Below, one piece after another: positions 1 to 64,000 of a DNA stretch of 64,000 nt. Every line of letters starts with the position of its first letter. Position 1 is the stretch's first letter. Origin of the DNA: a virus (Duplodnaviria; Caudoviricetes); the IMG/VR virus record IMGVR_UViG_2932410948_000001, positions 2,714 through 66,713 of that record, one strand, 5' to 3'. The position numbers and the translations under genes were made by a program. The notes beneath the pieces were generated by a model. That model did no database searches, had not been told where the DNA came from, and was given only the letters and a program-made list of their open reading frames with translations.

Positions 1-324
1 CTGACCATCGTCGGCAAGAACAGCGAGCAGTATCGCCTGGCCAACAACGCCGTGCGCGCAGAAGGCTACAAGAAATCGGCGCGCCGCAAGACGGCCATCG
101 ACGCCTCCACCGACGAAGGCGCGGAACTGCTGGTGCAAGCCATCGACGGCAACCAGAAGCGCCTGGCGCTGGCCGTGGTCACGGGCTGGTACGGCTTCAC
201 CAGCAATGGCGCCCCCGTGCCGCTTGATCCGGCCCTGCTGGAAGCGGCCTTTGAAAAATACCCGACCTGGCAGGAAAAGGTCACCACGGCGCTGGAAAAC
301 GAGTCGAATTTTTTGAAACTCTGA
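1..324 (+). CDS. Phage tail assembly chaperone (gpG-like), 5'-truncated by window edge
   Basis: Frame is open from the window start (LTIVGKNSEQYRLANNAVRAEGYKK...). It lies just upstream of the tape measure and ends in a slippery TTTTTTG. Confidence 0.75.
   Translation: MTIVGKNSEQYRLANNAVRAEGYKKSARRKTAIDASTDEGAELLVQAIDGNQKRLALAVVTGWYGFTSNGAPVPLDPALLEAAFEKYPTWQEKVTTALENESNFLKL
309..315 (+). promoter_or_regulatory. Programmed -1 frameshift site (T TTT TTG), G/GT-type
   Basis: aaT TTT TTG aaa ctc TGA. The -1 frame is open from 309 to TGA 668 and contains ORF 465..668, matching the conserved G/GT arrangement before tape measures. Confidence 0.7.
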
Positions 325-668
325 CGGCCAGCCTGCTGCGCTACGCCGGGCACCAGTTCGAGCGCGGCGCGCGCGCGGCCGATGGCCATGCCAAGGGCGA
401 GCATATCGATGCCGCCCGGCGCCATCCGCTGTACCGCGCGCCGCCCGAAGAGGCTACGCCGCCCATGCCGTTCGAGCTGGCCCACGTGTGGGAATGGTTC
501 GCGCAATTGAACCGCAAGCGGCAGAACGGTATGGCCGTCAATCCCATCGCCAGCACGGAAATCCTCGCCTGGCAGGCGCGCCACGCCATCGCCATCGAGC
601 CGTTCGAGCATCAGTTGCTGGACCAGCTCGATGCGCTGTTCCTGTCGCACCAGCATGCGGCGGGCTGA
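309..668 (+). CDS. Tail assembly chaperone gpT-like segment (probably translated as a G-T fusion)
   Basis: FETLTASLLRYAGHQFERG...MPFELAHVWEWFAQLNRKRQNGMAVNPIASTEILAW, typical of tail chaperone T regions. Confidence 0.7.
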   Translation, partial: FFETLTASLLRYAGHQFERGARAADGHAKGEHIDAARRHPLYRAPPEEATPPMPFELAHVWEWFAQLNRKRQNGMAVNPIASTEILAWQARHAIAIEPFEHQLLDQLDALFLSHQHAAG

Positions 669-686
669 CCCGCATTTTCCAACCCG

Positions 687-708
687 GCCGCCATGCGCGG
701 CTTTTTTT
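687..708 (+). terminator. Possible intrinsic terminator before tape measure gene
   Basis: GCCGC-catgc-GCGGC followed by T7. Confidence 0.45.
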
Positions 709-719
709 ATGGGCCAACC

Positions 720-3700
720 ATGCCAGAGATAACAGAATTAAAACTTGTCATCGATTTGACGAAGGCAACGGATACGGTGCAAGTGCTGAAAGCAATCAGC
801 GAGGCCAGCCTGGCTGCGGCCGAGAGCCTGAAGGTAGTCAATACTGAGACGGAGTCGTCGGCGCTGTTGCTGCGCGCTCAGGCGGAGCAGGCGCGTGAGG
901 CCACCGCCGCGTCGAAGGCCCTCGGTGCATGGAATGTCGGCGAGGCGAAGTCGCTGGCCGATGTATTCAAGGTGGTCAACGGTCTGGGCAATGCCTATAC
1001 GCGGCTGGCGGCTTTCCGCGCCGCAGGTAGCGCTGCCACAGCCGGCGCAGGCGCCAAATATGGCGCGTTTGCGTTTGAAGAGCAGCGCCAGGACAAGCTG
1101 GACACCGCGGGCAAAGAGGCTGCCGATGCCAAGGCAAAGGCGGCACCGGCGGCGCCCACGCGCAAATATAGCGAGGCGGAGTGGAAGGAGGCCGGTGAAT
1201 TTGCCAAGACGTTCGCTGAAAAAATTGAGACGGCTTTTGGCAAGGTCGGCGGCACCATCGGCAAAATGACCACGGCCTTGCTGGGATTCAGGAAGGCGCA
1301 GGATGATATCGATTTTACTTTTTCCAAGGAGATGGGCGAGGCGAAGACCGACAAAGACAAGGACAAGGCACAAGACAAAAAACACATGTCGACGGTCAGG
1401 CAATACCGCGAAATGGCCACGGCGGCGAAAGGCTTCTTCAAGGAGCACTCGGCTGGTTATGAAGTTATGGAAAAGGTGGAAAAGGGTTTTCGCGCCTATG
1501 AATTCGCCATGAATGCCAAGTCGCTGTTTGAAAAGCTGACGAATATCACTCTGGTGACAACGGCGAAAACAGCAGCGACGACTGCGGAAGTTACCAGTAC
1601 TGCTGCATCTGTCGCTCCGGTGGCTGCTGCGGAAGCTGCCAAGTCCAGCGCCTACGGAACGTCGGCCCTTGCCGCCTCGCTGGCTGCGCCATTTCCAGCC
1701 AATATCGGCGCATTCGCCATGGTGGCCGGCATGCTGATGGCCATCGGCGTCGCCGTTTCCGGCGGTGGTGGTGCCGATACTACGGCCAAGGACCGGCAGG
1801 CGGCAACTGGCACGGGTACGGTATTGGGCGACAGCAGCGCAAAGAGTAATTCGATTGCGAATTCGCTGGAAATCATGGAGAAAAACTCCGGACTCGGGCT
1901 CGCGTACTCCGCCTCGATGGCTTATTCGCTGCGCCAGGTGGCAGCGGGCATTGGTGGCTTGGGCGGACTGTTGGTGCGCAATTCCGGCGTGACGGGCGCC
2001 ATGGCGCCGGATAGCAAGGGCAGCGCGGCGACGTTTGGCTCTTCCGCACTTGGCGTTGCCATCACCGGCGGCGTCATTGGCTTGACACTCGATAAGCTGA
2101 CGGGGGGCCTGGTAGGAAAAATCACGGGCGGCATCCTTGGCTCTATCTTCGGCGGTAAAACGACGACGATCGACACGGGCCTGATGTTGAACAAGGCTAC
2201 GCTGGACAGCATTCAGGCGGGAGGCGTATCGGCCAGTCAGTACACGGATACCAAGACGTCGGGTGGCTGGTTTTCCAGTGATAAGAAACGTACGGCCTTG
2301 AGTAGCCTTGACCGCGAAGCAAACGACCAGTTCAGCAAAGTTATCCTCGGTCTGTCCGACACCGTCAAGGCGGCAGCCGGCATGCTGGGAATGGGCGGTG
2401 ATGCATTCAACGCGCGGTTGAAGTCCTTCGTGGTCGATCTGGGAAAGATCTCGCTGAAGGACCTGAAGGGCGACGAGATTCAGAAAGCGCTGGAAGCCGC
2501 ATTCTCCAAACTGGGCGACGATATGGCCAAGTTTGGTGTGGGTGGCCTGGAACAGTACCAGAAGGTCGGCGAGGGTTATCTGGAAACCTTGGCGCGCGTT
2601 GCGAATGACTACATGCAAGTGACGGATGTGCTGGCCGTACTGGGCAGGTCGTTCAATACGACAGGCCTGGGCGCCGTGAAGTTGAGCGAACATCTGATCG
2701 ACGCGGCTGGTGGCATCGACAAACTCACAAGTGGTACGGGGTTTTTCGTGGAAAACTTCCTGACCGAAGCGGAACGTCTGGCGCCGATTACCAAGTCGGT
2801 CAATGAGACCATGGGCAAACTGGGTCTGGCTGGAGTGACGACGATGGATGGCTTCAAGGCTGCAGTACTGTCGGCTGCCGATGGCGTGGCAACGGGCCGG
2901 AATGGGGCTGCGGAGCTGTACGCATCCTTGTTGGCCCTTGCTGAGCCGTTCAAGACCGCTGCCGATTATGCGGCCGACCTGGCTGCCACCACCGGTGAGC
3001 TGGCCGCAGTGAGCAAGACGGCCAGCGACATCGCCGGCGAACGCAAGGATATGCAGCAGCAGTTGAACGAGCTGACGAAAACTGAAGCGCAGTTGCTGGC
3101 TGCCCAGCGCGCCAGCGTCGCTGATGCTAATCGCGGATTGTTCGACCAGATCCAGGCTGTCAAGGCGGTGACCAGCGCGAAGGATGCGCTGGCCAAGGCC
3201 TACGAGACGGAATCGGCGGCGGCCAAATCGGCGCTGGAGAAGTCGAAATCGTGGGTGACGACCTTGAACGGGCTCAATGCAAGCATGGCTTTGAGCGCCC
3301 AGTCGACGCTGACGCCGGAACAGAAATATGCCGAGGCGCGCGCCCAGTTCGAGAAAACCCTGGCTGCCGCGAATGCGGGGGACACGACGGCGCAATCGGG
3401 TCTGTCTGCCGCCGAACAGGCGTTTTTGACGGCATCGCAAGTGGTCAACGCGTCCGACGCCCGCTATGCGGCGGACTATGCTCGCGTGGTGGAAGCGAAC
3501 AAGGAAGCGTTGAAGTGGGCGGCCGCGCAGGTCGACGTGCAGCAGGCCAGCCTGGATGCGCTCAATGCCCAGGTGTCGGGCTTGATCACGATTAACGACA
3601 GTGTGCTGACGGTGGCGCAGGCCATTGCCGGTCTGCGGGCGGCGATGGGTGGTGCGGCGGACCTCGGTGTGCAGTTCAGTAATCCTCCCGTGGTCGCTGC

Positions 3701-3998
3701 ATTGGCGGCGATGACTTCGCCCGTGAGGGCGGCCGTCTTCGACCCCGTGCGCTACTCGTCGGCGGCGAACGTCGGCTCCGATGTACTGGTGGCCGAAATC
3801 CGCGGCCTGCGCGAAGACAACCAGGCCATGCGCGTGGAGCTGGAAGGTTTGCGTGCCGACCAGCGGGCGCAGACGGGCGCCACCATCCAGGCCACCTTTG
3901 AATCGAATGCCAGCGCCGCCAGGACGGTGGTCGATGGCATGGATAAATCGTCCCGGGCATCCGCCTGGGCCAATGCAGTGAAAGGAGAGTACGCATGA
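720..3998 (+). CDS. Tail tape measure protein (1092 aa from MPEITE)
   Basis: Long Ala/Gly-rich helical protein after the chaperones. C-terminal ~300 aa nearly match the prophage tape measure 34167..39395 (LTPEQKYAEARAQFEKTLAAANAGDTTAQSGLSAAEQAFLTASQVVNASDARYAADYARVV). Confidence 0.9.
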   Translation: MPEITELKLVIDLTKATDTVQVLKAISEASLAAAESLKVVNTETESSALLLRAQAEQAREATAASKALGAWNVGEAKSLADVFKVVNGLGNAYTRLAAFRAAGSAATAGAGAKYGAFAFEEQRQDKLDTAGKEAADAKAKAAPAAPTRKYSEAEWKEAGEFAKTFAEKIETAFGKVGGTIGKMTTALLGFRKAQDDIDFTFSKEMGEAKTDKDKDKAQDKKHMSTVRQYREMATAAKGFFKEHSAGYEVMEKVEKGFRAYEFAMNAKSLFEKLTNITLVTTAKTAATTAEVTSTAASVAPVAAAEAAKSSAYGTSALAASLAAPFPANIGAFAMVAGMLMAIGVAVSGGGGADTTAKDRQAATGTGTVLGDSSAKSNSIANSLEIMEKNSGLGLAYSASMAYSLRQVAAGIGGLGGLLVRNSGVTGAMAPDSKGSAATFGSSALGVAITGGVIGLTLDKLTGGLVGKITGGILGSIFGGKTTTIDTGLMLNKATLDSIQAGGVSASQYTDTKTSGGWFSSDKKRTALSSLDREANDQFSKVILGLSDTVKAAAGMLGMGGDAFNARLKSFVVDLGKISLKDLKGDEIQKALEAAFSKLGDDMAKFGVGGLEQYQKVGEGYLETLARVANDYMQVTDVLAVLGRSFNTTGLGAVKLSEHLIDAAGGIDKLTSGTGFFVENFLTEAERLAPITKSVNETMGKLGLAGVTTMDGFKAAVLSAADGVATGRNGAAELYASLLALAEPFKTAADYAADLAATTGELAAVSKTASDIAGERKDMQQQLNELTKTEAQLLAAQRASVADANRGLFDQIQAVKAVTSAKDALAKAYETESAAAKSALEKSKSWVTTLNGLNASMALSAQSTLTPEQKYAEARAQFEKTLAAANAGDTTAQSGLSAAEQAFLTASQVVNASDARYAADYARVVEANKEALKWAAAQVDVQQASLDALNAQVSGLITINDSVLTVAQAIAGLRAAMGGAADLGVQFSNPPVVAALAAMTSPVRAAVFDPVRYSSAANVGSDVLVAEIRGLREDNQAMRVELEGLRADQRAQTGATIQATFESNASAARTVVDGMDKSSRASAWANAVKGEYA

Positions 3999-5464
3999 CC
4001 GATGCGCAATTTCAGGATTGGCTGCAAAGCCCGTCGGCCATCCGCATGGTGCTGATCGAGGCGCAAGTGAACGTGGCCGGCAGCGAGGTGACGCGGTATA
4101 TCGCTTCGCGGCCCTACATCACCGGGCCGCGCGAAGTGCCGGCGAATACCGCCTACCAGCCGCTAGCCAAGGGCGGCCTGGCCTTCACGGAACAGGTCAG
4201 CCTGTCCGGCGAGGCCGGGCTGTCGGGCGGCGATATCGAACTCGATAACGCCGACGGCGCGCTCGATGGCTGGCTGGATGATGTCTGGATGAACCGGCCG
4301 ATCAAGGCCTGGGCCGGCGATCCGTCCTGGCCGCGCGCCGACTTCCAGCTGGTCTTTGACGGCATCATTGCCGACGTGGCCAGTGCGGGGCGCGAGTCGG
4401 TCAACCTGGTACTGCGCGACAAGCTGCAGCGCCTGAATACGCCGATCTCCGAGGCGAAGCTGGGTGGCACGACGCCGAACAAGGACGCCATCCTGCCGAT
4501 ACCGTTTGGCGAGTGCCACAACGTGACGCCCTTGCTGACCAATCCCGCCACGCTGGAATACGGTTTTCTTGGCGCGGTCGAATCGACGTTTGAAGTGCGC
4601 ACCAATGGCAAGCCGATTGCCGTGGCCTTGAATGACCAGGCGGGCCGCTTCAACCTGACTACCGATCCGTTTTCCACCACGATCACGGCCAGCGTACAGG
4701 GCGACAAGGGCGGCGGCTATGCGCCGCGCATCGCGCCGCTGGTGCAGCGTATCGCCACGGCCTACGGCAAGGTGGCCGACCGTTTTGCCCTGGCGGACCT
4801 GGACCTGGAAAACCTGGCCGCCTTCGACGCGTCCCACCCGCAGCCGGTGGGGCTGTATGTTGCTGACCGTACGAACCAGGCGCAGGCCATCCAGCAACTG
4901 GCGGCCAGCGTGGGCGCCCAGGCGATCATGTCGCGCACGGGCCAGCTGCGCCTGGTGCAGATCGCGCTGCCGGCCGCCGGCGTGCCGGTGGCGATCGGTC
5001 CGGAGCAGATGCGCGAACGCTCGCTGCGTCCCGCGCAGCGCCTGCCGGTGACGGCCGCCGTGAAGATCGGTTTTGACCGGAACTGGACGCCGCAGGCTGG
5101 CCTGACGACCAGCATACCGCCCGCGCATGCAGATTTGTATGCCACCGAATGGCTGACGGAGACGGTGGTCGACGCGGCGGTGCGCACGCGTTACCGCTTG
5201 AGCGACGACCCGGTGCAGATCGATACGTGCCTGAAGACGCGGGCCGATGCCCGCGCGGAAGCGCAGCGGCGCCTGGCCTTGAGCAAGGTACCGCGCACCA
5301 TTTACGAATTCGATGGAGAACCCGAAATGATGATGCTGGAACTGGGACAGCCCGTACAACTGCGCGCTGAACGCTTTGGCTTGCAGGACGGCGTGCCGGG
5401 CGTGGTGGTACTGCTGTCGCGCTTCTGGCTGACCGGCCGAGTGACGGTGGGGGTGCTGGCATGA
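3995..5464 (+). CDS. Tail tip / baseplate hub-like protein (489 aa)
   Basis: ATGA-coupled to the tape measure; same length as, and closely similar to, 32701..34170. Confidence 0.7.
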   Translation: MTDAQFQDWLQSPSAIRMVLIEAQVNVAGSEVTRYIASRPYITGPREVPANTAYQPLAKGGLAFTEQVSLSGEAGLSGGDIELDNADGALDGWLDDVWMNRPIKAWAGDPSWPRADFQLVFDGIIADVASAGRESVNLVLRDKLQRLNTPISEAKLGGTTPNKDAILPIPFGECHNVTPLLTNPATLEYGFLGAVESTFEVRTNGKPIAVALNDQAGRFNLTTDPFSTTITASVQGDKGGGYAPRIAPLVQRIATAYGKVADRFALADLDLENLAAFDASHPQPVGLYVADRTNQAQAIQQLAASVGAQAIMSRTGQLRLVQIALPAAGVPVAIGPEQMRERSLRPAQRLPVTAAVKIGFDRNWTPQAGLTTSIPPAHADLYATEWLTETVVDAAVRTRYRLSDDPVQIDTCLKTRADARAEAQRRLALSKVPRTIYEFDGEPEMMMLELGQPVQLRAERFGLQDGVPGVVVLLSRFWLTGRVTVGVLA

Positions 5465-7458
5465 GCGCCATAGTGGGGGAACGCGATACGCTGCTGCAGG
5501 CGACGGCGGAGCGCTTCAGCACGACGGCCGATGGCAAGGCGCTCCTGATGTCCGCCAGTACGCCCGTCTTTCGCGTGAACAGCGCCGGCGCCGGCGCGCC
5601 CGGCTCGATCGCCATCACCGCCAAGCCCGTCAATGTGGTGGGTGATATCGTCTTTTCCGTATCCGCCGGCACGGCGTTGCGGGTCAACGGCAACGTGGCC
5701 ACGGTCGATTTTGCCAGCATGACTACGGATACGGCCCTGGTGCAGGCACGCATCCGTGAATTTGGCGTCGATTACATCGCCAACTACATGGTCAGCAAGG
5801 TCTTCGACGGCGTCAATGGCGATACCGGCCTGGCCGGATTGAACACGGGCCAGGCCTTCGCCTACAAGCGCGCCGCTGCGGTACCCGGAGACTCTCCGGG
5901 CGACGTTATCTTTACCTTCGCCACGGCGGCCATCACGACGCCGGCCGGCAATGATCTGGCCAATGGCTGGTCGAAGAACATCCCTGACGGCACGGCGCCG
6001 CTGTACGTGCGCGTGGCAGCAGCCAGTTCGCGCAATGCCACGGACAATATCGCCGCCAATGAGTGGTCGGCGGCGGTGCAGTTGGCCAAGGACGGCACCG
6101 ACGGTTTGAACGTGGCACCCGTGCGCATCTACCAGCGCGGCGCCACCAACATCGCGCCGGCACTACCGAGTGCGGCGTGCACGTTCACGTTTGCCACAGG
6201 CGCACTGACAGGCCTGAACAATGGCTGGTCGGCCCAGGTGCCGACGACGGGCGGTGCGTACCTGTTCACCTCAGGTGCTACGGCCGCATCGCGCACGGCG
6301 ACCGACGACATCGCGCCAGGCGAATGGGCCGCCGCGGCGCGCCTGGCCGCCGATGGTGCTACTGGCCAGCGCGGCACCGTCACGGTGGCGGCGCCTGGCT
6401 ATTCGGCCTGGTCGGATGCGTCGGCCGTGTACGAGTTGGGCCGTGCCGGCTATGGCGCGCCGATCAACCGCGACGTGGTGACCTTGTATGACGCGACGCA
6501 TGCGGTGACGAAGTTTTATGTCGATGGTGCCTGGATGGTACTGGGTACGGTGTTGAATGGCAGCTTGCTGGTCGATGGGACGGTGGCGGCGAAGGCGATT
6601 GTGGGCGACACGCTTGGCGCCATCAAGGCGAATCTGGGGAGTGTGGTCGCTGGCGACTTGTACGGCACTACATTGCACGGCGGCCTTGGCTATCCAGACA
6701 ATGCCTATGGCTGGCCGAGCAACGGCGGCATTGGATTTCACCTGAGCGAGAAGGGCCTGTTGCTGGGTAACCGATGGGCAAGCGGTGGTTATATCGAATT
6801 GCGTAGCGATGGCTATGTAGATATGCCGGGCCTGAGCATCAAGGAAGGAAATGCGATATTTTCGGGCAAGCTTTTAGCCGCTTCGGGAACGTTTTCAGGC
6901 GAGTTAAAGGCCGCGAACGGAATTTTTACCGGCGAATTAAAGGGTGCCTCAGGAACATTTTCCGGTGACCTCTCGTCGGCGCGCGTATCAGTCGGCACAA
7001 CAGACAAAGCAACCGCATTCTTCGAGCCGGAGTTTCCATCTGTCTCGCTACAGTCCTCCGCGTCAGGAGTGTTTATTCAAGATTCATCGGCCAGTTCTGC
7101 CGTTGTATTCACTTCTGAAGAAGTCCTGTTCATGCACAACGCTCCATGGTGGCCTGCCGCGCGCCGCATTCGTTCAGGCGCCGTGTTTTTTTCAATCATT
7201 TGCACTGCGGTAGTCGACGACCAATTGAGCATCTGGTACCGCATCAATGGCGGGGCGTGGGAATGGTTGAGTGGAGTCCAGGAGCGGCAGGGTGGCGATG
7301 CTCCTGTGGCTACGGGCTACGGAAAAACGCTATACGTCAATGCGGGTGGCACGGTCCAGTTCGGCGTTTCCGCTACCAATTCATCGCTTAAAGCGGCGGA
7401 TATGGGAAGACTTTATCTTAAACAATGTCAGGCGACTGTGATCGCAAGGAATTTTTAA
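5461..7458 (+). CDS. Tail tip / central fibre-like protein (665 aa)
   Basis: First ~410 aa nearly match 31142..32704. C-terminus carries GTFSGEL-type repeats seen in gpJ-like proteins and then diverges. Confidence 0.7.
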   Translation: MSAIVGERDTLLQATAERFSTTADGKALLMSASTPVFRVNSAGAGAPGSIAITAKPVNVVGDIVFSVSAGTALRVNGNVATVDFASMTTDTALVQARIREFGVDYIANYMVSKVFDGVNGDTGLAGLNTGQAFAYKRAAAVPGDSPGDVIFTFATAAITTPAGNDLANGWSKNIPDGTAPLYVRVAAASSRNATDNIAANEWSAAVQLAKDGTDGLNVAPVRIYQRGATNIAPALPSAACTFTFATGALTGLNNGWSAQVPTTGGAYLFTSGATAASRTATDDIAPGEWAAAARLAADGATGQRGTVTVAAPGYSAWSDASAVYELGRAGYGAPINRDVVTLYDATHAVTKFYVDGAWMVLGTVLNGSLLVDGTVAAKAIVGDTLGAIKANLGSVVAGDLYGTTLHGGLGYPDNAYGWPSNGGIGFHLSEKGLLLGNRWASGGYIELRSDGYVDMPGLSIKEGNAIFSGKLLAASGTFSGELKAANGIFTGELKGASGTFSGDLSSARVSVGTTDKATAFFEPEFPSVSLQSSASGVFIQDSSASSAVVFTSEEVLFMHNAPWWPAARRIRSGAVFFSIICTAVVDDQLSIWYRINGGAWEWLSGVQERQGGDAPVATGYGKTLYVNAGGTVQFGVSATNSSLKAADMGRLYLKQCQATVIARNF

Positions 7459-7946
7459 TGGAAACAATCATCGTTAACAGTGATGGCACTCACACAAACG
7501 AGCGCACAGGAAAGACGATACCGCCCCAACCCAGCGAGCATCACGAATACGATGCGGTGGCAGACATGTGGATAGATGCAAGAACGCTCGATGGCGTCAA
7601 AGTGCGCACCTGGGAGCGTATCAAGGCGGCACGCAGCGTGGCTGAAACCGCAGATTTCATGTGCGGTGGCGTCTTGTACCAGGCGGACAAGGACCGTATC
7701 GTTGGGGCCGCGCAACTGGCTTTGATGGCGCAGGCTGCCGGCCAGCCGTACAGCATCGACTGGACTTTGTCGGACAACACCCACTTGACGCTCGATGCGG
7801 CCGGCATGATCGCCGTTGGCGCCGCCCTGGGGGCGCACGTTGCCGAGGCGTTCTCCATCGCCCTTCACTTGCGCGGGCTGATTGCCGCCGCGGCTTCGTT
7901 TGATGCGCTTGAGGCCATTGTCTGGCCAGTGCAGGGGGATGCATGA
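7458..7946 (+). CDS. Tail fibre assembly-type protein (DUF4376-like)
   Basis: TAATG-coupled start METIIV; C-terminal IDWTLSDNTHLTLDAAGMIAVG...ALEAIVW is DUF4376-like. Confidence 0.7.
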   Translation: METIIVNSDGTHTNERTGKTIPPQPSEHHEYDAVADMWIDARTLDGVKVRTWERIKAARSVAETADFMCGGVLYQADKDRIVGAAQLALMAQAAGQPYSIDWTLSDNTHLTLDAAGMIAVGAALGAHVAEAFSIALHLRGLIAAAASFDALEAIVWPVQGDA

Positions 7947-8773
7947 GCAACTTGCGCATCATTTATGACAATGCCGCCGACCGTGCTGTGTTGACGGCAT
8001 CGAGCCAGGCCGGCATCTTGGGGCCAGCCAATCTGCAGCGCGAGGGAAAGTCTTTAGTATTGCGCTCAACCGGCGCAGCGCTGAGCATCACGGCAACGTG
8101 GCCGTCACCGGAAATTGTCGGCGGCGTGGCCCTGCCGTTTTGCAACCTGACCCCAAGGGCAACCATCCGCGTGCGCGGCTACATCGAGCCCGGCAACATT
8201 GCGCCTGCATTCGATACGGGCGCCATGCCAGCATGTGAGTATGCGCGGCTGGGCATGTGGGATTGGGGCGCGTTGCCGCTGGGCTTGAATGCCTACAGTT
8301 ACGGCGGCGGTACCTACGCCCGTTGCTGGTTCCAGATGCGCAGCATCAGGAAGCTGGTGATCGACCTGGCCGACCCCGACAATCCTGCCGGCTACATCGA
8401 GGCTGCACGCCTGGTGACAGGGGCTTATTGGAGTCCCGAGCAGAATGCTTCTTATGGTGCAGGCATTACGCCGGTCGATACCAGCAGCCAGTACCGCAAC
8501 GGTGCCGGTGAACAGAAGGTGGAGCGGGGCGTGATGTACCGCAAGCTGTCGCTGGCGCTCGATCACATGACGCCGCTGGACCGTGCCGAACTGTGGCGCA
8601 TCGTGCGCGGCAACGGTCTGTCGCGCCCGCTTTTCGCCAGTCTGTATCCGGATAGCGACGATGTCGAACTGGAGCAGGCACACCAAGTGTATGGCCGTCT
8701 GGCCAATTTGGCCGCCATCACGACACCATCTTTCCAGGCTTATGCCACCAACATTGAAATAGAGGAGTTGTAA
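7943..8773 (+). CDS. Phage tail protein (276 aa), paralogue of 29115..29969
   Basis: Shared N-terminus (NLRIIYDNAADRAVLTASSQ) and internal motifs with the prophage gene. Confidence 0.7.
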   Translation: MSNLRIIYDNAADRAVLTASSQAGILGPANLQREGKSLVLRSTGAALSITATWPSPEIVGGVALPFCNLTPRATIRVRGYIEPGNIAPAFDTGAMPACEYARLGMWDWGALPLGLNAYSYGGGTYARCWFQMRSIRKLVIDLADPDNPAGYIEAARLVTGAYWSPEQNASYGAGITPVDTSSQYRNGAGEQKVERGVMYRKLSLALDHMTPLDRAELWRIVRGNGLSRPLFASLYPDSDDVELEQAHQVYGRLANLAAITTPSFQAYATNIEIEEL

Positions 8774-10635
8774 TGAGCGATTTTTTTTATTATGGACAGA
8801 AGGACACGATCCAGCGCTTGAACGAGCTGGCTGGACGGGGCGCCGTGGTGGCTTCATATGCGCCGAAGGTTGGGATGTCGCCGGTGGGTGGGCCAAATGG
8901 CTACATAAACCCGGCGTGGCTTGATCCCGATAAGTCAGTGGCGTCCAATCTGCCCTTATCTAGTGGTGGAGCAGCTAAATTCGGATATAACTACCTTCAA
9001 ACTCCGGGCGTCGGGCAGCGCCTTTTCAAGTTGGCTATGCTGCCCGCAAGCAGTCCGGTCACATACGCCTCTCTGCGGATTGATGCAGTTATCGGAGGAT
9101 GGGGTTCAGCAAGTCTCACTCCTATGACTATCGTAATTGGCAGCAGAGACGGATTGACAGTCGAGTGGTCCAGCACACGAATTATTCCCACCTCAGTTAG
9201 ATTCTTAACTTACACCGAAGTTGATGGCAGTATTTCGGTGTATTTATTTTTTCTTTCGGAAGTATTCGCCCAAGCGGCTTTTAATCTAATGGGTAATCAA
9301 GCCACTACATACACCTCACCAGTGCCAACGAGTTCAGTTACGGGCACCCTTTCATGGGATTCTTCGGCAGCAGAGGGCACATCTGTGTATATTGCACCTC
9401 GCGTAACGTCCCTTTCTGTGGGGGGCAGGAATACGGGTACGAGTTTTAATGAGGGAATCGCTATTCGAGGCCCAGTGAACTCGAATACTAGCCCGCCTTC
9501 TTATATCTATGGAAGTCTGATGCCAGATTCGCTGCCTGCTGGACAAGCGCATGAAATGATGCGTCTTGCAGTTTCTAGTATGGTAGGAACAAGCTATTCT
9601 GGTCACTGGTCTATCATGTCGTCTGAAGGAACTGGCTCTGCTTTCAAGGATGGGTTCAAACTTATTGTCCGTGCACGTGATACTGGATCTGGTACTTACA
9701 CTGATGACCTGCTTAGGGTTTCTGGTAACGGCCAAGTGTACATGCCGTTGCTGAAAGCTGGCAGTTCGGACGCGACAGCTACCCGCCATGTAATTAATCG
9801 TGTCTCAGCGCAGGCAGAGGAACTCTTATTTATCGGTAGAGAAGGTATCTCGGTTCCGTGCGTAGCTATTCGTGCTTCTGATGGAAATGGTGGATGGAAC
9901 GGTGCTGCCTCTGTGATGCACATCGGAAAAAACAGTACCACAAATCGTGCTATCGCTTCACCAGGTACATTCAATGCTCAAGGCACCGACTATGCGGAGT
10001 ACATGGGTAAAAGTGCTCTTTGCCCTAATATTCTCGCCGGACAGATTGTGGGCATTACCAATAGGAATGAAATCACTGATAAGTGGGCAGATGCCGTCAT
10101 GTTCGCTACCAAATCCACCGATCCATCATTTGTTGGCGGTGATAGCTGGGCAACAGATGTCGGCCACCGTCCTGATGCCCAAGCCGGCATGGAACCTGCA
10201 ATGCCACTTCGCCGTGAAGACGTAATTGGTCAGGTTGTGGTTCCAGAAACTAACCCATCTGAATACACTGAAGGGGTGACTGAAGCGGGAGACACGGATG
10301 AAGAATGGGATACCAAGATGGCTGCGTATCTGCAGGCGCTGGCAGATTGGAACAACGCAGTGCTGAAAGACCGTACTGCAGTGGAAGCATTTGATGCCAA
10401 ACTGGAAGCAGCTCGTCAGCGTGTCGACCGCATCGCCATCGCAGGCCGCGTACCGGTCAACGTGCTGGGCGCCCAGCCGGGCGATTACATCGTGCCCGTG
10501 CAGGACGGAGCGGGCATCCAGGGCATCGCTGTGCATAAGGACGATATCACCATGAAGCAGTACCTGCACGCCGTCGGCCGCGTGATCTCGATCGAGCCGG
10601 ATGGCAGGGCCTACGTGATGGTCAAGGCCGTGTAG
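8773..10635 (+). CDS. Tail fibre/spike with C-terminal autoproteolytic intramolecular chaperone (peptidase G2-like)
   Basis: GTDYAEY...GQIVGI...FVGGDSW...RIAIAGRVPVNV...PGDYIVP motifs; lower-GC central region. Confidence 0.8.
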   Translation: MSDFFYYGQKDTIQRLNELAGRGAVVASYAPKVGMSPVGGPNGYINPAWLDPDKSVASNLPLSSGGAAKFGYNYLQTPGVGQRLFKLAMLPASSPVTYASLRIDAVIGGWGSASLTPMTIVIGSRDGLTVEWSSTRIIPTSVRFLTYTEVDGSISVYLFFLSEVFAQAAFNLMGNQATTYTSPVPTSSVTGTLSWDSSAAEGTSVYIAPRVTSLSVGGRNTGTSFNEGIAIRGPVNSNTSPPSYIYGSLMPDSLPAGQAHEMMRLAVSSMVGTSYSGHWSIMSSEGTGSAFKDGFKLIVRARDTGSGTYTDDLLRVSGNGQVYMPLLKAGSSDATATRHVINRVSAQAEELLFIGREGISVPCVAIRASDGNGGWNGAASVMHIGKNSTTNRAIASPGTFNAQGTDYAEYMGKSALCPNILAGQIVGITNRNEITDKWADAVMFATKSTDPSFVGGDSWATDVGHRPDAQAGMEPAMPLRREDVIGQVVVPETNPSEYTEGVTEAGDTDEEWDTKMAAYLQALADWNNAVLKDRTAVEAFDAKLEAARQRVDRIAIAGRVPVNVLGAQPGDYIVPVQDGAGIQGIAVHKDDITMKQYLHAVGRVISIEPDGRAYVMVKAV

Positions 10636-10654
10636 AAAAACAGTCGTCCACCTT

Positions 10655-10684
10655 AAACCCGCTTCGGCGGGTTTTTTCATTTCC
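10655..10684 (+). terminator. Intrinsic terminator after tail fibre
   Basis: AAACCCGC-TTCG-GCGGGTTTTTT. The 30 bp are identical to the reverse complement of 28025..28054. Confidence 0.8.
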
Positions 10685-10702
10685 ACCATCTGAAAGGCAA
10701 CC

Positions 10703-11131
10703 ATGGCCCTCGAAACCACCGCCGCCGGCGGCGCATTGATCAAACTGTTTGGCGTGCCCGTGCTGGCCGGCGCCGCTGCCACGTCGCTGGGCTTCATGTT
10801 CATGTGGCCCCAATCCACCAAGGAGGCATTTATTCGTTTTTGTTCCAGCATCATCATTTCCACCTTTCTCGGTCCCGTGCTGGTGGCCGCCGTGCTGTCG
10901 TGGTGGCCCAGCCTGTTCGACAGCGCGAAGACCGTGGCGGGCCTGTATGGTGGCGATCCGGCCACGGGATTTTTATTCATCGCTGCGCCGCTGATGGTGG
11001 CGGCCGGCTTGCCTGCCTGGTGGGTGCTGGGCGCCTGCGTGCGCTGGTTCGACAAGCGGCGCGGCAAGGATATCGGCGAACTGGCGGCTGATGCTGCCGC
11101 TGCCGTCAAGGATGTGCGGGGCATGCTGTGA
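10703..11131 (+). CDS. Holin
   Basis: Multi-TM small protein before the endolysin; paralogue of 27496..27924. Confidence 0.75.
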   Translation: MALETTAAGGALIKLFGVPVLAGAAATSLGFMFMWPQSTKEAFIRFCSSIIISTFLGPVLVAAVLSWWPSLFDSAKTVAGLYGGDPATGFLFIAAPLMVAAGLPAWWVLGACVRWFDKRRGKDIGELAADAAAAVKDVRGML

Positions 11132-11643
11132 CAGGCGCCCAATTGATGCAGATCATGCCATTGGCTGGCCGCCGCGCTACGCTGTTCCTGGCACCTTTGA
11201 ATGCTGCGATGGCCGAGTTCGATATTGATACGCCGCTGCGCCAGGCGTCATTCCTGGCGCAGGTGGGCCACGAATCGGGACAGTTACGGTATGTGCGCGA
11301 GCTGGCCAGCGGCGCGGCCTATGAGGGGCGGGCGGACTTGGGCAATGTGATTGCTGGTGATGGCGTGCGCTTCAAGGGACGCGGTTTGCTGCAGGTGACG
11401 GGGCGCGCCAACTATGCCGCGTGCGGCGTGGCGCTGGGCCTGGACTTGCTGGCGGCGCCGCAGTTGCTGGAGCAAACGACTGCCGCTTGCCGCTCGGCGG
11501 GCTGGTTCTGGCAATCGCGCGGCTTGAACCGGCTGACCGACGCGGGCGACCAGGAGCGCGTTACGCGCCGCATCAACGGTGGCTTAAACGGCCTGGCCGA
11601 ACGCCTGGCTCTGTACGCGGCAGCGCGCAAGGTGCTGGCATGA
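11128..11643 (+). CDS. Endolysin, glycoside hydrolase family 19
   Basis: FLAQVGHESG, FKGRGLLQVTGRANY, VTRRINGGLNGL motifs. Confidence 0.92.
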   Translation: MTGAQLMQIMPLAGRRATLFLAPLNAAMAEFDIDTPLRQASFLAQVGHESGQLRYVRELASGAAYEGRADLGNVIAGDGVRFKGRGLLQVTGRANYAACGVALGLDLLAAPQLLEQTTAACRSAGWFWQSRGLNRLTDAGDQERVTRRINGGLNGLAERLALYAAARKVLA

Positions 11644-11966
11644 AGTCGTCGCTGAGCATTGTGGCAATGCTGCTGTTGCTGGGGGCCGCCGTATTTTCCG
11701 CCCAGCGCTGGGGCCGCGAAGCTGGCCGGGCCGCGTGCGCGGCGCAATTGCTGGAGGTGCAAGCTGTGTTGAAGCGCCAGAACCAGGCGCTGAATGCGCT
11801 GCGGGAAGAGGGGGTACGGCGGTCGACACGGGCCCGGCAGGCGTTGGACAATGCGCAGGCCGGACAGGCAGAGGCCCAGGCGGCTGCGGCGCGCATCCTG
11901 GCGCTGCAGCCAGAAGGTGATGCCTGCCGTGCCGCCGAGGCGCTGATTGCCAGCGAAATGCCATGA
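11640..11966 (+). CDS. i-spanin (Rz-like)
   Basis: Start MKSSLSIVAMLLLLG (N-terminal TM) followed by a coiled coil; ATGA-coupled to the endolysin. Confidence 0.7.
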   Translation: MKSSLSIVAMLLLLGAAVFSAQRWGREAGRAACAAQLLEVQAVLKRQNQALNALREEGVRRSTRARQALDNAQAGQAEAQAAAARILALQPEGDACRAAEALIASEMP

Positions 11967-12259
11967 GGCCGCCGTACGAACGTGCGGCAAGGCGCGCAGC
12001 CAGCCTCGCCAGTATTTTAGCCAGTTTATTGCTGGTCAATTTATTGACGGGCTGTGTGGCATGGGCGCCAGCATCGAAGGTGGAAACCATGCCGGTGAGC
12101 ACACCATGCATAAGCACGCGCCTTGTCGCGCCCACCTTGCCGGCGGTGCCATCCCACGGCATCTTCGAGCAAGTACAAGCCTTGCTGGCGCGCGAGCAAT
12201 TGCGTGCCGCCCATGTGCGCCAGCTGGAATCGCTGCTCGATGCTTGCTCCGGCGACTAA
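11963..12259 (+). CDS. o-spanin lipoprotein (Rz1-like)
   Basis: Signal peptide with lipobox LLTGC; follows the i-spanin. Confidence 0.7.
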   Translation: MRPPYERAARRAASLASILASLLLVNLLTGCVAWAPASKVETMPVSTPCISTRLVAPTLPAVPSHGIFEQVQALLAREQLRAAHVRQLESLLDACSGD

Positions 12260-12277
12260 GCCCCATTCGCCAGGTTC

Positions 12278-12309
12278 CAGCCATCAGCCATCAGTGATCA
12301 GTCATCAGC
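12278..12309 (+). repeat. Short 7-bp tandem repeat (CAGYSAT x4.5)
   Basis: cagccat cagccat cagtgat cagtcat cagc at the phage-cluster/host boundary. Confidence 0.6.
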
Positions 12310-12332
12310 GGCCTGCCAGTGCGACCGCCTTT

Positions 12333-12380
12333 TGCCGCTTTCTGGTGCAGGCGCGGGGAGGCATGCGAGAAAACGGTGCA
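12333..12380 (+). promoter_or_regulatory. Two NtrC-like enhancer sites
   Basis: TGCcgctttctGGTGCA (12333-12349) and TGCgagaaaacGGTGCA (12364-12380), 31 bp apart, upstream of a sigma54 motif. Confidence 0.5.
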
Positions 12381-12441
12381 TGCACCGTCAAATTGGCTGG
12401 TCTCTGGTGATTTTCGGCACAATTTCTGTATACAATCCACC

Positions 12442-12457
12442 TGGCACGATGCGTGCA
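12442..12457 (+). promoter_or_regulatory. Sigma54 (-24/-12) promoter for purine permease
   Basis: TGGCACGatgcgTGCA has GG and GC at canonical spacing. Confidence 0.65.
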
Positions 12458-12598
12458 TGGCATTCCTTGGTCGTCCCATCCAAGGAGCTTCGCATGCATC
12501 ATCCGCAGCCAGTGCGTTCCTGTCGTCCCGTTTCTCTCTTGCTTTTCCCTTTCGTCTGCGCCCATCCGGGCCGCGGTAACCCAGGAAATGGAGCGTAA

Positions 12599-14098
12599 AT
12601 GGCCACTCCCCGTCTGAAATCCATCCACCGCGGCATGCCGGGCGCCACGCCTGCCGTGCCATCGCCCGTCGATGAAATCCTGCCAGCCGGCAAGCTGTTC
12701 ACGCTGGGTTTGCAGCATGTGCTCGTCATGTATGCGGGCGCCATCGCCGTGCCGCTGATCGTCGGCCGCGCCCTCAAGCTGCCGCCCGAGCAGGTGGCGG
12801 CGCTGATCAGTGCCGATCTTTTCTGCTGCGGCCTGGTGACCCTGATCCAGTCCCTGGGGATAGGCAAGTACTTCGGCATCCGCCTGCCCGTGATGATGGG
12901 CGTGACCTTTGCCGCCGTCAGTCCCATGCTGGCCATGGCGAACAATCCGGCCCTGGGCATCACCGGCATCTTTGGCGCCGTGGTCGGCGCCGGCGTCGTG
13001 TCCATGCTGATCGCTCCCTTCATCAGCCGCCTGTTGGCCCTGTTTCCGCCCGTGGTTACCGGAAGCATCATTGCCGTGATCGGCGTGTCGCTGATGCGCG
13101 TGGGCGTCAACTGGGCCATGGGCGGGCCGCCAGCCATGGCCCAGATTGCCGATCCTGCCTTCGTCAAGATGGCCGCTGCCGCCACGGCGGCCGGCTTGCC
13201 CGCGCCAGCCGGTCCCGTGCCCATGATTGCCAACCCTGGTTATGGCGCGCTGGATAACATGGGCATTGCCTTCTTCGTGCTGGCCGTCATCTTGTTGGTG
13301 GCCAAGTATGGCCGTGGTTTCCTGTCGAATATTGCGGTATTGATCGGCATCATCGCCGGTACGGCCCTGTCGTTTGCCCTGGGCAAGGCCGATTTCGCCA
13401 AGGTGGCCAGCGCCAAGGCCTTTGCCATCGTCACGCCATTCCAGTTCGGCATGCCGACCTTCGACGTGCTTGCCATCGTCACGATGAGCCTGGTGATGAT
13501 CGTCGTCATGATCGAGTCGCTGGGCATGTTTCTGGCGCTGGGAGAAATGACGGACAAGCGCATCACGCAGGCCGATATCAGGCGCGGTCTGCGCGTCGAT
13601 GGCCTGGGCACCTTGATCGGAGGCATCTTCAATACCTTCCCGTATACCTCGTTCTCGCAAAACGTGGGCCTGGTGGGCGTAACGGGCGTGCGCAGCCGCT
13701 GGGTCTGCGTCGCGGCCGGCATCATCCTGCTCGTCATGGGCGTGATTCCAAAGATCGCGCAGACGGCCGAAGCCGTGCCGGCGTTCGTGCTGGGCGGGGC
13801 AGGGCTGGTGATGTTCGGCATGGTCGCCGCCACTGGCATCCGCATCCTGGCTGGTGTCGATTACAAGAGCAACCGCAACAACCTGTTCATCGTGGCCCTG
13901 TCGATCGGCTTCGGCATGCTGCCGCTGGTGGCCGAGCAATACGCGCAGCACATGCCCAAGGCCTTGTCGCCGTTGCTGCACAGCGGCATCCTGCTGGCCG
14001 CCATCGTCGCCGTTCTGCTCAATCTGTTCTTTAATGGATTGGCGTCGCAGGAAACGGCGCAGGAGCAGGCGCGCGCGAACAGTCATGGCAGCGATTGA
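12599..14098 (+). CDS. Nucleobase:cation symporter-2 (xanthine/uric acid permease)
   Basis: LGLQHVLVMYAG at the N-terminus; NCS2 signature TSFSQNVGLVGVTG; ~12 TM segments. Confidence 0.95.
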   Translation: MATPRLKSIHRGMPGATPAVPSPVDEILPAGKLFTLGLQHVLVMYAGAIAVPLIVGRALKLPPEQVAALISADLFCCGLVTLIQSLGIGKYFGIRLPVMMGVTFAAVSPMLAMANNPALGITGIFGAVVGAGVVSMLIAPFISRLLALFPPVVTGSIIAVIGVSLMRVGVNWAMGGPPAMAQIADPAFVKMAAAATAAGLPAPAGPVPMIANPGYGALDNMGIAFFVLAVILLVAKYGRGFLSNIAVLIGIIAGTALSFALGKADFAKVASAKAFAIVTPFQFGMPTFDVLAIVTMSLVMIVVMIESLGMFLALGEMTDKRITQADIRRGLRVDGLGTLIGGIFNTFPYTSFSQNVGLVGVTGVRSRWVCVAAGIILLVMGVIPKIAQTAEAVPAFVLGGAGLVMFGMVAATGIRILAGVDYKSNRNNLFIVALSIGFGMLPLVAEQYAQHMPKALSPLLHSGILLAAIVAVLLNLFFNGLASQETAQEQARANSHGSD

Positions 14099-14125
14099 AG
14101 AGCCACCCGGTACCGTGAATGCCGG

Positions 14126-17100
14126 TCAGGCAGGCGGCAGAATCCGCTGCACCACGCAATTGCGTCCTGCATCCTTGGCCTGGTACAGCGCGGCATCGGC
14201 CAAGCGCAGCAGGGCGTCCGGATCGGCGGCGCCCGGCGCCAACTGGATCGCGATGCCGACGCTGATCGTCACCTGTTGCGTCTGCGTACTCGCGTGGACG
14301 ATGCCCAGATCTTCGATGGCGCGCCGCAGCGCTTCGCCGATCTGCTGCGCTTCGTCCGTACCGGTATTTGGCAGCACGATTGAAAACTCTTCGCCGCCGT
14401 AGCGCGCCGTCAGGTCACCCGCGCGCCGCATGCCGGCCGCCAGCGCCTGCGCGACTCGGACCAGGCAGGTATCGCCAGCCTGATGGCCGTGACGGTCGTT
14501 GAATAACTTGAAGTAGTCGACATCGAGCATCATGACGGCGAGGGGCTGGCCGACGCGCGTGGCACGTGCACATTCGGTGCGCAGCACGTCGTCGAAATGG
14601 CGCCGGTTCGACAGGCCCGTCAGGCCATCGGTGATGGACAGGGTCGCCAGTTTGCGGTTGGCGTCTTCCAGCTGTTCCGTGCGTTCGGCAACGCGCCGCT
14701 CCAGGCTGTCATGCAGCCTGGCGCTGGAGATCGAGATCATCGCCTGTGCCCCGAGCATGCGCAGGAATGCGACGCGTTCTTCCGTAAACGAGGCGTCGGC
14801 CAGCCGGTTCTCGAAGTACAGGATGCCGTCGATCTGTCCTCCGTGCCGTATCGGCAGGCACATGACGGCGCGCGGCCGCTGCAACTGCACGTACGGATCG
14901 GCGGCAAAGCGCGAGGCATCCGTGATGCAATCCTCGATCACCTCGGCGCCAGTGCGGATGACGTAGCGCAGCAACGACAGCGGAAATTGCGGATCGCTGG
15001 CGGCGTTCAGGTTGATCTGCCGGGATTGCAGGACGGTGGTGGCGTCGCCATCGATATTGGCCTCCAGCCGGTAGCTGCCTTCGGATAGCAGCAGCAGGCG
15101 CGCTACCTGGCCGCCTGCGTTCTCGCACACGATGGAGATCAGGCGTGTCAGCACGTTGCGCAGGCCGACTTCGTTCGACAGGATTTGTGCCGCCTTCAGC
15201 AGCGATACCAGGTCGAGCGCGGAACTGCCGTGCGTGTGGGAGACGGAATGCCGCTGCGTGCTGCGGCCGTCCATTCTTGACAGCAGCGCGGCGTGGCGCC
15301 GCTGCAGCTGCGCCACCTTGCCCTCCGCGCCCCACTGGCCGTAATGCGCGATGGCGTCGCTGATGAATACACCGGCCACGCGCGCCTGTCCCTGGTCGTG
15401 CCAGCATTCGCCGCATAGTTCGTTGCCCAGCGCTTGCATGTTGACGTAGCCTGCCAGGCTGGCGGCGTCGATCGCCTGCTGATAAAGGCGCGTGGCCAGC
15501 GGCAGATCTTCGCGGTAGCGTGCCATCTCGGCCATCACCAGCAGATGTTTGGCGTCGCTATTGTCCGAGCCTTGCCTGGCCCACTCGGTGAGACTCGCCT
15601 GCAGCGTACCGATCACTGTCAGCATATCGCGCGTGTCGGCGCGCGCAGGAGCGCGCCGACACGCGCGGATCAGGATCAGCGCGGCGTAGAAGCTGCATTC
15701 GGCAACCTTGGCCTGGCCGCGCATGATCTGCGTGACGATGCCGAGTTGGCCGGCCAGCAGTTCGGCGTCTGCGCCGTCGAACAGGTAGGCGTTGCGGATC
15801 TTCCCTTGCAGGAAGTAGGCGCGGTACAGGTGCGAGTCGCCATATTGTGCGAGGAAGCGCGCCTCGCTGAAGGTCGCATCGTCGTAACTGTCATGGCGGG
15901 GCAGGAGGCCCATCAGGCACTTGATCGGCTGGACCGCGGCAGCGACGCAGCAATCGGCCATCGCCTGCTGGCCGTTGGCGCGCATCAGCGCCAGGTCGTG
16001 CTCGATGTCGTGCATCAGGTGCGGCAGGTAGTCGCCGAGGATGATCCGGTCGGTGGCGCGCACGGCCGCCACCACGCCGACCTGCACGAAATCGGCGATT
16101 TCCAGCGCCCAGCCAAACGCTTCTTCGTACAGGGCGTCTGAGCCGCGCAGCGGCTGCGTCCAGTGGTTGCTGAGCGCGCCGAACATCAGGCCCGTGAGGG
16201 TGCGCGTCTGCAGGTTGGCGCGGCGTCTGGCCAGCGCCATCGCCATCGCGCCGAAGTCGTAGCCGCGCACGACGTCGCCGCTGTACAGCGCCAGCATCAT
16301 CGCGTAGCCGACATACGCGACAGCGCTGAAATCGCTGTTCCCCCGCTGCATGGACAGGCGCGTCATCGACACCACCATTAGCGCGCTGAGATCCTGCTGG
16401 CCGGCATAGTAGCTGGCCATCCACAGGCCCTGCATCATCTGCATCGCGGCCACCGCGTCCGGCTCGCACATGTCGCCGGCCTCCAGCAAGGTCGTGGGCG
16501 CATGCGCGCCACGTTGCCGCCCGATATCGGCGAGGATATCGTTGAAGCGTGCCTTCATGTGCGCCACATCGTGCGGAATGTCGATGTCCAGCTGCGCCAG
16601 GCCGTCGCGCTGCACGGCGATGGCGTCGAGCAGGCGGCCCTGCAATTGATACTGGTGCGCCTGGATGGCAATGCAGCGTACCTGCTGCAAGGAGTTCAAG
16701 GCACGCGCGCGCACCAGTGGATAGATCGCCTCGGCGACATCAAATTGGCCACACAGGTAGGCCGCTTCCGCCGCGCCCAGCTGCAGTTCGAGCCAGAGGC
16801 CGGCGTGGACGTTCCCCGCATCCGCCGGCAGAAGGTCGAGACCGATTCGCATGTGCTCGAGGGTGGACTGGAACGCGGCAGAACGCCGTGCCTTGACGCC
16901 GGCCTGGAGATTGAGCGTCGCCAGCTGCACGCGCTCGCCCGCATCGCCGATCAGCGCACGCCCCGCGTTGAGCTGCTCGACGATGTCAAACAGTGTCTCG
17001 TCCTGGCGCTCGGGTGCCGTATGCCGCAGGAGCAGGCGACCGATGAGAAGATGGTTGGCCACGCGCGTAGCGGCATCGACGACCAGGTAGGCTGCCTGCT

Positions 17101-19168
17101 GCACCCGGTCGTGCAGGAAGCGGTAACTGACGCCGCTGTTGCCCGCATCGGTGTCGCCATTGACGTATTTATAGCGCTCGTCGAGCGGCTGGATCAATCC
17201 CGCCCTGAGTGCCGGCCACAGGTCCTGCTGTGTTTGCCGGGGAGCGCGCTCCACTGCCAGCGCAAGCGTGTCGAGCGTGAAACGGTTGCCGCTGGAGGCG
17301 GCCAGTTGCAGCAGATGCTGCGTTATTGCGGGCAGGCGGCGGATTTTTTCCAGCAGCACCTCGACCACGTTGTCGGTGTATTTGGCCTGTTCAATCGCGG
17401 GCAGGTCCCAGTCCCAGCAATCGTCGGCGGCCCGGTAGCGCAGATGCCCTGTCTCATTGAGCGCAGCGAGGAACTGGTTGAGGAAAAAGGGATTGCCTGC
17501 CGTCTTGCGGTAGCAAATGCTGGTCAGTGGCGCGCAATCGGGGGCCGCCACGCGCACGGTGGCCGAAATCATTTGCGCTACCTGCGGCTCGGTCAGCGCG
17601 TTCAGCAATAGCGTCGACAGGCGTACGTCACGCGCGAGCAGCTTGTCGCGCAGCGCGATGAGCGGGTGCGCGGCGCCCACTTCGTTGTCGCGGTACGCGC
17701 CAATGACCAGCATGCAGCTCCTGTCGCAGGAGACCATGAGCCGTTCGATCATCCGCAGCGTGGCCGCATCGGCCCACTGCAGGTCGTCGAGGAACAGCAC
17801 CAGAGGATGCCCGGCGCAGGCGAAGACTTCGACGAAGCGGGGGAACAGCCGGTCCAGGCGCAGCTGGGCTTGTGCCGGCGCCGACGCGGGCATCGCGTCG
17901 GTGGGGCCGACGATCAAGGCCAGTTGGGGAATCAGCTCGACGATCACGCCCACTCCGCTGCCCAGGGCCTGGTGCAGTTTTGCGGACCACTGCCGCAGCG
18001 TTTCCTCGGGCTGGCCGAGCAACTGGCGCACCAGCCCCTGGAAGGCCTGGATCAGCGAGGCGTACGGCACGTCGCGCTGGAGCTGGTCAAATTTGCCCGA
18101 CAAGAAACAGCCGCGCCGGGCGATGATGGGCTTTTGCACTTCGTTGACGACCGCCGACTTGCCGATACCCGAATGGCCGGCCACCAGCAGCATCTCGCAC
18201 GTGCCTGCGGCACTGCGTTCAAACGCCGCCAGCAGCACGGCGATGGCATCCTCGCGCCCATGCAGCGTTTGCGGAACGAGAAAGCGGCCGTTGTGGTCGG
18301 ACAGTTTGAGCGCTTGCGCCGGCTTGTTCGCGCGGCATGCTTCGAGGTCGCTGCGCAAGCCTTGCAGGCTCTGATAGCGTTGATCGGCATTTTTTTCCAG
18401 CAGCCGCTGGATGATCGGCAGCAGCTGGCCAGGCAAGTCTGCGAACGCCGGGTGCGACCAGTCAGGACTGCGCGCAATGTGGCAATGCACGAGTTCCATT
18501 TCATCGCCCGCCTCGAACGGCGCCTGGCCGGCCAGCAGTTCGTAGAAGGTGGCGCCGAGGGCATAGAAATCGGCGCGCCAATCGACTCGCCGGTTCATGC
18601 GCCCGGTCTGTTCCGGCGCCATGTAACGCAGCGTGCCTTCCAGTGTCTGGAGATTGACGATGCCATGGCTTTCAGAGGGCAGTTCACAGGCGATGCCGAA
18701 ATCGATCAGCTGCAGCAGGCGCCGGTTATCGTTCCACACCAGATTGGAGGGATTGATATCCTTGTGGATTACGCCATGGCGATGGACCTCGTCCAGCGCC
18801 GCGCACAGTTGCAGCGCGATGTCGAAAAAATCGTCCAGCGCCAATGCGGCCTGCGACGGTGTCCTGCGCGCCGCCACCTGCGCGCGCAATACCTGGTCAA
18901 GCGCCAGGCCGCCGGCATCTTCCTGAATCATCGTCCAGTGCCCGCCGTGCAGCTGCAGTGCCAGCGGACGCGCCACGCCCGGATGGCGGCAGCGGCGCGC
19001 GATCGCATACTCGCGCTTGAATTGTGCCAGTTGCTGAAATGAGGGGAACTGCTGATTCGGCATCTTGACGATCAGCGCCGTGCCATCGGCGGCCCTGGCG
19101 CGGTAAACCCGCGAGCGGGCACCGCGGTGCAGCTGATTGATGATCTCGTGGTCGAAAAGGGAGCGCAT
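14126..19168 (-). CDS. Ser/Thr kinase-like + AAA ATPase + helical repeat + GAF + GGDEF diguanylate cyclase
   Basis: HKDINPSN/IDFG kinase motifs; Walker A GHSGIGKS; Walker B LFLDDLQWAD; GAF (MCLPIRHGG..GILYFEN); RAGD I-site and RYGGEEF. Probable start MRSLFD. Confidence 0.92.
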   Translation of the reverse strand: MRSLFDHEIINQLHRGARSRVYRARAADGTALIVKMPNQQFPSFQQLAQFKREYAIARRCRHPGVARPLALQLHGGHWTMIQEDAGGLALDQVLRAQVAARRTPSQAALALDDFFDIALQLCAALDEVHRHGVIHKDINPSNLVWNDNRRLLQLIDFGIACELPSESHGIVNLQTLEGTLRYMAPEQTGRMNRRVDWRADFYALGATFYELLAGQAPFEAGDEMELVHCHIARSPDWSHPAFADLPGQLLPIIQRLLEKNADQRYQSLQGLRSDLEACRANKPAQALKLSDHNGRFLVPQTLHGREDAIAVLLAAFERSAAGTCEMLLVAGHSGIGKSAVVNEVQKPIIARRGCFLSGKFDQLQRDVPYASLIQAFQGLVRQLLGQPEETLRQWSAKLHQALGSGVGVIVELIPQLALIVGPTDAMPASAPAQAQLRLDRLFPRFVEVFACAGHPLVLFLDDLQWADAATLRMIERLMVSCDRSCMLVIGAYRDNEVGAAHPLIALRDKLLARDVRLSTLLLNALTEPQVAQMISATVRVAAPDCAPLTSICYRKTAGNPFFLNQFLAALNETGHLRYRAADDCWDWDLPAIEQAKYTDNVVEVLLEKIRRLPAITQHLLQLAASSGNRFTLDTLALAVERAPRQTQQDLWPALRAGLIQPLDERYKYVNGDTDAGNSGVSYRFLHDRVQQAAYLVVDAATRVANHLLIGRLLLRHTAPERQDETLFDIVEQLNAGRALIGDAGERVQLATLNLQAGVKARRSAAFQSTLEHMRIGLDLLPADAGNVHAGLWLELQLGAAEAAYLCGQFDVAEAIYPLVRARALNSLQQVRCIAIQAHQYQLQGRLLDAIAVQRDGLAQLDIDIPHDVAHMKARFNDILADIGRQRGAHAPTTLLEAGDMCEPDAVAAMQMMQGLWMASYYAGQQDLSALMVVSMTRLSMQRGNSDFSAVAYVGYAMMLALYSGDVVRGYDFGAMAMALARRRANLQTRTLTGLMFGALSNHWTQPLRGSDALYEEAFGWALEIADFVQVGVVAAVRATDRIILGDYLPHLMHDIEHDLALMRANGQQAMADCCVAAAVQPIKCLMGLLPRHDSYDDATFSEARFLAQYGDSHLYRAYFLQGKIRNAYLFDGADAELLAGQLGIVTQIMRGQAKVAECSFYAALILIRACRRAPARADTRDMLTVIGTLQASLTEWARQGSDNSDAKHLLVMAEMARYREDLPLATRLYQQAIDAASLAGYVNMQALGNELCGECWHDQGQARVAGVFISDAIAHYGQWGAEGKVAQLQRRHAALLSRMDGRSTQRHSVSHTHGSSALDLVSLLKAAQILSNEVGLRNVLTRLISIVCENAGGQVARLLLLSEGSYRLEANIDGDATTVLQSRQINLNAASDPQFPLSLLRYVIRTGAEVIEDCITDASRFAADPYVQLQRPRAVMCLPIRHGGQIDGILYFENRLADASFTEERVAFLRMLGAQAMISISSARLHDSLERRVAERTEQLEDANRKLATLSITDGLTGLSNRRHFDDVLRTECARATRVGQPLAVMMLDVDYFKLFNDRHGHQAGDTCLVRVAQALAAGMRRAGDLTARYGGEEFSIVLPNTGTDEAQQIGEALRRAIEDLGIVHASTQTQQVTISVGIAIQLAPGAADPDALLRLADAALYQAKDAGRNCVVQRILPPA

Positions 19169-19297
19169 GGGCTGGGCTTGGCAGTACACAGACAGTTGCG
19201 GGAGCCCTGAGGCGCACATTTCGGAATATTAGTTGATTGTTAGTATTATATCAGTAGGGAGTCGTGTGGGAGGGAGCGGGGCGATGGGGTTTGTTGT

Positions 19298-19322
19298 AAA
19301 AACGCCAGCGGGGGCGCTGGCG
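19298..19322 (-). terminator. Intrinsic terminator downstream of PLC-fragment gene
   Basis: Minus strand CGCCAGCG-cccc-CGCTGGCG-TTTTT. Confidence 0.6.
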
Positions 19323-19429
19323 AGTACGGGGTGTGGGAATTGATCGAGATGATGGTACGGCCCTGCGGCGCACCCCCGCATCGGGTTGACTATGCGCCGC
19401 AGTCTTATCAATTCAGGCTCACTTTTGAG

Positions 19430-20167
19430 TTATGAGCGTCCCAGGGACGGGTCGCTCACGGAGTCCTTGCCATTCTCGATTCGCCCGGCGACGCGGCGCC
19501 GGAAAGTTTTCTGGGTACTGCAGGTAACCGAGAAGTCATACCAGTTGCCGCTGTTGGCCAGGGACCAGTGAAATGATCCCACCTCACCGGCGGCTACCTC
19601 GATTGTCCAGGGGCCATCGCTTCGATATGCTTCTGCTGATATTGTGAATAAGCAACGGGCGCTGCTTTTGTTGTGCAGTTTGAGCGCGAGTTCAGTGGGA
19701 CTGCACGTCATATAGCAGACCTGAATTTCCGGACCTCTAGTATCCCCCTGTTCCTTGAGGTCGCCAATAAAGTGGCGATGAAATCCGTTGGGACCGAGCA
19801 CCCACAGGCGGTACGAACCGCCATCGGACGCAACTTCCCAACTGCCCTCCAGCGTCTTGCCGGCCTCTACGACGTAGTGCCGCGGGATCCTATCTAGATC
19901 CAACTCGTCGTACACGTGAAACACTGCGCCAGCCTGGTTACTGCTGTCGTTGGCAAATACCAGCGTTACTTTTTTTGCGCCGGAGTCGGCGCGAGCGGTC
20001 ACATGTAAAACATAGGGCAGGGCACGCGATGGACGGGTGCCACCAGCCTGCACCGGCAATTTGGCGGTTGTAGAAGCCAACGGTCTCGCCAGCGTGCGTG
20101 CTCTGCTCTGGCTTAGCGCCAGCGCATCCACATCTGCTTTGCTGCCATGCCCGGTGAGCGTAGGCAA
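19430..20167 (-). pseudogene. C-terminal (DUF756 x2) portion of a non-haemolytic phospholipase C; phosphoesterase domain absent
   Basis: GTRPSRALPYVLHV, GAVFHVYD, YRLWVLGPNGFHRHF, GNWYDFSV, RRVAGRIENGKDSVSDP are PlcN C-terminal motifs. The frame starts at a TTG; the ATG with a good RBS (GGAGG) is out of frame. Confidence 0.7.
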
Positions 20168-20273
20168 TCATTATGCCTCCAAGGTGTACTCGCGCCGGAT
20201 TATTCCTGCTCATCAGTACACTTGAAAGATCGTGACGTCGACATCAATTTCAAGAGGTGTTGTGCAAGTAATG

Positions 20274-20295
20274 TTGGCGTAACCTTTGGCGTAAC
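20274..20295. repeat. Tandem TTGGCGTAAC repeats (putative integrase arm-type sites)
   Basis: TTGGCGTAAC at 20274 and 20286; same core at 21646, 21657 and inverted at 21850. Confidence 0.55.
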
Positions 20296-20372
20296 TTTCA
20301 AAATTTACTGATGATTCCCATAGGGGAAAGGTAATGTTGCATCATCAGCCTGTGTTGCCTCTCTATATCGGC

Positions 20373-20984
20373 CTACAACGTTACGGCTTCCGAAATTCCT
20401 GGAGGCAACGTTACATTTCGTGTCGAAGTGTCTTTCCAAAAGATACGGTACTCTTGTTGCCAGCTGTCTTTAGATGATTTCAAAAAATGGTTTCGCTGAT
20501 GGTCAATCGTGTATTTGCACGGTCCCATTTTGCTAATCAGCCCGACTTGCTCATCAATCACAGCTTTCAGTCGGTGGACATCGAGAATTCGAACGCAGCA
20601 AGTCTTTCCGAATCGCCGCATGATTTCCGCATCCATGTTGTCGCAAAAAGACAGGATTGCACCATCTTCATGGAACCTCCTAGCGTTCACGAAATCTGGT
20701 ATCGGCACTCCGTTAACAGTGCAACCTTTGAACGTGACACCGCCACGGATCTGAGGGTTCTTCCCGAAGATAAAGTCTGGGAGCTGATGTAGGTCAAATG
20801 TTGATTCATGAATCAAGTTTTCGTCGGGAGTCATCGTGCCCTCGCGGACGTCACTGAGATACGAGCTTGCGGCAGTGATTGGAATTTCACCACCGTGAAT
20901 CCATGCGTGTTGCCACTCAGGCTTAGTTAAGTAAAGATATTTTTGCAAGCTGCGCCTCTTGGGAAATTGCATTAAAGAAAACAT
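20373..20984 (-). CDS. AT-rich hypothetical cargo protein (weak DUF2971-like motif)
   Basis: 203-aa ORF with C-terminal FLK...W.QEYRI motif; lower GC than the host. Confidence 0.6.
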   Translation of the reverse strand: MFSLMQFPKRRSLQKYLYLTKPEWQHAWIHGGEIPITAASSYLSDVREGTMTPDENLIHESTFDLHQLPDFIFGKNPQIRGGVTFKGCTVNGVPIPDFVNARRFHEDGAILSFCDNMDAEIMRRFGKTCCVRILDVHRLKAVIDEQVGLISKMGPCKYTIDHQRNHFLKSSKDSWQQEYRIFWKDTSTRNVTLPPGISEAVTL

Positions 20985-20987
20985 ATC

Positions 20988-21629
20988 TTAAGGCTTTGCA
21001 ATAGTCAAGAAATACGCTGCAGAGGAGGGTGGGTAGGCGACCGCCACGGCCTGGCTCTTCGTCGTCACAGGCTCCTCGGTGAAGCCAAGTGCGTTGCACA
21101 GGCGCTCGATTTCATCCTCGGTGGGAATGCGTTCGCGGGAGGCGGCTGGCTTGGGGCGGCGCACGTCGCTGGTCGGACTGGCGGCAAGCCATTTCCATTC
21201 CCTGCGCGCAGTCGTAAACACGTGGGAAAGCAAGTTCAGCTCGCGATTCACGGTGGCGCCTGTGACCTTGCTTTCCCCGTTCATGCGCTGGTCGCGCCAG
21301 GCGCCGAGCAGTTCAGGTGTCACGTTGGCCAGCTTGATATCTTTGATTTTCACGCCGCCAATGAGCACTTCGCCAATGGCATTGAGGCGCAGCCTCTCCC
21401 AGCGCTCGCCGCGCTTGTGGATGGAGACTTCTTCCAGATACCGGTCGAATGCGTCGCCGCAGCTTTTCCCGATGAGGATGCCACTGCCGGCGCCGCGCCG
21501 GATTTCGGTTTCGCGTTCCGACGCCCAGGCCGCAGCCTCGGCCTTGGTGCTGAATGTTTTAGATTCCCGTGTGCCGAGGATGGCGATTTCTGCCCGCCAA
21601 CCGCCAACCCGTTTCCTGAATGAAACCAT
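20988..21629 (-). pseudogene. Truncated tyrosine integrase (N-terminal and core-binding domains only)
   Basis: Aligns with integrase 63035..64000 (GATVNRELNLLSHVF..ARREWKWL..SPT.DV.RPK) but stops just before the AIETAMR catalytic Arg motif. Confidence 0.85.
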
Positions 21630-21716
21630 GCATCCCTCTCGTTGAGGCGTAATCATGGCGTAATCACTACTGGTTTTTGTCGGGTTTAATATGGAGCAAC
21701 AGGAATCTTGGGACGT

Positions 21717-21763
21717 AAAAAAGCCACTAACCCGTTGATCATATTGGGATTAATGGCTTTTTT
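21717..21763. terminator. Bidirectional hairpin terminator 3' of the tRNA-end sequence
   Basis: AAAAAAGCCA...TGGCTTTTTT inverted repeat. Confidence 0.65.
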
Positions 21764-21785
21764 GATGTTTCTGAATTCTGTGCGC

Positions 21786-21803
21786 TGGTGCCCGGAGCCG
21801 GAA
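21786..21803 (-). other. Prophage att core = duplicated 3' end of a tRNA (Leu-like)
   Basis: Reverse complement TTCCGGCTCCGGGCACCA is a T-arm/acceptor stem ending in CCA; no 5' tRNA half follows. Confidence 0.8.
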
Positions 21804-21880
21804 CCCAATAATGCTTAAAATCAGTCACTTGCATACAAGAATGGTAAATTTACGCCAATTAATCGCGTGCCGCTGCTGTC

Positions 21881-23182
21881 CTAATGCGCCAGAACCTTTG
21901 GCAACTCTTGCCAATTCGTAGTGTACCGCGGAGTGCGGTTTTCCGACAACATTGCCCAGCGCCTGACTATGCCTGCAGAACCAAGGTGTACCGTGTCGCG
22001 CCCGAACCGATCATTTAGGGAATCGAGGGCGGCCATGGCACGTACTGATCGAGCACGATCTTGGCCACCATCAAACAAGACGCCTTGGCGCTGGGTATCC
22101 GGCTGCAGATCCATCAGTATGATCCCGACTTTCTTGTATTTGAAACCATCGCGAAAAATCATGGCCAGGCCGTGCAGCGCGGCTCCGGCCAGAACGCGGT
22201 TATCGGCGCTGGGCTCGACCAGAGGGATGGTGATGCCGTTGGAGTATTGCTCGTCCTGCTCACGGAACCGGTTTGTTTGCACGAAAACATGAACGGCACC
22301 GCACAGAGAGTGCTGCCCGCGCAGCTTCTCGCCGGCGCGCGCGGCGTAGGTCGATATCGATTCGCCCAGCTCGGCCGCCGTCATGACCATGGCGCCGAAG
22401 GAGCGCGACGATACGATCTCCTTGCGCGGTGGCGCCACCTCTTCCAGCTCCAAGCAGGAAATACCTCGCAGCTCGTTACACGTGCGCTCGAGCACGACGC
22501 CAAAGTGCGCTCGCATGCTGCTGGGCGGTGCGTCCTTCAAGTCCTGAACGGTGTTGATGCCCATGGCCCGCAGCTTGGCGCTGATGCGCCGGCCGACGCC
22601 CCATACCTCGCCAACATCGATGCGCCGGAGAAGCCAGGCAGTGCGAGCCTCCGACATAGTCGTGAAGTCGGCAACGCTGTCGAACAGTGGAAATTTCTTT
22701 GCAACGTGGTTGGCCAGCTTGGCCAGTGTCTTCGACTGGCCCACACCCACGCATACGGGTAGGCTGGTCCACTGCGCCACTTTGGCGCGAATATCTTGCC
22801 CCATCACTGTCGGCGAGTCCCAAAGGCCGCCAAGGCCGTTCAGGCTGAGAAACGATTCATCGATCGAGTAGACCTCGACATTGGGGCTATAGGTCCGCAG
22901 GATGGTCATGATGCGGTTGCTCATATCCGCGTACAAAGTATAGTTTGACGATAAGCCAACTATCCCATGCTGGCGCGCCAGATCGCGCATCTGAAACCAG
23001 GGCGCCCCCATTGGCACGCCCAAGGCCTTCACCTCGTTAGACCTGGCCACGGCACAGCCGTCGTTATTCGACAAGACCACCACCGGACGGTCGCGCAAGC
23101 GGGGATTGAACGCACGTTCGCAGCTGACGTACATATTGTTGACGTCGACAAGAGCAAAAATCTGCTTGGTCGGGTCTCCCAT
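21881..23182 (-). CDS. umuC: Y-family DNA polymerase V subunit
   Basis: FALVDVNNMYVSCE, VVLSNNDGC, YSIDESF motifs; C-terminal DUF4113-like W.M......PRYTT.W. Confidence 0.95.
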   Translation of the reverse strand: MGDPTKQIFALVDVNNMYVSCERAFNPRLRDRPVVVLSNNDGCAVARSNEVKALGVPMGAPWFQMRDLARQHGIVGLSSNYTLYADMSNRIMTILRTYSPNVEVYSIDESFLSLNGLGGLWDSPTVMGQDIRAKVAQWTSLPVCVGVGQSKTLAKLANHVAKKFPLFDSVADFTTMSEARTAWLLRRIDVGEVWGVGRRISAKLRAMGINTVQDLKDAPPSSMRAHFGVVLERTCNELRGISCLELEEVAPPRKEIVSSRSFGAMVMTAAELGESISTYAARAGEKLRGQHSLCGAVHVFVQTNRFREQDEQYSNGITIPLVEPSADNRVLAGAALHGLAMIFRDGFKYKKVGIILMDLQPDTQRQGVLFDGGQDRARSVRAMAALDSLNDRFGRDTVHLGSAGIVRRWAMLSENRTPRYTTNWQELPKVLAH

Positions 23183-23183
23183 G

Positions 23184-23657
23184 TCACACCCGCAGCTTGC
23201 GCACGACGCCCGTCACCACGCCCCATATCTGTAGCTCGCTACCTTCGGTCAGGCAGATCGCCTTGTATGCTGGATTATCCGGACGCAGCTCCACTTTGCC
23301 CCGCTGGCAATACAGGCGCTTGAGGGTGTATTCGGCGTCGATGACGGCAATGACAATGTGGCCGTGCAACGGTGCGACGGAGCGGTCGACCACCACCTTG
23401 TCGCCATCCAGTATGCCGGCTTCGCGCATCGAGTCACCCTCGACCGTGAAAAAGAACGAGGCCGCCTTGTGCTGCACCAGCAGCGCATTCAGGTCCAGGC
23501 CATCCTCAGTATAGTCGGCGGCCGGCGACGGGAACCCAGCGGATATGCGATGGGAAATTTCCGGCCGCGCACTGGGGATAGGAAATTGAGCAAGCGGCAA
23601 AGGCACTTGCGATACACCAGGCTGGCTTGGTTGAGTAAATGTTAATGTTGCATTCAC
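23184..23657 (-). CDS. umuD: UmuD (S24 autopeptidase)
   Basis: ISAGFPSPAADY cleavage site, VEGDSM, YTLKRL, WGVV; likely GTG start at 23657. Confidence 0.92.
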   Translation of the reverse strand: MNATLTFTQPSQPGVSQVPLPLAQFPIPSARPEISHRISAGFPSPAADYTEDGLDLNALLVQHKAASFFFTVEGDSMREAGILDGDKVVVDRSVAPLHGHIVIAVIDAEYTLKRLYCQRGKVELRPDNPAYKAICLTEGSELQIWGVVTGVVRKLRV

Positions 23658-23667
23658 GGCTGGTCGA

Positions 23668-23687
23668 TACTGTGTTTTTATACAGTA
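23668..23687. promoter_or_regulatory. LexA (SOS) box
   Basis: taCTGtgtttttataCAGta (CTG-N10-CAG) directly upstream of umuD. Confidence 0.88.
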
Positions 23688-24286
23688 TATCGACCGAAGC
23701 AAGAAACAGGAAGTATAAAATTGTTTCTAGAAAAGTGAGTCCGGCGGGGCAGCCTCAGCCTTCGGCGCCGGTTTCGCTCTTGTACGAGGAGGCAAAGGAT
23801 CGGGCTGCGCGACAAGCAAATCTGCTGGATACTGTCGATGTACGTCCGCCTCGGCCACCTGAGTACCGTCAACCCGCCCTAGTACTGATCCAAGATAATT
23901 ACCATGGATTTTTCGACGTCAGACTTGTGGAGCGTTCGTCAGCCAAATTGCAGCAAGATGCTTAGAGCGTTGATGTAGCGCAGCATTGCATATGCAGGAA
24001 TGACACACGGACAGAATTTGCGCGACGCGGGATCGTTATCTGAGTTAAAATCAAAATTCTAAGACAAGCGGGCACCTCTAACTGTGACTGAAATGTGGCA
24101 GAAGCAGCTTCAAAAATTCATGCGATAAGCGAATGAAGAAGTCTCAAAGCTGTTATAAGCTTCCCGAAAATCCAGAAAATAATTATTCATTTGATAATAT
24201 TTCTCTGGATTGTTTGCTTGTTTGCAATACTTAAGTTGATAGAGTTTTAATTCTCCCTCAACATTGTAAAATTTCCGAGAAAATAT

Positions 24287-25093
24287 ATGGTCGCTGGAGT
24301 TCCAAAGCTAAAAAGTCAAGAAATTCATGAAGAGCTTGTGCTGTTACTCAATGAGATTCAAGTTAATGAATTTAAGCTTAAAAGCTATGAGCGGGACATA
24401 GAGCAATTATTTAAAATAAAAGCAATTGATCCGGCGCAATACCAGATGCTTTTTGCTATATTAAAATACAATGACAAAAAACGCATTCCAGCTATTGATC
24501 ATGCCAGGTCTGCAATTGCCCTTGCGCCTCGAAGCTACCCAGTTCTAGCAACGTGTATAGCTGTTTTTTGCGGCTTTGGCTGCGTTTTAGATGTAATCAG
24601 TTTAATTCATCGTCTGCTCGAAATTTCTCCAGATAGTAAAAAGAATTTAAGAAACCTAATCGGTTGCGCGCAAGACACGATGCAGCTCAAACTTGCAAAT
24701 AGTTTGCAAGAAAGGTACGAAAAATTGGCTATCAATGACGATATAGATAACACCAATTCGCCTGTAGATAAGTGGCTATCGTTATCGCTCGCCTACTCGC
24801 GCAATACCAATATTGCTGATGATTTTTATGCGGAACGTTTGATTGCGGCAGTAGGTGCAATTCGCAATTCAAATTTTGAGGTTCTTAGAACGACTTCACT
24901 AATATTGGAGGATGGGACTGTTTCGCTGCACTATCATATTGATGCAAGCCCAAAAGAATGCTCTCAAGTTAATTTTGCTATTGCGGACGCATTAGTGGAA
25001 AAATTTGATGATACTGGAATCGAACATTTCTCTATAGTATCTAGGCCCCTAACCGATCTTCATGAAATCAATAATTATAAAGACTCACAATGA
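24287..25093 (+). CDS. AT-rich protein with TPR-like helices and a C-terminal alpha/beta domain
   Basis: 268-aa ORF; AIDHARSAIALAP and LLEISPD are TPR-like; ATGA-coupled to the HEPN gene. Confidence 0.7.
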   Translation: MVAGVPKLKSQEIHEELVLLLNEIQVNEFKLKSYERDIEQLFKIKAIDPAQYQMLFAILKYNDKKRIPAIDHARSAIALAPRSYPVLATCIAVFCGFGCVLDVISLIHRLLEISPDSKKNLRNLIGCAQDTMQLKLANSLQERYEKLAINDDIDNTNSPVDKWLSLSLAYSRNTNIADDFYAERLIAAVGAIRNSNFEVLRTTSLILEDGTVSLHYHIDASPKECSQVNFAIADALVEKFDDTGIEHFSIVSRPLTDLHEINNYKDSQ

Positions 25094-25476
25094 GTATTTC
25101 TTACGTTGAGATAATTAATTCGGCATCACTTTATGCTGAAGGAGAACATGAGGTGGATTGGCGAAATGCAGCCTCTTGTGCTTACTATGCCGCATATCAT
25201 CGTGCGCACTTAAGTGTGTCGGTTTGTCCAGATAATTCGCATTTAAAAATGGGAAGCCATGAACGGCTGACCGAAAGATTCAACCTCCAAAAAACCACTC
25301 CTGCCAAGTCAATTTCCTATATTATCCAAGCAATGAAACGTCAGAGACATATTGCCGACTACGAAATTTCTGGACATTTTGTTAAATCAATTGGAATTAA
25401 TCAAGTTGCACAATTTGCAGCATTAGAAGAGCGACTGAAAGCGTTCGATATTTCTCACACTTCTAAAACCGCCTAG
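25090..25476 (+). CDS. HEPN-domain protein
   Basis: WRNAASCAYYAAYH, GSHERL and KRQRHIADY are characteristic HEPN motifs. Confidence 0.75.
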   Translation: MSISYVEIINSASLYAEGEHEVDWRNAASCAYYAAYHRAHLSVSVCPDNSHLKMGSHERLTERFNLQKTTPAKSISYIIQAMKRQRHIADYEISGHFVKSIGINQVAQFAALEERLKAFDISHTSKTA

Positions 25477-25666
25477 TTTCCCATTCTCAGTCCCGAGCAC
25501 CAGCGCCAAAGCGATCTCGTCGCATTTGGTCGCTGACGGTCCTGTTAAGAATTTAAAAAAGACCTACTGGTTCAGCCATCCTATCCCAGCTGTAAATAAT
25601 CAGCTCCTTCCGCTCCACCGCCTTGCCGCCACCACCCACGTTGTACTGGATGCCGGTCGTATCCAT

Positions 25667-26341
25667 CTAAAAATCCGCGAACACACGCCGGATGTCCGGA
25701 TGATCATTCAAGCTCAAGATGGCCTTGCCCTTCAGCTTGGCCATCAACTCGGCCATCTTCTCGTACTGAGCAAATTCAAACTCCACGCCATACCCGGCAG
25801 TCTCCCAGTACGGCGGGTCCAGGTAAAACAGCGTATGAGGCCGGTCATAGCGCTCCATGCACTTGTACCAATCCAAGTTTTCGATGTAGGCGCCAGAAAG
25901 GCGCAGGTGCGCGGCCGACAAATTCTCCTCGATGCGCAGCAAATTGATCGGTGGCGCGGTGGTGGCCGTGCCCCACGTCTGCCCATTAACCTTGCCACCG
26001 AAGGCATGCTGCTGCAGGTAGAAGAAACGGGCCGCGCGCTGCAGGTCCGTCAGGGTATGCGGCGGCGTGTCCTGCAGCCACTTGAACACCTCGCGGCTCG
26101 ACAACGCCCACTTGAACTGGCGCACGAATTCCTCGAGGTGATTCTTGACGACGCGGTACAGGTTGATCAGCTCGCCGTTGACGTCGTTCAGTACCTCGAC
26201 CTCGGCCGGCGGCCGCATGAAGTACAGGGCGGCGCCGCCAGCGAAGACCTCGACGTAGCAGGTATGCGGCGGAAATTGCGGGATGATGCGATCGGCCAGG
26301 CGTCGTTTGCCGCCGATCCAGGGGATGATGGGTAGTGCCAA
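25667..26341 (-). CDS. DNA adenine methyltransferase (Dam/D12 class)
   Basis: PWIGGKRRLA, YVEVFAGGAA, LNDVNGELIN, FYLDPPY; AGGAGG RBS before a TTG start. Confidence 0.92.
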   Translation of the reverse strand: MALPIIPWIGGKRRLADRIIPQFPPHTCYVEVFAGGAALYFMRPPAEVEVLNDVNGELINLYRVVKNHLEEFVRQFKWALSSREVFKWLQDTPPHTLTDLQRAARFFYLQQHAFGGKVNGQTWGTATTAPPINLLRIEENLSAAHLRLSGAYIENLDWYKCMERYDRPHTLFYLDPPYWETAGYGVEFEFAQYEKMAELMAKLKGKAILSLNDHPDIRRVFADF

Positions 26342-26410
26342 AATGTGTACCTCCTAGTGGTAAAGTCGAATTCCTCCCATGAGGCAATCCAAGCCTACTC
26401 ACCAGGCACC

Positions 26411-26446
26411 GGCTGATTGCTGCTGTTAGCGCAGCAACAATCAGCC
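26411..26446 (-). promoter_or_regulatory. 15-bp RNA hairpin in the methylase leader
   Basis: Minus strand GGCUGAUUGUUGCUG-cgcuaa-CAGCAGCAAUCAGCC; the single DNA mismatch is a G-U pair only on this strand. Confidence 0.55.
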
Positions 26447-26453
26447 ATCCCTT

Positions 26454-26978
26454 CTATGGCGTCATGCCATTTTCACGCACGAATGACTGGCATGCGCGGC
26501 CCGTCGCGGCAACTTCCTCCGTTTGCAGGATCAAGGCTTGAATATCTCGCGCCACCGCGTCAGGAAGTAACCCGCCGGCGGGATCGGCTGCAGCGCTTCC
26601 TTCGGCGCCACTGACACCTGCCGGGGCGGCAGGTCCAGCACTTGCACAGAAGGCGGGCTTGCGCATGCGCTCAGCAGTAGCAAGGCGAGCGCGCACATCG
26701 TTGATTTCATCATCGTAGACTTTCTTGATGGCCAGCGCACTGGCGGCCTGTTGCCTGGCTTGCGCCAGATTCTCGGCGGCCCGCTGCGCCACCGCTTTAA
26801 TTTCCGCTGCCGCCCGGATCTGCTTGTCGGCATCCCACAGCGCCTGCACGGCCGCCCGCCCCTGGGCGTCGCCCTGCGCACGCTGATACAGCATGCCGGC
26901 GCCGGCCACCACGCATACCAGCATGGCGCCGTACAGCCAGCCAGGCACCATGCTCGCCAGCTTGGCCGGCGCGATCAC
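26454..26978 (-). CDS. i-spanin (Rz-like)
   Basis: N-terminal TM plus coiled coil; C-terminal CQSFVR; follows the endolysin. Confidence 0.75.
   Translation of the reverse strand: MIAPAKLASMVPGWLYGAMLVCVVAGAGMLYQRAQGDAQGRAAVQALWDADKQIRAAAEIKAVAQRAAENLAQARQQAASALAIKKVYDDEINDVRARLATAERMRKPAFCASAGPAAPAGVSGAEGSAAADPAGGLLPDAVARDIQALILQTEEVAATGRACQSFVRENGMTP
26531..26713 (-). CDS. Embedded o-spanin lipoprotein (Rz1-like)
   Basis: Alternate frame inside Rz: MMKSTMCALALLLLSAC lipobox followed by a Pro-rich mature peptide. Confidence 0.75.
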   Translation of the reverse strand: MMKSTMCALALLLLSACASPPSVQVLDLPPRQVSVAPKEALQPIPPAGYFLTRWREIFKP

Positions 26979-27499
26979 ACCAGCACCTTGCGAGCTTCCC
27001 GGTACAAGGCCAGGCGCTCGGCCAGGCCGTTCACGCCACCGTTGATGCGGCGTGTCACCCGTTCCTGGTCGCCAGCATCAGCCAGGGCATTCAGGCCGCG
27101 CGTCTGCCAGAACCAGCCGGCCGAACGGCAGGCATTGACGGTCTGCTCCAGCAGCTCAGGCTGAGCCAGCAGATCCAGGCCCAGCGCCTTGCCACAGGCG
27201 GCGTAGTTCGCGCGCCCGGTCACCTGCAGTAGGCCGCGCCCACGAAAGCGCACGCCGTCACCGCGCTGCGTGTTGCCCAGATCGGCGCGCCCTTCGTAGG
27301 CCTGGCCGCTGGCCAGCTCGCGCACAAAACGCAACTGTCCAGACTCATGCCCGACCTGGGACAGGAACGATGCCAGGCGCGCCGCCGTCGTGATCCCGAA
27401 TTCCAGCATGGCCGCGTTCAGCGGCGCCAAAAAGACTGGCGCGCGCGAGCGAGCCAGCGGCATGATGGCCAGCAGCTGGACCAACGTGACGGCGCTCAC
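26975..27499 (-). CDS. Endolysin, glycoside hydrolase family 19
   Basis: FLSQVGHESG, FRGRGLLQVTGRANY; close paralogue of 11128..11643. Confidence 0.92.
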   Translation of the reverse strand: MSAVTLVQLLAIMPLARSRAPVFLAPLNAAMLEFGITTAARLASFLSQVGHESGQLRFVRELASGQAYEGRADLGNTQRGDGVRFRGRGLLQVTGRANYAACGKALGLDLLAQPELLEQTVNACRSAGWFWQTRGLNALADAGDQERVTRRINGGVNGLAERLALYREARKVLV

Positions 27500-27924
27500 A
27501 GGCCACCCCGCATGTCCTTGACGACGGCGGCAGCATCGCGCGCCAGCTCGCCGATGTCCTTGTCTTTGCGGTTATCAAGCCAGCGCACCGTGGCGCCCAG
27601 CACCCACCAGGCGGGCAAGCCGGCGGCCACCATCAGCGGAGCAGCAATGAAGAGAAAGCCAAACGCCGGGTCGCTGCCGTACAGCACGGCGACGGCGCGC
27701 GCGCTGTCGAACAGGCTTGGCATCCAGTTGCGCACGACCACGACCAGGGCCGGGCCCATCAGGGCGGAAAACAAAATGGTGACGAAGAAGCGCACGCCCG
27801 CTTCCTTGGCAGTTTTTGGCCACATGAACATAAATCCCAGTGAAGTTGCGGCAGCGCCGGCCAGAACCGGGATGCCAAAAATTTTAATCAGTGCGCCGCC
27901 AGCGGCAGTTGTTTCGATGGCCAT
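27496..27924 (-). CDS. Holin
   Basis: Start MAIETTAAGG; multi-TM; paralogue of 10703..11131. Confidence 0.75.
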   Translation of the reverse strand: MAIETTAAGGALIKIFGIPVLAGAAATSLGFMFMWPKTAKEAGVRFFVTILFSALMGPALVVVVRNWMPSLFDSARAVAVLYGSDPAFGFLFIAAPLMVAAGLPAWWVLGATVRWLDNRKDKDIGELARDAAAVVKDMRGGL

Positions 27925-27966
27925 GGTGTCTTTCTTGAAGAGGAGGAAGAGGAAGGGGTACTGCCG

Positions 27967-28010
27967 ACAGTACGGCGATGGGTGTCTCATTTCTAGGGAA
28001 AAGTGAGACA
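27967..28010 (-). promoter_or_regulatory. Late promoter candidate 3 (dyad + -10) for the lysis cassette
   Basis: TGTCTCATTTCTAGGGAAAAGTGAGACA at 27983-28010; minus-strand TACTGT exactly 10 nt downstream. Confidence 0.7.
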
Positions 28011-28024
28011 GTATTTCCTGTGAC

Positions 28025-28054
28025 GGAAATGAAAAAACCCGCCGAAGCGGGTTT
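28025..28054 (-). terminator. Intrinsic terminator after prophage tail fibre
   Basis: Identical (inverted) to 10655..10684. Confidence 0.8.
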
Positions 28055-28073
28055 GTGGTGGAGCATTGATTTT

Positions 28074-29114
28074 TTATGCCGCTTCGAGCGCCGCCAGCCG
28101 TGCCTCCTGGCCGGCGGCGATGAACATGGCCAGTTCTTCGTAACGGAAGGCGTAACGGTCGCCAGCCTCCAGCGTGACCTCTGTGTACGCTGCGCGCGCC
28201 TCGACGGCCAGCTGGCCATCGCTGGCCGGTACAGCCGGCGTGATGATGTCACCGAATGAATTGCGTACCTCTGGCGCCGCCTCAGTAGCGGGAATGGCTG
28301 GCCGGGCCTCGATGGCCGGGTGCTCGATGGTCTGCTGCTCCCAAGTGTCGTGGCAAATAAATCCGTAGTTGAACGGGTCCAGTCCATGCGCCTGCATGAT
28401 CTCAATGGCGCGCTGCACGGTCGGACCGACGTGCTCACGTGCATCAGGCCCCTTGCAGTCGACGGCATCGCGCCAACGGTAAGCGCCGATGGCACGGGCG
28501 ATATCCTTGGCGGCGGCAATTTCGGCCGCAGTCAGGTCCCGGAAATCACATTTCAGGCGCGCGTCGGAGGTGTTGATGGTACCGGTCCGGGCGTACAGGG
28601 TTGCATAGGCTAATGCTGCCGTCCCTACCGTGTGCGTATTGTCGGCAATGGGCACAATGTTTGCGGCGCTCACTCGCCCAGCAACTGTCAAATTTCCTGC
28701 CCCGCTGATCGACAGCAACGAACCGGTCTCCGTCGTAGTACCCGCATCTTGAAAGCTCACAGCCAATATGTAGCCTCCTGTCCCTCCCGCGACGCTGCCG
28801 GTCGACAAGAGAAATCGACCAGAATTCGACAGACCTGGGACCGATGCTACTCCGACGGACAGTGCTGGGTACAGGACACCTCCCACACCTCCTACCAAGC
28901 CATTCGGACGCAGCAGGGCCGAAGCCCATGCCGCCGCTGCGACTGTGCCGGCGATTATGCTCGTTGCCGATAAGGAGCTGGAGCTACTTACGGGGCCAGT
29001 TAACGCTCCACCAGTCAGCGGCAGTGCGTTATATGGCCCTGCGGCGAATGCCGTGTACAGCAAGTTCAACCGCTCGTTGACATTCGGCATGCCGTCGTAA
29101 AAATAATCAGCCAT
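28074..29114 (-). CDS. Tail fibre with peptidase S74 intramolecular chaperone
   Basis: TINTSDARLK cleavage motif, YRW, RYEEL; N-terminus resembles that of 8773..10635. Confidence 0.85.
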   Translation of the reverse strand: MADYFYDGMPNVNERLNLLYTAFAAGPYNALPLTGGALTGPVSSSSSLSATSIIAGTVAAAAWASALLRPNGLVGGVGGVLYPALSVGVASVPGLSNSGRFLLSTGSVAGGTGGYILAVSFQDAGTTTETGSLLSISGAGNLTVAGRVSAANIVPIADNTHTVGTAALAYATLYARTGTINTSDARLKCDFRDLTAAEIAAAKDIARAIGAYRWRDAVDCKGPDAREHVGPTVQRAIEIMQAHGLDPFNYGFICHDTWEQQTIEHPAIEARPAIPATEAAPEVRNSFGDIITPAVPASDGQLAVEARAAYTEVTLEAGDRYAFRYEELAMFIAAGQEARLAALEAA

Positions 29115-29969
29115 TTAAATTCCTTCAATTTGCAGTGGAGTGGAATACGTTTCAAAGTACGGCGTTGCCACCGCGTCGATATTGCTGGCCTTGCCATACA
29201 GCATATGGTCCTGCTCCAGCAGTGGGTCCGGGTTTTCCGGGAACAAGCTGAACAGCATGGCCTTGCCCTTGCCGTTCTCGCGCAGGATGCGCATGAAGCG
29301 GGCGCGGTCTGTTGGCGTGAGGTGCGCCAAGTTGATGCTCAGCTTGTCGCTAGTCGGGCGAATCTGCGTCTTGAGGTCGCCGGCACCTGTGCGGTAGTCT
29401 TCGCTGGCATCCTGCAGTTGCAGCTGGGCGCCGTATTCGGCGTTGTGTTCCGGCGACCAGTAATTCCCCACCACCAGGCGCGATATATCCAGGTAGCCTT
29501 CCGGGCTTTGTGGCGCGGATACCTCGATCACCAGTTTGCGCACGCGCACGGGCGCGAACCAGGCGACGCCATCGGCGCCACCACCGCGCGCCCATGTGTT
29601 CGCGCCACCCCACTTGTAGGCATTCCAGCCCAGCGGCAGCACGCCCCAGGGATAGGAGCCATGCACGGAGGCCGGGCACGGGAAGATGCTGCCTGTGTCG
29701 AGCACAGGCACGGCATCGCCCGGCTGGGCATAGCCGCGCACGCGCATGCGAGCGCTGCTGGTCATGTTGGTGAAGATCAGCGCCACGCAGCCGACGGCTT
29801 CTTGCGTGGGCCAGATGGCGGTGATGGTCTGTGCGGTGACGCTGGCGCGAAGCACGGCAGCCTTGCTATCGCGCTGCAGGTTGGCCGGGCCCAGCGCGCC
29901 GACTTGGCTCGAAGCGGTCAGCACCGCGCGGTCGGCGGCGTTATCGTGGATGATGCGAAGATTTGGCAT
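29115..29969 (-). CDS. Phage tail protein, paralogue of 7943..8773
   Basis: PNLRIIHDNAADRAVLTASSQ; conserved RLV.G.YWSPE.NA.YGA. Confidence 0.7.
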   Translation of the reverse strand: MPNLRIIHDNAADRAVLTASSQVGALGPANLQRDSKAAVLRASVTAQTITAIWPTQEAVGCVALIFTNMTSSARMRVRGYAQPGDAVPVLDTGSIFPCPASVHGSYPWGVLPLGWNAYKWGGANTWARGGGADGVAWFAPVRVRKLVIEVSAPQSPEGYLDISRLVVGNYWSPEHNAEYGAQLQLQDASEDYRTGAGDLKTQIRPTSDKLSINLAHLTPTDRARFMRILRENGKGKAMLFSLFPENPDPLLEQDHMLYGKASNIDAVATPYFETYSTPLQIEGI

Positions 29970-29970
29970 A

Positions 29971-30798
29971 TTAGGGAAATTTAGCGTTGTCGATCACCGA
30001 GAGGCGCGAATACACGGTCTGGCATTTCGAATTATCAATAATCAGGGGTCCACTGACGTCCATCTCATCTGCGCTCGCCGCGATACGGCGCACCTGCAGC
30101 TGATTGCCGCTGGCCCAGTACATCGATTCGTAGTGCAGCACCGCATAGCGGTTCATGGTCCGGCCGTCGTCTTCATACGAATACAGGTAATACGGCATCG
30201 AGACCATGCCACGGGTATTCGCGCTGATGGATTTGCCTTGCATGCTGAACGGCAAGTTGACCGCCGTGTCCTGGCCATTCGCTGGGGCGCTGTCACTGGG
30301 CGGCACCGGCCAGGGGAGTGTCAGCTCGACATCGTAGGTATCGCCAGCCAGGCGCAACATGCGTTTGCCGCTGAGAAACACCAGCGCCTTTTCCTCCAGC
30401 GTACGGACCAGCAGGCCGTAGCCATATGGGCGCGCTGGAGGATTTAGATCCAGGCGCCCGAATACCCGCAAGTACAGCGCCAGAGCGGGGCCATTGTGGT
30501 TATTGATGGCCATGGTCGCGCGCCAGCTATCGCCCCCCAGAAACTGCAACTTGCGCAGACTCATGCCCGTGCGCGAACGGAAAGCATCCAGCCCGGTCGT
30601 GCCGATGTCCTGGGCCGTGATGTTGTATGGCACGTCAAAATACAGCTGGGGCATGCCCTTGCACTGAAAATCGACCGTTGGGTACGCGCCGATCTGGCTG
30701 GGGATGAGGTATTTCCCAAGGTACACGTACGCACGCAGACTGGAATCGATGGTGATATTGCCCTTTGCCAGGTTCTTCGCTTGAAAGCCCATTCTCAT
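29971..30798 (-). CDS. Tail-associated hypothetical protein
   Basis: ATGA-coupled ORF within the tail operon after the gpJ-like gene. Confidence 0.6.
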   Translation of the reverse strand: MRMGFQAKNLAKGNITIDSSLRAYVYLGKYLIPSQIGAYPTVDFQCKGMPQLYFDVPYNITAQDIGTTGLDAFRSRTGMSLRKLQFLGGDSWRATMAINNHNGPALALYLRVFGRLDLNPPARPYGYGLLVRTLEEKALVFLSGKRMLRLAGDTYDVELTLPWPVPPSDSAPANGQDTAVNLPFSMQGKSISANTRGMVSMPYYLYSYEDDGRTMNRYAVLHYESMYWASGNQLQVRRIAASADEMDVSGPLIIDNSKCQTVYSRLSVIDNAKFP

Positions 30799-31145
30799 AG
30801 CGCCGCTCCGGTAAAGTAAATCATCATGTAGCCATCGCACACCGGTAAGCCGGCAGTGGCATTGTCGACAAACACCTGAACCGTCGGGATGCCCGATGGA
30901 TAGCTGACGCGACAGCTCAGCACCGCCCAGCCGTCAACGTCACCGGTTTGATAGGGTGAAACCAGATTGGCAACGATTTTCTTTCCGGCATAAGCCGGGT
31001 ATGAGAATGTACGACCAGCCCCGGTACCGACACTGGCCCCGGCAATCGCCTCTTCTACAATCCAGAACAGGGTGTTCTCCTCCCGGCTGTCATAGAGCAC
31101 TTCTCGGGTTTGCAAATCCCGGCTTATCACGCCATGGCTGTTCAT
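30795..31145 (-). CDS. Tail-associated hypothetical protein (116 aa)
   Basis: Translationally coupled on both sides within the tail operon. Confidence 0.6.
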   Translation of the reverse strand: MNSHGVISRDLQTREVLYDSREENTLFWIVEEAIAGASVGTGAGRTFSYPAYAGKKIVANLVSPYQTGDVDGWAVLSCRVSYPSGIPTVQVFVDNATAGLPVCDGYMMIYFTGAAL

Positions 31146-32704
31146 ATATCCAGATTCCCGAACTGCGCCGTAACAACTTCAGCGCCTGCCGCATCGATGC
31201 CAATTGATTTCAGCGCGTCACCATACATCTCCATGCGCGCACCGCTGGCGCGGCTGCGCAGCAGACCGATCGTACCTGTCACGGCCGACAGGGTGCCGTA
31301 GAAAGTCGCCGTGCCGTTTACAATGGAAAATGCTGGCGCGACAACGTTGCCGGCTGCGTCGACACCAAAATACTTCCCTGTTTGCGGATTGCCGATATAC
31401 AGGCCGCCGGCGCTCAAATGATAGCCAGTACCAAAATTGCCGGTAACCGGCCAACCTGATGCACTGGTGGGATACCCCGTGCCACCATGCAGCGTCGTAC
31501 CGTACAGGTCGCCAGCAACCACGCTCCCCAGATTCGCCTTGATGGCGCCGAGCGTGTCGCCCACAATCGCCTTCGCCGCCACCGTCCCATCGACCAGCAA
31601 GCTGCCATTCAACACCGTCCCCAGCACCATCCAGGCGCCATCAACGTAGAACTTCGTCACCGCATGCGTCCCGTCATACAAGGTCACCACGTCGCGGTTG
31701 AGCGGCGCGCCATAGCCTGCACGCCCCAGTTCATACACGGCCGATGCATCCGACCAGACCGAGTAGCCGGGCGCCGCCACCGTGACGGTGCCGCGCTGGC
31801 CGTTGGCACCATCGGCGGCCAGGCGCGCCGCGGCGGCCCATTCGCCTGGGGCGATGTCGTCGGTCGCCGTGCGCGAAGCGGCCGTGGCGCCCGAGGTGAA
31901 CAGATAGGCGCCGCCGGCCGTCGGCACCTGGGCCGACCAGCCATTATTCAGGCCCGTTAGCGCGCCAGTGGCAAAGGTGAACGTGCATGCCGCACTCGGC
32001 AGCGCCGGCGCAATATTCGTGGCGCCGCGCTGGTAGATGCGCACGGGTGCCACGTTCAAGCCGTCGGCACCATCCTTGGCCAGCTGCACCGCCCCCGCCC
32101 ACTCATTGGCGGCGATATTGTCCGTGGCATTGCGCGAACTGGCGGCGGCCACGCGCACGTACAGCGGCGCCGTGCCAGCCGGAATGTTCTTCGACCAGCC
32201 ATTGGCCAGGTCGTTGCCGGCCGGCGTCGTGATGCTGGCCGTGGCAAAGGCAAAGATCACGTCACCTGGCGAATCGCCAGGTGCGGCTGCCGCGCGCTTG
32301 TAGGCGAAAGCCTGCCCCGTGTTCAAGCCAGCCAGGCCAGGCTCACCGGTCACGCCATCGAAGACCTTGCTGATCATGTAGTTGCCGACGTAGTCAACAC
32401 CAAATTCACGGATGCGGGCCTGCACCAGGGCCGTATCGGTCGTCATGCTGGCAAAATCGACCGTGGCCACGTTGCCGTTGACGGTCATCTGCGTGCCGGC
32501 GGACACCGAAAACACGATATCGCCCACCACATTGACCGGCTTGGCGGTGATGGCAATCGAGCCGGGCGCGCCGGCGCCGGCGCTGTTCACGCGAAACACG
32601 GGCGTGCTGCCCGCCAGCAGGATCGCCTTGCCGTCGGCCGTGGTGCTGAAGCGCTCCGCTGTCGCCTGCAGCAGCGTGTCACGGGCACCGCCGATGGCTG
32701 TCAT
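31142..32704 (-). CDS. Tail tip / central fibre-like protein
   Basis: Start MTAIGGARD. N-terminal ~410 aa nearly match 5461..7458; gpJ-like C-terminus (GTIGLLRSRASGARMEM). Confidence 0.7.
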   Translation of the reverse strand: MTAIGGARDTLLQATAERFSTTADGKAILLAGSTPVFRVNSAGAGAPGSIAITAKPVNVVGDIVFSVSAGTQMTVNGNVATVDFASMTTDTALVQARIREFGVDYVGNYMISKVFDGVTGEPGLAGLNTGQAFAYKRAAAAPGDSPGDVIFAFATASITTPAGNDLANGWSKNIPAGTAPLYVRVAAASSRNATDNIAANEWAGAVQLAKDGADGLNVAPVRIYQRGATNIAPALPSAACTFTFATGALTGLNNGWSAQVPTAGGAYLFTSGATAASRTATDDIAPGEWAAAARLAADGANGQRGTVTVAAPGYSVWSDASAVYELGRAGYGAPLNRDVVTLYDGTHAVTKFYVDGAWMVLGTVLNGSLLVDGTVAAKAIVGDTLGAIKANLGSVVAGDLYGTTLHGGTGYPTSASGWPVTGNFGTGYHLSAGGLYIGNPQTGKYFGVDAAGNVVAPAFSIVNGTATFYGTLSAVTGTIGLLRSRASGARMEMYGDALKSIGIDAAGAEVVTAQFGNLDI

Positions 32705-34170
32705 ACCAGCACTCCCACCGTCACGCGCCCTGCCAGCCATTGGTGCGACAGCAGCACCACCACGCCAGGTGCACCGCCCTGCAGGCCAAAGCGATCATCG
32801 CGCAACACCACAGGCTGCCCCAGTTCCAGCATCATCATTTCAGGCTCTCCATCAAATTCGTAAATCGTGCGCTGCACCTTGTTCAGGGCCAGGCGCCGCG
32901 CCGCTTCCGCCCGGGCGTCTGCGTTGGTCTTGAGGCAGGTATCGATCTGCGGCGGGTCGTCCGTCAGGCGGTAGCGCGTGCGCACCGCCTCATCGACCGC
33001 CGTTTCGGTCAGCCATTCCGTGGCATACAGGTCGGCATGCGCCGGCGGGATGCTGGTGGTCAGGCTGGCCTGCACCGTGTAATTACGGTCAAAGGCGATC
33101 TTGACGGCGGCGACCACGGGCAGGCGCTGCACCGGGCGCAGGGAATCGAGCCGCATGTGCTCTGGGCCGATCTCCACCGGCACGCCGGCGGCCGGCAGCG
33201 CGATCTGCACCAGGCGCAGCTGGCCGGTGCGCGACATGACCGCCTGGGCGCCCACACTGGCCGCCAGCTGCTGGATCGCCTGCGCCTGATTCGTCCGGTC
33301 CGCAACGTACAGGCCCACCAGCTGCGGGTGGGCGGCGTCGAAGGCGGCCAGGTTCGCCAGGTCCAGATCAGCCAGCGTAAAACGGTCGGCCGCCTTGCCG
33401 TAGGCCGTGGCGATGCGCTGCACCAGCGGCGCGATGCGCGGCGCATAGCCGCCACCCTTGTCGCCCTGCACGCTGACTGTGATCGTGGTGGAAAACGGAT
33501 CAGTCGTCAGGTTGAAGCGGCCCGCCTGGTCATTCAACGCCACGGCAATCGGCTTGCCGTTGGTGCGCACCTCGAAACTCGACTCCACCGCGCCCAGGAA
33601 TCCATATTCCAGCGTGACAGGATTGGTCAGCAATGGCGTCACGTTGTGGCATTCGCCGAACGGGATCGGCAGGGTCGCATCCTTGTTTGGCGTGGTGCCG
33701 CCCAGCTTTGCCTCGGCAATCGGCGTGTCCAGGCGCTGCAGCTTGTCGCGCAGTGATAGGTTGATCGATTCGCGCGCCGAACTGCCGATATCGGCGACGA
33801 TGCCGTCAAAAATCAGGCGAAAGTCACTGCGCGGCCAGGCCGGGTCACCGGACCAGGCCCTGATGGGCCGGTTACGCCAGACGTCGGCGAGCCAGCTATC
33901 GAGCGCGCCATCGGTGTTGTCGAGCTCAATATCCCCGCCCGACAGGCCGGCCTCGCCGGTCAGGCTGACCTGCTCGGTGAAGGCCAGCCCGCCGGTGGCC
34001 AGTGGCAAGTACTCGACATTGGGCGGGATGTCGGTCGGGCCTGTGATATACGGCCAGGACGAGATAAACCGTGTCACTTCGACGCCTGCCACATTCACCT
34101 GCACCTCGATCAGCACCATGCGGGCGGCCGAGGAGTCTTGCAGCCACGTCAAAAATTGCGCATCAATCAT
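32701..34170 (-). CDS. Tail tip / hub-like protein (489 aa)
   Basis: Follows the tape measure; paralogue of 3995..5464. Confidence 0.7.
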   Translation of the reverse strand: MIDAQFLTWLQDSSAARMVLIEVQVNVAGVEVTRFISSWPYITGPTDIPPNVEYLPLATGGLAFTEQVSLTGEAGLSGGDIELDNTDGALDSWLADVWRNRPIRAWSGDPAWPRSDFRLIFDGIVADIGSSARESINLSLRDKLQRLDTPIAEAKLGGTTPNKDATLPIPFGECHNVTPLLTNPVTLEYGFLGAVESSFEVRTNGKPIAVALNDQAGRFNLTTDPFSTTITVSVQGDKGGGYAPRIAPLVQRIATAYGKAADRFTLADLDLANLAAFDAAHPQLVGLYVADRTNQAQAIQQLAASVGAQAVMSRTGQLRLVQIALPAAGVPVEIGPEHMRLDSLRPVQRLPVVAAVKIAFDRNYTVQASLTTSIPPAHADLYATEWLTETAVDEAVRTRYRLTDDPPQIDTCLKTNADARAEAARRLALNKVQRTIYEFDGEPEMMMLELGQPVVLRDDRFGLQGGAPGVVVLLSHQWLAGRVTVGVLV

Positions 34171-37100
34171 TGGGAATACTCCACTTTTTTCGCCCAGGCA
34201 GATGCCTTGGCAGATTTATCAACACCAGCCACGACCGTCTTGGCAGCTTTGTCGTTCGATTCGACGGTGGCCTGGATGGCGGCGCCGGTCTGCTTGGCCT
34301 GATCGGCGCGCAAGCCCTTGATCTCGACTGTTTGGGCATCCAGTCTGGCGTTCAAGGCACGGATTTCAGAGACCAATGCGTCGGAACCAACATTCGAGCC
34401 AGCCGAATAGCGCATGGCGTCAAAAACTACGGGTGCCGGGGCGCTAGAAAAAGCGGCCGGCGGAGCAACGGCTGGCGCATTGGTAAATTCCACACCCAGC
34501 CCGCTCGCCATGCCCATCGCCGCATGCAGGTTGGCGATGGCTTGCGCCACCGTCAGCACGCTGTCGTTGATGGTGATCAGGCCTGACACCTGTGCCTTGA
34601 GGGCATCCAGGCTGGCCTGCTGCACATCGACCTGGGCTGAGGCCCATTTCAACGCCTCGTTGTTGGCCGCCACCACGCGGGCGTAATCTGCCGCGTAGCG
34701 GGCATCCGAAGCGTTGACCACTTGGGAAGCTGTCAGGAAGGCCTGCTCGGCGGCCGACAGGCCGGACTGCGCCGTCGTGTCACCGGCATTGGCCGCTGCC
34801 AGGGTTTTCTCGAACTGGGCGCGCGCCTCGGCATATTTCTGCTCCGGCGTCAGGACGGACTGATTGCTCAAGGCCATGCTGGCATTCAAGCCGTTGAGGG
34901 TGGCCACCCACGACTTCGATTTATCCAGCGCCGTCTGGGCCGCTGCCGCTTCAGTCTCATACGCCTTGGATAGCGCGTCCTTGGCCGTCACCACCGCCTT
35001 GGCCGCCTGCACCTGGTCGAACAGCGCACGATTGACGGCGGCGATGCTGGAGCGCTGGATAGCCAGCAGTTCCGTTTCACTTTTCGTCAATTCGTTCAGC
35101 TGCTTTTGCAGATCCATGCGCTCGCTGGCGATCTCGCTAGCAGTCTTGACCACAGCGGCATAATTGCCAGTCGCTGCGGCCAGCTGGCTGCTGTAGTCGG
35201 CGGCAGCCTTGAAGGCCGGCGCCAGAGCCAGCAGCTTGATGTACATCTCTTGGCCGCCCGTGCTGGCCAGGTCCAGGCCCAGCACCACGTCCTTGTACTG
35301 CTCCACCGATTTGACGCCAGACATGCCCAACTTGCCCAGCGTATCGGCCACGGTGGACAGCACGGGCGCCATCTGCTCGGCTTCCGTCAGGAAATTTTCG
35401 GCAAAGAAACTGGTCCCACTGGTGAGCGAGTCCAGGCTGCCAGCCAGCTTGATCAGGTTCTCGCGTGCGCCAATGGTGGCCACGCCAACCGCGCCGAAGG
35501 CATCCTGCGACGTGCGGCCGATCAGCTGCAAGGCCGCGTCGACGCCGGCGTAATTTCCCGCAACGCGCTGCAGGGTAACGCTCAGCTCCTCGTTGCCCTG
35601 CTTGAACTGGCCGACATTCGGCAGCAGCTCGACGGCGATGGCATTGCCGACGCCTTCGAAGAACTTGGTCACGGCGCCCAGCCTGTCAGCTTCCGTGGTG
35701 AGGCCGGTCAGATTGATATTCAGCGCCTGGGCGCGCGTGGCCAGGCTGGACGTATCGATGCCCAGCGTATTGGCCAAGGTGGCCGAGACGTTGCGAATGG
35801 CGGCATACGTCTCTACAAACGCGTTGGACGTCGTGGCGTCGACGGCTTTACGGTCCGTGTCTTTCTTGTCGCTGCGCAGCCAGCCGCCCTTTTGCGTCCA
35901 TTTGGCATATTCGGTACCACTGAACCCGGTACCGGACAGCGTGCCGGTAATGCCCGTTTCCCCGTACTTCTTCTCACCCATGCCGAATACACGATTTCCA
36001 AGACCTCCGATCAAGCCACCCAGCGCACCGCCAATGGCCGCGCCGATAGGCCCGCCCATAAATGCCCCGGCCACGGCACCAATGCCTGTGCCAGCGTTCA
36101 CGGTCGAGTTACTACCATACTGGCCAGAGATCAGTTTTCCGCCAAGCACTCCGGCGGCAATGCCAGCGGCCGCAGCAACCAGCGGCCCAGCTGCTGCGCC
36201 AGCCGTCAATGCCGAGCCAGTGCCGGCCATTCCAGCCGAGCCGTACGCAGCTGCAGCGGTGCTGGCCTGGGCTGCGGTCAGGCTCATTCCCGTACCGAAT
36301 GCAGATACCGCCGAGGAGCCAAAAAGATTGCCCAGGGTAGCGATGCTGCTGCCGAGGCCGGCGGCGACTCCGGAAAAACCTTGCGTGGCGATGGTGTAGG
36401 CAGTTTTGGCGCTTTGAGCCAGATTGGCAATACCACCTAAGCTGCCACCAGTGCCGCCACTCAGGCCAAGGCCCTCGGCCGATGCAAGGCCAGCTGCCCC
36501 GGTTCCGGACACCGACGCACCGATATTCAAGATCCATTTCTTGATCGTCATCTGGTACAGCAAGTCCAGCAGCCCGTTTTTCAGAGTGTCTCGCAGGCGG
36601 TCGAACGCCGATTTACCCGAATCGAAGATCGACACGAACGTATCGTGCGCGGTCGTGTCGATCGACTCCCACATTTTGCGGTTTGCTTCGATCTCGGGCT
36701 TGGCCAGCTGGTTGCTATACCAGATCGAATATTCTTCCTGCAGGCGTTTCTGTGCGTCGGTGCCGGCGCCGGCCAGGGCGATACGCTCCTGCCACATGGC
36801 GGCGTCGATTTTCAGCAGCGCGGCAGCGCGCGCTTTCTCGTCGAATTGCGATTCAGCGAAGAAGCGACGGTTCTCGTCTGCCAGCTGGGCGGCATAGCCC
36901 AGCGCCTTGGTCTGCGCCAGCGTCGCCTGCTCGACACGCGTGCGCGCGGCCGCCTCTTCCGTCAGGCGCTTGATCTGGTCCTCGGTGACCGCCTTGCCGA
37001 CCAATTTTTCCTGCAACAGGAATTTCTCCAGCGCGGTCTGCTCGCGCACTGCCACCATGGCCAACTCACGGGCATCGCTGGACTTGCCCATCATTTGGTA

Positions 37101-39395
37101 TTCCACCACCAGTGCCGCGGCGGAGTCCTGACGCGCCAGGGTGCTTTCCTGAATGTGCGTGGACACATCCTTTTCGGTAGCCCGGGCCTTGGCCACCTTT
37201 TCGACAGCCGCCAGCTCGTCCAGCGCTGCGTAGGTTGCCGTCAGATGCGCATCGGCCAGTTTAAGTTTATTGACCTTGCTTGCCTCGTCCAGCTTGATTC
37301 GCAGCTTCTGACTTTCGGTCGCATCGACGTCGGTGGCGTTCTCCTGGCGGCCCGCCTCAATCTTCTCGCGGATGCTCGCAATTAACGTGGAGTAGGCCTG
37401 CTCCTCTTTTTTGAGCCCGGCAGCAACACCCTTGTCAGCATATTTAGCCCTGACCAGTTTTTCCATTTCCGGAGGGATTTCTCCGAACTTCTTTTTCAGC
37501 TCATCGAGTTCGGCCGCCATTTTCTGAGCGGCGCTGCCGTTTTGTCCTAACCAGGTTTTGATATCCGCATCACGAGTAAATGCTTTATTTTTCGCTTGCA
37601 CAGTGTCAAAAATAGCCGCGTCAACATCCAGCTTATTGAGCTTACCCCCCCAAAGCGCCATCAATGCATTTTTAGCGGCACTATCTAAATCAGTTCTCTT
37701 GCCGATGGAGTTAATTTCAGCCAGAATTTTTTCGCGCTTCTTCTCATCGTCTGTGACCGGGGCAGCTCCAGTTGTCATTTTTTTACCGGCAAGTTCATTT
37801 CGCTCCTTGAGTTTCTCAATTTGCTTGTTCAAATTTGCCAAATACTCATCTATTTCTTCCGCGAGCGTTTCGGTTACAGCTTTTTCAGCCTCACTTCCCT
37901 TGTTGCCCCACAGCACCCACGCAGCAGCACCCACGCTAAGCAGCGTGGTAATAATCCCGATCGGCCCACCCAGGAAGCCCAGGGCCTTGGAGGCAATGCT
38001 TGCAGTGACTGCAGTTCGTCCAATTGCGCTATTCAAGCCATTTGTTGCGGCAGTGCGCGCACCAGTCGCTGCCGTATCCGCAGATGTGGCGGCCGTAACC
38101 GATGCCGTCGCAGTTGCCAACTGCGCTGACACCCGCCCCAGCGCAATGCTCGATGCGGTAAGTTCAGCCAGCGCTGCTACTCGCGCTTGTTCTGCCACGG
38201 CCAGGTCGAGCGTCGATGCACGCTGAACGCGCAAAGCAAAACTTAGCGCGCCGGCGGAAGATGCTGCTGCAATTGCTGCTTCGGCTGCGGCAATATTTGC
38301 CTTTGCCTGGTTGTATTGAGCGAACACCAATTCGCGCGCTGCGAGCAACGCCGACTTTTGCGCTACCAGGCCCGCCAGTGTCGCTTCAGCCTCGACCAAC
38401 TTGGCCGAGGTGGATGCAGATGTTGCGGTTGTACTGGCCACAAGAGCTTCGGCCTTAGAAATTAGCGCCGCACGCTCGACCACCAGCAACGCAGCTAATT
38501 CGGCATTTGAAGCGAAATAGGCCTGGACCGCTGCAACGCCCATGAAAAAATACCCGGCCATCTTCAAGGTCAACAAGCCCGCCGTGGCAGCAAACAAGAC
38601 GTTAATATTGCCGGAGAGCAACTTAATGCTTGTGGTTAGAATATTCACCGTGCCATTTGCTTGAGCTTTGATGGCCGTAAATTCCATGAATTCATTTTTC
38701 AACACAGTGAAAGCACCACCGATGGTGGCAACTTTTTTACCTTCCTCGCGCAGGGCTACAAGTGCGTTTGGCAAGACCTCTGCCATGATTTTGGAGGTAA
38801 TCTTTCCCTCGCCAGCCATGCCCTTCAGGGCGCCAATCGGCAGTCCCATGCCATCTGCCAGCGCTTTCATCAAGCGGGGAGCAGCTTCATTCACCGCATT
38901 GAACTCCTCGCCACGAAGCGTGCCAGATGCGAATGCTTGCGACAGTTGCAGCTGTGCCGATGCAGATTCTGTTGCCGTTGCACCGCTGACCTTCAAGGCC
39001 AAATTAACGGTCTCTGTGATTTCAGCTACCTGCTTTTGCGTGGTGCCCAGCTCCCTGGTTCCGTTTGCAATACGGGCATAAAGGGTGCCGGTGCCGTCCA
39101 ATGCTTGCTGTGAGCTGTTGGCAATTCGCTTCACGTCGGCATATGCCGCGTTGTATTCACGTTGAGATACCGTCGCCAGGCGCAACTGGGCTGTAAACTT
39201 AGCGTATTCATCACTCATTTTGACGATGCCAGCCAGGCCGGTGCCCAGGCCGATGGCGCCCAACGCGGCGCCGACCTTGTCACTGTACGTAGCGATATCC
39301 CGAAGAGACGATGTCGACTGTGTACGCAAGCGGTTGAATTCACGAATCGCCTGTGCGGAGTCTGCAGTAATGATGACGCGAGATTCATTTCCCAT
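34167..39395 (-). CDS. Tail tape measure protein (1742 aa)
   Basis: N-terminal tape-measure domain (QLSQAFASGTLRGEEFNAVNEAAPRL); long Ala-rich helices. Confidence 0.95.
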   Translation of the reverse strand: MGNESRVIITADSAQAIREFNRLRTQSTSSLRDIATYSDKVGAALGAIGLGTGLAGIVKMSDEYAKFTAQLRLATVSQREYNAAYADVKRIANSSQQALDGTGTLYARIANGTRELGTTQKQVAEITETVNLALKVSGATATESASAQLQLSQAFASGTLRGEEFNAVNEAAPRLMKALADGMGLPIGALKGMAGEGKITSKIMAEVLPNALVALREEGKKVATIGGAFTVLKNEFMEFTAIKAQANGTVNILTTSIKLLSGNINVLFAATAGLLTLKMAGYFFMGVAAVQAYFASNAELAALLVVERAALISKAEALVASTTATSASTSAKLVEAEATLAGLVAQKSALLAARELVFAQYNQAKANIAAAEAAIAAASSAGALSFALRVQRASTLDLAVAEQARVAALAELTASSIALGRVSAQLATATASVTAATSADTAATGARTAATNGLNSAIGRTAVTASIASKALGFLGGPIGIITTLLSVGAAAWVLWGNKGSEAEKAVTETLAEEIDEYLANLNKQIEKLKERNELAGKKMTTGAAPVTDDEKKREKILAEINSIGKRTDLDSAAKNALMALWGGKLNKLDVDAAIFDTVQAKNKAFTRDADIKTWLGQNGSAAQKMAAELDELKKKFGEIPPEMEKLVRAKYADKGVAAGLKKEEQAYSTLIASIREKIEAGRQENATDVDATESQKLRIKLDEASKVNKLKLADAHLTATYAALDELAAVEKVAKARATEKDVSTHIQESTLARQDSAAALVVEYQMMGKSSDARELAMVAVREQTALEKFLLQEKLVGKAVTEDQIKRLTEEAAARTRVEQATLAQTKALGYAAQLADENRRFFAESQFDEKARAAALLKIDAAMWQERIALAGAGTDAQKRLQEEYSIWYSNQLAKPEIEANRKMWESIDTTAHDTFVSIFDSGKSAFDRLRDTLKNGLLDLLYQMTIKKWILNIGASVSGTGAAGLASAEGLGLSGGTGGSLGGIANLAQSAKTAYTIATQGFSGVAAGLGSSIATLGNLFGSSAVSAFGTGMSLTAAQASTAAAAYGSAGMAGTGSALTAGAAAGPLVAAAAGIAAGVLGGKLISGQYGSNSTVNAGTGIGAVAGAFMGGPIGAAIGGALGGLIGGLGNRVFGMGEKKYGETGITGTLSGTGFSGTEYAKWTQKGGWLRSDKKDTDRKAVDATTSNAFVETYAAIRNVSATLANTLGIDTSSLATRAQALNINLTGLTTEADRLGAVTKFFEGVGNAIAVELLPNVGQFKQGNEELSVTLQRVAGNYAGVDAALQLIGRTSQDAFGAVGVATIGARENLIKLAGSLDSLTSGTSFFAENFLTEAEQMAPVLSTVADTLGKLGMSGVKSVEQYKDVVLGLDLASTGGQEMYIKLLALAPAFKAAADYSSQLAAATGNYAAVVKTASEIASERMDLQKQLNELTKSETELLAIQRSSIAAVNRALFDQVQAAKAVVTAKDALSKAYETEAAAAQTALDKSKSWVATLNGLNASMALSNQSVLTPEQKYAEARAQFEKTLAAANAGDTTAQSGLSAAEQAFLTASQVVNASDARYAADYARVVAANNEALKWASAQVDVQQASLDALKAQVSGLITINDSVLTVAQAIANLHAAMGMASGLGVEFTNAPAVAPPAAFSSAPAPVVFDAMRYSAGSNVGSDALVSEIRALNARLDAQTVEIKGLRADQAKQTGAAIQATVESNDKAAKTVVAGVDKSAKASAWAKKVEYSQ

Positions 39396-39756
39396 CGGTC
39401 TTTTCTCTCCAGGCGCTCAAGGTCGCCCGTTCCATACATTGAATTTCAAAAAACATACGCTCTTCATCACACCGCTTGACGCGGCTCTTACGCATGACGA
39501 CCTCTACACCTGGATAGGACAGCCCTGTCGGGCCGGCCATCCCCGTCATCCACTGCGTGCTCACGGCTTGAAACAAATTCCAGCTGGGTAGGTTTTCGGG
39601 CCATAAATAAAGCTCTTCGCAAACAGCAGCCGCGCGCTTTACCCGTAATCCAAAGGCAGCTGCTGCTGTATCGGTTGATTCCTGCTCCAGCTCTTGATCT
39701 TCGTCCGATACGACCAGGCCGAGCGCCACACAGCGCGCGACCTGACTTAGTTTTTT
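39385..39756 (-). CDS. Tail chaperone gpT-like segment (DUF1799-like), reached by -1 frameshift
   Basis: LWPENLPSWNLFQAVSTQW..G..G.TGL.Y motif; in the -1 frame relative to 39747..40094. Confidence 0.75.
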   Translation of the reverse strand, partial: KKLSQVARCVALGLVVSDEDQELEQESTDTAAAAFGLRVKRAAAVCEELYLWPENLPSWNLFQAVSTQWMTGMAGPTGLSYPGVEVVMRKSRVKRCDEERMFFEIQCMERATLSAWREKTDGK

Positions 39757-40094
39757 GCCTTGGCCCCGGCTTCTTTCATGTAGGCAGTGAAGCACAACAT
39801 ACCCATGCCGCTAATGCTGAGCAGGGCCGCCAGCGCGTCTTCGCAAAATTCGGCGGGTTTGTCGTCGTCTTCCAGCACCAGGCGCTGGTCGCGCCAACCC
39901 ATCGCCACGTCTGCGATAAACTCGTCAACTTGCGTCTCGCCACCGTTCAATGCACTTTTCAGCCCTGCGGTATCCAGGCGTTTGCAGATCAACGAGAATT
40001 TAAATGGGATCACGTTGCCGCTTTCGTTGGTGTGCGAACCAGCTACCGGGACTGCTACCGTATTGCCAACGACGATTTTGTATTGCTTTTTCAT
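39747..40094 (-). CDS. Tail assembly chaperone gpG-like
   Basis: Lies between the tail tube and tape measure; start MKKQYKIVVG. Confidence 0.75.
   Translation of the reverse strand: MKKQYKIVVGNTVAVPVAGSHTNESGNVIPFKFSLICKRLDTAGLKSALNGGETQVDEFIADVAMGWRDQRLVLEDDDKPAEFCEDALAALLSISGMGMLCFTAYMKEAGAKAKN
39750..39756 (-). promoter_or_regulatory. Programmed -1 frameshift site (A AAA AAC)
   Basis: gcA AAA AAC TAA; the -1 frame continues KLSQVARC... Confidence 0.75.
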
Positions 40095-40133
40095 TATTTT
40101 CTTTCTGAGGTTAGGGCACTCTGGCCCCAAGGT

Positions 40134-41105
40134 TTAGAAACTGGTGGCAATGCGGATTTCGTCGTTGCCAGCAATCGGGTTGACCAGCAGCTTGTAGCCG
40201 ATCATTCGCGCGCCGTTGAGGTCTTCTTTCGAGGGCTCAATGCGCTGCACACCTGGCATGAAGACGGCGACACGACTGCCGGCCACGGTGCCGTGAATCA
40301 TTCCCAGGCTGGTTTTGGCCGTGGCCAAGACTGCCGCCATGGCGGCCACTTCCTGTGCAGCTGTCAATTCCAGCTGCACCGCGCCAGTTACCTTGCGTTC
40401 GGTAATTGGTACGGATTCACCACCCAGTAGCGCCTGAAACGGTGAGGTGACGCCCAGATCGATCGTCAGCCCCTTACTCGGGTACGAATCGCCTCCGACC
40501 AGCGCTGGAGGTGTGGCGGTCGCATGCGTAGCCCCCCACATCAGCTTGCCGGAGTTGGCATCCAGTACGATCTCCGGAACTTGCCACTCTTCCAGGTCTG
40601 CCGTTGGCGCTGCAGCCACGCCAATGCCGCCGTACAGGCAAACGAACTTGCACGAGATGACTGGCTTTTCGCCAACGCTCAACTTCAGCGAAGCGGTACC
40701 GCGGGCACCCAAGCCTTTATGCAGCACGCCATCGTCGTACCAATAAATGGTGGCCGATTCGAAACCGGTCGAAATCGGGACATAGTCCACACGCACACCT
40801 GCTGTGATAACTTCGGCGAAACCACAGGCGCGCAGCAGCGGACCCCATGCGGGGGCGACACCCAATGTGCCGGCGCCGACCAGCTCGACATCGAAGCCCA
40901 TCTCGACATAGCGGCTGCCGACCAGCTGCTCATCACCGCCCAGAAATGGACGAATGTTGTTTCGGTCGACGTTTTGGGCGTTCAGCGGGTTGATGCTCAG
41001 CGTGCTGACCAGCATTGCGTTGGCCGCGCCAGTTGGCACTGCGTCGGCACCGTATACTGGCTCGATCTTGGCGAGGATCGCCGTATTGCGAATGAGGCGA
41101 GACAT
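40134..41105 (-). CDS. Major tail (tube) protein
   Basis: Position in the operon; ILAKIEPVYGADAVPTGAANA N-terminus typical of this tube family. Confidence 0.8.
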   Translation of the reverse strand: MSRLIRNTAILAKIEPVYGADAVPTGAANAMLVSTLSINPLNAQNVDRNNIRPFLGGDEQLVGSRYVEMGFDVELVGAGTLGVAPAWGPLLRACGFAEVITAGVRVDYVPISTGFESATIYWYDDGVLHKGLGARGTASLKLSVGEKPVISCKFVCLYGGIGVAAAPTADLEEWQVPEIVLDANSGKLMWGATHATATPPALVGGDSYPSKGLTIDLGVTSPFQALLGGESVPITERKVTGAVQLELTAAQEVAAMAAVLATAKTSLGMIHGTVAGSRVAVFMPGVQRIEPSKEDLNGARMIGYKLLVNPIAGNDEIRIATSF

Positions 41106-41108
41106 GGA

Positions 41109-41270
41109 TTACTCCTGGTTGGGTTGCGTGGCCGGGGCCGGGTTCTTGAAAAGCGAGCCGTCAGCAGGGTTGCGGGTGTAGCTGCCGCCCGCCTTTGGCT
41201 CAGCCTGGCGAATCGGCGCCGATGTATCTTTCACGGTCGCTGCGGCCGGCTTTTGTGAAACGACATTCAT
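41109..41270 (-). CDS. Small hypothetical virion-operon protein (53 aa)
   Basis: ATG 41270 to TAA 41109: MNVVSQKPAA...GGSYTRNPADGSL; below the ORF-track cutoff. Confidence 0.55.
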   Translation of the reverse strand: MNVVSQKPAAATVKDTSAPIRQAEPKAGGSYTRNPADGSLFKNPAPATQPNQE

Positions 41271-41710
41271 GTCAAAGTCCTTCCTTTGGTTTGATGCATC
41301 ACCAGAAATTTGGCGGTGATACAGGCTATTTTTGAATCAAGCTCGTCCACTTCCCACGACAACGTATCGCCTGGCAGCGGCTCGAACGACATGGCAGTAG
41401 CCCCCAGTGTCGGCGCCAGCGCCAGGCGGTCGAACACATCCACCAGCAGCGCATCGGCGACAGCGTCCGGCTCGCTGCCCGTGGCGCGCGCATAGCATTC
41501 GACGTTGACCAGCGTGGCCCAGGTGGTCGGGCCGCCAATGATCTGGGCCAGCGTGGAGGCGCTACGCTCTACCCGGACCACGATGGCGCTAACCTGGTCG
41601 ACACCAATGGCACGGGTGCGCGAGCGGTAGATACGTCCGTCCGCCAGCGCTGGTCCAATCCGCAGTTGCTCGAGGATGGCGCTGACGACGCTGAACTGCG
41701 CGCTATTCAT
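41267..41710 (-). CDS. Tail terminator / tail completion protein
   Basis: Size and position between head-tail joining gene and tube. Confidence 0.6.
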   Translation of the reverse strand: MNSAQFSVVSAILEQLRIGPALADGRIYRSRTRAIGVDQVSAIVVRVERSASTLAQIIGGPTTWATLVNVECYARATGSEPDAVADALLVDVFDRLALAPTLGATAMSFEPLPGDTLSWEVDELDSKIACITAKFLVMHQTKGRTLT

Positions 41711-42024
41711 GGACGCTCAAGGAATACCAGCGTGATGCCGGCCTGCTGCTCGCCATCAGGTCGGCGCTCGGCGACGCTCCAGGCCACAGGGGCGCTGGCG
41801 CCGATAGCGATCTGGATGGTGCTACCGGCGAAATCAGCCGGCACGTCGCTATTCATGATCTGCATTTGTGGTGTCGAAGCGCCCATCTGCGCAACACCAA
41901 CTGTGGCCGCTGAATATTCGTCATCGAAGACCACCGGCACCGTGTTGGCGCCGATGGTCGCCTTGGCGTTGGCCAGTTTTTTATGCGCTACGCAGTTCAT
42001 GCGCGCTTCGAGGATATCGAACAT
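41707..42024 (-). CDS. Head-tail joining protein (gpFII-like)
   Basis: ~105 aa beta-rich protein after DUF2190. Confidence 0.6.
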   Translation of the reverse strand: MFDILEARMNCVAHKKLANAKATIGANTVPVVFDDEYSAATVGVAQMGASTPQMQIMNSDVPADFAGSTIQIAIGASAPVAWSVAERRPDGEQQAGITLVFLERP

Positions 42025-42350
42025 CAGGCGTTGATCTTGATGTTTACAGTGCCGACGCCTGCCCCAGCTGGCGCCGTAGCGAAGCCCGCCAGAGTATTAC
42101 CGGCAGTGGTGGTGGTCAGGCGGCTGTTTGCTGCATCCCAATATAAAAGGTCACCCTGGTCGACAACGTCGGTACTCAGCTTAGAGACTTTAAATACGCC
42201 TTCGATGGTGATCGCGCCAGTTTCGGAGGCGGCGATATTGGCCAGGGCGATAGCGATGCGCTCGCCGATCACTACCACCGCACCAGACGCGACAGTGGCA
42301 GTGGCCGTGTAGCTCAGGACGTTACCTTCTTGAATATAGTTCTTGGCCAT
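42024..42350 (-). CDS. DUF2190 capsid-associated protein
   Basis: MAKNYIQEG...GVF...GD.LYWD...AG motif directly after the capsid gene. Confidence 0.85.
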   Translation of the reverse strand: MAKNYIQEGNVLSYTATATVASGAVVVIGERIAIALANIAASETGAITIEGVFKVSKLSTDVVDQGDLLYWDAANSRLTTTTAGNTLAGFATAPAGAGVGTVNIKINA

Positions 42351-42409
42351 GATGGCTCCTATGTCTTGGATCAGTGCGCCGTTGCAGCGGCGCACCAGGT
42401 ATGCGCGTT

Positions 42410-44479
42410 TTAGGCGCCCGGGTTCCTGGCCATGGTGCGGAAGTCGAGCGCCTTGACGCCCGCATCCATGCGCACCTTGAATTCGACGCCATCGACGTGC
42501 CAGCCGTTTTGCTGCTCAAGCGTCGGCGCTTCGTTGCCATCGAGATACTGGACTTCGATGCAGTCATGCTGGTCCTTGCTGGCCACGCCGTACCATGCGG
42601 TCGCGGAGTTCGCATCCAGGCGGGAGTCGGCCACGACGTCAAAGGTGCTGCGCACACTGTTGGGCACGGTGTTGTTCTTGTTGGCCGAGCCGACTTCAAA
42701 CTCACTCTCGCGCACCACGTTGGCCGTGCCGCGCAGCGCACGTGGAACGATCAGGGTTTTCATGTTGATGTTGAGAGTGGAGCCGGTGTCGTCTTTCTGC
42801 AGCCCCATGGCCACTTGCAGGGCATCGACCGTGGCGGTGGAAATGCCCGCGCCGGCCAGCAGGTTTTTATGGTCGGCATGGAACAGTGCAATGCCATCAG
42901 CCATGCGAGGGTTGCTGGTCAGGATGGCATAGACCAGATCGCCGATGGTGCGGATCGCGGCGCGGCCCATGCGTTTCGGGATCTTGGTGAAAGCGTCGAG
43001 GTCGTCGTTAATGATGGCCTGGCGCGTCAGCGAGAACATCTTGCCGTAGGTGGCCAGTTGCACTGATTCGCCGCGCTCGCCGATGTCGGCATAGGTATAT
43101 ACGGCGCCGTCCTGGATCTTCTCCAGTGCCGGAAAGGTGTTCAGGTCAACGCGCTTGCCGATCTTGAAGTCGCCCAGTGTCCCTTTGGAAGTCCACAGCT
43201 GGAAGGTTTCTTCCGCTTCTTCGTAGCCCTTCATCATGGCTTTTTCAGCGATATTACCCAGCAGCAGTGGGAAATCGCTGCCGGTGTGGGTAAAGGCCGC
43301 GGCCACCAGCTTCATTTTATCCATGCCCTTGGCATTGATGCCGGCCTGGTCCAGGCATGCGCGTGCGATGTCGAGCATGCTGTAGCTACGGAAATTGTTG
43401 CTGCGATCATCCTTGCCCAAGCTGGAGCGCGCCAGCACCGACGCTTCGACGCCGGTCCGGAATTTGTCGCGTTCGTCTTCGAGCGTGACGATGCGGCCGC
43501 CGCCCGCCGAACTGGCGCCAGCGCCCAAATGGGCCAGCAGTTTGGTGTTGGCCGCTTCCACCGTGCATTCGGTGTCATCGGCGCAGACGGCCGCCAAAGC
43601 GCTAACACCTTCAGTCGAGGCGAACTTGGCGAAAGCTGCGCTGATGGAGGTGCGACGGGTTTTGTCGGCTTCCAGCGCGGCAGCGGCGATCTGCTTGGCC
43701 GCAACAGCGGCAGCGGACGGCTCCACGGCTTGCGGATTAAGTGGTTGTGGCACGGCATTCTCCTTCGGGGTGATGGTGGGTTGTGGCGCGACAGATGCCG
43801 CAGGGCTTGCTGGCTGCGGGAAAGATGCATACCGCGCCTGAATGGATGGGTTGAGGCTGGCCGAAGCGGCCAGCGGCAAGGCAGCGATGGCGGCATCGGC
43901 GAATTTGGCGGTGATCGCTTCCTCCGCCGTGTACCAGTGATCTTTACCATCCTGCAGCAGGGCCAGGATTTCGGCCTTGTCGCCGCCTGTCTTGGCGATA
44001 TAGCTGGTGGCCATGGCTTCGGCGTAGCTGTCGAGCATATCGGCATCTTCGCGCAACGACGCGCTATTGCCGCCCGTGTACATCCACGGAGCATGAATCA
44101 TCAGCATGGCGTTGTCGGCCATCTCGACGGCATCGCCAGCCATCGCAATCAAGCTGGCGATGGAAGCGGCAATGCCGTCGATCACGGTGGTGACGGTGGC
44201 CGGGTGGCGCTTGAGGGCGTTGTAAATTGCCACACCGTCGGTCACGGAGCCGCCATAGCTATTGATGCGCACGGTCAATGCCGCGACGTCCAGCAAGCTC
44301 ACCTCGCGCACAAAGTCCTTGGCCGCGACGGTATCGCCATACCAGCTCTCGCCGATATCGCCATAAATGAGGATTTCGGCATTCGCTTGTGCATTAACGC
44401 CAGCGGCCGGGCGTGCTTGGGCGCGGATGGTGTACCACTTTTCTGGCGGTGCTGCTGTCGTCGCTTTTGGGCTTGGCAT
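42410..44479 (-). CDS. ClpP-type prohead protease - major capsid protein fusion
   Basis: YGDIGE, RINSYGGSV, AASIAS, MIHAP protease motifs followed by a capsid domain (ATYGKMFSLTRQAIINDDL); likely ATG at 44479. Confidence 0.92.
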   Translation of the reverse strand: MPSPKATTAAPPEKWYTIRAQARPAAGVNAQANAEILIYGDIGESWYGDTVAAKDFVREVSLLDVAALTVRINSYGGSVTDGVAIYNALKRHPATVTTVIDGIAASIASLIAMAGDAVEMADNAMLMIHAPWMYTGGNSASLREDADMLDSYAEAMATSYIAKTGGDKAEILALLQDGKDHWYTAEEAITAKFADAAIAALPLAASASLNPSIQARYASFPQPASPAASVAPQPTITPKENAVPQPLNPQAVEPSAAAVAAKQIAAAALEADKTRRTSISAAFAKFASTEGVSALAAVCADDTECTVEAANTKLLAHLGAGASSAGGGRIVTLEDERDKFRTGVEASVLARSSLGKDDRSNNFRSYSMLDIARACLDQAGINAKGMDKMKLVAAAFTHTGSDFPLLLGNIAEKAMMKGYEEAEETFQLWTSKGTLGDFKIGKRVDLNTFPALEKIQDGAVYTYADIGERGESVQLATYGKMFSLTRQAIINDDLDAFTKIPKRMGRAAIRTIGDLVYAILTSNPRMADGIALFHADHKNLLAGAGISTATVDALQVAMGLQKDDTGSTLNINMKTLIVPRALRGTANVVRESEFEVGSANKNNTVPNSVRSTFDVVADSRLDANSATAWYGVASKDQHDCIEVQYLDGNEAPTLEQQNGWHVDGVEFKVRMDAGVKALDFRTMARNPGA

Positions 44480-44504
44480 GGTGCGTTCCTTAGTCAATGC
44501 GCTC

Positions 44505-44548
44505 AGTGTGTTTGTTTGGGTGTCTCATTTCTAGGGAAAAATGAGACA
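44505..44548 (-). promoter_or_regulatory. Late promoter candidate 2 (dyad + -10) for the capsid/tail operon
   Basis: TGTCTCATTTCTAGGGAAAAATGAGACA at 44521-44548; CACACT 10 nt downstream on the minus strand. Confidence 0.7.
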
Positions 44549-44577
44549 CTATTTTTTGGAGGGTTGCTCATGGGCTA

Positions 44578-46107
44578 TTACGCGGCTTCCGGCTCGTCCT
44601 TTGGCGCCTCAGCCTTGCTCTGGTTGGCAAAATCCGAGCCAAAAATCAAGCCTTTTTCCTTGACGACCTTGCGATGCGCGTCGATTTGCTCGAGCACATC
44701 GCGCGGGTTTGCGCCACGCTTGCGCATCACTTCGACTTCGCTGGCAAATCCGTCCTGCACCAGGGAATGCCAGGCAAGGGCCTCTTTCAGCGGGTCGATC
44801 CAAGGCATCGACTGGCCGACAAACAGCGCATCGTCAGCGCTGGCCGGGTCAACGTCCTTGGGCATGGGCACTGCGCCGGACAGGTGGGCGATCTGCACGA
44901 AGTCCTGCCACACAGGCTGCACCAGCTGTCCGACGAATTCATCTGTCAGCACGGCGTAGTTGATCCATTGCTCCACCAGCTCCTGGCGCTGGGCCGAGTA
45001 CGTGCCGTTGTAATCGCGTGCCAGGCTGGAATAGCTGGCTCCGACGCCGGCGGCAACTGCGCGCAACTGCCCTTGGCGGAAGGTGATCAAATTCGGGTTA
45101 GGCCGGTTCGAGTCGATCATGCCGATCTCTTCGCCAACGGCCAAGCTATCGATGATCATGCCTGGCGCCATGCCAATCTCGCGTGCAGCGGCAGGCGCTC
45201 GCGCACCATTCTCGTCAGGCTGCCCGTACAAGTCGGGGGAACCGCGCTTGACGTAGGCAGTCAGGCTGGCGGCAACCTTGGCGGCGATGCGCTCGGACTC
45301 TTCGTAATCCTTGATGTCTTCCAGGCGCGTGATCACGCTGGCGAATTCGGACACGCCGCGCATCTGGCCGATGCGATCAACGAACGCCAGGTGGTGCATA
45401 CGTGCTACTTCGATGCGCTTGACCTCATAGCCACGCTTGGACCAGGTTCGGGCGCCGGGGAATTCCTTGTAAGCCCAGTACGCCAGCGGCCGGCCCCATG
45501 CATTGCGCTCGATGCCCTGAAAGATATTGCGTGCATCGTCCTGGTAATCCATAGGGATCAGGTCAGCTTCGATCATTTCCAGCGAATATGGGACGCGCGT
45601 GCCATGGTCCAGGCCGGCAACCGGGCCGATCAGACGCTGGGCGAATACTTCGCCATCACGCAGCCAGGTCTTGGCCAGCATGCGTTGCACCTTGGCCCAG
45701 TGATGCCGATGCGTCACTTCAGGGATCAAGCACCAGTCGCGGTAGGCGTCGCGCAACTGCTTGGCGTACTCATCATGGATGGTGCCGTCGCGGCGCCGTG
45801 GTTGGGGCTCGATGCCGATGCCTGTAGGCCCGATGATGTTATTGACCAGGGTGCGCAGCGCGCCGCGGGCGATATCGTGGTTTTGCTCCAGGTTGCGTGC
45901 CAGAGTGCGCAGGGTCACCGCGCCTTGCTTGACTTGGGTGTCAGGCGAGCCGGTATCTTTGGCATGCTTGCGAAGGCGCGATGGCTTCGCAGCCTCGTAC
46001 TGGTTCAGGACGCGCCGGGCTGCCAGGCGTTTGATACCGGCATTCGGCGCGAAGAAGGAAATAAGTTGGTCGACAACATTCATCGACACTGTGCTGGCGG
46101 CCGCCAT
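44578..46107 (-). CDS. Portal protein, lambda family
   Basis: ARNLEQNHDIARGAL, DYNGTYSAQRQELVE, WIDPLKE motifs. Confidence 0.92.
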   Translation of the reverse strand: MAAASTVSMNVVDQLISFFAPNAGIKRLAARRVLNQYEAAKPSRLRKHAKDTGSPDTQVKQGAVTLRTLARNLEQNHDIARGALRTLVNNIIGPTGIGIEPQPRRRDGTIHDEYAKQLRDAYRDWCLIPEVTHRHHWAKVQRMLAKTWLRDGEVFAQRLIGPVAGLDHGTRVPYSLEMIEADLIPMDYQDDARNIFQGIERNAWGRPLAYWAYKEFPGARTWSKRGYEVKRIEVARMHHLAFVDRIGQMRGVSEFASVITRLEDIKDYEESERIAAKVAASLTAYVKRGSPDLYGQPDENGARAPAAAREIGMAPGMIIDSLAVGEEIGMIDSNRPNPNLITFRQGQLRAVAAGVGASYSSLARDYNGTYSAQRQELVEQWINYAVLTDEFVGQLVQPVWQDFVQIAHLSGAVPMPKDVDPASADDALFVGQSMPWIDPLKEALAWHSLVQDGFASEVEVMRKRGANPRDVLEQIDAHRKVVKEKGLIFGSDFANQSKAEAPKDEPEAA

Positions 46108-46337
46108 TATTGATTACCAAAGCGGGCGAGCGCGAAACTCAGGCCGCCAATTCCGGGGGCACTACTAGCGGCAGCGGCTTCGCGGCTTACAGCCTGCTGC
46201 CATTCCTTGCGACCGGTAATTACCGAGCCAAGATCTTCCATGCGAAGGGTGCGGTCGCCCAGCTTGACTTCCTTCCCTTCCAGGATGGCAGTCTCGGCAG
46301 CGAGATATTTGGCGAGCATGTCGGTTGCAATGGTCAT
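46107..46337 (-). CDS. Head completion protein (gpW-like)
   Basis: YLAAETAILEGKEVKLGDRTLRMEDL before the portal. Confidence 0.75.
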   Translation of the reverse strand: MTIATDMLAKYLAAETAILEGKEVKLGDRTLRMEDLGSVITGRKEWQQAVSREAAAASSAPGIGGLSFALARFGNQ

Positions 46338-46364
46338 CGGGCGATCCTTGTGGTTGATCGCTCG

Positions 46365-46408
46365 ACATTACGGACATGGCTGTCTCATTTCTACGGAAAA
46401 ATGAGACT
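46365..46408 (-). promoter_or_regulatory. Late promoter candidate 1 (dyad + -10) for gpW/portal
   Basis: TGTCTCATTTCTACGGAAAAATGAGACT at 46381-46408; TAATGT 10 nt downstream on the minus strand. Confidence 0.7.
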
Positions 46409-46415
46409 ATATTTT

Positions 46416-46706
46416 TCAGCCGCTCTTGATGATCTTGTAAAACTGGCCACGCGAGATCTGAAATTCAGCCTGCAGTTCACGCCGGTTGCGCAGGTTGTAG
46501 CGGGTGCGGATGGCCAGCGCGCGCGCTTCCTGGTCGACGCTGCTCTTCTTGATGTAAACCTCTTGCCCACCCCAGGTGCTGCGCATGGCGTCTTCGATAT
46601 CGCGCACCTGGTCCACCGTAAGCAGTTCGCCGCCCAGCGCCGCGCGCACTGCAGTAAGCAGTGAGGCAAGTATGTCTGGCTGATGCGCCTTTTGCTTTTG
46701 AATCAT
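46416..46706 (-). CDS. Mor/C-family transcription activator
   Basis: WGGQEVYI...RNRRELQAEFQISRGQFYKII helix-turn-helix. Confidence 0.8.
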   Translation of the reverse strand: MIQKQKAHQPDILASLLTAVRAALGGELLTVDQVRDIEDAMRSTWGGQEVYIKKSSVDQEARALAIRTRYNLRNRRELQAEFQISRGQFYKIIKSG

Positions 46707-48766
46707 TAAAACCCCCTATGTAACCAATCGTCGGATGCAAAACTGCTGTTTCTACGTCTTTTTTGTGGTGCTGGCGCCGAGCTGGCCGGCGCCGGTGTCA
46801 AGACTGGTGTTACTCGCGGCGGCTCGACACTACTGATCGTCATGGGCGCGGCGAATAGGTCGGCCATCGATGGCTGCACTTCCTCCTCGAGCTGGTCCCA
46901 GAACTTCGCCGTTTTTTTCGCCAGCTCGAAATGCGTCTCCAGCCATACCGCATAAACGGTGCAATCCCATGCCTCGACGCGTTTGCGGATCGCCGACCAG
47001 CGCGATTCCGTTCCGCCGGCGGTAATTCGCTCAGCACGAATCTCACCTGCCATTTGCTTGAAGAATTCATCGGGCAACTCCTTCGAAAAATGGATGTAGC
47101 CGGGGCCCGGCCTGGTGATCTGCAGGCGGCCGTAAATCAGGTCTTTGGCCAGGTTGGTACCGACCTGCCACAGCAGCGCGCCGTGCTTGCGGATGCGGCC
47201 GCGCCAGTCGATATCGACCTTGGTGGCTCCGTCCTTGATGTGCTTTTCCTTGCCTGAACGGCCCTTGACGGCGAACACGCGGCGCGCAGCATTGGCGGCG
47301 CAAAATGCGTAGACCGCATGCGTGTTGTGGCCACCGCTGTCGATTGCGGTGCCGTGGATCTTCAGTTCCTGGCCGCTGGCGTGCCGGAACTTGTTCTCGA
47401 ACAGATATTCGGCGACGTCTGCCCACACAGCATCCTCGTCCGGATTGCCGTAAAAAATGCGGTAGTCGATGATCCATTTCTGGCAGCCGCGGCCATAACC
47501 CCACACGGCAATCTCGATGCGGTTCGGCTGAGTGTCGGCGCCGGCCAGCAAGCGTACGCAGCCGTGCGGTACCGAACCAAGCTTGTAGGGCTCGGCGCGC
47601 TGTTTCAGCTGTTCGGAGTCGGTTTTTTCGACGTCCAGCTCCCAGGTGCGACCCAGGGTGGTGTTGGTGAAGGTTTTCAGTGACGTAATGTCGCCTTCCT
47701 GCGCTTTGTTGTGCGCAGCGATAAATTCGCGCACTAGCTTGGCCCATGTGACCAGCGGACTGTAAGCGGTCCAGACGTGGAAGGCGATGTGGCGCAGCGC
47801 GCTGATGATGGCGCCGCCGGCATTGCGGAACACGCCGGCGTGATCGATGGTGACGCTGGCGTCTTCGTTTTGCCAGCGTCCTGCCGGCGCCGCTGCCAAA
47901 TATTGGCCTTGGTCGATCATCGAGCCGCAATGTGGGCAAAGGTGGCGTACGCTGTCCGGATCGTTGTCGAGCCATTTGAAGCCTGTCGTTTCGTCCTTGC
48001 CGCCCCAGGCGAGCGGGTGGAATTCGCCACAATCCGGACAAGGGATGGCGAACTGGAAGCGCGCATCGGCCAAGATGAAGCGGGCTTCGATCAGCGAAAA
48101 GCCTTTCAGGCCTGGGGTTGAGCCCGCCACCAATTTGGGAAAAGTCGCTCCTTCGACGCGCTTGCCCGCCAGAGTGACGGGATCGCCTTCTTTCTCGACG
48201 TCACCGTCGAACGCGTCCAGCTCGTCCAACAGCGCATTGTCGACCGAAATACGGCGATAGCTGCGCGCGGCCTTTCCGCCACGCGTGTGCAGCATGCAGC
48301 CCAGGAACTTCTTTTGCTGCAGCGTGTTGTCCTTGTGCCGTGACATGTGAGCAGGGAACGCCTTGCGCATGGCTTTCACGTCGCGAAGCATCGGTTCCAA
48401 CTCGGTCTTGACGAATTCGTCGCTGTCTCCGTCGGTCGGCTGCCAGAGCGCCTGGTTGCGGCGCTTGTGTTCGATGAAATAGGCAATGGCGGCCAGCAGC
48501 ATCTTGGTGTAGCCGACCCGGGCCGACTTCATAAAATCGACTTCGGCGATATCGTCGTTGCTGATGCAGGCCATGATGGCGCGCTGGAACGGCCACGCCT
48601 CCCATGCCTGCTCGACATACGACGATTCTTTCGACAGGTAGAAGTGCTTGCCGGCCCATTCGTCCAGCGTCATTGGCTCCGGCACGCCAAATGTGCCCAG
48701 CCCGCGTGTCAGGCAGGCGGACAGTTCAGGCGATCGCCAGTTGAGGACTTCGGCAAGATCGCTCAT
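46706..48766 (-). CDS. Terminase large subunit (lambda GpA family)
   Basis: MKSARVGYT Walker A, DELDAF Walker B, Zn finger, AGADTQ nuclease motif. Confidence 0.95.
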   Translation of the reverse strand: MSDLAEVLNWRSPELSACLTRGLGTFGVPEPMTLDEWAGKHFYLSKESSYVEQAWEAWPFQRAIMACISNDDIAEVDFMKSARVGYTKMLLAAIAYFIEHKRRNQALWQPTDGDSDEFVKTELEPMLRDVKAMRKAFPAHMSRHKDNTLQQKKFLGCMLHTRGGKAARSYRRISVDNALLDELDAFDGDVEKEGDPVTLAGKRVEGATFPKLVAGSTPGLKGFSLIEARFILADARFQFAIPCPDCGEFHPLAWGGKDETTGFKWLDNDPDSVRHLCPHCGSMIDQGQYLAAAPAGRWQNEDASVTIDHAGVFRNAGGAIISALRHIAFHVWTAYSPLVTWAKLVREFIAAHNKAQEGDITSLKTFTNTTLGRTWELDVEKTDSEQLKQRAEPYKLGSVPHGCVRLLAGADTQPNRIEIAVWGYGRGCQKWIIDYRIFYGNPDEDAVWADVAEYLFENKFRHASGQELKIHGTAIDSGGHNTHAVYAFCAANAARRVFAVKGRSGKEKHIKDGATKVDIDWRGRIRKHGALLWQVGTNLAKDLIYGRLQITRPGPGYIHFSKELPDEFFKQMAGEIRAERITAGGTESRWSAIRKRVEAWDCTVYAVWLETHFELAKKTAKFWDQLEEEVQPSMADLFAAPMTISSVEPPRVTPVLTPAPASSAPAPQKRRRNSSFASDDWLHRGF

Positions 48767-49290
48767 TCGCCCTGGTCCTCGATCACCTGATGCTCCGGCG
48801 CCGCGCCGTCATCCTGTTCGTCGTCGCGCAGATCGGCCAGCGAAATATTGGCCACAATGTTGCGCACCTTGGCGATCTCTTTTTCGATGTTGCCGATCTC
48901 GTCCGACGACAGCGACGGCACGCGGCGCTTGACCGCACCCGGGATAGCGTCGAACAGGCCTCCGATACGCGCGCCGGCCTTTGATAGCACCTCTTCGATC
49001 AGCACCACAGGCGCCAGCTCGCCGCGCGTGACGCCGTTTTGCATTTCGATGCGCTCGCGCTGCACCTTGGCCAACATGGCCCGTTCGGCGACCAGGTCCA
49101 GGTCGCCGCCAGACGAGCGCCCGGCCGCCGTCTCACGCAGGTGAGAGCAATAGGCGTGCAGCATCTGCTGGCCGGACATGCTCGAATCAAGCAAGCCGCG
49201 GCTGACAAGATTGCCGACCGCTTGCTGGCTCACGCCCACCAGCGCGCCGAAGGCGGCTTGTGTCATTGGCATAGACAAATCAGACAACAC
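48763..49290 (-). CDS. Terminase small subunit (Nu1-like)
   Basis: N-terminal HTH (TQAAFGALVGVSQQAV) plus coiled coil; may start at ATG 49272. Confidence 0.85.
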   Translation of the reverse strand: MLSDLSMPMTQAAFGALVGVSQQAVGNLVSRGLLDSSMSGQQMLHAYCSHLRETAAGRSSGGDLDLVAERAMLAKVQRERIEMQNGVTRGELAPVVLIEEVLSKAGARIGGLFDAIPGAVKRRVPSLSSDEIGNIEKEIAKVRNIVANISLADLRDDEQDDGAAPEHQVIEDQGE

Positions 49291-49326
49291 AACCCCCTTG
49301 CAAATCCCCTGTGACTAGCGAAAAAA

Positions 49327-49369
49327 GGGGGTTCGAATTACCCTTGCAAGGGGAGGCTGCGGAGTACCT
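49327..49369 (-). other. Candidate cos (packaging) site
   Basis: Non-coding stretch just upstream of the small terminase: AGGTACTCC...CCCTTGCAAGGG-TAATTCGAACCCCC, containing a palindrome; position typical of GpA-type cos phages. Confidence 0.5.
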
Positions 49370-49488
49370 TTGGGAAATATTTCTCAATCGAAACATTGCT
49401 GTTGATACATTGTTGTATTTATGCAACATGCGTATATTCTCGATGGTTTCCATTGAATTTGATTTCATAATGGCAATCTTTCTTTGTG

Positions 49489-50241
49489 TCAGCGTGCGGT
49501 CCGCAAGGCGTCGAAGTAAGCGCGCGCGAACTGCCCGGCAAACTCTTTTTCAACGGTCTTCTCGACCACGTATTCGAAGTCGAAAATCTTGTGATAGCTG
49601 ACGTAGCGTACGAACACCATCACCGGCTTGAGCGATCCAGGGCCACCGCCCCGCATGCTTTGGTACACGCCCAGCGGCATGCGGTCCCCAGGCCGGCCGA
49701 CGAAGTAGCGAAAGCCTGGCTTCTTCTTCGTGCCCATGGCCATCTTGGCTCGGCCTTGGGCTGTCATGTTTGCTTTGTAGCCAGCTTCCGGGAACGAGCG
49801 GAAATAGGCCAGGATCTGTACGATCTGGCCGCGGTTCATGTTGCCGTAGCTGTCGAGCTTGGCGCCGCCGCCGGGCACGATGCGGTAGCCAGGTGGGAGC
49901 GCACCCACCGACTGCATGGCGCGCTCGAAGCGCTTCATGGGCCGCGTGCCGCCCTTGATCTGCGGCGCCAGGTAAGTGGCCGCTGGCGTCGCCTTGGCTG
50001 CGAAGTCCTTCAGCTTGACCTCCGCGCTAAGGTTGGTCTTGGTGGCAGGCCGCACGAACAGGCTCGACAACGTGTAGGGGGTCGGGCTGCGGAAAATGTC
50101 CCGCATCTCGTGCTTGAGCTTGGCGCTGGCTAGCTGGGCCGTGCGCGTCAATGCCACGCGCGTGGCGAACTGCACCTGCTTTGTCCCGGTATCGGCAAAC
50201 GCCGTCAACTGGCGGATGGCTGGGGCCACGTTGATGGTCAT
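49489..50241 (-). CDS. Phage protein (gpZ/tail-completion-like family)
   Basis: QVQFATRVALTRTA...F..PTPYTL..LFV basic protein commonly found before terminases. Confidence 0.6.
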   Translation of the reverse strand: MTINVAPAIRQLTAFADTGTKQVQFATRVALTRTAQLASAKLKHEMRDIFRSPTPYTLSSLFVRPATKTNLSAEVKLKDFAAKATPAATYLAPQIKGGTRPMKRFERAMQSVGALPPGYRIVPGGGAKLDSYGNMNRGQIVQILAYFRSFPEAGYKANMTAQGRAKMAMGTKKKPGFRYFVGRPGDRMPLGVYQSMRGGGPGSLKPVMVFVRYVSYHKIFDFEYVVEKTVEKEFAGQFARAYFDALRTAR

Positions 50242-50966
50242 GCGCGCATCCCCAGTTCACGCTCAGCGCATTCGATGACGAATATGCTGAATTCCATGCC
50301 AGCCTTCTTTCTCTCGATGATACGGCGGGCCCAGCGCCTGCCGTCGCCGTGACCGGCATCGCCCAGGTTCTTGAGCTTGAAGGCGCCGATCAATTGCTGT
50401 GCCTTACGGCTCGACATCATCGTCTTGCCAGGCGCGGGCAGGGCTACCGGGTCCTGCGCCGGGACAGGCTCGATCACCTCACGCTCCAGCTCGGCGGCCA
50501 ACGCCGCTTCCCAGCGCGGTCGTAGCATGGCATAGGTGCTGTGCGCGCAATCGAAGGCACCCAGCTTGCGCCAGGCCCAGAAAACGGCCGGCGACGACCA
50601 CACGTTCGGCTCGCCGCGGTCGCGCAGCGCACCTTGCTCCAGCGCTTCGTGGAACGCCACCGACGGGTCGATGGGCGGGCGGCACAGCGCAAGGAATTCC
50701 GGCAGCGTCGGAGGCCAGGCGCGGGTATCCAACCGCTCGACGCCGCGCGTCAGCTCGGCCGTGGTTAGCACGAACAGCTTTTGCGCCCAGTGGCGCTTGA
50801 TGCCGTCGGGATCGATGCCTTTCCACTGGTCTGCGAATTTCACGCCATAGCTGAACGCCATCTTGTTGAACAGCGCCTTGACCCACTTTTCCGGGATCGC
50901 CTTTTCAGGCCAGGCAAGCGCCTGCTCTTCCAGGGGTGATGTCGATAATGTTGTTTGATCGTTCAT
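50238..50966 (-). CDS. Replication protein P-like (helicase loader)
   Basis: WVKALF..M...YG.KFADQW and WPPTLPEFLALCRP motifs; follows the initiator. Confidence 0.7.
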   Translation of the reverse strand: MNDQTTLSTSPLEEQALAWPEKAIPEKWVKALFNKMAFSYGVKFADQWKGIDPDGIKRHWAQKLFVLTTAELTRGVERLDTRAWPPTLPEFLALCRPPIDPSVAFHEALEQGALRDRGEPNVWSSPAVFWAWRKLGAFDCAHSTYAMLRPRWEAALAAELEREVIEPVPAQDPVALPAPGKTMMSSRKAQQLIGAFKLKNLGDAGHGDGRRWARRIIERKKAGMEFSIFVIECAERELGMRA

Positions 50967-51843
50967 ATTTTTGTGGTCCGCTTCCTGTCAATCCATCAAG
51001 GGTGTCCTGCCGTGCCTGATCCCGTACTGCCGCCGTGCTGCCTGGTGCTGCCCGTGCTGGCGGCAGGGCACCGGCCACCTGCATGGCCTTTGCCTCGCTT
51101 GCCCAGCGATTCAGGATTCCCACTACGTAACCAATGCCGATGCCGCCGTTCGGTTTGGATTTTTTCGCCTCGACGCATGCCGAGAGCGCCGTATCGACGC
51201 TGATACCTTGCTCGACCAACGCCAGCAACCGGGGGTCTGCTGGCTGCGTTTGCACGCCTGCCTTGCGAAACGCAATGCTCAGATCGCCCGCTGTTGCCGC
51301 GCCCGCGCGGTCTACGTTCAGTGTTGGCGTTGCTGGGGGTTGGTTCTGGTTCTGGTTTTGGTTCTGGTTTTGGTTTTGGTTGGCACCATCGGGCACGGTT
51401 CCCGCACCTTTCGCGCACTGTTCGGGAACTGTGCTCGAACCTTGAGCATGCTGCTGTTGCACAAAATCCAGTGTGCTTTGCCCTGCCGCCGCGCGTTCAG
51501 CGGCTAGTCGTGCCGCCTCGTCACGCTTTTTCTTCGCGGCCTTGCCGCCTGCACTGCTGGCCTCCAATCCTTCGTAGTACGCCTGGATCTGCGACTCAGC
51601 ATCAGCATCCACCCAGCCGGCATCGGTCAGGACGAAAAAGTCTTCCAGCACATTTTGCGCAGCCGCGATTTCTTCGGACGTGCTGACGCGCAGCAGGCGG
51701 AACAGCCTGCCGGTGTCGGCCAGCAGTGGCGCTTCCTTGTCGAAATAGAGGTCGCGCATGTCGCGGTAGATGCCGCGCTCTAGGCGAGACAAATGCAGCG
51801 TGCGCGTATTGAAATCGCCGATGTGATGCGGGTAGTAATTCAT
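50905..51843 (-). CDS. Replication initiator, YdaU/DUF1376 family
   Basis: MNYYPHHIGDF...HLSRLERGIYR.M.DLYFDKE.PL N-terminus; NQ repeat linker. Confidence 0.85.
   Translation of the reverse strand: MNYYPHHIGDFNTRTLHLSRLERGIYRDMRDLYFDKEAPLLADTGRLFRLLRVSTSEEIAAAQNVLEDFFVLTDAGWVDADAESQIQAYYEGLEASSAGGKAAKKKRDEAARLAAERAAAGQSTLDFVQQQHAQGSSTVPEQCAKGAGTVPDGANQNQNQNQNQNQNQPPATPTLNVDRAGAATAGDLSIAFRKAGVQTQPADPRLLALVEQGISVDTALSACVEAKKSKPNGGIGIGYVVGILNRWASEAKAMQVAGALPPARAAPGSTAAVRDQARQDTLDGLTGSGPQKYERSNNIIDITPGRAGACLA
51341..51381 (-). repeat. Hexamer tandem repeat (AACCAR) encoding (NQ)6
   Basis: TGGTTY x~7 on the plus strand. Confidence 0.85.
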
Positions 51844-51927
51844 GGGTGACGACTGCCCTGGTCCTTGAAAACTACTAATCTCATTCTCATTTTCACAATA
51901 ACTTTCCCAATAGCAACAAATATGGCG

Positions 51928-51960
51928 AAAAAGAGCCGGCCTTCGTAATTAGGCCGGCTC
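51928..51960 (-). terminator. tR-like terminator before replication genes
   Basis: GAGCCGGCCT-N8-AGGCCGGCTC-TTTTT. Confidence 0.75.
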
Positions 51961-51973
51961 ATGTAAATCGGCG

Positions 51974-52585
51974 TTATCGCTGACGCGCCGGGTGCAGCAC
52001 CTTGTCGATCACCGCCCTGGTGCGGCTGACGGCGCGCTTGGCGCCTTCGAGTAGGCGCACCACGCGCGCTTTCTTTTCGTGGGCGCGGGCGGTGCGGCGC
52101 AGGGCCAGGTCCAGGTTGGCTTGCGTCGGCTGGGCGATTGCGGTGGCAACGGCCGCCAGCGCGTCGGCGTCGGCGCTGGCCATCTCGCACACGTCGGCCA
52201 GGCCGAGGCCGATTTCGTCGGCCGTTTCCAGGGAGCGCACGCACAGGCCGAAGCGGTGCAGCAATTCGTTCAGGCAATCCATCCGCTCGGCCGGAGGCAG
52301 GCCGGCCAGCACCGACAACACGAAATTGGTTGGCAACAGGTTGTTTTCCTTCGATTCATCATCCAGCCAGCGCAGTACGCGGTCGCCGTTGTTTTTCGTG
52401 CGCTGGTACTCGTCCGGATGGGGTTCGAAGCGAATTCCGGTGGCAGCTGGACCGCCTGCCTCGTCGTGTGCCTGAACGATCACGCTGATCGCGCTGTAGC
52501 TCGACAGGCCGGCATCTTTTCGCCAGGAGCTGACGTGTTCGCGTAGGATGCCGATCAGAGTTTTCTTGTGCGAATCGTTCCGCAT
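51974..52585 (-). CDS. CII-position phage regulatory protein
   Basis: 203-aa ORF between cro and replication genes. Confidence 0.55.
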   Translation of the reverse strand: MRNDSHKKTLIGILREHVSSWRKDAGLSSYSAISVIVQAHDEAGGPAATGIRFEPHPDEYQRTKNNGDRVLRWLDDESKENNLLPTNFVLSVLAGLPPAERMDCLNELLHRFGLCVRSLETADEIGLGLADVCEMASADADALAAVATAIAQPTQANLDLALRRTARAHEKKARVVRLLEGAKRAVSRTRAVIDKVLHPARQR

Positions 52586-52630
52586 GCTATTTTTCTCCGG
52601 AGTAGGTATTCTTGAAACATGAGAAAAAAA

Positions 52631-52897
52631 CTAAAAATGAACATCTGCATATTTAATTGGCCGCGCCGCAGTGGCTAGTTCGGGCCAGAGTCTTTCCCAA
52701 TCCGCAGGAAACATCTCTTTCCGTGTCACCTGCCCACGGGTAGCAAGCTCAATCGGTGCGCCAAAGTGGAACGGGATAGCTCGTGAGCCGTCAGCCCATC
52801 GGCTTATATCAGGAGCGTGTGCGCAAATGGCTTTCGCCAACGATGCCTGGCGCCCACGAGCTAGCGAGAGGTATTCATGTAAGGTCATGTTGCGCAT
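52631..52897 (-). CDS. Cro-like (YdaS) HTH repressor
   Basis: GRQASLAKAICAHAPDISRWADGSR.IP...ATRGQVTRKEMFP..W..LWPEL; divergent from cI. Confidence 0.88.
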   Translation of the reverse strand: MRNMTLHEYLSLARGRQASLAKAICAHAPDISRWADGSRAIPFHFGAPIELATRGQVTRKEMFPADWERLWPELATAARPIKYADVHF

Positions 52898-52898
52898 G

Positions 52899-52960
52899 TT
52901 AGCCTAAGGCTAAACGGCACGCAAGCCATATGCGAATGTATTTTTTTAGCCTAATGCTAT
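52899..52960. promoter_or_regulatory. OR operators (TTAGCC-N3-RGCTAA)
   Basis: TTAGCCTAAGGCTAA (52899), degenerate CAAGCCATATGCGAA (52922), TTAGCCTAATGCTAT (52946) between cro and cI. Confidence 0.75.
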
Positions 52961-52971
52961 TTAATGACGCT

Positions 52972-53688
52972 ATGAAAACAATAGATGAAATTCGGCGAGA
53001 TAATCTTGCTACCATTGTTGCGGAGTGTGGCGGCGTGACGGCGTTGGCGGATCTCCTGCAAAAAAGCGTCTCTCAGGTTAGCCAATGGTTGAACGGTTCG
53101 GCCAATTCAGGTACTGGCAAAGCGCGTGGCATGCGGCCTTCTTCATGCAGGGAAATTGAACTGGCATGCAAAAAACCGCTAGGTTGGATGGATGCGAGCC
53201 ACGGCATAGTCCCGAGGGAGTTGGTAATGCATGACCTGAGTTCCCAACCGCCCAAAAAAGGTGACGAGATAGGAATTCCACAATACGATACTGGAGGATC
53301 GATGGGATCTGGGGTACTGCTACGGGATCAGCCGGGTGAAATCAACGGATGGAGGGTTACGCCTGAATGGCTTCAAAAAAACGTGCGAAGCCACTCAGGC
53401 GTAAATAACCTGGCGATCGTCACCGGCTTCGGCGACTCAATGCGTGGTATGTTCAACCCAGGCGACCCATTGTTAGTTGATCGCGGAATCAATAGCTTTG
53501 ATGGCGACGCGGTATACTTTTTCCGCGTGGGGGACGAGGGGTTCATCAAGCGGCTGCAAAAAATTCCTGGTGAAGGCATCATTGCATCCTCGGAAAATAA
53601 AGCTTACCGAGACTGGACGATCAAGCCGCACATGGATTTTCAAGTTCTAGCTCGTGTTATCAAAGTTTGGCAAAGCGTTGACTTTTGA
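52972..53688 (+). CDS. CI-like repressor (HTH + S24 peptidase)
   Basis: Start MKTIDEIRRDNL; GSMGSG cleavage region, GFGDSM, FIKRLQ. Confidence 0.92.
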   Translation: MKTIDEIRRDNLATIVAECGGVTALADLLQKSVSQVSQWLNGSANSGTGKARGMRPSSCREIELACKKPLGWMDASHGIVPRELVMHDLSSQPPKKGDEIGIPQYDTGGSMGSGVLLRDQPGEINGWRVTPEWLQKNVRSHSGVNNLAIVTGFGDSMRGMFNPGDPLLVDRGINSFDGDAVYFFRVGDEGFIKRLQKIPGEGIIASSENKAYRDWTIKPHMDFQVLARVIKVWQSVDF

Positions 53689-54077
53689 AGAGAATATTGG
53701 ATACGCAAAAGGAAATCGTCGCCAATAAAACCGTGCTAGACCATTGCCCTGTAACCTATTTGAAGCCAAATACTTAGTTGTCGCAGTAGTCAATCGTCAA
53801 TTCTGTAGTGCTTCGGCACGCGTTTGAAAGTGGAAGTTTTTGTTTTTGGGCCGTACTCTACTTGAATTAACTGCAAGGGACGGAGCGCCCGCATACATAC
53901 CTTCTACAAATACTGGAAGGTATAAATAGCGTCAAAATATGAGTCTCGACACTCGTGCGACGATTTCGTAATAACTTCAGGATTAGCCCTGTGAGATTTA
54001 TGAATAACACCGCCCTCCATCATTAGCTCAACGTCTCAATAAAAAATTTTAGTTTCACCCTTATAGGTTTCGCGAAA

Positions 54078-55061
54078 ATGAATTTAAAAGAAATTTTTAT
54101 TGGTTCCGTTGTTACACTTATTGTTACAGTTTTGGGAGGCGTCGGTGTATATTATTGGACCAAAGAGCCAGATGAAAAAAAGAACGAGGCACTTTATTAT
54201 TCGATAAGCCAGGTGGCTAAGTTCAAAGGAGGCGAAAAAAATGTCGGGTTCAACATCGCCAACATCCGCAATCAAGGCGGAGTGACGGCGAAAAATGTGG
54301 TTCTAAAAATTGACTTCCCGTCTGCCAGCATTACGGACTATTCGATTGAGTCAGCCTCAGGGCTAAAACCAAAATCTCAAAGCATTGATAAGCAGAAAGC
54401 GGTGTTTGTATTTGAGACCTTGGTACCATCCGATGCGGTTACCGTTGGCCTTCTAACTACGACATCAGAGACTCCTGAAATCAGCCTTCGTAGTAACGAT
54501 TCGCTTGGAAAGTTGGAAGATAAAAGAGCAATAACCTCGGCAAGAGAAAAGGTTAATAGATTTGCAGTTTATTATATTCCTTTGCTAGGTGGCCTTGCAA
54601 TTTTGGTTTTGATTTATTTGATACGTATAAGGAGACGAGTAGAAATAGAAGCTACACAACCTGATCCATCAAAGAATGATATGGGGTTTGTCCTTTTACA
54701 CCAAGGTCTCTTCACAGAAGCCGAAACTATTTTAGATTATGCGATTCTTTCTGGTGAAGATGGGGCTTATTCATTATCAAACCTCGCCACCTGCCGTGCA
54801 AAGAATGGTCGTATTCAGGAAGCTCGCAGTCTTATCAGTGCCGCGTCTTTCATCGCTCAAAATAATCACGAAAGAGCTGTCGTAGTATTCAATGGCGCAT
54901 TGATAAGCTTATTTGCGGGAGATACTAACGATTTTTTTGCTAAACTAAAAGATGCGGCAGTGCTTTCGTCCGAGAGCATAAAGGAATATTCTGACTATAG
55001 TGTTCACTTAACCGCTTTAAGATTGGACCCGCGATATGACGCCGTTTTCAGAAGTTCCTGA
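54078..55061 (+). CDS. AT-rich membrane protein (TM - beta-rich domain - TM - TPR)
   Basis: Two hydrophobic segments; C-terminal TPR-like helices (YSLSNLATCRAKNGRIQEA). Confidence 0.65.
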   Translation: MNLKEIFIGSVVTLIVTVLGGVGVYYWTKEPDEKKNEALYYSISQVAKFKGGEKNVGFNIANIRNQGGVTAKNVVLKIDFPSASITDYSIESASGLKPKSQSIDKQKAVFVFETLVPSDAVTVGLLTTTSETPEISLRSNDSLGKLEDKRAITSAREKVNRFAVYYIPLLGGLAILVLIYLIRIRRRVEIEATQPDPSKNDMGFVLLHQGLFTEAETILDYAILSGEDGAYSLSNLATCRAKNGRIQEARSLISAASFIAQNNHERAVVVFNGALISLFAGDTNDFFAKLKDAAVLSSESIKEYSDYSVHLTALRLDPRYDAVFRSS

Positions 55062-55416
55062 TTCAGTCGTTGCCTAGAGGGCTATATCAAATAGATCAAG
55101 AAAATGCAAAGTCTTTATCTTGCTGCCTGAATATCCGCTATACGTTCGAAATGAGAGAGTAGACAATCCGATCTACAGATCGGACAGATTGTGGTCAACG
55201 ACTGTACATTACAGCTCGTCCGTTGAACTGCTCGTTTGAAGATCAGTTCGCCAACACCATTGATCATGGTCAGCTAAACGAGAATAGGCCGCCAATAAAA
55301 GCGGCTGTCGTAAGCGGCCTGTCGATGTAGACGTAATTTGATATGCAGTTAGCACAAACAAGGTCGCCTTCAAACGCGAGCCACTAGGGTTACAGCAGCC
55401 CCGGTGAGTGAGCATT

Positions 55417-55833
55417 TCATACCTGCAGCTGCTCCCCACATAGGCCGCACTCAATATCATCACCTTCACCCATGTGCCTGCACTTGGGGCAAATCGATAC
55501 TGCTTGCGGCTTAGATGACCGCGCCCCCTTCAATTCCAGATCTTCTTCTAACGACGTAGCTTCTCGTGGAGCTTCTGGCCTGCGAGCGGGCGACTGAACA
55601 GAGTGAATAGATCCAAAGCCCAGCAATATTGCACCAACTACCGACAGAATCCCCGAGAAAATCATGAAGTTTTGGCGCTGGGCCATCCTATCCAGATTTG
55701 CCACCTGCATTGCAGGAGTGCCTACTCCATAGCCGAAATCACGAGCTGGCACGTCAATGGAGACATCCATGAAAAGTGAATAGCCGCCCAGGGCCAGACC
55801 AACAACCAAGACCAACATCCCTAAATTCTTCAT
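55417..55833 (-). CDS. Two-TM protein with C-terminal zinc ribbon
   Basis: Hydrophobic N-terminus; CPKC...CGLC. Confidence 0.65.
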   Translation of the reverse strand: MKNLGMLVLVVGLALGGYSLFMDVSIDVPARDFGYGVGTPAMQVANLDRMAQRQNFMIFSGILSVVGAILLGFGSIHSVQSPARRPEAPREATSLEEDLELKGARSSKPQAVSICPKCRHMGEGDDIECGLCGEQLQV

Positions 55834-55958
55834 GTCATCTCTGAGGGGTGATTAAGAACATCATTATACAAAATGCCAACAATTCAAGTCCAAGTAATTG
55901 CGCAGCACCACATATTGGCAACGTAGCCACTTTCTCACAAATATTTTTTCATTAAATT

Positions 55959-56008
55959 TTAGCCATAAGCTAAAATTAGAGCTTGCATTGCGGTTAGCCT
56001 TAAGCTAA
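55959..56008. promoter_or_regulatory. OL operators / PL early promoter
   Basis: TTAGCCATAAGCTAA (55959) and TTAGCCTTAAGCTAA (55994) match the OR consensus; TTGCAT between them is a possible -35. Confidence 0.75.
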
Positions 56009-56049
56009 AGTTTGCCCATCGAACAGAAACATCCACCGATGGAGGCCCC

Positions 56050-56391
56050 ATGGCACCGCTTACAGAAGCAGCAGTACCTACCGACAGCACCCACATAACC
56101 ATCCCATTTCTCAGCTTTGCGATGTGCCGCAGTGAGATTAATGCGAACGTCGAACCGCAACATCCCGAAGATCTAGCCGCTCTGAAGAGGATCGCCACTG
56201 ATCTGTATCACGAACTGCTCGCGGACGACGCCGTCATTACCGAAATGACGAACAACATGTCCGTGACGCAAAAGCGCGTCGCCAGCACCAACTTGTACGA
56301 AGCTGGTTTTGTGGGCGCCAGCGGCGGCATGATGCGCGCCGCCGAACGTCACAAAGTCTTGGCTGCGTCGGAAGCGGCAGGCATCAAATGA
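56050..56391 (+). CDS. Early hypothetical phage protein
   Basis: First ORF after PL; ATGA-coupled to the next gene. Confidence 0.55.
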   Translation: MAPLTEAAVPTDSTHITIPFLSFAMCRSEINANVEPQHPEDLAALKRIATDLYHELLADDAVITEMTNNMSVTQKRVASTNLYEAGFVGASGGMMRAAERHKVLAASEAAGIK

Positions 56392-56726
56392 AGACCGCCA
56401 TCCAGCAAATAGCCAGTACCTCAATCAGCCCAGTGACCCTAGAGGCGCGCGTGCGCCGCATCGCCCTGGTGCTGACCAACCGCGTACAGCGCAATGCGGT
56501 GGGTTCCACCTACAGCCTGGCCAACGAGCGTGGTGAAAAGATTGCCCTGGTATCAATTGCCCAGCAAGGCCTCGGATCGACACACCGCGCGGCAATGCGC
56601 ATGGCGTTGTCCAGCGAGCTGGCGGGCGCGCTTCGCGCAGCCAGCACGGACTATGAGTTGCGCGGTGCGGTGTCGCCCGAAACCATGAACCGTATGCGCC
56701 AGCTCCTCGCCACTGTGGACGCATGA
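56388..56726 (+). CDS. Early hypothetical phage protein
   Basis: Coupled ORF in the early operon. Confidence 0.55.
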   Translation: MKTAIQQIASTSISPVTLEARVRRIALVLTNRVQRNAVGSTYSLANERGEKIALVSIAQQGLGSTHRAAMRMALSSELAGALRAASTDYELRGAVSPETMNRMRQLLATVDA

Positions 56727-56866
56727 TGGGCACCTTCATTGTCACCGTACGCCGGGCCGCCGAGCCGCTGCTCACCTATTCGGCCTTGGGTACCGACAGC
56801 GCCGCCATGATCATGGCTGCAATCGATCGCTATGGACCGTGCGTCATCACCGCGAAACCTCGTTGA
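56723..56866 (+). CDS. Small early protein (47 aa)
   Basis: MMGTFIVTVRRAAEPLLTYSALGTDSAAMIMAAIDRYGPCVITAKPR; ATGA-coupled. Confidence 0.55.
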   Translation: MMGTFIVTVRRAAEPLLTYSALGTDSAAMIMAAIDRYGPCVITAKPR

Positions 56867-56877
56867 AAGAGCCCGTC

Positions 56878-56979
56878 ATGCGCACCATTTTCAACCTGTT
56901 TAGTTTTTACCGCCGCCGCGGCGCCAGCATCTACATCGCCGCGCGTCGCGCCTTGCACGTCTATCGAAACGGATTCTGA
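56878..56979 (+). CDS. Small basic early peptide (33 aa)
   Basis: MRTIFNLFSFYRRRGASIYIAARRALHVYRNGF; fills the gap exactly before the ATG at 56981. Confidence 0.45.
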   Translation: MRTIFNLFSFYRRRGASIYIAARRALHVYRNGF

Positions 56980-56980
56980 C

Positions 56981-57169
56981 ATGACCAAGATCGAACCCGA
57001 CCGCGCCGCGCTGGAAATCGCCTACGGCCAACTGCATACCACCAGGCCACTCGACGAGCTGCTCAAGGTGCCAAATCTGCGGGCCACGCTGTACGCGGTG
57101 GCGCGCCGCCACATGAAGCGCCGTGACCGGTTCGATCCGAAAAAAATGCAGGCGAACGACAACGATTAA
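56981..57169 (+). CDS. Small early protein (62 aa)
   Basis: C-terminal RFDPKKMQAND; sits in the operon run. Confidence 0.6.
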   Translation: MTKIEPDRAALEIAYGQLHTTRPLDELLKVPNLRATLYAVARRHMKRRDRFDPKKMQANDND

Positions 57170-57213
57170 TTCCGAGCAACACCAACCGCAGCACCAACCA
57201 TAGAAAGCACGCC

Positions 57214-57798
57214 ATGTTTACAGCATTGCACGCGCTCACCCAAAGCGCGACGCTGATGATCGTCGTCACCGCCGAGGGCGACTATCTGCGCGTCAGCATC
57301 ACCCCGACCCAGGCCGGCGATAAGACCAAGGCCCACAAGTTGCAGCCGCTGTCGCTGGTGGCCAGCCCGGCCGAGCTGGACGACGGCTTTGCCGCGGCCA
57401 TCCAATCCTGGCAGGCGCCGAAGCTGTCGCTGCAGCAGCAGGTCGAGGCCGCGAACTCCGCCGGCGCCGATCCCGTCGCGCCTTCAGGCAGCACTAAAGC
57501 GGCGTCGAAAGAGGCGGGCAAGCGCACAGGCCCAGGGCGGCCGAAAAAGAACGAAGGTGCAGCACCAGTCGGCGAAGGCACGGCCGTCACCGCCGATAAG
57601 GCAGGCAAACAAGACGACCAGCCTCCACCCGGCAACGACGCCGGAGCTGGAGAAGCACCGGGCGCGGCCACCCAGGATGGCGCCGTGCCACCAGCTGGCG
57701 CCACTGATGTTGAAGAGAAGGAAGAAAACACGTTGCCGCCTGCCAGCAACGCCGCAATCACCGCCGCCGTCGACACGGTAACCCTCGACCTGTTCTAA
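57214..57798 (+). CDS. PRTRC system protein E
   Basis: MFTALHAL...LRVSITP...PLSLVASPAELDDGFAAAI N-terminal domain plus a low-complexity tail ending in LDLF. Confidence 0.85.
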   Translation: MFTALHALTQSATLMIVVTAEGDYLRVSITPTQAGDKTKAHKLQPLSLVASPAELDDGFAAAIQSWQAPKLSLQQQVEAANSAGADPVAPSGSTKAASKEAGKRTGPGRPKKNEGAAPVGEGTAVTADKAGKQDDQPPPGNDAGAGEAPGAATQDGAVPPAGATDVEEKEENTLPPASNAAITAAVDTVTLDLF

Positions 57799-57812
57799 GA
57801 AAGCTATCTGCC

Positions 57813-58208
57813 ATGGCAATGCAAATCGAAAAACTGATCCGCGAATTCCGTTATAACGGCGTGGTGCTGCAAGACCCGAACAGCACCTTCAACCTGGTGC
57901 AGGTGCGCGACTTCTACGCCACGGTCTACCCTGAAATCATCAGCGCCGATATCGAGGGCCCCGAGCAGTTGGGCGCCAAATCGGTCTATACTTTCCGTCG
58001 CGCCGTCGGCACCAAGGGCTGCGAGCTGACGAGCCTTATCCTTGACGTCGGGGCCTTGCTGCACGCCAACTGGCTCGATGGCGATGACGCCGAATTCATC
58101 AAGGAACTGCAGGCCGCCGTGGGCCGCAACGAAGTGACGTTCATCGACCACGATGCGCGAGTGCGCCTGGCCGAACTGCACGGCAAACACTGCAACGTGG
58201 CGGCTTGA
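57813..58208 (+). CDS. PRTRC system protein C (ubiquitin-like) with 62-aa C-terminal extension
   Basis: REFRYNG..L.DP...QVRDFYA..YPEI..A.IEGP...YTFRRAVGTKG, then continues in frame. Confidence 0.88.
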   Translation: MAMQIEKLIREFRYNGVVLQDPNSTFNLVQVRDFYATVYPEIISADIEGPEQLGAKSVYTFRRAVGTKGCELTSLILDVGALLHANWLDGDDAEFIKELQAAVGRNEVTFIDHDARVRLAELHGKHCNVAA

Positions 58209-58411
58209 CCATGTTGACGCGCAAAACTGCAATCGCGCGGCTGCGCGAAGCCGGCACCCTGGCTTCAAGCGGCGTGCCGGCCAATACGATTACCCCGGCC
58301 GAGGTGAATTCGCTCCTGGCTCAAGCGCTGGCCAGCACCCTGGTACGCGACAAAACGCGCAACAGCCCGCGCTTGCTGGCGCCGTCGTTCGCCCACGTGG
58401 TGCTGCCATGA
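58205..58411 (+). CDS. Small hypothetical protein in the PRTRC cassette
   Basis: 68-aa ORF coupled to both C and F. Confidence 0.55.
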   Translation: MTMLTRKTAIARLREAGTLASSGVPANTITPAEVNSLLAQALASTLVRDKTRNSPRLLAPSFAHVVLP

Positions 58412-59460
58412 TCGGGCCGGGCCTGCTGGCGATGCCAACCCTGCATGCGGGCATTCCGTCGGCCGTGCGCTTGCGCGAGCCAAATAGCTTGGTCGCGCCT
58501 CTTTCAATTGCGCTGCTGCAGGCAAACCAGATTACCGAAGCCATGCTCAAGCCGCGCCCGAACGCGCTGCTGGTCGGGGTATTTGCGGAGCCGGACGAAA
58601 GGGCGCTAGCAGTGAAGGCCCTGAGCACCTGGTGGACCTCGATCCAGTATTACGCCAAATATTTCAGCTGGGGCCTGCATGTGCAGCAGCTGCCTGAAGA
58701 TGGATATCACCACCAACATGAATCAGGCACCATCTGGTTTTGCATGACCAGGAATACAGACGTTCCGATGCCGCGTTTCGCCCTAGAGCCGCGCATTACC
58801 GAGATGGAGCAGCACCTGGCCGGCTTCGGGCAGACAGTGCTGGCCGTACTTTTCGATGCCACGATGTACCTGCCGAATGCGCTGGACCCGTGGCGCGCGG
58901 TCAGCGCGGCAGAGTGGCTGCACTGGCACGAATGCCAGACGGACGAAGAATTGCTCGAAGATCAGCGCGAGGAGCGCGGCTACGACACCATCCAGCAGGT
59001 GATCGACGATGGCGACATTCTGACGCGAGCCGAATTTTACGGCGACATGCCGCGCTGGGTAACGCACCCAGCACGCGTGCTGTCGCGCGGCGAGATCGTC
59101 GCCGCCGCCAGCAACAGCTTTCACCACGACGTGATTGCCGCCTGCGATGCCATTGCCGCGCTGGTCAACGGCCCGGAATTTACTATTCGGCCACATGAGG
59201 TAGGCGCGCACAACTATCCGGCCGACTGCGTTGATGGCTGCATGGTGCTGCTGTGGCGAGATAACGACCAGATCAGCCGCGTGCTCGATGACGAATTGAA
59301 CATGCACGGCGAATCGGGCGAATACATCGAATTCATCGACGTTCACGGGATGGTGCCGTCGGGCGCCGCCATCAAAAAATATCAATCGCGTACCCGCCAG
59401 GTCATGCAATTGGCCCAGCTCACCGAGCGCCTGCTGGAACTGATCGGAGAACCTATATGA
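58408..59460 (+). CDS. PRTRC system protein F
   Basis: Start MIGPGLLAMPTL; LEPRITEME....GFGQTVLAVL motif; position between C and B. Confidence 0.8.
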   Translation: MIGPGLLAMPTLHAGIPSAVRLREPNSLVAPLSIALLQANQITEAMLKPRPNALLVGVFAEPDERALAVKALSTWWTSIQYYAKYFSWGLHVQQLPEDGYHHQHESGTIWFCMTRNTDVPMPRFALEPRITEMEQHLAGFGQTVLAVLFDATMYLPNALDPWRAVSAAEWLHWHECQTDEELLEDQREERGYDTIQQVIDDGDILTRAEFYGDMPRWVTHPARVLSRGEIVAAASNSFHHDVIAACDAIAALVNGPEFTIRPHEVGAHNYPADCVDGCMVLLWRDNDQISRVLDDELNMHGESGEYIEFIDVHGMVPSGAAIKKYQSRTRQVMQLAQLTERLLELIGEPI

Positions 59461-60206
59461 AAACCGTAGCCATCATAGCCGCCGGCGACACCACGCTTAG
59501 CCTGAGCGGTGCCTTGCTGCTGTACCAGGCGGACAATCATGGCGGCCCTATCTACGCCACGACGCACGGGATCGTGATCGATGCCAATAACCCTGAGCGC
59601 CGCGTGATCGGGCCCGGTGTGCCGATGACGCAATCCGCCCTGGCGGCGTTTGCCGCGCGAGTTAGCGTCAAAACCGCCTACGCCGGCTTTGTGCCTGAAA
59701 ATTTGTTGTACACGGCGCCGAACATGATCGCCTGGTGGACGCCCGCGGCGGTGCGCACCACCTGGTTCAAATCAAATTACCCCGAGATCGGCACCACCCA
59801 CGGCCCGGCAGCGCATCCGGCCCTGGTGTTTGTTGCCGTGCCCGGCGGATGGTATGTATTCGCCCTACGCGACTCGGCCAGGCCTGGCCCCGCGACAACC
59901 CTGTATCACTCGCCGCACTTCAATGTGTGGGATGGCGGCCGCATTTGTACCGGTAATGTAGACCTGCCCGAAGCGCTCGCCGCCAGTGCGATACCCGCCT
60001 ATGAAGACGCATTTTTTCGAAGCCACTTCACCCACTCGAACCGGCAGACGCCGCATTCGGTGAAAACCAAGGGCGGCACGAAAGCCCTGTGGGTCAGCCA
60101 GCTGGCCAAGCCGGACCCTGACGCTATGCGCAGCGCGCTTGCGTCAACGAAAGAAGATTTACAAAGCGCGATTGCGCGCATCACGCAAAGCAACAGCAAC
60201 CAATAA
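59457..60206 (+). CDS. PRTRC system protein B (E2-like)
   Basis: HPALVF...YVFAL...LYHSPHFNVWDGGRICTGNV...YEDAFFRSHFTH. Confidence 0.88.
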   Translation: MKTVAIIAAGDTTLSLSGALLLYQADNHGGPIYATTHGIVIDANNPERRVIGPGVPMTQSALAAFAARVSVKTAYAGFVPENLLYTAPNMIAWWTPAAVRTTWFKSNYPEIGTTHGPAAHPALVFVAVPGGWYVFALRDSARPGPATTLYHSPHFNVWDGGRICTGNVDLPEALAASAIPAYEDAFFRSHFTHSNRQTPHSVKTKGGTKALWVSQLAKPDPDAMRSALASTKEDLQSAIARITQSNSNQ

Positions 60207-60229
60207 CCATCAAAACCAAAGGACACACG

Positions 60230-61021
60230 ATGAACGGCCAAGATCTTGCAATGAAATTCGATGAACTGCTCAATATCACCAAAACGTCCTACGAGGCGTT
60301 CCTGCTGCACACCGAAACGGCGCTGCGCGACGCGCGCCCGCTGCTGCTGGCGGTCGACGAAGAAGCGGCCGATCCGGAAAAACTGGCCATGGATATGGCG
60401 CTGTTGCGCGCCGCGCCGGTCGTCGTGGTGCCGTTGCACAGCGAGTTTCACGCGCTGGAGGAAGCCGGCCACCGCTTCCTGATGGCTGATGACGGCGTCT
60501 ACCTGGAGGTGCGCCGGCCGTGGCTGCACCTGATCCAGCGCCTGGCGGAGCAAAAAGCGGTGCGCATGCCGTTTGGCGCCATCGTGCCCAAGGTCGAATT
60601 CGCGTTTGGAAAGATCGGTACCGCGCTTGCGGAATTGCGCGCTTTTGGTGAGGTGGCGCGCCTGCAGTCCCCGATCGAGAGCGCGGCCAGCTTGATCTGG
60701 AACGACGAAACGCGCGAATGGGCCTTGCGCTATCCATTGCCGATCGGCGAACCGACCAGCGGCCACATCCAGTACCAGCAGTTGTTGCTGGCAGAGCGCG
60801 AGCACCTGACCATCGACTTGCATAGCCATGGCGCGCATCCGGCGTTTTTCAGTGAGACCGACAACCTGGACGACGCCGGCAGCGTGAAAATTTCCGGCGT
60901 GTACGGCAACCTAGACCAGCAGCTGCCGACGGTCGCATTCCGACTGTGCGTGCTGGGCCTGTTCATAACGCTGGCGGTACCGGCCGACAAGATTTTCACG
61001 GCCGAACTGGCCACCGCGTAG
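60230..61021 (+). CDS. PRTRC system protein A (JAB/JAMM metalloprotease)
   Basis: GHRFLMA.DGVYLEVRRPWL N-terminus; JAMM motif E...DLHSHG...AFFSETDNLDD. Confidence 0.9.
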   Translation: MNGQDLAMKFDELLNITKTSYEAFLLHTETALRDARPLLLAVDEEAADPEKLAMDMALLRAAPVVVVPLHSEFHALEEAGHRFLMADDGVYLEVRRPWLHLIQRLAEQKAVRMPFGAIVPKVEFAFGKIGTALAELRAFGEVARLQSPIESAASLIWNDETREWALRYPLPIGEPTSGHIQYQQLLLAEREHLTIDLHSHGAHPAFFSETDNLDDAGSVKISGVYGNLDQQLPTVAFRLCVLGLFITLAVPADKIFTAELATA

Positions 61022-61032
61022 GAGCCATCGAC

Positions 61033-61806
61033 ATGCCCCACATTACTCCCGCGCATTTCCTGCAGCACCAGGTGATGATTCACTTGGTGGGCTGCGGCGG
61101 CAACGGCTCGCAAATGCTGACCGGCCTGGCGCGCCTCAACCACGCGCTGACGGCACTGGGCCACCCCGGCCTGAACGTGATCGCGTTCGACCCGGACACG
61201 GTCAGCGAGGCCAACATGGGTCGTCAAATGTTTGGCCAGTTCGACGTCGGATCGAGCAAGGCGATCGTGCTGGTCAGCCGCATCAACGCATTTTTCGGCC
61301 TGAACTGGGAGGCCCATTTCGGCCGATACGAAGCTGGCAAGGGTGCGCCGGACATGCTGATCGCCTGCGTCGATAGTGCCAAGTCGCGCTATGAAATCGT
61401 CAACAGCCGTGCAATGCGCCATCCTAACAAACCGTTTTACCTGATGGACATGGGCAACCGCGCCGCAGATGGCCAGGTGCTGTTCGGCGAGCTGGCCGGC
61501 TCGGACGGCAGCCCGGCACTCACGAAGGCGCCACCCGGCAGCGTGCGTCTGCCCGACCCTTACCGCGTGTTGCCCGAACTGGTCGACATTACGGCCGTCG
61601 AGGACGACACGCCCAGCTGCGGCCTGGCCCAGGCGCTCGAGCGCCAGGAATTATTCATCAACCAGGCCGTGGTCACTCCGGCGCTGTCGATTCTATGGGA
61701 ATTCTTCCGGCACGGCCGCCTGACTTGGCATGGCGCCTTTGTCAACCTGCGAACGGGGAGCATGCGGCCGCTATTAGTGAAAGATACTGAAGATTTCTAT
61801 AAATAA
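61033..61806 (+). CDS. PRTRC system ThiF family protein (E1-like)
   Basis: LVGCGGNGS, DPDTVSEANMGRQ, ACVDS, candidate catalytic PSC, QELFINQ. Confidence 0.92.
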   Translation: MPHITPAHFLQHQVMIHLVGCGGNGSQMLTGLARLNHALTALGHPGLNVIAFDPDTVSEANMGRQMFGQFDVGSSKAIVLVSRINAFFGLNWEAHFGRYEAGKGAPDMLIACVDSAKSRYEIVNSRAMRHPNKPFYLMDMGNRAADGQVLFGELAGSDGSPALTKAPPGSVRLPDPYRVLPELVDITAVEDDTPSCGLAQALERQELFINQAVVTPALSILWEFFRHGRLTWHGAFVNLRTGSMRPLLVKDTEDFYK

Positions 61807-61903
61807 CTTTGTATGAAATTACATTGTGGGAGAGCGATAGCTTAAAAACTCTATTAGTTTAAATTGCATTAATGATATTTTTTATATTGTTAAATGGAGG
61901 GGG

Positions 61904-62587
61904 TCATTTTGCAATATAGATAATTATCGGCGCTAACAAGCGACCAATTAGCCAGAGATTTGCTCGATTTCTGGCCCCAATGGCCTTTTTATTTAATTCA
62001 AATGCTTCCTTAATGGTTGTTTCAATTTTATCAATTCTTTCGGTTATCATAACTAATTCAGCAAGACCCAATATTTCATTTTGCAAGGAGGAGAGAGACA
62101 TTGCAGTATTTGTTTGATGTATTACACCCCTGGCAATAAAAAGGTGTGTGATCCGATCTGCATTGTTTTCTCGATTTTCCAGTGCATGAATGCGCCGCAA
62201 TAGGTCGTCGCGTTGTGCGTCATTTCTAGCTATCCCTCTTGCCATACGTTTTCGTGTTATATAGCCAACAAGATGATCGCGGACCTCCCCTAATAAGAAA
62301 TAGTTGTGTTGGGATAGCGCTGCGTTGAGTTCTGTTGTAGCTCGCAACCGATCTAAATTTTGACCATGACGCTGCCACGCAGGGATTGTGATTGCAAGAA
62401 TAATTGCACCGATAGAGCCAAAGAACTGTGCCCATCCGGACATTTTCTCATTATTAGACATCCATTCAATTGAACTAGTAAGATTAAATTGATTTGATTT
62501 TATTAAATATATTAAAAAGTAACCCGCGAGAGAAAATGCTGAAGCCACAAATAAAAACTTAGCAAGCCTAATTAGATAAACTTTCAT
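61904..62587 (-). CDS. Very AT-rich membrane protein (moron)
   Basis: Two to three TM segments plus a helical domain; convergent with the PRTRC operon. Confidence 0.65.
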   Translation of the reverse strand: MKVYLIRLAKFLFVASAFSLAGYFLIYLIKSNQFNLTSSIEWMSNNEKMSGWAQFFGSIGAIILAITIPAWQRHGQNLDRLRATTELNAALSQHNYFLLGEVRDHLVGYITRKRMARGIARNDAQRDDLLRRIHALENRENNADRITHLFIARGVIHQTNTAMSLSSLQNEILGLAELVMITERIDKIETTIKEAFELNKKAIGARNRANLWLIGRLLAPIIIYIAK

Positions 62588-62767
62588 TGCTTCCTCATTC
62601 GATTGTTTAATTATATTTACGGGTATTTATTGTTTGATATGTAAATTCAGAATGATAATTATAAAATATGAGGGTTTTCATTTTTTTGGAAATTATTTAT
62701 TGAGTATTATTTTCATGTAATTCATAAAATCTTAATGATTTGTTGCGGCATTGAAAATTAATAAAGG

Positions 62768-63040
62768 ATGATTAAAATGATAGATTCAGAAATTGATGTA
62801 TTGCTTAAGCTGACAGAGGCAATAGAAAAAATGCAGCGGCCAGCGATGCCGATATCTGTCGACCTTTGGGATACGTCATGTCTTGCCGCCTATTTCAAGC
62901 GATCGACTAATCGCGTACGTAGCGATATTGTCTGTCTCCCTACGTTCCCTCGCCCAATCCGGTTGCCAGTGGAGGGGCGCTCGCAGGCGCTGTACAAGGC
63001 ACGTGAGGTAATCGCATGGGCAGAAAAACATACCTCATAG
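62768..63040 (+). CDS. Excisionase-like DNA-binding protein
   Basis: LWDTSCLAAYFKRS...LPTFPRPIRLP...LYKAREVIAWAE winged-helix; convergent with the integrase. Confidence 0.7.
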   Translation: MIKMIDSEIDVLLKLTEAIEKMQRPAMPISVDLWDTSCLAAYFKRSTNRVRSDIVCLPTFPRPIRLPVEGRSQALYKAREVIAWAEKHTS

Positions 63041-64000
63041 TTTCCCCGCGATATCGTCGGCAGTTGCGTTGTAATACGTCTGCAGTTGCCGGATATCGCG
63101 GTGTCCGACCATGCGCGCCAGATCCAGCACACCAAGCTTGCCGGCCAGGCGCGTGATGGCTTCGTGTCTGGTATCGTGGAAGGTGAGACCTTTGACACCA
63201 GCCCGCTCACGGGCCTTGCGGAAAAGAGCATCGAGGGAGGCGGAAGAGATATCAAAACCGTCGGGCACCATCGCCCATATTTCTTGCGCGCGCGGAGAAA
63301 GCGCCACATCCCGAGGAAAACCATTCTTCGTCATTTTCAACCTGGCCACGCGTCCCGATATATCCGCCTTGCCCAGACCGCATATTTCTCCCGCACGCAT
63401 AGCCGTTTCAATAGCGAACAGGAAGGCGAGGGCGATGCGATGCTGTTTCGTCGTCGGTACCATACCGGGGGCCTTTTGATCCCAACCCAGGGCCAGGCAG
63501 ATGGCTGTGATTTCGTCCTCGCTTATCAGCCTGTCCCTGGGCGGCTTGACCTTCGGCCGTGCCACATCGGTCGTGGGACTCTTCGACAGCCACTTCCATT
63601 CCTTACGCGCCACCGAGAACACGTGCGACAGCAGGTTCATTTCCCGATTTACCGTTGCCCCGGATACGGTCCTGAGCCTCTCATCACGCCAGGCGGCCAC
63701 GTGGGTTTCATCGACGTCAGCGATTTTCACGGCGCCAAGGGATGTGGCGCCCATGGCGGCCAGTCGGTTGACCTCCCAGCGCATGCCGGCTTTATTCCTA
63801 GAAACCTCGCGCTCGTACCGATCAAAAGCATCTTTGCACGTCTCTTCGACAACTTTGGCCTTGCCATCGGCCAGCTTCACGCGCTGGCTTGCCTCCCAGG
63901 CGAGGGCGGCCGCCTTGGTTTCAAAGGTGCCAGATACCCGAATACCCTTGACCATGAGGCGATGTCGCCAAATCTTGCCATCCTTGACCGGAGCTGCCAT
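63035..64000 (-). CDS. Tyrosine recombinase / prophage integrase
   Basis: Catalytic R (AIETAMR), K (TKNG), HDTRH, GH, Y (LQTYYN). ATG falls at the window edge. Confidence 0.95.
   Translation of the reverse strand: MAAPVKDGKIWRHRLMVKGIRVSGTFETKAAALAWEASQRVKLADGKAKVVEETCKDAFDRYEREVSRNKAGMRWEVNRLAAMGATSLGAVKIADVDETHVAAWRDERLRTVSGATVNREMNLLSHVFSVARKEWKWLSKSPTTDVARPKVKPPRDRLISEDEITAICLALGWDQKAPGMVPTTKQHRIALAFLFAIETAMRAGEICGLGKADISGRVARLKMTKNGFPRDVALSPRAQEIWAMVPDGFDISSASLDALFRKARERAGVKGLTFHDTRHEAITRLAGKLGVLDLARMVGHRDIRQLQTYYNATADDIAGKL

What the first reader, a model, noticed from the sequence alone, without database searches (positions are those of the whole stretch)
57813..58208. Ubiquitin-like protein C is a precursor fusion: GTKG is internal and followed by a 62-aa domain
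Seen: residues 1-69 end in RRAVGTKG (codon ends at 58019), then the frame continues CELTSLILDVG...HGKHCNVAA for 62 codons. The extension has GC3-rich phage-like codons, contains no Met, and its stop overlaps the next gene. Known: as I recall, PRTRC C proteins normally end at GTKG, and Ubl activation needs a free C-terminal Gly; JAB proteases process Ubl precursors. Inference: the cognate JAB (protein A) must cleave after TKG, both licensing conjugation and releasing a small acidic/His-Cys peptide as a co-produced effector, analogous to ubiquitin-ribosomal protein fusions.
Basis: partly seen in the sequence, partly recalled or inferred. Interest (0 to 1): 0.72.

Follow-up and report, generated by a model that had tools for sequence, protein, structure and literature searches.

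The report
Phage ubiquitin-like protein made as precursor
A prophage's ubiquitin-like protein is made with an extra 62-residue helical domain after its activating glycine; related phages carry other unrelated tails at the same position, so the tag must almost certainly be cut free before it can work.

Summary
ORF 57813-58208 (131 aa) is PRTRC protein C (Prok_Ub). Its profile ends at G69 of an invariant RRAVGTKG, and 62 more in-frame residues (X) follow.

X is not a lone stop-loss:
- It recurs in about 23 of 157 related loci, always fused behind the Ubl.
- It was never found free-standing.
- It evolves under purifying selection.
- It is predicted to be a three-helix bundle with invariant D78, W87, H123 and C127, and matches no known family or fold.

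The window is a prophage. In this phage-borne PRTRC lineage, 132 of 157 loci encode a Ubl with a tail of 30 aa or more. The tails are four mutually unrelated modules (X, Z, W, V), or a direct fusion to a conserved, unannotated 60-70 aa protein Y. Where Y is not fused it is the next gene (here 58211-58411).

Two things mark the glycine as the maturation site. Some relatives end exactly at GTKG or 1-5 residues later. And small junction changes convert free Y into fused Y.

Four sampled plasmid PRTRC C genes end at or near the glycine.

Cleavage by protein A (JAMM motif intact) is inferred, not shown. It has experimental precedent in BilA/BilC and BubAB/BubCD. The function of X is unknown.

This scan earlier noted precursor Ubls in crAss-like phage cassettes on other DNA. 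Verdict: a new variant of a known kind.

The parts
57214..57798 (+). PRTRC protein E, first gene of the cassette
   Evidence: TIGR03741 at 69.2 bits and PF19556. It is co-conserved with C-X at 83-96% nt identity to L002.
57813..58019 (+). Ubiquitin-like domain of PRTRC protein C (residues 1-69)
   Evidence: TIGR03738 and PF14454 match residues 4/5-67/69. The AF2 model shows beta-grasp secondary structure at residues 9-62.
58008..58019 (+). GTKG motif (G66-G69), the inferred maturation and activation site after G69
   Evidence: RRAVGTKG or HRAVGTKG is present in all 77 genome loci. Short relatives end exactly here. AF2 pLDDT is below 50 at residues 65-70, a flexible linker.
58020..58208 (+). 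Tail module X (residues 70-131, plus the stop codon): a three-helix domain found only as a C-terminal fusion of PRTRC C
   Evidence: X has no Pfam, NCBIfam or PHROG family. AF2 on X alone gives pLDDT 87 and helices at 3-15, 21-35 and 44-58. D78, L82, W87, L122, H123 and C127 are invariant. dN/dS is 0.07-0.09 against the closest relatives. No free-standing copy was found.
58211..58411 (+). Small protein Y (66 aa), an unannotated conserved component; in other loci it is fused directly to the Ubl glycine
   Evidence: Y aligns end to end with the tails of the 133-134 aa Ubl fusions at 40-46% identity, E about 1e-14. A Y-like ORF lies directly upstream of F in most related loci inspected. Its stop overlaps the start of F (ATGA).
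58408..59460 (+). PRTRC protein F (alpha-hel2)
   Evidence: TIGR03742 at 65.1 bits.
59457..60206 (+). PRTRC protein B, E2-like (Prok-E2_D)
   Evidence: TIGR03737 at 195 bits and PF14460.
60230..61021 (+). PRTRC protein A, DUF2016 plus JAB/JAMM peptidase; the inferred processing enzyme
   Evidence: TIGR03735 at 208 bits, PF09436 and PF14464. H198, H200, S208 and D211 are invariant in 20 homologues, forming an HxH-x7-S-xx-D motif.
61033..61806 (+). PRTRC ThiF-family E1-like adenylating enzyme
   Evidence: TIGR03736 at 292 bits and PF00899.

Best explanation
Protein C of this prophage's PRTRC cassette is translated as a two-domain pro-protein. It has a beta-grasp ubiquitin-like domain ending in the invariant RRAVGTKG, a flexible junction, and a 62-residue three-helix module (X).

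Proposed sequence of events:
1. The E1-like ThiF protein can adenylate only a free C-terminal carboxylate (established E1 chemistry), so the pro-protein is inert.
2. A peptidase cuts after G69. This is most probably the cassette's own JAB/JAMM protein A.
3. Cutting yields the mature Ubl, which can then be activated, and one molecule of X per Ubl.

X is a lineage-specific accessory protein that exists only as this fusion. In sister phages the same slot holds unrelated modules, or the otherwise free-standing protein Y. The Ubl therefore acts as a removable N-terminal carrier, comparable to ubiquitin-ribosomal protein fusions and to the bacterial BubAB pre-protein.

Shown here: the architecture, its conservation, purifying selection, and the variability of the slot. 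Inferred: the cleavage itself, the identity of the protease, and any activity of released X.
For: 1. Both family profiles end exactly at G69.
2. All 202 homologues of 72-230 aa keep an internal GTKG followed by a tail. 29 short forms end at GTKG or 1-3 residues later.
3. Of 157 related loci, 25 have tails of 0-5 aa and 132 have long tails. The long tails are Y fusions (43), Z (38), X (22, plus the window), W (19), V (6) and other (4). The X, Z, W and V profiles show no mutual similarity by hhalign.
4. The junction is labile. Free Y in L014 follows GGC TGA, 9 nt, then ATG. Fused Y in L015 and L019 keeps its Met, in frame, two codons after the glycine. L029 has a GTGA start/stop overlap. On an A+ThiF tree of 141 cassettes the tail state changes at least 18 times. 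This is tolerable only if fused and free products are equivalent, meaning the fusion is cut.
5. X is a real domain. dN/dS is 0.07-0.09 against L002 and L003, with 12 synonymous versus 5 non-synonymous codon differences. Six residues are invariant across 12 diverged copies. AF2 gives a confident three-helix bundle at pLDDT 87. In the full-length model the junction residues 65-70 have pLDDT below 50.
6. The residue after the glycine is mostly small: A, G, N, T, S or C in 69 of 77 tails.
7. Protein A has an intact JAMM motif. No plus-strand promoter-like or terminator-like site interrupts the operon.
8. There is experimental precedent. The JAB BilC cuts BilA after its reactive glycine and also cuts a BilA-GFP fusion (PMC10557695). 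The JAB domain of BubCD cuts the Ubl-E2 pre-protein BubAB immediately after its conserved glycine (PMC11601596). JAB release of fused Ubls was predicted in 2006 (PMC1779556).
Against: - No direct evidence of cleavage exists for any PRTRC system, and I found no experimental study of its function.
- 16% of related cassettes work with no tail, so X is not needed for the core pathway.
- Between X subclades dN/dS rises to 0.4-1.3. This could mean relaxed constraint rather than function.
- X has no known fold relative, no known partner and no invariant lysine, so a role after release is unproven.
- One 69-aa relative at 97% identity ends at GTKG (P0122). It lies on an 850-bp contig, and I could not check whether it is a true short form or a truncated gene call.
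Confidence: 0.65

Rival explanations
1. X is only a pro-peptide. It caps the glycine, and perhaps masks the Ubl, to keep it inactive until the JAB is made. After removal it has no function and is degraded.
For: Relatives have 1-5 residue caps, as do BilA and many eukaryotic Ubls. The tails are non-homologous between lineages. X diverges quickly between subclades. No partner or fold relative was found.
Against: One to three residues are enough for capping, yet X keeps a confident fold and six invariant residues, including a D/W/H/C set, and is under strong purifying selection among close relatives. The same slot carries Y, which is an independent gene product in other loci. AF2 predicts no fixed packing of X on the Ubl (pTM 0.42).
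Confidence: 0.2
2. The protein is never cut. It works as an intact two-domain protein in which the beta-grasp domain is a non-conjugated Ubl domain, as in Rad23 or parkin.
For: Most members of this lineage have long tails. Conjugation has not been shown for any PRTRC system.
Against: GTKG is invariant, and relatives that end exactly there sit in the same clade. E1, E2 and JAB genes are kept in every cassette. Repeated fusion and fission with Y by small junction changes would repeatedly create and destroy such a two-domain protein. The junction is predicted to be flexible.
Confidence: 0.08
3. The tail is a non-functional read-through: a recent stop-codon loss in GC-rich DNA, where open frames are long by chance.
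For: The DNA is GC-rich, and spurious long ORFs overlap the region on the other strand.
Against: X is conserved in frame in about 23 loci from several genera, down to 23-30% identity, with invariant residues. Synonymous changes outnumber non-synonymous ones.
Confidence: 0.02

Closest known systems
Type I Bub operons: BubAB pre-protein cut by the JAB domain of BubCD (Ye et al. 2024, PMC11601596)
   Same: A bacterial Ubl is translated fused at its C-terminus to another folded protein. A JAB/JAMM peptidase from the same operon cuts immediately after the conserved glycine, giving an activatable Ubl plus a second functional protein.
   Different: In Bub the tail is the pathway's own E2, and the peptidase is fused to the E1. 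Here E2, JAB and E1 are separate genes. The tail is a 62-aa three-helix module of no known family, and it is swapped for unrelated modules between lineages. Cleavage is untested here.
BilABCD: BilA pre-processing by the JAB BilC (Chambers et al., PMC10557695)
   Same: The Ubl carries residues after its reactive glycine. The cognate JAB removes them, and it also cuts a large artificial C-terminal fusion (GFP).
   Different: The natural BilA tail in the studied system is one residue. Bil is a host anti-phage defence, whereas this cassette is carried by the phage and belongs to a different family (PRTRC).
Plasmid/ICE PRTRC cassette (ParB, E, C, F, B, A, ThiF; TIGR03735-03742)
   Same: The same families appear in the same order (E, C, F, B, A, ThiF), all above the curated cut-offs.
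   Different: In the four plasmid cassettes sampled, C is 67-74 aa and ends 0-5 residues after the glycine, a ParB gene precedes E, and no gene is annotated between C and F. The phage lineage has no ParB gene next to E, has the extra gene Y, and mostly has long tails on C. Its Ubl is under 60% identical to all but one plasmid copy.
Eukaryotic ubiquitin fusion precursors (ubiquitin-L40/UBA52, ubiquitin-S27a/RPS27A, polyubiquitin); from established knowledge, not tested here
   Same: The modifier is made as an N-terminal fusion that must be cut after the terminal Gly. The tail is an unrelated small protein produced 1:1 with the modifier.
   Different: The eukaryotic tails are fixed ribosomal proteins, and the cutting enzymes are mostly cysteine DUBs. 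Here the tail is variable and the candidate enzyme is a JAMM metallopeptidase.
Phage tail assembly proteins TAPI/TAPK (Iyer, Burroughs and Aravind 2006, PMC1779556)
   Same: A phage-encoded Ub-like domain with a C-terminal glycine is associated with a JAB peptidase predicted to release it.
   Different: That system has no E1 or E2 and has a structural role. It belongs to a different family.

Membership tests
PRTRC system protein C / Prok_Ub (TIGR03738, PF14454) | Profile match above the curated cut-off | tested here: met
   93.2 bits against a cut-off of 45.95, and 82.8 bits against 25, covering residues 4/5-67/69.
PRTRC system protein C / Prok_Ub (TIGR03738, PF14454) | Beta-grasp (ubiquitin-like) fold | tested here: inconclusive
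   AF2 secondary structure fits a beta-grasp fold: strands at 9-14, 17-19, 46-53 and 56-62, and a helix at 28-36. Foldseek gives only weak, non-significant matches to SUMO1, NEDD8 and UBX, with E above 0.4.
PRTRC system protein C / Prok_Ub (TIGR03738, PF14454) | Encoded next to the PRTRC E, F, B (E2), A (JAB) and ThiF (E1) genes | tested here: met
   All five are above their cut-offs, in the order E-C-(Y)-F-B-A-ThiF. The same order is seen in related loci.
PRTRC system protein C / Prok_Ub (TIGR03738, PF14454) | Translated product ends at or within a few residues of the conserved glycine (as in plasmid cassettes) | tested here: not met
   62 residues follow G69. In the four plasmid copies sampled, 0-5 residues follow the glycine.
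Plasmid/ICE PRTRC cassette | PRTRC ParB-family gene adjacent to E | tested here: not met
   The two ORFs tested upstream of E (56050-56391 and 56388-56726) match no family. ParB precedes E in all four plasmid loci. The rest of the prophage was not scanned for ParB.
JAB-processed Ubl pro-proteins (BilA/BilC, BubAB/BubCD type) | Extra residues after the conserved C-terminal glycine of the Ubl | tested here: met
JAB-processed Ubl pro-proteins (BilA/BilC, BubAB/BubCD type) | Cognate JAB/JAMM peptidase with intact catalytic motif in the same operon | tested here: met
   PF14464 and TIGR03735 both match. H198, H200, S208 and D211 are invariant.
JAB-processed Ubl pro-proteins (BilA/BilC, BubAB/BubCD type) | Cleavage immediately after the glycine, dependent on the JAB active site | not testable with these tools
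   This needs a co-expression or in vitro assay.
Ubiquitin-ribosomal protein fusions | Tail is a ribosomal protein | tested here: not met
   X matches no Pfam, NCBIfam or PHROG family. This is an analogy of mechanism only.

The most novel reading that the evidence does not exclude
Phage-borne PRTRC cassettes use their ubiquitin-like protein as a universal carrier that the JAB can remove, with an exchangeable cargo slot behind the glycine. X, Z, W and V would then be interchangeable small effectors aimed at host or rival-phage targets, for example anti-defence factors. Each would be made 1:1 with the Ubl and switched on by the same cut that licenses conjugation. That would make this a modular delivery scheme comparable to the variable C-termini of polymorphic toxins.
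Probability: 0.25. Interest if true: 0.8.

Novelty: new variant of a known kind. Interest (0 to 1): 0.58.

Why it matters
PRTRC cassettes are widespread on plasmids, ICEs and prophages, yet I found no study of their function. A 2026 prophage survey still describes the cassette's function as unstudied (PMC13366799).

This work shows that the phage-borne lineage almost always makes its Ubl as a pro-protein. It also shows that the position after the glycine is a hot spot where unrelated small domains, or the neighbouring gene, are attached. Three things follow:
1. A simple biochemical entry point: does protein A cut C-X after G69?
2. Two new protein families to characterise: X, and the conserved small protein Y.
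3. A natural parallel to ubiquitin fusion genes and to BubAB, which suggests that carrier-type Ubl precursors arose repeatedly.

It also matters for annotation. These 130-230 aa products are all labelled simply 'PRTRC system protein C', and Y is usually unnamed.

Tried and rejected
- **Lone stop-loss:** rejected.
- **X related to Y or to the other tail modules:** hhalign gave probabilities of 2% or less. Only Y and Y2 are related, at 75% probability, E 2.5e-5.
- **X elsewhere in protein space:** phmmer of X against 1.84 billion representatives found only a 131-aa Ubl-X protein, plus three marginal hits (E about 5e-4) in large repeat or surface proteins, judged spurious. A word-index search for free-standing X of 30-71 aa found nothing. 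The ESM Atlas gave no usable hit.
- **Fold of X:** the wide PDB search gave only generic three-helix bundles at Z 6 or below. The top match was the Bre1 Rad6-binding domain 7w75_C (Z 6.0, rmsd 2.9, 60 aligned), which is below the level that means anything for helical bundles. The viral structure library gave nothing with E below 1. The PDB sequence-profile search gave nothing.
- **Long tails (150-226 aa):** a Pfam scan found no domain between the Ubl and X.
- **Other libraries:** PHROGs has no family for any cassette protein. PADLOC gave only generic E1 similarity.
- **Breadth of sampling:** a search of 401 Pseudomonadota genomes with TIGR03738 hit only 5, too few to estimate how common tails are across the whole family. 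The four genomes other than the query's own had tails of 5, 69, 0 and 0 aa.

Full report
**What is in the sequence**

ORF 57813-58208 on the plus strand encodes 131 residues. Residues 62-69 read RRAVGTKG, and the G69 codon ends at 58019. The frame then continues for 62 codons (58020-58205) to TGA at 58206-58208.

NCBIfam TIGR03738 (PRTRC_C, 93.2 bits) and Pfam PF14454 (Prok_Ub, 82.8 bits) cover only residues 4/5-67/69, and both profiles end at the glycine. The tail, called X here, matches nothing in Pfam, NCBIfam, PHROGs or PADLOC.

The surrounding genes form a complete PRTRC cassette:
- E: 57214-57798
- C-X: 57813-58208
- a 66-aa ORF with no family, called Y here: 58211-58411
- F: 58408-59460
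- B, E2-like: 59457-60206
- A, DUF2016 plus JAB: 60230-61021
- ThiF-like E1: to 61806

All named families score above their curated cut-offs. No plus-strand promoter-like or terminator-like site lies inside the run. GC3 of X is 0.81, against 0.73-0.81 for the neighbours.

The window is a prophage. It has a large terminase, portal, head protease/major head protein, tape measure, tail fibres and a CI-like repressor at 52930-53688, and the last ORF of the window (63035-64000, minus strand) resembles a tyrosine integrase by sequence inspection (no family search was run on it). The source record is an IMG/VR provirus.

**The tail is not a lone stop-loss**

A word-index search returned 202 homologues of 72-230 aa. 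All 119 listed homologues that include the motif region keep an internal GTKG followed by more sequence; one 117-aa hit lacks that stretch. It also returned 29 forms of 67-70 aa that end at GTKG or 1-3 residues later.

I then fetched 77 loci from species-representative genomes and 80 loci from IMG/VR viral contigs, most of them 35-50 kb. RRAVGTKG (HRAVGTKG in two loci) is present in all 77 genome loci. Tail states across the two sets:

| Tail state | Genome loci (77) | Viral loci (80) |
|---|---|---|
| Short, 0-5 aa | 16 | 9 |
| Y fusion | 13 | 30 |
| Z | 11 | 27 |
| X | 10 | 12 |
| W | 19 | 0 |
| V | 6 | 0 |
| Other | 2 | 2 |

In total 132 of 157 loci have long tails. X-type tails occur in Janthinobacterium, Duganella, Collimonas, Massilia and Herminiimonas elements. 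Sometimes a 20-90 residue linker sits between the glycine and X.

**X is a real, constrained domain**

- Against its closest relatives, X shows 12 synonymous versus 5 non-synonymous codon differences (L002) and 10 versus 3 (L003). The Ubl itself shows 15 versus 8.
- Nei-Gojobori dN/dS is 0.07-0.09 for X and about 0.15 for the Ubl.
- Between X subclades dN/dS rises to 0.4-1.3, so X diverges faster than the Ubl over longer distances.
- Twelve copies down to 23% identity keep D78, L82, W87, L122, H123 and C127.
- AlphaFold2 on the full protein gives a beta-grasp domain (residues 9-62), a low-confidence junction (pLDDT below 50 at 65-70) and three helices. The pTM of 0.42 indicates no fixed packing between the domains.
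- X alone folds confidently as a three-helix bundle (pLDDT 87, pTM 0.71).
- Fold searches give only generic helical-bundle matches.
- X was not found outside PRTRC C, nor as a free-standing ORF.

**The slot behind the glycine is variable, and Y explains much of it**

The window's ORF Y aligns end to end (40-46% identity, E about 1e-14) with the tails of the commonest 133-134 aa homologues. In those phages the Ubl is therefore fused directly to Y.

A Y-like ORF lies immediately upstream of F in most related loci inspected, either free or fused. It is 60-70 aa, has an N-terminal helix of the type TLxxLRxxLxxGxL, and has a C-terminus ending in PVLP, PLLP or PPLP. Here its stop overlaps the start of F (ATGA).

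Where an extra module (X or Z) is present, it is always in frame with the Ubl, and Y follows as a separate gene 2-10 nt later. Modules X, Z, W and V show no profile similarity to each other or to Y.

The junction DNA shows how easily the states interconvert:
- L014 has GGC-TGA, 9 nt, then ATG-ACG-CTC (free Y).
- L015 and L019 read GGC, two codons, then ATG-ACG-CTC in frame (fused Y that keeps its Met).
- L029 has a GTGA start/stop overlap.

On a maximum-likelihood tree of concatenated A and ThiF proteins from 141 cassettes, the tail state changes at least 18 times by parsimony. Shuffled labels give about 84 changes. One example is a Y fusion (L119) nested among Z-type cassettes, with local support 0.98.

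**What this implies for mechanism**

E1 enzymes adenylate a free C-terminal carboxylate (established knowledge). A Ubl with 62 residues after its glycine therefore cannot enter the pathway unless it is cut.

Several observations fit the view that the fusion is resolved post-translationally at the glycine:
- Mature-length forms, 1-5 residue caps, Y fusions and module fusions coexist in one clade with an invariant GTKG.
- Y repeatedly fuses to and separates from the Ubl.
- The junction is predicted to be flexible.
- The residue after the glycine is usually small (A, G, N, T, S or C in 69 of 77 viral tails).

The obvious enzyme is protein A. Its JAMM residues H198, H200, S208 and D211 are invariant in 20 homologues.

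This step is an inference, but it has direct precedent. BilC trims BilA after its reactive glycine and cleaves a BilA-GFP fusion (PMC10557695). The JAB domain of BubCD cleaves the Ubl-E2 pre-protein BubAB immediately after its conserved glycine (PMC11601596). Iyer and colleagues predicted in 2006 that JAB peptidases release fused Ubls (PMC1779556).

**What X does after release is unknown**

I favour a released accessory or cargo protein over a mere cap, for three reasons. One to three residues are enough for capping. X keeps a fold and an invariant Asp/Trp/His/Cys set. And the same slot carries Y, a bona fide separate protein elsewhere.

The pure pro-peptide reading cannot be excluded. A quarter of genome loci and a ninth of viral loci do without any tail.

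**Relation to canonical PRTRC**

Plasmid copies of the Ubl are, with one exception, under 60% identical to this one. In four plasmids examined (pMOL28, and plasmids of Sphingobium, Burkholderia cenocepacia and Pelobacter) the order is ParB-E-C-F-B-A. C is 67-74 aa and ends 0-5 residues after the glycine, and no gene is annotated between C and F.

The phage-borne lineage differs in having no ParB gene next to E, having the extra gene Y, and mostly carrying tails. A small unbiased sample of other Pseudomonadota genomes gave tails of 5, 69, 0 and 0 residues, so tails are not confined to this clade.

**Mosaic structure**

Against the Janthinobacterium psychrotolerans element (L002), nucleotide identity is 83-96% across E, C and X. 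It falls abruptly to 47-70% at the X|Y boundary and stays low through Y, F and B, then recovers to about 75-90% in A and ThiF. X therefore travels with the Ubl, while Y, F and the E2 form a fast-diverging block. A 2026 preprint independently reports PRTRC protein B as a recurrent mutational hot spot in a Phocaeicola prophage (10.64898/2026.10.01.756045).

**Novelty and limits**

JAB-processed Ubl precursors, including fusions to a folded protein, are already known. Phage-borne PRTRC cassettes have been noted in passing (PMC13366799). This scan has also reported precursor Ubls in unrelated crAss-like phage cassettes.

I found no earlier description of the following:
- the pro-protein architecture as the norm in phage-type PRTRC;
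- a variable module slot behind the glycine;
- the X family;
- Y as a conserved cassette component.

No cleavage, conjugation or binding was tested.

Noticed in passing
window 58211-58411 (+): A 66-aa ORF (Y) between C and F matches no Pfam, NCBIfam or PHROG family. It is nevertheless conserved directly upstream of F in most related phage-type PRTRC cassettes inspected, and in about a quarter of them it is fused to the Ubl. Its stop overlaps the start of F (ATGA).
   Followed up: partly
window 57200-61800 compared with L002: There is a sharp mosaic break at the X|Y boundary (58208). E-C-X is 83-96% identical to the J. psychrotolerans element, Y-F-B is only 47-70% identical, and A-ThiF is 75-90% identical. 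Y, F and the E2 appear to diverge or recombine as a unit.
   Followed up: partly
window 55959-57214 and the cassette as a whole: The phage cassette has no ParB-family gene next to E, unlike the four plasmid PRTRC loci examined. The two small ORFs tested upstream of E (56050-56391 and 56388-56726) have no family.
   Followed up: partly
L016, L018, L020, L022, L024-L027, L052, L054, L058 and 27 viral loci: A second fused tail family (Z) has a conserved AHVCPLLDEE..F..AL.ARY motif and is found in Paraburkholderia/Burkholderia elements. Like X, it has a conserved His and Cys but no detectable homology to X.
   Followed up: partly
L007, L010, L011, L017 and proteins P0046, P0051, P0055: Some X-type tails carry an extra 20-90 residue segment between the glycine and X. 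By eye a few look like winged-helix domains, but Pfam found nothing.
   Followed up: partly
window 14126-19219 (-): A 1697-aa ORF has an N-terminal serine/threonine-kinase-like match (phrog_2361) and a C-terminal domain shared with several PHROGs of unknown function. It lies beyond the tail genes and is possibly a defence or accessory gene.
   Followed up: no
window 57813 versus 57819: There are two in-frame ATGs. Relatives begin at the Met corresponding to 57819, so the annotated N-terminus may be two residues too long.
   Followed up: no
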